From: Aplysia californica
Lineage: Eukaryota
DNA length: 64,000 nucleotides
NCBI RefSeq assembly: GCF_000002075.1
Contig: NW_004797749.1
Coordinates: 245,407 to 309,406 of the forward strand
Direction of reading: 5' to 3'
Shown here: in pieces, positions 1-64,000 of the stretch
Layout: each line of letters opens with the position of its first letter
Position numbering within the stretch: the first letter of the stretch is position 1
Position numbers and translations under genes: made by a program
The notes under the pieces: model-generated
What the model was told of the DNA's origin: nothing
Databases searched by the model: none
What the model saw: only the letters and a program-made list of their open reading frames with translations

Positions 1-12890: not shown

Positions 12891-14958
12891 TATAGACTTG
12901 TACTCCTGGACCACGCACTGTCATGGCCCCCGTTATTTGCTCAACCCCACCCCTTAACCCTCCCCCTCCCCAATCAATAAAAGCAAAATATAAAAAAAAA
13001 CAATAGCCCAAGTTGACAACAACAACAAAAAGAAAGCAAAACAAACCCCCAATCCCCCCCCCCCTCCCCCCGCCCTCTCTGCTGGCGACGAATACAGACA
13101 AAGGAAGTCATTTCGAAAGCAGAAAACTACACCCCCCCTTCCCCCCTTCGTAAAGTGCGGGGGAAGTGAATCTTTACAAACATGACCTATCAACAGGGAC
13201 GGAAGGAGGACCCACCAATTCATTACTTTCCTTACAAGAACTTTTTAAATTGGTGCATAATGCGTTTATGGGTAGTTTTTATAAAAGAAATTTCCGCCTT
13301 TTCGAAAATAAGATAAGATAAGATAATACTTCATTATCCCAGAGGGAAATATTTTTGGGCTATACGGGACGGTAAAATAGCATGCAGGAATACATAACAA
13401 ATTTAAATTATATATTTCTCACAAAATGTACATGTCACATCAGATGCACCATTCAACCACATGCAGGGATTCAATTACAAGAGAGCTATTTAGATAGTAG
13501 ATATTATACACACTCGAAAGAGCAATACACATTGATGCTTATTCTGACAATACAAGGTAGTGTTATGCTAGATGTTAATAAAAATTTCTTTTATATCTTT
13601 ACTGTCTTTGTTTTTAGAGGTACATATTATCTGCCGCTACGTGATCTTACAATATGCGTGGAAAGGGGGTGTGATGGGTCGTTTATAATGCTTTTCATCT
13701 TTTTTATTCTTGTGGTGTATACACTGCGACGATGTATTTTAGTGCAATACTAGAAAGTCTTCGCTAGCACACGACTCCCAGCCTTCATTTGTTTTGGTTG
13801 CAAAGTTTAAAATCAAAGCTATCTCTATTCTCACGAGAACATGTAATATAATGAACTGAAGAATCCAAGTTATAATGTTGTTTTTTTGTTGGTATGTTTA
13901 TATATTATTTAATTTTGAAACCATTATGTGGGGTTGGATTGTGTTGAAAGCGGATGAAAATTGGAGCTCAAAACATTGCACTGGTGACTTTGCACTGACA
14001 CACTCAAAACAATCAAAAACACAAGAAATATGGCACAGCTGAAAGACATAAGATTCATATTAAGAAATAGACCGTGTAAAAATTTAGTAAGCGTAAAAAT
14101 ACATAAAAATTATGGAAATCTGCAAAAATGTCATCGCCACTTCGTTATGAATTTTATGTCAAACAAATGGTTTTTGAATGAATTGTATCTGTTCCAAATT
14201 GCAACGTTCAAGTTCACATTTTGTGTGAGACATTCATAAAAGAAGTTGTAAAGTTTTTTTGTTTTTTTTTGGATCACCCTGTAAATGTAAGTATTATTGT
14301 CGTTAACCTTTTACCTCCATTCAAAAGAGACGTAATTATCATACGGAAGTACTGAATCTGCTGGGCGGTCAAGTGGATGATTAGTGGACCTTGGGCTGGC
14401 TGGTTACCGGTTGTTGGCTGGGGATCTATGTGAGAAAATTCGGAAATATTGATAACTTGTGGAAACATTCAAATTTTTGCTAACATATACCCCCAAAGTT
14501 TCGTCAACTGAGTCTCGGGGGTCCATTGCCGTTGGGCTCACTGTTTTAATTTTAAAGATAGATCAAACTACTTACATAGATCCACAGGCCACTTAGACTT
14601 GCCCTTGTGTGACAAATTTCAGACTGTAGCTGTAATATTTTCTATGAAATTCATGAACACTAAGAAACTGGTTTGACATTCCAAAATGACTTCCACAGAG
14701 ACCCGCTTTTCAGCTCCAATCAGCAAATTTACCCTTAGAACATACTATATATATACATGTGAACTTCTTCTTGCACAATTACTCAGCAGTGAATAAAAGT
14801 CATTTGTTTGGAATATTTTTCCAGGAGTGTACGTCTCCCCTTTAAGGGGCATGGTAGACTCTAGGAAGAAATCTTCAAGCGAGAGGGAGGCTCTTTTTCG
14901 ACTCCATTGTCATTATACTCAGAAGCACCTCCACTCATCATCATCATCATCATCATCG

Positions 14959-15012
<54 letters not shown>

Positions 15013-17866
15013 GTACCACAAAGTATGCACACGATTGTTGAAATACTTGTTCCAAAGAACTAGAACTAGTCAGAATAGGGCATTGATATTTGGGGACTGG
15101 AGCTTTAATTCGGACTAATTTGACTATGAAACGACTTCCCAATTGTTTTTTTTAAATCAACTGAAAAGCGTTTCAGCTTTGTTCTAGATAGAAGTAATTG
15201 TCAAAATGCTTGATGTCACAGGCAAATAATATAATGTGATATAAAACAAAATGGCGCAGGAATAATCAACTTGTCGTAATGCAAAGCATCAATTCAAAAC
15301 CTCTTTCATATCGCGGTGTGGCACTCTCCAGTTAAGTATTTTCTCCCTTAGGACCAAATCATGTGACTACGAGGTACGATATATCACAATGGAACTCAAA
15401 TCTTAAAACGCCAGTTCAGTGCAATACACGCCCATCTAACAGATCACCCCATGATGTATGCACGTAAGCACTGCTTCTAGTAAAGCAACATGCTGATTAG
15501 GCACACACTGACCCCTTCTTACCGGATTTCCTACTGACAACAAACGAAAGTTCTTACCTCCGAGGAAAAAGCGTCTTTTCAGATTGTTCTCCTCAGCCGC
15601 ACAGACAGACACTAGCAGGACAGCTCCCACGAGGAGTGCACAGATTTGTTTGGCGTTCTAAAACAGAAGAGGAAACAAACTGATAAAATAAAAGATCACC
15701 AGTGGTTGGCCTGGGATTTATTCATCATAAGATTTAAAAAAAAAAAAAATTAATGAGTGGATGAACAACGCCCACTACCACTCAAAAATAAAAAATAGGC
15801 TCAAGTAAATAAAAGAAATGAAAACGGGAAATATAATTACCTACAGAAAAAGTAAAAGGCAACTTCTTCTGTCCACGCAGAGTGGATTTTTTTCTTTAAA
15901 GAGTGACACGCACGATTTGACAATAATACGAGACAATTTCGAACTTTAGAAGTCTATAGAAATAACACATGTTGAAAACATTGTATGACTAATACGTACC
16001 GGTACTTCAAATCTCAGACGATCTATAACTTTACTGATCAGGACTGCAACTCATATAAACATATTCTGTATAAACATTTACGCACTAGCTGGGCCTCCTT
16101 TCGACGAAAGGAATTATCGATGTATTAACATCAGGTGAAAGTCATTGGCCTACTATACTTACATTCTACTGGAGGGGAGCAATAAATCCGGAGAGATGCA
16201 AAGAATTAGAAGGTTTAGATATAGTGATATATATTGATTCTCTCTTCCGCTTTCGTGGTTGTACACTCCAGAATTTCAAAGGTGTAGAAATAGTGCGCAC
16301 GGCTATTAAACGGAAACCTCACTTGTTTACAATGGTGTCTTAGAGGACGGACTTTCCCAAGATTACATCTAAACGAAACTAATGAAAAACTGAAAATTAA
16401 ACTACTGTGATTTCAGGCTCCTCAATAGAACTGTGCACCCTTTAAATGATTCTGAACCAACATTAATAATTTGGTCAAATTCGAAAGTTAAGAGGGTCCG
16501 AAGTTTTAGGCGGCGAAAGTGACGGACTTTCACAAATATAATATGTATAGATTATGGTATCAATAAATCTAGCCTTTGATTGTTGCCTAGATCTACAGTT
16601 TATTGTACTTCAAAGGATTATTGTGGTGACAAATTTCAAAGGGGGGCTCTCGAGACCTAGAGGTTAAGGTGTTCGCCTCTCATTCAATAGGTCTTGGGTT
16701 CGAATCCGGATAGGGACGGAACATTTTCTGCTTTCACATCCTTTCCTGCTGTCTAGATCTAACTATGTTTTGACATCAACCTCCCCCCCCCCCCTTCCCC
16801 ACTTTTGCCCCCTCCTCTGGGCTCCTGACTCTTTTCTACTTCTACTCCTTCGTTCATTCTTATTGTTGTCTTTCATCCACACGTCTCATCTTCTGGTCGG
16901 AAAAATCTACACATAGCCTTTATGGACAAGGGTGAAAAATCTCGTTAAAGATCCCTTTGTTGTCCAAAATTGATAAGAGTAGGCTTCGGCCGCCGCCTGG
17001 ACAAAATTCAAAATTTCCTACAAATTGAAAATGTTCAGTGTGTCCCGCGCGCTCATATGACCATATGCCGTTACGAGGGCCGTAAAACACTGAACAAAAA
17101 TATAAAATAGTAAAAGAAAAAACAATTAATTAAAAATTCAAAGGTCTTGTAAGATTGGGTATATTTTCCTTAAAGTATTTGCTTTAAAAGAAAGACAGCT
17201 GTTGATGAAGTAACACTAGTAGGGTACATTTCTCGTTGTATTACTTCGTCGTTATAATAGAGCATGCTCGCTGCTTTGCGCAATTGGTCAAGGCTTTGGT
17301 CTGCGTCAGAGAACTGTAGGCTTGACCTGAGGGGGGTTCTGAATTTCCGTGTCCTTCCAAGAGAAAATCTTTAGTTGCCCCACTGTCCTAAAGGGGACCA
17401 AACACCCTGTCCACAAATTTCAATACTTATGTTTTGTGGTGAAGCACTAACATACTGACAAGATTTTCGCTGTCTATGGCCGAGTACCATAACAACCTGG
17501 ATGAAGTGATTGAAATTCGTGTAAAGTACCTTTCTCAAGGACACAACGTCGGGCCTGAAGCTCAACTCCACGAACCCGCAACATCACATTACGAGTATTT
17601 TACCCTAATCCCTTGACTACCAACGCACCGTGTTATCAGATCCAAAAAGGAAAAAAAGAGACGACAATGATAATGTTAGTCTATGTTACCAGGACTTCCT
17701 AAATGTTTCTTTCAGACTACACAATAGACTCAAAATAAAACCCCGAAAGAAATAGTTTTGCCATCGCAGTAATACACGGTTGATCTTCTATGTTTTCTTT
17801 CTAAAAAAAACCCACAACAAAATATTTTGACCTCAGCAATATCACAACAAACTCCAGACTTACCAT
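11815..17866 (-). CDS. Paralog A: small secreted peptide precursor, 78 aa, 4 exons. MNAKQICALLVGAVLLVSVCAAEENNLKRRFFLGDPQPTTGNQPAQGPLIIHLTAQQIQYFRMIITSLLNGGAAPAGK
   Basis: Manual splicing on the minus strand: ATG 17866-17864 then gtaagt; exon 2 15657-15558 (ttttag...G|gtaag, 100 nt); exon 3 14425-14315 (ctcacatag...G|gtaaa, 111 nt); exon 4 11837-11815 (tcttccag...TAA). All phases are compatible. TATA box upstream, AATAAA downstream, and the same layout in B and C. Confidence 0.8.
11900..12888 (+). mobile_element. 5'-truncated L2-clade LINE in intron 3 of paralog A (antisense to the gene)
   Basis: ORF 11891-12661 has L2/CR1 ORF2 C-terminal motifs (WMTENKLKLNDDKTE, SRIDYCNSL, LKELHWL, FKRGLKTHLF) and an (ATT)n tail at 12805-12888. 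The orthologous site in paralog C (about 46045) is empty. Confidence 0.9.
14420..14845. mobile_element. Possible non-autonomous TTAA-type (Kolobok/T2-like) element abutting exon 3 of paralog A
   Basis: Absent from paralog B. The right end reads ...CTCCCCT-TTAA; the left end reads GGGGATC... without the TTAA, so the terminus is incomplete. Confidence 0.35.
14935..15012. repeat. (CAT)n microsatellite in intron 2 of A
   Basis: Direct reading; orthologous to the (GAT)n tract in B. Confidence 0.95.
16084..16552 (+). mobile_element. Helentron/HINE-like non-autonomous insertion in intron 1 of paralog A
   Basis: Starts ACTAG, has an early hairpin CCTTTCG-A-CGAAAGG, ends ...TATAGAT; absent from the homologous intron of B (about 29480). 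Confidence 0.4.
16642..17135 (+). mobile_element. tRNA-derived SINE with Deu/Nin-like central domain (intron 1 of A)
   Basis: A/B boxes (CCTAGAGG; GGTTCGAATCC), TAAAGATCCC...TAAGAGTAGG...CAAAATTC core, tail GCGCTCATATGACC...CCGTAAAAC. Flanked by a TTCAAAGG repeat. Confidence 0.75.
17440..17632 (-). mobile_element. CORE-type SINE in intron 1 of A; orthologous copies in B (27093-27395, 27806-28061) and C (50230-50590)
   Basis: Homologous to the 7755-8117 element; same intronic position in all three paralogs. Confidence 0.65.
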
Positions 17867-17923
17867 TTTGTCTCGTAAGCTGTATCTTGATCGCAAGATG
17901 GCAACACCTCTTTTTTAGGTGGC

Positions 17924-17930
17924 TTTTATA
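17924..17930 (-). promoter_or_regulatory. TATA box of paralog A
   Basis: TATAAAA 64 nt upstream of the ATG, followed about 30 nt later by GCCATCTT (likely start region). Same position in all three paralogs. Confidence 0.75.
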
Positions 17931-18492
17931 GAAAATAATAGCGCTCACGTTGCAGAAAAGTAAACAGGACTGTGAAGCGTTTTTCCGCCTACTCAGGAAT
18001 CCTGACGATGGGTTATAGGAGGGAAAAACGAATAAACAGCACGCACGGTGAGTTGCACAAATATTTCTTCATGTTGGAAACCGAAATAACCCGTTTGTTT
18101 ATTCTTGCTTACTCAGAGCTATACTTTTGTCTCTCACAGGTACAGCTGTCAATACTGCTCATTGTTCAGGTGTCAGGTCTAGAGCAGGCAAAGACGCTTT
18201 TAGTACCCCACTATTTCCTGTTGCCCGTCATCCTGTTTAGCTTGGGTTTTTTTCTAAGTGTGTTAATTGTTGCAAAATTAAGGGAGAGCGGGAAGGCCCC
18301 GGACAGGTCAGTTCTTGCAAACTATTGATCCTACACACTTTGTCACTGATCACATGGAGTGTCATGTGAGGCTTAGAGTGCTGTGTTTTTGCCGCAACAC
18401 TATGCGACACTTTGCATCTCTGCTTAGAAGGAAATTATGTTTTTGATAAGGGTGTAGCTAATTATTCACACATTAGTTTGTAAGGTTTACAC

Positions 18493-19319
18493 CAGGGGCG
18501 GCCCGTGGGGCTAAGAAGTGGACGTGCACAATTAAGCTATCGTATTCTGAAGATAGTCAAGGGCATAGTAAATGAGACGGTGTGCAATTTTAGGATCTTT
18601 GGGTTCGAAAGGGAGGACCTCGTGCTTTTATTTTCATTCTTTTTACTTGTCGTTTTAATTTCTAGTACTAAATTTGTTTGTTAGCTAAACATCAATTTCG
18701 TTCATCCTGTATTGGAACTGAACACTCAAGTAATAACTTTCACTGCTCCACTACAAAACCATTCAAAGGAACAACTCATAGGACTGTCACGTTCACCTCC
18801 CTCAGGTTCCCGTCACAGAGCCACTTAAAATAGTGGCAAGACAGACAATGAACCAATCACAATTCACTTGAGCACTCCGCTGGATTGCTCCGGGGCTCAC
18901 ATAATATTGGCAAAGAATAGCGTACGGTCTATCGCGTTTATTTTTAGACTGCCTACTGTGGGCTATGTTTCGGCACTATTCGGCTGGAGCACATTTGACA
19001 TGTGCCGTCTTATTAATGTTAATGTACCGCCAAACTCGCTACGAGTGTCGTCATCGCTTGGGTTATCCACAAGAGCAATTTATAGGTCAGGTTACACCGT
19101 TTAATATCCTATTATGTTTAGCTATAGCATGTGGACTTTGGCATGGCATAGTTAATGTTTTACGGCGGTATAGACACAGAATTGACAGTTATGGCGCCAG
19201 TGAGGACCTTGTTTTGATATAATATTTGGCTAGTGTTTGTTTCTCGCTTCTTTTATTTTATTATTGTGGGTGTTTTGGGCGGCACTGCACGACCCTGCTC
19301 TATGGACGAACCGCACCTG
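18493..19319. mobile_element. hAT-type MITE upstream of paralog A
   Basis: 8-bp TSD GTTTACAC (18485-18492 and 19320-19327); TIRs CAGGGGCGGCCCGT / CAGGTGCGGTTCGT. Single-copy empty site in B (about 26253-26260). Confidence 0.8.
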
Positions 19320-20139
19320 GTTTACACGTTACAATAATGCACCAATCATTTAAAAATACAAATATGTATCTGAGCCTGAGGGTATCTGTTACATATCGAA
19401 TTCATAAGATTAAACCTAGCTTTCATGATGTCAGTTTTATTAACATGTTCCCAATACTTGTTCTACCCCCAATGTAGAGAGAGAGACTTCGTACAGGGAA
19501 TGGGGTGACTTCGTACACTATCCAAAGTCTCCCAACGAAAAATGTAAGCATAGTGGGAATGAGGGTGGCTATGAAAATCGAACGTTTTTAAAAACATATT
19601 CTTGTGTTGTATTTTACAGAATGCAACCATGTCAAGGAAACATAAGGCCTCCGAAGGAAGAGATCCTTTTAGATCACAAAAAACATGAAACTTGCCGTGC
19701 ATGCACTTGCTAGTAAATCATTGCCTTTGTGTGGTGCAGAAACTATGCCCATTGCATAGAGTTATCTCCTTTTTAGACTAGTGCACATTTATGGTAAGCC
19801 TACATAGTGGAACAATCTACCCAGAAAGACTATTTAAAACGGTGTGAAGACATTGATGATTATACAATTTAAAAAAAAGGATTTTTGTGTCTTTGATAAA
19901 TGTTCGAGGACGTTCTTCTGATCTGACGTTTGTCACAATATGAAGTTACGGCGAACGATATACACTGAAATCGTGCCAGAAACTTGGCATAAGAACAAAA
20001 TCAACCCTAAAACTAAAAGACTGGCTTTCCGTTTTTTTATATAAAAGTAGGTCACTTCTCGTTGACCCTAAAGAACTTGACGTTGTAGTTATCGAGTTTA
20101 AGATTACTGTAGGGAGAGGGGGAGGGGGGGGGGGGGGTA

Positions 20140-20640
20140 TTGTGCTCCAGAGATTACGGTGTTTGCCTCTCATTCGATAGGTCCCGGGTTCGAATCCGGA
20201 TAGAGATTGATTTTTTTTCTCTTAAAGTTTCTCCTTTCACTTCTTTTTCTGCTCTCTAACAATGATCTGTCGTCTGCTTTTGTCGCCACTTTCTGCCCCC
20301 CCCCTCCCTCACCCCCCCAACTTCTGGGCTCCTGTAGCCCTTTTGCTACTTCTTGGTTCTTTCTTACTGCTATCTTCCAGCCACACTCCTGATCTTATGG
20401 TAGGTAAGATTTAACACTTAGCCTTCTCGGATAAGGGAAAAATATCTCGGAGTGTGAAGTTGTGCACGTTAAAGATCTCTTGGTGGTCGAACATCGGTAA
20501 GAGTAGATTTCGGCCGCCACAACAGGCAAAATTCAAAATCCCCCCCCAAATATTCATTGAGTTCCGCGCGCTCCTACGACCTTAAAAAATATGCAGTTGC
20601 AAGCACCGTAAAACAGTTACCAAAAGAAAAAGGAAAAAAA
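20140..20640 (+). mobile_element. tRNA-derived Deu/Nin-like SINE upstream of A (orthologues at 24985-25470 minus and 51815-52125)
   Basis: GGTTCGAATCC B box, GCACGTTAAAGATC core, and the same 3' tail as the other copies. Confidence 0.72.
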
Positions 20641-20952
20641 AAAAGAGATTACTTTGAAAGGTGTCTACTTCGTTGGGAAAATGGTGTCAGAAAAGGTCAA
20701 AGAGGGTGACTCCTCGTGACCCTAAAGAACTTGAAGTGAAGATGACTTCGAGTATCTTACCTAAGAAAATCGAATAAGACAGTAATGCTTTCAACTATTC
20801 ATATTATGTGGAAGATATGGCCATTGTAAAATGAGAGCAGTTCTTCCTCCTCCGATTTGAGACTCAACAAATAGGTCTAACAGTTCTTACAAGTTTGTGG
20901 TTAAAGTTCCCTGTGTGTTTGAGGTTCATCTACGACAGATCAAACAAAGTGC

Positions 20953-23219
20953 TTTACTTTACTTTTACTTTTACTTTTTTCTTCCGCTTGTACGGGTGGG
21001 TGTCGCAGGGAGACACAGGCGTCTGTTTGCAGCAGGGCGAGTGGCCTGTAGGAAGGACATCCCGTGAGCTCTGAGGGTGTCTGCCACAGATTCACTCCAT
21101 CGTCGCCTTGGTCTTCCTCTGGCTCTCCATCCAGAATATTTAATGTTGTATGCTCTCAGAGCTGGATGGTTTGAGAGCATCCGCGTGAGGTGTCTGAACC
21201 ACTTGACCTTTTGTTTTTCAATGTGTGGTAGGACTGGTGTTGCTCCTACGGTGTCCCTTATGACTTCATTTTAAATTTTGTCTCTTGTTTTGTTGACCGC
21301 TCTTCTTAAGCATTTCATCTCGTATGTGACCAGTTTCCTCTCAAGGGCTTTTGTTAGGGACCATGTCTGGCACTGATATGTGAGTGTTCGAAGGAAAATG
21401 GCGTTGATGAGCTTCGCCTTGGTGTTTCAGGAGAGGGCCGAGTTGATAGCTGACTGCGTTGGCTCTCTGGCATCTAGTCTCTATTTTTGATCTAATTTTC
21501 CATTTTCTGTGAAAATGCTGCCCAAGTATTTGAATTCTCTGCTTTGTTTTAGTTGGGATCCGCTGATGTTGATATCCACTTGTCTGGTCTCCTGCTAATT
21601 GTCATGACTTCGGTCTTGCTAATACTGATCTTCATGTCATATTTCTCGCAGCTTGCATTTAATTGTTTCACATGCTCCTGTAGCTGGGTCTTGTTGTTCA
21701 TCATTGCCAGGTCGTCTGCAAACATGAGTTCGTTGAGTGCCTCTGTGTCTGGATTGGCCTCCTTTGTCATCTGGTCCATGTAGATCACGAAGAGCATAGG
21801 GGAGATATTGTAGCCCTGTCTGACTCCAGATGTTACTGGAAACCAGTCTGATGTTCCACTGGCAGTGCGGACTGTGCTTCTGCTGTTAGCATATATAGCC
21901 CTGATGTTGTCTAGCAGTTGTCCCTTAATGTCGTACTGCTCTAAGATCTTCCATAGCTTGTTTCTATTTACTCGATCAAAGGCTTTTTCTTGATCCACAA
22001 ATACGAGATGGAGATCTTTGTCGTATTCCAAAGCCCTCTCACACAGTTGTTGGAGTGCGAAGATTGCATCAGTGCACCCTCTTTCTTTTCTAAAACCAAA
22101 CTGGGCGTCACTGAGAAGATGTTCGGCTTTTGCGCGAGTGCGTCGCTCTAGAATCTTTGCATACATGGCTGAGAAGAGATATGTCTCTATAGGTGTAGCA
22201 GTCTTTCTTGCTGCCCCTTTTCTTCCATATTGGTACCACTATCGCATTTTGCCAGTCTGCTGGTACTTTTCTTTCTTTCCATGCTTTCTGGAAGATGATT
22301 GTAAGTCAGTGTATTTCGGTTTCACCGCATGCAAGGATGGCTTCGGTTGTGATGCCATCGTCTCCAACTGCCTTGTTCTTTGGACTAGTCTTCAGTGCTT
22401 CTCTCACTTCACTCTCCAGGATGGTAGGTTCTGAGTGCTCTGGGTAGTTGGCGGTGAAGGGGCACTGTGTGTTTTGTGCCTGTACTCCTGATGGGTTTAG
22501 TAGTTCTTGAAAATATTCTTCCCATCTCTTTATTATTTCTTTCTCTTCGTGTAGAGCTTCTCCATTAGTATCATTGATGACAGTGGTGGGTACAGAGGGT
22601 TCGTCTCTAACTCTCATTGTCTTCACCTTCTTGTAGAACTCTCTTGGTGAGGTCTTGCAGGTGTCACTTAGTTTTCGCCATACTGGGTCCATGACTTTTC
22701 TTTTGATGTTATAACGACTTTCTTGCTGTGTCTTCTTGCAAGTCTATATTTAATGTAGTTATCTTCGTTTCTTGACCTGACCCATACATTATACAGTCTC
22801 TTTTTTTCCTTGATAGCATCCTTATCTTCTTCGTTCCACCAGGCTATTGCTTTTCTGTATTTTCCTCTTGTTTTCTTGGTACCACAGACTTCTTTCATTG
22901 TGTCCAGGAGAGTTGTTTTGAAGGTATCCCAAGCTTCCTCTACGGTCAGTATTGTAGAGTTGATAGAGCCTAGCTTTTCATTTAACGTGCTTCTGATCTG
23001 AGCCTGCACCTGATCATCTCCAAGTTTGTGCATATTTAGTTTCTCTTGCTGTCTTTTATGTTTTTTTGGTTTTCTTTCTTTCTTGGTGGTCAACGTTGTG
23101 ATGATTGGACTGTGGTCTGTGTCCAGGCCTGCATTGGGGATGGCTCTTGAGTCTGTGATTGTTATCCGCATTCGTGATCTCGCTAATATGAAGTCGATCT
23201 GTGATGAGACTCTGATGTT
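20953..23219 (-). mobile_element. 5'-truncated RTE-clade LINE, frameshifted
   Basis: Endonuclease end (QIDFIL...TDH), RT motifs (QFGFR, VDQEKAFDRV, GVRQG, FADD) and RARGRPRRRW; (AAGTA)-type tail; 11-bp TSD AAACAAAGTGC at 20942-20952 and 23220-23230. Absent upstream of C. Confidence 0.92.
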
Positions 23220-24984
23220 AAACAAAGTGCAACACTTGAAATTCTTTTTGGAAAAGAGAATTCAGAGTTACTGATTTTAATATACAGACTTTGTTTCCTT
23301 TAGCTGTTTTGATTTGGATGAGTCATAACGCCTATCAGAACACAATAACTGTCAGGTCATTTGAGCTGGTGGATCTCCGATTTATGCCCCCCTCCACCAG
23401 GACGAAACAGGGAGCCATGACAACCTATAAAATGGTCCATTTTCAAGAAAACACGTGCCTGAATCGAACCACAGTTCATTTCTCAGAAAGAAATAGCGAT
23501 ATTAGCTTAGCAAATAATGCACCTTCGTGAATCTTGTGTTCTCACAAAATCCAGACGTTTACAGACTTGGAAATGAACGTGATAAATACTTTTTATCTTT
23601 CTTTATCGCCGCAAATACTAGCTTGTTATTAGAGGCTCCATGTAGCTCTGTTTTTACAATAATAAGGGGAAATTTCAAGTAAAAACATACACATATGTGC
23701 ACAAAAGCGGACTGGTCTATAGATATGGTTGGCTCACTGTTTTCTACAAATTCCAGCGAGTGTGAATTACACTTTCACACCTCAAACAAAAGGTGGAAGT
23801 ACAGATGTATGCTGTGTCGAAGTTTTGCCTATCAAAAATAATATTATCTGGTACATGAAACACGGTGTCTGACGTCATCTGTCTTTGTCCAAAGTTTCCC
23901 TTACGTTTGACAAAAGTGTCCCGCAGAGAGACCTGCACCAGAAGTGAGCAATGCCCTACCCATAAGAGAAGTTTGGTTTCATTGGTGTTTATATCTGTTT
24001 GGTTATAGAGAACGGGGCAAAAACTTTACCTTCGATTTTCTCAAAACAGCATTTTTTTCTTGATAGCCTCCTTATGCTTAAAAGCGACNNNNNNNNNNNN
24101 NNNNNNNNNNNNNNNNNNNNNNNNNNNNNNNNNNNNNNNNNNNNNNNNNNNNNNNNNNNNNNNNNNNNNNNNNNNNNNNNNNNNNNNNNNNNNNNNNNNN
24201 NNNNNNNNNNNNNNNNNNAAGAAATGACCCAAGTGATAAATTGATAGAAGTAAAACTATGTCATAAAACGAGCTCGTTTATCTATCGTTAGTTGCAGCCT
24301 ATGTAAATTTGATTCAGCTATTACAGCAGTAACAGCGACCTTTAAATCACGCCAGACTTATAAATTGCCAAAGCCTGGTGTATAAATGCGTGCGTGCCTG
24401 ATGAAAGGTAGTGTAACACGCATCTGCATGAATTGATATACTGGGCAGTAAAAGTAAAAAATCGTTGGAGTTTAAAAAAAATTGTGTTCCATTAAAATGT
24501 TATTCTTTAGCCGTTTGGTGATTTTTCTATTTATATTTACAAGGCTTTGTGTTTATTCAATGCTTAAAATGTATGAAGATGTTCTTTGACACCGTCATCT
24601 TACTTTATAACAGAGATTGCGTGAGAACATATTTGACAAAACAGTTTAGTGAGGGATGGAAGATTTATCGCAATTGTACCCTTTTCCACTTCACGAGCCA
24701 AGCCAAGCCACAAAGCGACTGTTTGAAGTTCTTAGCATTGTCATTGACGAAGATTTCTACAACTCATTCATAAAAATCAACCCCTTAACATCTCTTACCA
24801 AAATTTAGGTTAGCTTGTATCCTTCCTAGTGGTGTTTAGCACACACGCGCAATAATGCAATGACTTAGTAAAGAAAGGGAGGCTGTGAGCATGCATGTAC
24901 TCGAAGTCACCCTCTTTGTCTTTTTCTGACACAATTTTCCCAACGAAATAGACACCTTTCCCAGTAATCTCTTTCCCTCCACCC

Positions 24985-51093: not shown

Positions 51094-51100
51094 TTTTATA
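51094..51100 (-). promoter_or_regulatory. TATA box of paralog C
   Basis: TATAAAA 64 nt upstream of ATG|gtaagt; conserved with A and B. Confidence 0.75.
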
Positions 51101-53467
51101 GGAAATAATAGCGTTCACATTGCAGAGAGGTAAACGGGACTGCTTAGCGTTTCTCCGCCTACGAGAAATAATCCTGACAATGGCTTGGAAGGGGCAAAAA
51201 ACAAAACAAAAACAAAACAAACAAAACAGCCGAATAAATAGCACGCACGGTGAGGTGCACAAATATGTCTTCATGTTGGAAACAAAAAAGCCCTGTGTAT
51301 ATACTTGTTTGCTCCGAACTATCCTTTTATCTCACACAGATACAGCTGTCAATACTTCTTCAACAGGTGTCAGGTCTAGAGCAGACAATGACGCTCATGG
51401 TACCCCATTCCGCCCTGTTGCGCGTCATCCCCAAAGGCTTGGGGGTTTTTTTTCAGTGTGTTAATTGTTGCAATTGTTAGAGGAGAGCAGGAAGGCCTCG
51501 GACACGTCATTTCTCTCAAACTATTGATCGTACACACTTTGTTACTCATAACGTGGCGTGTCATCTGAGGCTAAACGTGCTGTCTTTGCCGCATCGCTAT
51601 GCGAAACCTTGCTTTTGCTTTTGAACATATTTTTGACTAGATCTAGGGTGTACCTAAGTATTCATAACTTAGTTTGTGTGGTTGACACGTTACACAAATG
51701 CCGATTTAAAAAAAATTTAATAAAACTATGTATCCGAGCCTGAGGGTGTCCGTTACGTACCGAATTCATAAAATTAAACCTATTTCATGATGTCTGATTC
51801 ATAAACATGCTTCTCCGAGGTAGCGTGTTCGAATGTGGACAGCGATGGAAAAAATGTTCTAAACTTTTCTCCTTTCACTTCCCTTCCTGAGCTCTAGATC
51901 TAACAATGTTTTGTCGTCTGCTGTCGTTTCCACTTTCTGCCTCCACCCCGTTACCCTCTTTGCCCCCTCCTCTGGGCTTCTGACTCTTTCTGCAGCCTCT
52001 CTACTGCTACTCCCTGGCTGCTTCTTACAACTGTTTTTCAGCTACACGCCTGATCTTATGATAGGTAAGACATAACACCTAGCCTCGGCGCCACTTGGGC
52101 AAAATTCAAAATTTCCTACCAATTAAAAAAGACAAAGAGGGTGACTTTGAGTATCTTACCAAAGAAAATCGAATAAGATAGTAATGCTTTCAACTATCAA
52201 CCTGTGGAAGATTTGGCCATTGTAAAATGAGAGCAGTTCTCCCTCCTCCTATTCGAGGCTCAACAAAGAGGTCAAACAGTTCTTACAAGTTTGAGGTTAA
52301 AGTCCCCTCTGTGTTGGAAGTTCATCTTCTGCTAATGAAAGAGCAACACTTAATGTTCTTTTGGAAAAAGAAAATGCTGAGCTATTCATTTCAATCTGCA
52401 GACTTTGTTTCCTTTACCTTTTTGATTTGGTTGTGGTATAACGCCCCCAGAACACTGAACACTATAACTGCCATGTCAATTAAGATGGTGGATCTCCGAT
52501 TTTATGTTCGTCTCTGTCAGGATGTAACGCGGCGCCATCCAAACTTATAAAATAGCCCATGTCCAAAAACACATATTCCTGGATTCGAACCACAGCCCAT
52601 CGTTCAGAAAGAAGTAGTGATATTAGCTTAGCAAATAGTGCTCTCATCAAATCCAGACGTTTACAGACTTGGAAATGCACGTAAAAAATACTTTTTATCT
52701 CTCTTTATCGCCGCAAAAACTAGTTTGTTATTAGAGGTACCAGTGAGCTCTGTTTTACAATGATAAGGGGATGTTTCAAGTCATCACATACACGTGTGCA
52801 TAAAAATGAACTGGTCTATAATATGGTTGGATTAATGTTTTCTACAAATTCAAGTGAGTGTGAAATACACGTTTACACCTCAAACAAAAGGTGGAAGTAT
52901 AGACGTATTCTATCTTGAAGTTCTGCCTCTCAAAAATTAATTATATCTGATACACGAAACACACTGTCCAAAGTCACCTCTCTTCGTCCGAAGTTTCCCT
53001 TACTTTTGTCTAATGTCTCCCGCAGAGTGGGAGTGGTTTAGGACGTCTAAGGGTATCTCAGATTATATGATACTGTGGCATAAAAACACGAAGATGCACA
53101 AAACTGATACCGCTAGTGGTATTACCTAAGTGGCTTACACTAATGATGAAACATTTTTCTTTGGCTTAAATTGTTCCTGAATCGACCGGTGGCGCCAAGG
53201 CCAAAGCCTCCCCGCTCTCCTATACTTGTTGCAAAGCTATATTCAGCTCTTCTTTCCCACACAGAAAGAGTTAATTTAGTCCTTTTGATTCTATGTAGCC
53301 AAGGAGTTTCGGTTGTCTCATTCTGTTTGTTATGATTATAAATCTTTAAGATTGTACAATCTGACGTTTTAAGCACTTCTTATTTTGCTTCCCTCTCTTT
53401 CCATTAGATTATTTCCTTAAGTACCACATTTGGACAACGCACACGGCCTCCACTCTGCGTCTTTACC

Positions 53468-53468
<1 letters not shown>

Positions 53469-53542
<74 letters not shown>

Positions 53543-56500
53543 TAAGGAATATCATTTCTATAGCGCCCACTACCGTGTAAACACAGCTCTAGGCGCTTTA
53601 CATANNNNNNNNNNNNNNNNNNNNNNNNNNNNNNNNNNNNNNNNNNNNNNNNNNNNNNNNNNNNNNNNNNNNNNNNNNNNNNNNNNNNNNNNNNNNNNNN
53701 NNNNNNNNNNNNNNNNNNNNNNNNNNNNNNNNNNNNNNNNNNNNNCGCGCACGCTTAAATATCGTCAAATGAGCACATATAATAAAATAATATACACAAT
53801 GCAATTCACTAAATACATAAATGGATACCTAGTCATTTGCATAACATTATACTGAACATGAATCTACGGACATAAAAATGAGGTTGTTAAATGTGTCTTT
53901 AAAGATTTTTAAAATTTAGACTCAGATGTTGTATGCCTCAAGGGTTGGGGAAGAGAGTTCCAAACTGATGGAGCAAGGTGGGCAAACGATCTTTCGGCTA
54001 ATTTTTTACCCCTTTTTCTAGGAACTCTTAAAAGATACTGATCGCCTGATCTTAGTGATCTAGATGAAACATAAATCTGGATGAGATCACTAAGATATGA
54101 GGGAGCTTTGTTATTGACACATTTATGACATATTATTGCAATTGTATATGACATTCTGGCTGACACGGGAAGCCAATGCAACGTTGTTAACATGGGAGTA
54201 TTGTGGTCACTCTTCTTTTTCTATAGTACAAGCCTAGCTGCATGATTTTGAAAACGTTGTAACTTGTGAAGAGTGTTGTTTGATAAGTTAGCTAGTAAAG
54301 CATTGCAATAATCGACGCGTGAAAACAAGAAAGATGACACGAGCGTTTTCAACGAGTGTTCATTCAAAAACATAGACATATGACCAATTCTGCGCAATTC
54401 ATAAAATAAAATGGTACATAAATAATTGATATGATGTTCCGTTGACAATTTTGAATCAAAATACACTCCCAGATTTTTTGCTTTATTAGTAAAATACAGT
54501 TTTTCATTTTCAGTACAAATATGACCAATGTCTTCGGGGATATGGCTTTTCTTTGGGTTATATAAAAGAATTTCAGTTTTATTTTCATTAAGCTGGAGCT
54601 TATTATCAACCATCCACTTTTTGACGTCATCAATGCACAGACCTATGGTAGTACGCAAGGTTTTGACATCTGATGGTGGAACAGATTTATATAACTGTAT
54701 CGTCTGCGTACATGTGATAATTCATATTGTGCTTTCTGATCACAGCTCCAAGTGGCTGTGTATACAACGTATACAAGATTGGACCCATAATTGAACCTTG
54801 AGGCACTCCAAAGTCTAGTTTAAAAATTGACGAAACAGAGTCGTGCACAACCACAGATTGTGTACGGCCAATCAGGTAGGACCTGAACCAGTCAAGAACC
54901 CTGCCAGACAGGCCAAACGTGTTGAACAATCGTTCAATAAGAATAGTGGGATTTATAGTGTCAAAGGCAGCACTAAGATCAGGAAGAGAAATAATTGATA
55001 TTTTGTTCTCATCCGCCTCACACAAGAGGTCGTTATATATTTTCAGTAGCGCAGTTTCTGTGTTATGAAATTGCCAATTGGCAGATTGATATAATTGGTA
55101 TAAATTTTTGTTTTCTCTTCAATAGAACCAAAAAAACTTTCTCCATGACTTGTTTTATAAAAAGCGAAGGTTGAAGACAGGTCTGAAATTCTTGAGCTCC
55201 TCCGAGGAAAGATTAGATTTTTTGAGAAGGGGAATAACTAAAGCATACTTAAAGAGTGATGGTACTACCCCACACTGAAGAGACTCATTGATGATGGAAG
55301 TTATAAATCCAATGACACTATCAAGATGTGTGATGAGCAGTGGTGTTGGAATGGGATCAAGACTACATGTTTTATGGGGTGATAACATTAGGATTGATCT
55401 TACGTCTTCTTGTGTTACACGTACAAATTCATTAAAGATTACCCCAGAGATTGTTTCAAAACATGGTAGTTTATGGATAGTCATGTCAATTTTTTTTTCC
55501 TAATCGTGGATATCTTGTCTCTAAAGTATTGACCAAAAACATCAAGAAGGTCACTTTTAGGTACATTCGTGGGAAACTTGTTGCTGGCCGGATCTTTCTT
55601 ACCAGACAACTGATTTGTTATACAAAATAAAGCTTTAGAGGTGGTACATTCATTAATTTTTCCGTTATTATACATGAATTTGGCAGATGTTAATAACAAT
55701 TTCACTATGTTGTTACAATGTCTATAAATGTCCTCATGAATTTTCAGCTTGGTTGATCTCCAGCGTCTTTCAGCTCGTCTACGTTTCATTTTAGATAGTT
55801 TAATTTCCAAAGTCATCCGCGGGGCAGAAGGTCGATCAGTTACTGTTCTGGATTTGACAGGGTGTATGTTTGTTTAGTAGTTCACACATCTTGGTGTTGA
55901 ACGTGTCTACCTTCTCGGAGGTTGAACCGTGTATGAATTTTAGAGCGAATGTCCGCTCCAAACTTTTCATTATCAATGTTCATTTTCCGGGTTGTTATTT
56001 TGCGGTGTCTCAGTTTGGGCTTCCCTATACGAGTTATTTCAAAGGACACCAGAAATGCATTTGTTCTTTACTTTTATTTCACCGATTTTATTGACACTGT
56101 CCGTAATCACCCAATCTAATGTGTGTTTTTTTTATGTGAGTGGGGACATCAATGTGTTGATAGAGACCACGAGTCTCTAGAACAGATTTGATAGATTTAA
56201 CATTAGTGTCTAAGGTATCTTCCAAATGTAAATTAAAGTCCCCTAAAATTATAGGCTATGTCTTCTTGGTGGTGTGTAGGTCGGTCTAGTAAATCCTGGA
56301 ATTCAGTAATGAAATCTGTAATTTTCAGTTTGTTTCTCCTGCTGGGAGGTGGTCGATAGACACAGAAAAAAATGACGGGACACCCTTCGAAATGTAGACT
56401 GATCTCACAACATTCAAAAGTTTTAAAGGAGGGCATTTTCTGTGGAGTGATGTTTAGAGATCCTTTACAAATTACACATATTCCCTCCCCCCCCCCCTCG

Positions 56501-57010
56501 ACCATTTCTTGGGACAGAGATGGACTTGTATCCCGGTGGAGTTAGGCCATCAATAATGATTTCATCTCTGACGTTCCGAAACCATGACTCCGTAAAAATG
56601 CGATATCGAAGTTGGACTCAAGTATTCAATCATTGAGTAAGACAGTCTTATTTTTAGGTTGACTGTGTGTTCAGTAGAATAATCTTAAGGTTACTTCACA
56701 ATTCAGTTACGGTGTTTTTTTGTGTCTACGGAAAGTTCAAGGGAGCTTCGAGGTTCATTTAAACTAACACACTTATTCCCTGTGACAACAATGATTGGTC
56801 TTTGTTTTCTTCTACCTCCTCATTTCCCCCTCTTTGATTTCTTAACTTTGCTGGATGAGTCTTTAGATCTTTCAAGGCCAAGATGAGACATATCATATGA
56901 AATGACATGTGTCTTTTTGTTTACAGACAATAACTGGTCTCTAGTGTAGCACACCTTTGTAGATCCCCCACGGGGATTCACAACACACACGGGACTCACA
57001 ACTTGACAGT
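53469..57010 (-). mobile_element. Near-full-length decayed L2-clade LINE
   Basis: APE endonuclease (TESWF, CVYRPP), RT (DLSAAFDTI, GVPQGSIMGP, YADDT), C-terminal SRVDYCN / LHWLPV, 3' stem-loop region (GTAAGCGCC...GGGCGCTATAGAAAT) and (ATT)n tail; several frameshifts. Confidence 0.92.
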
Positions 57011-57274
57011 GTTCACTTCCATTATTCAGAAAAATGTTGGCATATCTATTAACATTATAAACGGGGTAGGCCTAGGGTTGGGCGGTGAACACGGCTTTCC
57101 ACACAATACTGTAAATGTTGAAAATGGCCAAAGCCAAGGATAGAACTTCCATAACGAAATATATTTCTTGTAAACAGTTGGTAATTTGCGATCCAGCACT
57201 AATAAAAATAACACAAAAAGTACACATGTTTCTTATTTATCCTGTAAGCCAACTTGAAAAGCCACAATCCATTC

Positions 57275-57805
57275 GCGGGCTCTCGTGGCCTAGAGGTTAA
57301 GGTGTTGGCCTCTCATTCAAAGGTCCCGGGTTCGAATCCGGGTAGCGACCAAAAGATTTTCTTCTCTAAAATTGTCTCCTTTCACCTCCTTCCTGCTTTC
57401 TAGCAATGTTCTGTTGTCTGCTTTCATTTCCACTTTCTGCCCCAACCCCTCACCTCCTTTGCCCCCTCCTCTGGGCTCCTTACTATTTATGCAGCCTTTC
57501 TACTGTTATTCCTTGGCTCCTCCTTACTGCTGTCTTTCTGCCACACCCCTGATCTTCTGGTAGGAAAGATCTACACCTAGCCTTCTCGGACTAGGGCGAA
57601 AAGAAAAATCTCGGAGGGCCCGTGTGAAAATTGCGCACGTTAAAGATCCCTTGGTGGTCTAAAATCGATAAGAGTAGGCTTCGGCCGCCACCCGGGCAAA
57701 ATTCAAAATTTCCTACCAACTGAGAATATTAGGTGTGTCCCGCGCGCTCATATGACCTTATTATGCAGTTGCGAGCACCGTAAAAATACAACAACAAAAC
57801 AAACC
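57275..57805 (+). mobile_element. Best-preserved tRNA-derived Deu/Nin-like SINE
   Basis: A box TGGCCTAGAGG, B box GGTTCGAATCC, core GCACGTTAAAGATCCC...TAAGAGTAGG...GGCAAAATTC, LINE-like tail, and CCATTC direct repeats at 57269-57274 and 57806-57811. Confidence 0.8.
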
Positions 57806-58730
57806 CCATTCCATCCACAAGATACGAAAAAGACACAAACATTACAGAGCAGGAAAAACGCAGCCTCTCAGACACGGAATAGTTCGTCTGTTTTTAAGAG
57901 TCCAGAGCTCACATCCATGCAACAGGATTGACCAGACATATACTTTCAGTGTTCTTATTTCTGCGTTCACTGTTATGTTTTTCTTTGAGAAAACATGCTT
58001 CATTTCCTTGAATGTTTCTTTTGATATTGCAATAATAATATTCGTGTTTTTATGACTGTGTCATTCTTTGGCTCTGAGGTAGATCTAAGTATGCAACCAA
58101 GGCATCTAAAGATTTTGACGGAGATCACTATGTATTCCGTTTTCCCATCATTTAAGTGTAGCCCCTTCTCCTACTCTTTTCTTTTCTCTCACACTCTTTT
58201 AGAATCTCCTTGAGCTCAGAATCAGCTGTTAAGACTGTATCCACACCGTACCGGTATGTTGCTCATATTACATTATGGCCGCCCTATCGCGACTCTTTCC
58301 CGATTGCTGACGTAACGCAGTATCATTTTGCAGAATCATAAATGTAAAAGATCCAGAGATTCGGCACATCTTTGTCGTATTTCTCTGTCGATTGGCCTGT
58401 ATTCGGATCGCTAAGCTCGCTCTCGTCCCTGATAGCTGCCTGTTGTTCCTATTTAAAAGTTTCTCAGAACTCTTAGGTCTTTTCCATCTATGTTCAAATC
58501 TATTAGCATGTTGAGTAGTTCTTCACATCTCACTCTGTCATAAGTTTTAGTGTGGTCGACAAAGCAGAGGTAAAGGTCACCGTCGTTACAATTCGACGGT
58601 TCAGTTCTAGAAACCGTTATGCCGCATTTTTCTTAAAATCGACTATTTTTTTTGTTGCTTTCCCGTGGTCGCAGATCTTTCTCAGCCACATATATTATCT
58701 TTTTGATGTGAGGATCGTACTATAAATATA

Positions 58731-59250
58731 TTATCATCATCCGGTGCCTTGCCGACTGGCGTGGGCGATCATGGACCTCCACTTCCATCTGTATTGCGTT
58801 TCAGCAATGGTGTCTGTTGTTCTTGCTGCTCAAAGCCATGTTGTCAACATGTCCAGTATCTTTTCCCTCTGTCTGCCTCTGCCTCTGTTCCTGTCAAACT
58901 TGCCTGTTGTTACAATATTCTCCAACGCCTCTTTTCGTATTGTGTGTCCAATGAAATTTGCCTGTTGCTTTCGTATATTCGTAATAGCTGCCGTCTGCAA
59001 TTTGCTTCAACCAAGACTTCTTCATTTGTTTTTCTAGCTGTCCATGGGTTACGCAGGTTGTTCTGTCGCCTCAATTGTTTTTTTCAGCTGTCTATTGGTT
59101 GTCCATCTTTCGCACCCATCAAATAGGATTGGCTCAATGTAACTTTTCAGTTCTCTTTTTCTTGTTTCCAGTAACAGATTGATGTTTGTGAATGTCTTTT
59201 GCTTGGCAAAAGCGCTTTTAATTTCTGTGTGAAATCTCCCATCTACTGTG
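58731..59250 (-). mobile_element. RTE-clade LINE 3' fragment (duplicate at 62120-62635)
   Basis: FIGHTIRK...GRGRQR...WRSMIAHA motif and (GAT)n tail. Confidence 0.8.
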
Positions 59251-59259
59251 TGTGTATGT

Positions 59260-59440
59260 ATCTATCTCTATGTAAACAGAACTTCGGTCTTATCATCATT
59301 CATTTTAAGTCTGTTTGACATCATCCATTTTTTTTACCTCCACAATACATTGTTCCATCCTGGTAACTAGACAATTGAAATTTGTTGGCAAAACAGACTT
59401 GTACAGCTGAGTGTCGTCTGCGTAAATGTGGTAGTATTGA
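59260..59440 (-). mobile_element. L2/CR1 RT fragment
   Basis: YADDTQLYKS...WMMSNRLKMNDDKTE on the minus strand. Confidence 0.7.
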
Positions 59441-60399
59441 AAATGGGTAAAACGTTGGTATCACAAATACTGACTTCGGGTGAACGAATTCAGGGCATTT
59501 AATTTTCTCGGATAATTCTTTCTTGGTATCATTTCATATTTTTTGTATTTTCCAAGCTGTGTAAATCCAATTTTTATGTGTACATGCCTGCAGCATCCGC
59601 AGTATATGTCTATACGTTTTGCATAGGAACAAACTTGTGACCATTTCATTGTGTAGATCTGATTCAGCAGCATTTTAGAATCGATGAAGCCCTCAAAAAA
59701 ATATCACCGCTAGGGGATAATGTTCAGTTTAATGTGCAGTTTACACCTACAAAAGATAAGCTTATATAGTTAGAAATAACATTAATCTAAAGGACAAAAA
59801 TCTGTTTAGTCTTTGCTCTCGTCTTTTTCTTGATCAGTTTAGTTTACAAGCTTGTTACCTTTATTATTGCTAGTGTGAATGGAGTCTGTGGTATTCGGGC
59901 TATCGCAGGAAGACAAGGGCGAACTTGTCTGCATTGCCCATTCTGCAGTTGCAATCCTTTCATAGATGAGGATGGCATGACATGACCAAGCATAACGTGA
60001 ACGGAAAAAAAAATTAATTCAGGCGTCCCGCAAGCAGTGACGCCAGCATAGCCCAGAAATATGTAAGCCGCTTGGAGTATTTGTGGTGACAATGATATTA
60101 TGTGATAAACCTGATGGAATGCAGATGTCATATAGACTACATTGGCTACTCTCCAACGTCTGTCAGATGACATGCATTAACATTTCAATTCTGCGAGTTC
60201 GACATCTCCTAATGACACCTAAAACTTTTCCATGTCTGTGTCAGGCTGCTCATACACTTGCTTGGCTAGTTCATTTTTTCCAACATTCTCCCAAGCTGCA
60301 TTGTAGCCACCAATACGAGTTCTTGGGATGCATTGGGAACATTTAGGTTGTCCTTTACATTGAAAAATTTCTGCTGCTTCCTATGCTAATCAATCTGTC

Positions 60400-63300
60400 A
60401 TGGACAAGAGAATGAGGATTATGCCTCTCAACAAAAGAATACACCCAACACCATCTATCGTAATATTTCCACAGGAAAGCTTGGTATACAGTTCAGGTTA
60501 CAACCACAACAGTTAACCAACCTATTAAAGAGTTTGAAAGAAGCGTATTCATATGCCATACAAAAAATGGAATGTTCCCCCCCCCAATTGGAGCGATATC
60601 CATAAATAGAGTATGGTTTTCCTTTTTGATTTAGACAAGGATTTTGTATGTTAGCCGTGTCGCCAATAATAAAAGCAAAAAAGTATTTTTTTTTTTTTGC
60701 ACTGAGGGCGTAACGTTTTGATGACAGCATGCAGAACAGACTTACTTGATGGCTCAAGGTAAGTTGCGGGATTATGTAATTGACTTTTCTTGAGAGGATG
60801 CTGACAGCCTGCTAGAGTCCCACCGTATGATGGAACTTGATGTTCGTCTGAAGGAGATCAGTTGTCATCATTGTCTACACGCGATAAGGCCTTTACTGCA
60901 CTCCGGAGCCCGTGGAGTTGAGGAACTTCCGGATGGACTGCTGTTTCACTGCCACTTCCCTTTGGACATTTAGATCGATTAATCTTCAACTTCGCAGTGA
61001 CTTCGTTTTTCATTATTACTAGTAGGGGACCTTGGTTGTTATAATTTNNNNNNNNNNNNNNNNNNNNNNNNNNNNNNNNNNNNNNNNNNNNNNNNNNNNN
61101 NNNNNNNNNNNNNNNNNNNNNNNNNNNNNNNNNNNNNNNNNNNNNNNTTATGCAGTTGCGAGCACCGTAAAAATACAACAACAAAACAAACCCCATTCCA
61201 TCCACAAGATACGAAAAAGACACAAACATTACAGAGCAGGAAAACCGCAGCCTCCCAGACGCGGAATAGTTCGTCTGTTTTTATTAAGAGTCCAGAGCTC
61301 ACATCCATGCAGCAGGATTGACCAGACATATACTTTCAGTGTTCTTATTTCTGCGTTCACTGTTATGTTTTTCTTTGAGAAAACATGCTTCATTTCCTTG
61401 AATGTTTCTTTTGATATTGCAATAATAATATTCGTGTTTTTATGACTGTGTCATTCTTTGGCTCTGAGGTAGATCTAAGTATGCAACCAAGGCATCTAAA
61501 GATTTTGACGGAGATCACTATGTATTCCGTTTTCCCTTCATTTAAGTGTAGCCCCTTCTCCTACTCTTTTCTTTTCTCTCACACTCTTTTAGAATCTCCT
61601 TGAGCTCAGAATCAGCTGTTAAGACTGTATCCACATCGTACCGGTATGTTGCTCATATTACATTATGGCCGCCCTATCGCGACTCTTTCCCGATTGCTGA
61701 CGTTACGCAGTATCATTTTGCAGAATCATAAATGTAAAAGATCCAGAGATTCGGCACATCTTTGTCGTATTTCTCTGTCGATTGGCCTGTATTCGGATCG
61801 CTAAGCTCGCTCTCGTCCCTGATAGCTGCCTGTTGTTCCTATTTAAAAGTTTCTCAGAACTCTTAGGTCTTTTCCATCTATGTTCAAATCTATTAGCATG
61901 TTGAGTAGTTCTTCACATCTCACTCTGTCATAAGTTTTAGTGTGGTCGACAAAGCAGAGGTAAAGGTCACCGTCGTTACAATTCGACGGTTCAGTTCTAG
62001 AAACCCTTATGCCGCATTTTTCTTAAATTGGACTTTTTTTTTGTTGCTTTCCCGTGGTCGCAGATCTTTCTCAGCCACATATATTATCTTTTTGATGTGA
62101 GGATCGTACTATAAATATATTATCATCATCCGGTGCCTTGCCGACTGGCGTGGGCGATCATGGACCTCCACTTCCATCTGTATTGCGTTTCAGCAATGGT
62201 GTCTGTTGTTCTTGCTGCTCCAAGCCATGTTGTCAACATGTCCAGTATCTTTTCCCTCTGTCTGCCTCTGCCTCTGTTCCTGTCAAACTTGCCTGTTGTT
62301 ACAATATTCTCCAACGCTTCTTTTCGTATTGTGTGTCCAATGAAATTTGCCTGTTGCTTTCGTATATTCGTAATAGCTGCCGTCTGCAATTTGCTTCAAC
62401 CAAGACTTCTTCATTTGTTTTTCTAGCTGTCCATGGGTTACGCAGGTTGTTCTGTCGCCTCAATTGTTTTTTTCAGCTGTCTATTGGTTGTCCATCTTTC
62501 GCACTCATCAAATAGGATTGGCTCAATGTAACTTTTCAGTTCTCTTTTTCTTGTTTCCAGTAACAGATTGATGTTTGTGAATGTCTTTTGCTTGGCAAAA
62601 GCGCTTTTAATTTCTGTGTGAAATCTCCCATCTACTGTGTGTGTATGTATCTATCTCTATGTAAACAGAACTTCGGTCTTATCATCATTCATTTTAAGTC
62701 TGTTTGACATCATCCATTTTTTTTACCTCCACAATACATTGTTCCATCCTGGTAACTAGACAATTGAAATTTGTTGGCAAAACTGTTGGACTGCTGTTTC
62801 ACTATCACTTCCCTTTGGACATTTAGATCGATTAATCTTCAACTTCGCAGTGACTTCGTTTTTCATTATTACTAGTAGGGGACCTTGGTTGTTATAATTT
62901 CTTTCACTGGCTTAATTTCTTAAAACTGTAAATATATTTCGTCTTACGAGCCCGAGTCACATCACCACATAATGCATCGGCCTTGAATCATCCTTACCAA
63001 CGATGACAATAGCAGATTTTTTTATCGGCAACTTCTTGTGGAGACGTAAAGGATGTTTTTATATCCTGCAAATCCACACAGTCCAGGTGCTGACACATTA
63101 TGTATCAGCATCACGTTTGAGAAGAGTATAGGTCAAATTTCTGCTCCTTTTGACACCGTGCATGCGTATGCCCATGTTAAAGACTGTGCTTGCCTTTTCT
63201 CCACGTGCATAGTAAATCAGCATTAAAGCTAAACCATAATTTGTTGGACGTTACAGATTTTTTTCCTTCAGATTCTTGACCGATATGCTGATTTCATATC

Positions 63301-63500
63301 ATCAACTGCATACCCACATTCATCCGCAATGTCCTTGTAATTTTCAAGAAGGGACTTCAGGGAACGCATATTTTTGTCCTTTAAAAATTAGTTGTGCCAT
63401 CAACATGTAAAAAAAAAATCTCTGAAAGATTTATTTTCTGAAGATGTATTGCCGAACCAGACTCTCCTCCGCCTTGGGATACGTGCTTGTCCCAACATGC
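60400..63500 (-). mobile_element. Possible decayed DNA-transposon coding remnant, split by the 61148-62785 duplicate
   Basis: Minus-strand fragments in order HVDG, YKDIA, RDADT, VIVGKD, YGG, and a terminal Cys cluster (NCCGCNLNC). This resembles invertebrate CXC-ended transposase-like proteins but is very degenerate. Confidence 0.25.
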
Positions 63501-64000
63501 ATGGTGGTAGCTGATGTTTAGCTAAAGAACCAGACAGGGGGGGGGAGTAGAAAAGGAAACTTTTGACTGTCCATCCTTCATGTCTGGATCTTCACGCTAG
63601 AAACGTCTTGCCGTCGTCTCTTGCGATTGAAAAATTCAAGGTGTGTGAGGGATTTAAAAAAAAGTATTATATCATAAGTTAAGTAGGGAATTTTTTACCA
63701 TCAGCAGACAAAATGGGACAAATATTCCTCTTCACCGTAAGCGATACGGCAACCACAATTATTAGAACCAACCACAACAGTCACCATCTATGAATGAGGG
63801 CAATAAGTACTATATATATTATATATACACCCTACAGGAATGCAGCAATAAATTTTGAGAGATGCAAAAAATTAGAAGGTCTAGATCTATACTCTCAAAA
63901 CTCTCTCTCATTTTTACGAAAGCGGAATAGAGAATCAATCTATACATCATCATCCAGTGCCAGATCTGCGACAGACATCGGCGATCATGGTTTTCCATTC

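What the first reader, a model, noticed from the sequence alone, without database searches (positions are those of the whole stretch)
14315..14390. Mature-peptide helix of paralog A has diverged faster than its neighbouring intron
Counted by hand: over the last 25 codons of exon 3, A differs from C at 21 of 75 nt with 10 amino-acid changes, whereas B differs from C at 11 of 75 nt. A nearby 93-nt stretch of intron 3 (14161-14253 versus 47702-47794) differs at only about 6 positions. The frame and hydrophobic periodicity are retained (IQYFRMIITSLL versus AQLLRSILAFLL). A conserved signal exon with a hypervariable mature exon is known from toxin and defence-peptide families. Inference: positive selection on A, or conversion homogenising the intron.
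Basis: partly seen in the sequence, partly recalled or inferred. Interest (0 to 1): 0.7.

Follow-up and report, generated by a model that had tools for sequence, protein, structure and literature searches.

The report
Fast-changed helix in sea-hare gene copy
In a cluster of duplicated sea-hare genes for small, predicted secreted proteins, one copy lost the front of its third exon to repeated DNA and changed ten amino acids in a predicted helix that its three sister proteins largely keep, likely through a short burst of selection, though the statistical support is borderline and expression of this copy is not shown.

Summary
The counts are right (A/C 21 of 75 nt, 10 aa; B/C 11; intron 6 of 93). 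The locus is an Aplysia californica cluster: C is LOC101847361, a fourth copy D is LOC101847896; no other relatives were found. The intron control was a low pick (intron 3 overall 10.7%, 5' non-coding 14.8%), and the A/C pair itself gives dN/dS 0.55. The real signal is on A's own branch: 17 of 75 sites, 13 in one 30-nt block (scan p=0.0016 and <1e-4) against 5.7% in non-coding DNA. B, C and D keep the helix (3 of 25 residues differ from D), so it is not a family-wide hypervariable exon. Branch dN/dS is 3.2 (p=0.013, window chosen after the fact), 2.1 for the whole alignable exon (p=0.07), weaker with multi-base mutations. New: A's exon 3 has lost its Pro/Arg/Tyr-rich front; its only in-frame acceptor lies in a transposon-like insert. 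A spliced A transcript was not seen. Best reading (0.4): episodic selection after truncation; rivals are relaxed constraint with a mutation patch (0.3) and a graft from an unseen copy (0.2). Intron conversion alone does not explain it.

The parts
17924..17930 (-). Gene A TATA-like box, shared with B and C
   Evidence: alignment A6
17864..17866 (-). Gene A start codon at the end of exon 1, followed by a GT donor
   Evidence: matches the Met-Asn start of RefSeq proteins of C and D
15558..15657 (-). Gene A exon 2: hydrophobic signal-like stretch, short acidic spacer, Lys-Arg-Arg site
   Evidence: signal function inferred from sequence, no predictor run
14846..14930 (.). High-copy repeat fragment beside the insert, across a TTAA at 14842-14845
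   Evidence: depth 38,000-241,000 in the last two bins of run X2
14420..14841 (-). Moderately repeated, transposon-like insert that stands where C has the front of exon 3; supplies the acceptor AG (14427-14426) and the first 6 nt of A's predicted exon 3
   Evidence: no alignment to B or C here; depth 1,000-2,500 over 14418-14707 against about 130; TTAA then AG at one end; inverted repeat 14413-14434/14571-14592
14315..14425 (-). Gene A predicted exon 3 (111 nt, phase 1-1): short Pro/Gln/Thr/Gly linker and helix; in frame with exons 2 and 4, 78-residue product
   Evidence: splicing not observed
14316..14390 (-). The 25 codons of the finding: 17 of 75 sites changed on A's branch (13.5 non-synonymous, 3.5 synonymous)
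14328..14357 (-). Ten-codon core block: 16 of 30 differ from C, 13 of 30 on A's branch
14161..14253 (.).
11815..11837 (-). Gene A coding part of exon 4, ending Gly-Lys-stop; AATAAA at 11663-11668
29870..29969 (+). Gene B exon 2 (start codon at 26879, repeated at 27592 across a gap)
30723..30845 (+). Gene B exon 3, also lacking the Pro/Arg/Tyr-rich front
32927..32961 (+). Gene B coding part of exon 4, ending Gly-Lys-stop (second copy from about 33712)
48927..49026 (-). Gene C exon 2 (start codon 51034-51036); C = LOC101847361
47847..48110 (-). Gene C exon 3, full length; its acceptor lies in the gap 48111-48272
   Evidence: 100% match to XP_005105637
45961..45983 (-). Gene C coding part of exon 4

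Best explanation
Copy A of an Aplysia gene family for small, predicted secreted proteins lost the front of exon 3 to a transposon-like insert, would be spliced in frame through an acceptor inside that insert, and changed ten residues of a predicted amphipathic helix on its own branch, likely through a short episode of positive selection on the shortened product. Shown: four-exon layout with intact TATA box, start, donors, stop and poly(A) signal; loss of the Pro/Arg/Tyr-rich segment; A-branch excess of changes; conservation of the helix in B, C and D. Inferred: secretion, cleavage at Lys-Arg, amidation at the terminal Gly-Lys, use of the new acceptor, a transposon insertion followed by a deletion as the cause of the truncation, and selection as the cause of the burst. 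The likely working part is the helix acting on membranes or on a partner surface; A has made its non-polar face bulkier (Tyr, Phe, Met, Ile for Leu, Leu, Ser, Ala).
For: 17 of 75 sites on A's branch against 49 of 938 A-unique sites in 5' non-coding DNA; scan over 1,358 three-way columns p=0.0016 for 75 nt and 0 of 10,000 permutations for 13 in 30 nt. 13 non-synonymous changes in 55 sites against the non-coding rate p=2e-5. Codon model with branch lengths shared with exon 2 and the linker: dN/dS on A 3.2, p=0.013; background 0.23; C about 0; p=0.02-0.03 with multi-base changes allowed. A differs from all of B, C and D at 10 of 25 residues, D from B and from C at 3 each. All 8 strongly non-polar positions stay non-polar, no stop, no proline, hydrophobic moment 0.375 against 0.32-0.33; 17 random changes do this in 8.3% of 20,000 trials. 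Helix 107-122 of C is the best-predicted part of the model, pLDDT 63-75. In the block pN (0.48-0.52) is high, and against B exceeds pS (0.32), unlike an old constrained donor. The 27 nt next to the insert carry only 1-2 A-branch changes, against mutagenesis spreading from the insert.
Against: The gene's own synonymous sites do not give significance without a window chosen after seeing the data: 1.7 (p=0.22) for the helix alone, 2.1 (p=0.07) for the whole alignable exon, 1.8-2.0 (p=0.10-0.14) with multi-base changes; three branches and several windows were looked at, uncorrected. The 13.5:3.5 ratio is what neutral changes give (P=0.19), and the 13 block changes fall 5, 4, 4 on codon positions 1, 2, 3 (read). 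Four of the ten changed codons carry two or three differences, the pattern known to mislead branch tests (bioRxiv 10.1101/165969, abstract read). Synonymous sites here run about 1.7 times faster than non-coding sites (my arithmetic), so the intron yardstick overstates the excess; counted as 11 events against 6.9 expected, p=0.09. Expression is not shown: the three listed contigs over A's exon 3 (X1, X2, X4) are unspliced, the polyA run X12 has depth 0 over 14302-14417 (tissue unknown), and no protein for A came up in three searches. Only three DNA sequences, all from one species.
Confidence: 0.4

Rival explanations
1. Relaxed constraint plus a mutation patch: after the insert removed the native acceptor, exon 3 of A was skipped or unimportant (exon 2 joins exon 4 in frame), and one or a few error-prone repair or recombination events put a cluster of changes into 30 nt.
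For: Neutral-looking N:S ratio and flat codon positions; changes run G/C to A/T, GC falls to 0.44 from 0.55-0.57; exon skipping gives an open 41-residue product; the block ends where the site pattern turns from C-unique to B-unique sites, a possible crossover point; no spliced A contig listed.
Against: Plain neutral decay predicts about 4 changes in 75 nt (6.9 with the synonymous scaling), not 17 (p=8e-4), so a special patch must be assumed; no local template for the block in the window; a random patch keeps frame, core and no proline in only 9.6% of trials.
Confidence: 0.3
2. Graft from an unseen, older copy: a 30-60 nt conversion tract brought in the helix of a more distant paralogue or old allele, or conversion homogenised both flanks and spared the block.
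For: The family does recombine: 5' non-coding unique sites A 49, B 49, C 93; 3' end A 4, B 33, C 7 (p=2e-9). Gln, Arg and Ile of the block are kept through synonymous changes; against C pS in the block is 0.70. The genome could not be searched and the window has 21 gaps.
Against: No such donor among 1.84 billion representatives or in the word-indexed searches, which however hold only annotated or called proteins; on A's branch non-synonymous change is not below synonymous change, as an old constrained donor would show; needs two breakpoints 30-60 nt apart.
Confidence: 0.2
3. Conversion of intron 3 alone makes the contrast.
For: Intron 3 is closer between A and C (76 of 709) than the 5' non-coding DNA (251 of 1,700), p=0.009; A and C share the last five codons' derived state against B and D.
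Against: Intron 3 is still 10.7% diverged; 21 of 75 exceeds the unconverted baseline (p=0.003); B and C agree against A at 16 sites, which intron history cannot produce.
Confidence: 0.05
4. Chance fluctuation picked out by eye.
For: An intron-2 window has 23 of 75 in the A/C pair; rates vary along real sequence more than a permutation assumes.
Against: Scan-corrected p=0.0016 and below 1e-4 on the A branch.
Confidence: 0.05

Closest known systems
Aplysia californica LOC101847361 (XP_005105637/8; gene C) and LOC101847896 (XP_005105639; gene D), both 'uncharacterized'
   Same: Same family: C is the window's gene (100% over exon 3), D lies on a contig of the same length. Same signal-like start, Lys-Arg site, linker, helix and Gly-Lys end.
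   Different: A and B have no protein record in the searches; both lack the Pro/Arg/Tyr-rich segment; A's helix differs at 10-12 of 25 residues.
Myticalins (mussel linear cationic antimicrobial peptides; PMC5577615, passages read)
   Same: Conserved signal, cysteine-free cationic region rich in Pro, Arg and Tyr (in C and D), dibasic site, predicted amidation, multigene family with pseudogenes.
   Different: In myticalins the dibasic site follows the mature region and leads to an anionic propeptide, the gene has three exons with the start in exon 2, and the family is confined to Mytiloida. Here Lys-Arg precedes the variable region, the tail is a neutral helix, there are four exons, and no sequence similarity was found.
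Toxin and skin-peptide precursors with a conserved signal, acidic spacer, Lys-Arg and variable mature part (conopeptides, frog temporin-type peptides; recalled, no call)
   Same: Order of signal, acidic spacer and Lys-Arg; tandem copies; one copy changing fast.
   Different: The helix is conserved in three of four copies; the product after Lys-Arg is 48-101 residues and mostly low-complexity; no activity is known.
Kolobok DNA transposons (TTAA target, RR...YY ends; PMC9587614, passages read)
   Same: The insert begins with AG right after TTAA and ends in CC; it is repeated in the genome.
   Different: The exon-side end lacks TTAA (truncation inferred); no transposase and no library comparison, so the family is not assigned.

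Membership tests
Toxin/defence-peptide precursor pattern (conserved signal, hypervariable mature exon; recalled) | Conserved signal exon under purifying selection | tested here: met
   Exon 2 pairwise dN/dS 0.09-0.41; background 0.23
Toxin/defence-peptide precursor pattern (conserved signal, hypervariable mature exon; recalled) | Dibasic processing site before the mature part | tested here: met
   Lys-Arg near the end of exon 2 in all four copies; cleavage itself not tested
Toxin/defence-peptide precursor pattern (conserved signal, hypervariable mature exon; recalled) | The helix is hypervariable across copies | tested here: not met
   D differs from B and from C at 3 of 25 residues; C branch has 0 non-synonymous and 4 synonymous changes; only A departs. 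The segment after Lys-Arg does vary (15-68 residues before the shared Gln-Gly-Pro).
Toxin/defence-peptide precursor pattern (conserved signal, hypervariable mature exon; recalled) | dN/dS significantly above 1 in the mature region | tested here: inconclusive
   A branch 1.7-3.2, p from 0.013 to 0.22 by window and model; pair A/C 0.55
Toxin/defence-peptide precursor pattern (conserved signal, hypervariable mature exon; recalled) | Toxic or antimicrobial activity; expression in a gland, skin or haemocytes | not testable with these tools
   No activity data; no spliced A record listed in 4 of 24 runs laid
Myticalins | Cationic, Pro/Arg/Tyr-rich, cysteine-free central region | tested here: inconclusive
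   Present in short form in C (4 Lys+Arg, 0 acidic in 101 residues) and D (6, 0 in 82); absent from A and B; far below the 10% Arg the paper gives
Myticalins | Lys-Arg followed by an anionic C-terminal propeptide | tested here: not met
   0-1 acidic residues after Lys-Arg in all four copies
Myticalins | Three exons, start codon in exon 2; sequence homology; Mytiloida only | tested here: not met
   Four exons, ATG ends exon 1; no hit outside Aplysia C and D
Kolobok transposons (the insert) | TTAA duplication at both ends, RR...YY termini | tested here: inconclusive
   TTAA then AG at 14845-14840; the other end is CC joined to exon sequence without TTAA
Kolobok transposons (the insert) | Homology to described Kolobok families | not testable with these tools
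   No repeat library and no genome held; multi-copy nature shown by depth

The most novel reading that the evidence does not exclude
A transposon end gave copy A a new in-frame splice acceptor that deleted the cationic Pro/Arg/Tyr segment, and positive selection then rebuilt the remaining helix, making a new short amidated amphipathic peptide out of an undescribed, sea-hare-specific defence or signalling family: a dated, single-locus case of a transposon-triggered change of function.
Probability: 0.2. Interest if true: 0.55.

Novelty: new member of a known kind. Interest (0 to 1): 0.3.

Why it matters
The process (one duplicate of a small secreted protein changing fast after a structural change) is well known; the family is not described in the literature searched, and Aplysia has few known cysteine-free defence or exocrine peptides to my recollection. 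If A is spliced and selected, the locus offers a compact test of whether a transposon-donated acceptor can start a change of function, and points to the helix and to the Pro/Arg/Tyr segment of C and D as candidate bioactive parts. If A is silent, it is an ordinary decaying duplicate with an odd mutation cluster.

Tried and rejected
Genome of the window: none held, so D's DNA, further copies and a donor for the block could not be sought. Homologue searches gave only C and D (only the best 8,000 candidates scored; 31: one hit, D; 38: no candidate for A's own frame); a third protein, P0003, is a near copy of D filed under E. coli. Pfam: nothing at cut-off for 5 queries, one of which (B) was in the wrong frame and was not rescanned. 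ESM Atlas: no feature hit, only short helix matches under the naming bar. Scans of metagenome and prokaryote contigs: 123 and 53 pattern matches, none confirmed. Run search: no RNA holder listed. The lay (4 of 24 runs, 13200-14930 only, so exons 2 and 4 were outside it) was swamped by repeats and most rows were not shown; the higher depth of X1 at 14360-14417 (41 against 3.5 in the next bin) may be a transcript of a sister copy but the piece was not listed, so it is not used. Structure model is poor overall (mean pLDDT 51), so no fold search was run. Complex job on four copies of the C-terminal 35 residues of C: no answer. A local template for the block in the window: best 14 of 18, nothing at 30 nt. 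Assembly error and A/C as two alleles: rejected (11-18% non-coding divergence with B between them). Literature: no paper holds the LOC or XP ids or six short peptide strings; searches listed nothing on this family (listings only). Supplementary tables were not searched and may carry expression data for these ids. Earlier findings of the scan: none.

Full report
What the locus is. Self-comparison of the window shows three copies of one gene: A (minus strand, about 11650-17950), B (plus, about 26800-33900) and C (minus, about 45800-51100). C's exon 3 matches XP_005105637, uncharacterized LOC101847361 of Aplysia californica, at 100%, and a fourth copy D (LOC101847896) is on a contig of the same length but not in the window. 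Each gene has a TATA-like box, an exon 1 ending in ATG, an exon 2 with a signal-like stretch, acidic spacer and Lys-Arg, an exon 3 with a low-complexity linker and a C-terminal helix, and a short exon 4 ending Gly-Lys-stop before AATAAA. Secretion, cleavage and amidation are inferred from these marks. The model of C is disordered except for the signal helix and residues 107-122. No relative outside C and D was found, no Pfam family, and no paper in the library names the ids or peptide strings (supplements not searched).

The observation. All four counts are exact. The intron control is a low pick: 93-nt windows in that block range 3-16 (median 8), intron 3 overall is 76 of 709, the 5' non-coding blocks 251 of 1,700, and the stretch overlaps a high-copy repeat. 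In the A/C pair the 75-nt window is not the most divergent one (an intron-2 window has 23), but its 30-nt core, 14328-14357, is (16 differences, p=0.0002 over 2,814 columns). Contigs of three public runs confirm A's sequence with 0, 2 and 4 differences over 151-197 bases, which also argues against strong allelic variety, on few samples.

Whose change is it. At the 75 sites B and C agree against A 16 times, A and C against B 6 times, A and B against C 4 times, and one site differs in all three. In 938 columns of 5' non-coding DNA the figures are 49, 49, 93 and 14. The A-branch excess survives a scan over 1,358 columns (17 in 75, p=0.0016; 13 in 30, reached by 0 of 10,000 permutations). With D's protein added, A differs from all three sisters at 10 of 25 residues while D differs from B and from C at 3 each. 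So the helix is conserved in the family and A is the outlier; the segment that varies family-wide is the one after Lys-Arg, which is rich in Pro, Arg and Tyr in C and D and missing in A and B.

Selection. On A's branch there are 13.5 non-synonymous and 3.5 synonymous changes in 55 and 20 sites. A three-sequence codon model gives 3.2 (one-sided p=0.013) for the 25 codons when branch lengths are shared with exon 2 and the linker, 1.7 (p=0.22) for the helix alone, 2.1 (p=0.07) for the 33 alignable codons of exon 3; allowing multi-base changes gives p=0.02-0.03 and 0.10-0.14. The window was chosen after the fact, no correction was applied, and shared branch lengths are doubtful in a recombining family. 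B's apparent 1.1-1.3 is inflated, since four of its seven non-synonymous sites match D's residues and so belong to the segment shared by A and C. Four of A's ten changed codons carry several differences, the pattern that Venkat, Hahn and Thornton show to mislead such tests (10.1101/165969; abstract and outline seen). For continued constraint: no stop, no proline, all eight core positions non-polar, which 17 random changes achieve in 8.3% of 20,000 trials; this test was also framed after seeing the sequence.

Conversion. The family is mosaic: A sides with B in the 5' half and with C at the 3' end (last 40 nt of intron 3, exon 4 and UTR: unique sites A 4, B 33, C 7; p=2e-9), and only A and C have an alignable intron 3. 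The switch lies between intron 2 and the last five codons of exon 3; without D's DNA it cannot be placed. It lowers the A/C baseline from 14.8% to 10.7% and cannot account for sites at which B and C agree against A.

Upstream of 14419 A does not align with C's exon 3. In its place lie a 420-nt insert (14420-14841) that starts with AG after a TTAA, and a high-copy fragment beyond it. The insert is repeated in the genome (depth 1,000-2,500 over most of it against about 130). Its ends fit Kolobok elements as described in PMC9587614 (passages seen) at one side only, so I infer an insertion followed by a deletion that took the element's last bases, the native acceptor and the Pro/Arg/Tyr segment. 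A pyrimidine-rich AG in the insert's end (14427-14426) would splice in frame and give 78 residues; skipping exon 3 is also in frame and gives 41. Neither was observed: the listed contigs over this exon are unspliced, and the one raw polyA run laid has no read on it, nor reads of the sister copies at 80% likeness, so that sample says little.

How it most likely works. The family makes secreted precursors, cut at Lys-Arg and probably amidated, with an optional cationic Pro/Arg/Tyr segment, a flexible linker and an amphipathic helix that would bind membranes or a partner. It resembles myticalins in composition (PMC5577615; passages seen) but fails their defining layout. A is a truncated, recombinant copy whose helix was rewritten. 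I put episodic selection at 0.4, relaxed constraint with a mutation patch at 0.3, a graft from an unseen copy at 0.2, intron conversion alone and chance at 0.05 each.

Verdict. A real, A-specific burst in an undescribed Aplysia family, with a transposon-like splice change beside it; positive selection plausible but unproven, function and expression unknown. Known kind of process, modest interest (0.3); 0.55 if the transposon-triggered change of function is shown.

Noticed in passing
P0003 (OKV40229.1): A protein filed as E. coli 'hypothetical, partial' on a 391-base contig differs from Aplysia gene D at 2 of 111 residues and runs across D's presumed exon joints: probably sea-hare cDNA contaminating a bacterial assembly.
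   Followed up: no
window 30723-30845: Gene B also lacks the Pro/Arg/Tyr-rich front of exon 3, by a different route (no insert); its three private changes in codons 1-20 of the helix region are all non-synonymous. B has no protein record in the searches.
   Followed up: partly
window 14316-14330 and 47848-47862: A and C share four non-synonymous nucleotide differences in the last five codons of exon 3 where B and D agree at the protein level; they may be part of the same burst, copied between A and C.
   Followed up: partly
window 26783-27348/27496-28061, 32465-33102/33203-33890, 35636-43909, 57761-59409/61148-62796: Near-identical blocks on either side of 100-N gaps (90-99.5%), including B's exon 1 and exon 4: probably two haplotypes assembled in series.
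   Followed up: no
window 14935-15012, 30600-30700 and gap 48111-48272: A (GAT)n tract sits in intron 2 just before exon 3 in A and B, and probably in C's gap; the rearrangements of exon 3's front begin right beside it.
   Followed up: no
window 11882-12658, 21552-23261, 38328-39775, 54224-55118: Broken reverse-transcriptase-like (LINE) reading frames, one inside A's intron 3; identification by eye from the translations.
   Followed up: no
window 14566-14575 (minus strand): A consensus-like GT donor lies inside the insert, in the inner arm of its inverted repeat; it could allow an extra, stop-containing exon in A.
   Followed up: no
exon 2 and exon 3 of C: Synonymous sites on C's branch (11 of 51.5) change about twice as fast as its non-coding sites (93 of 938), so introns understate the neutral rate of these exons.
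   Followed up: partly
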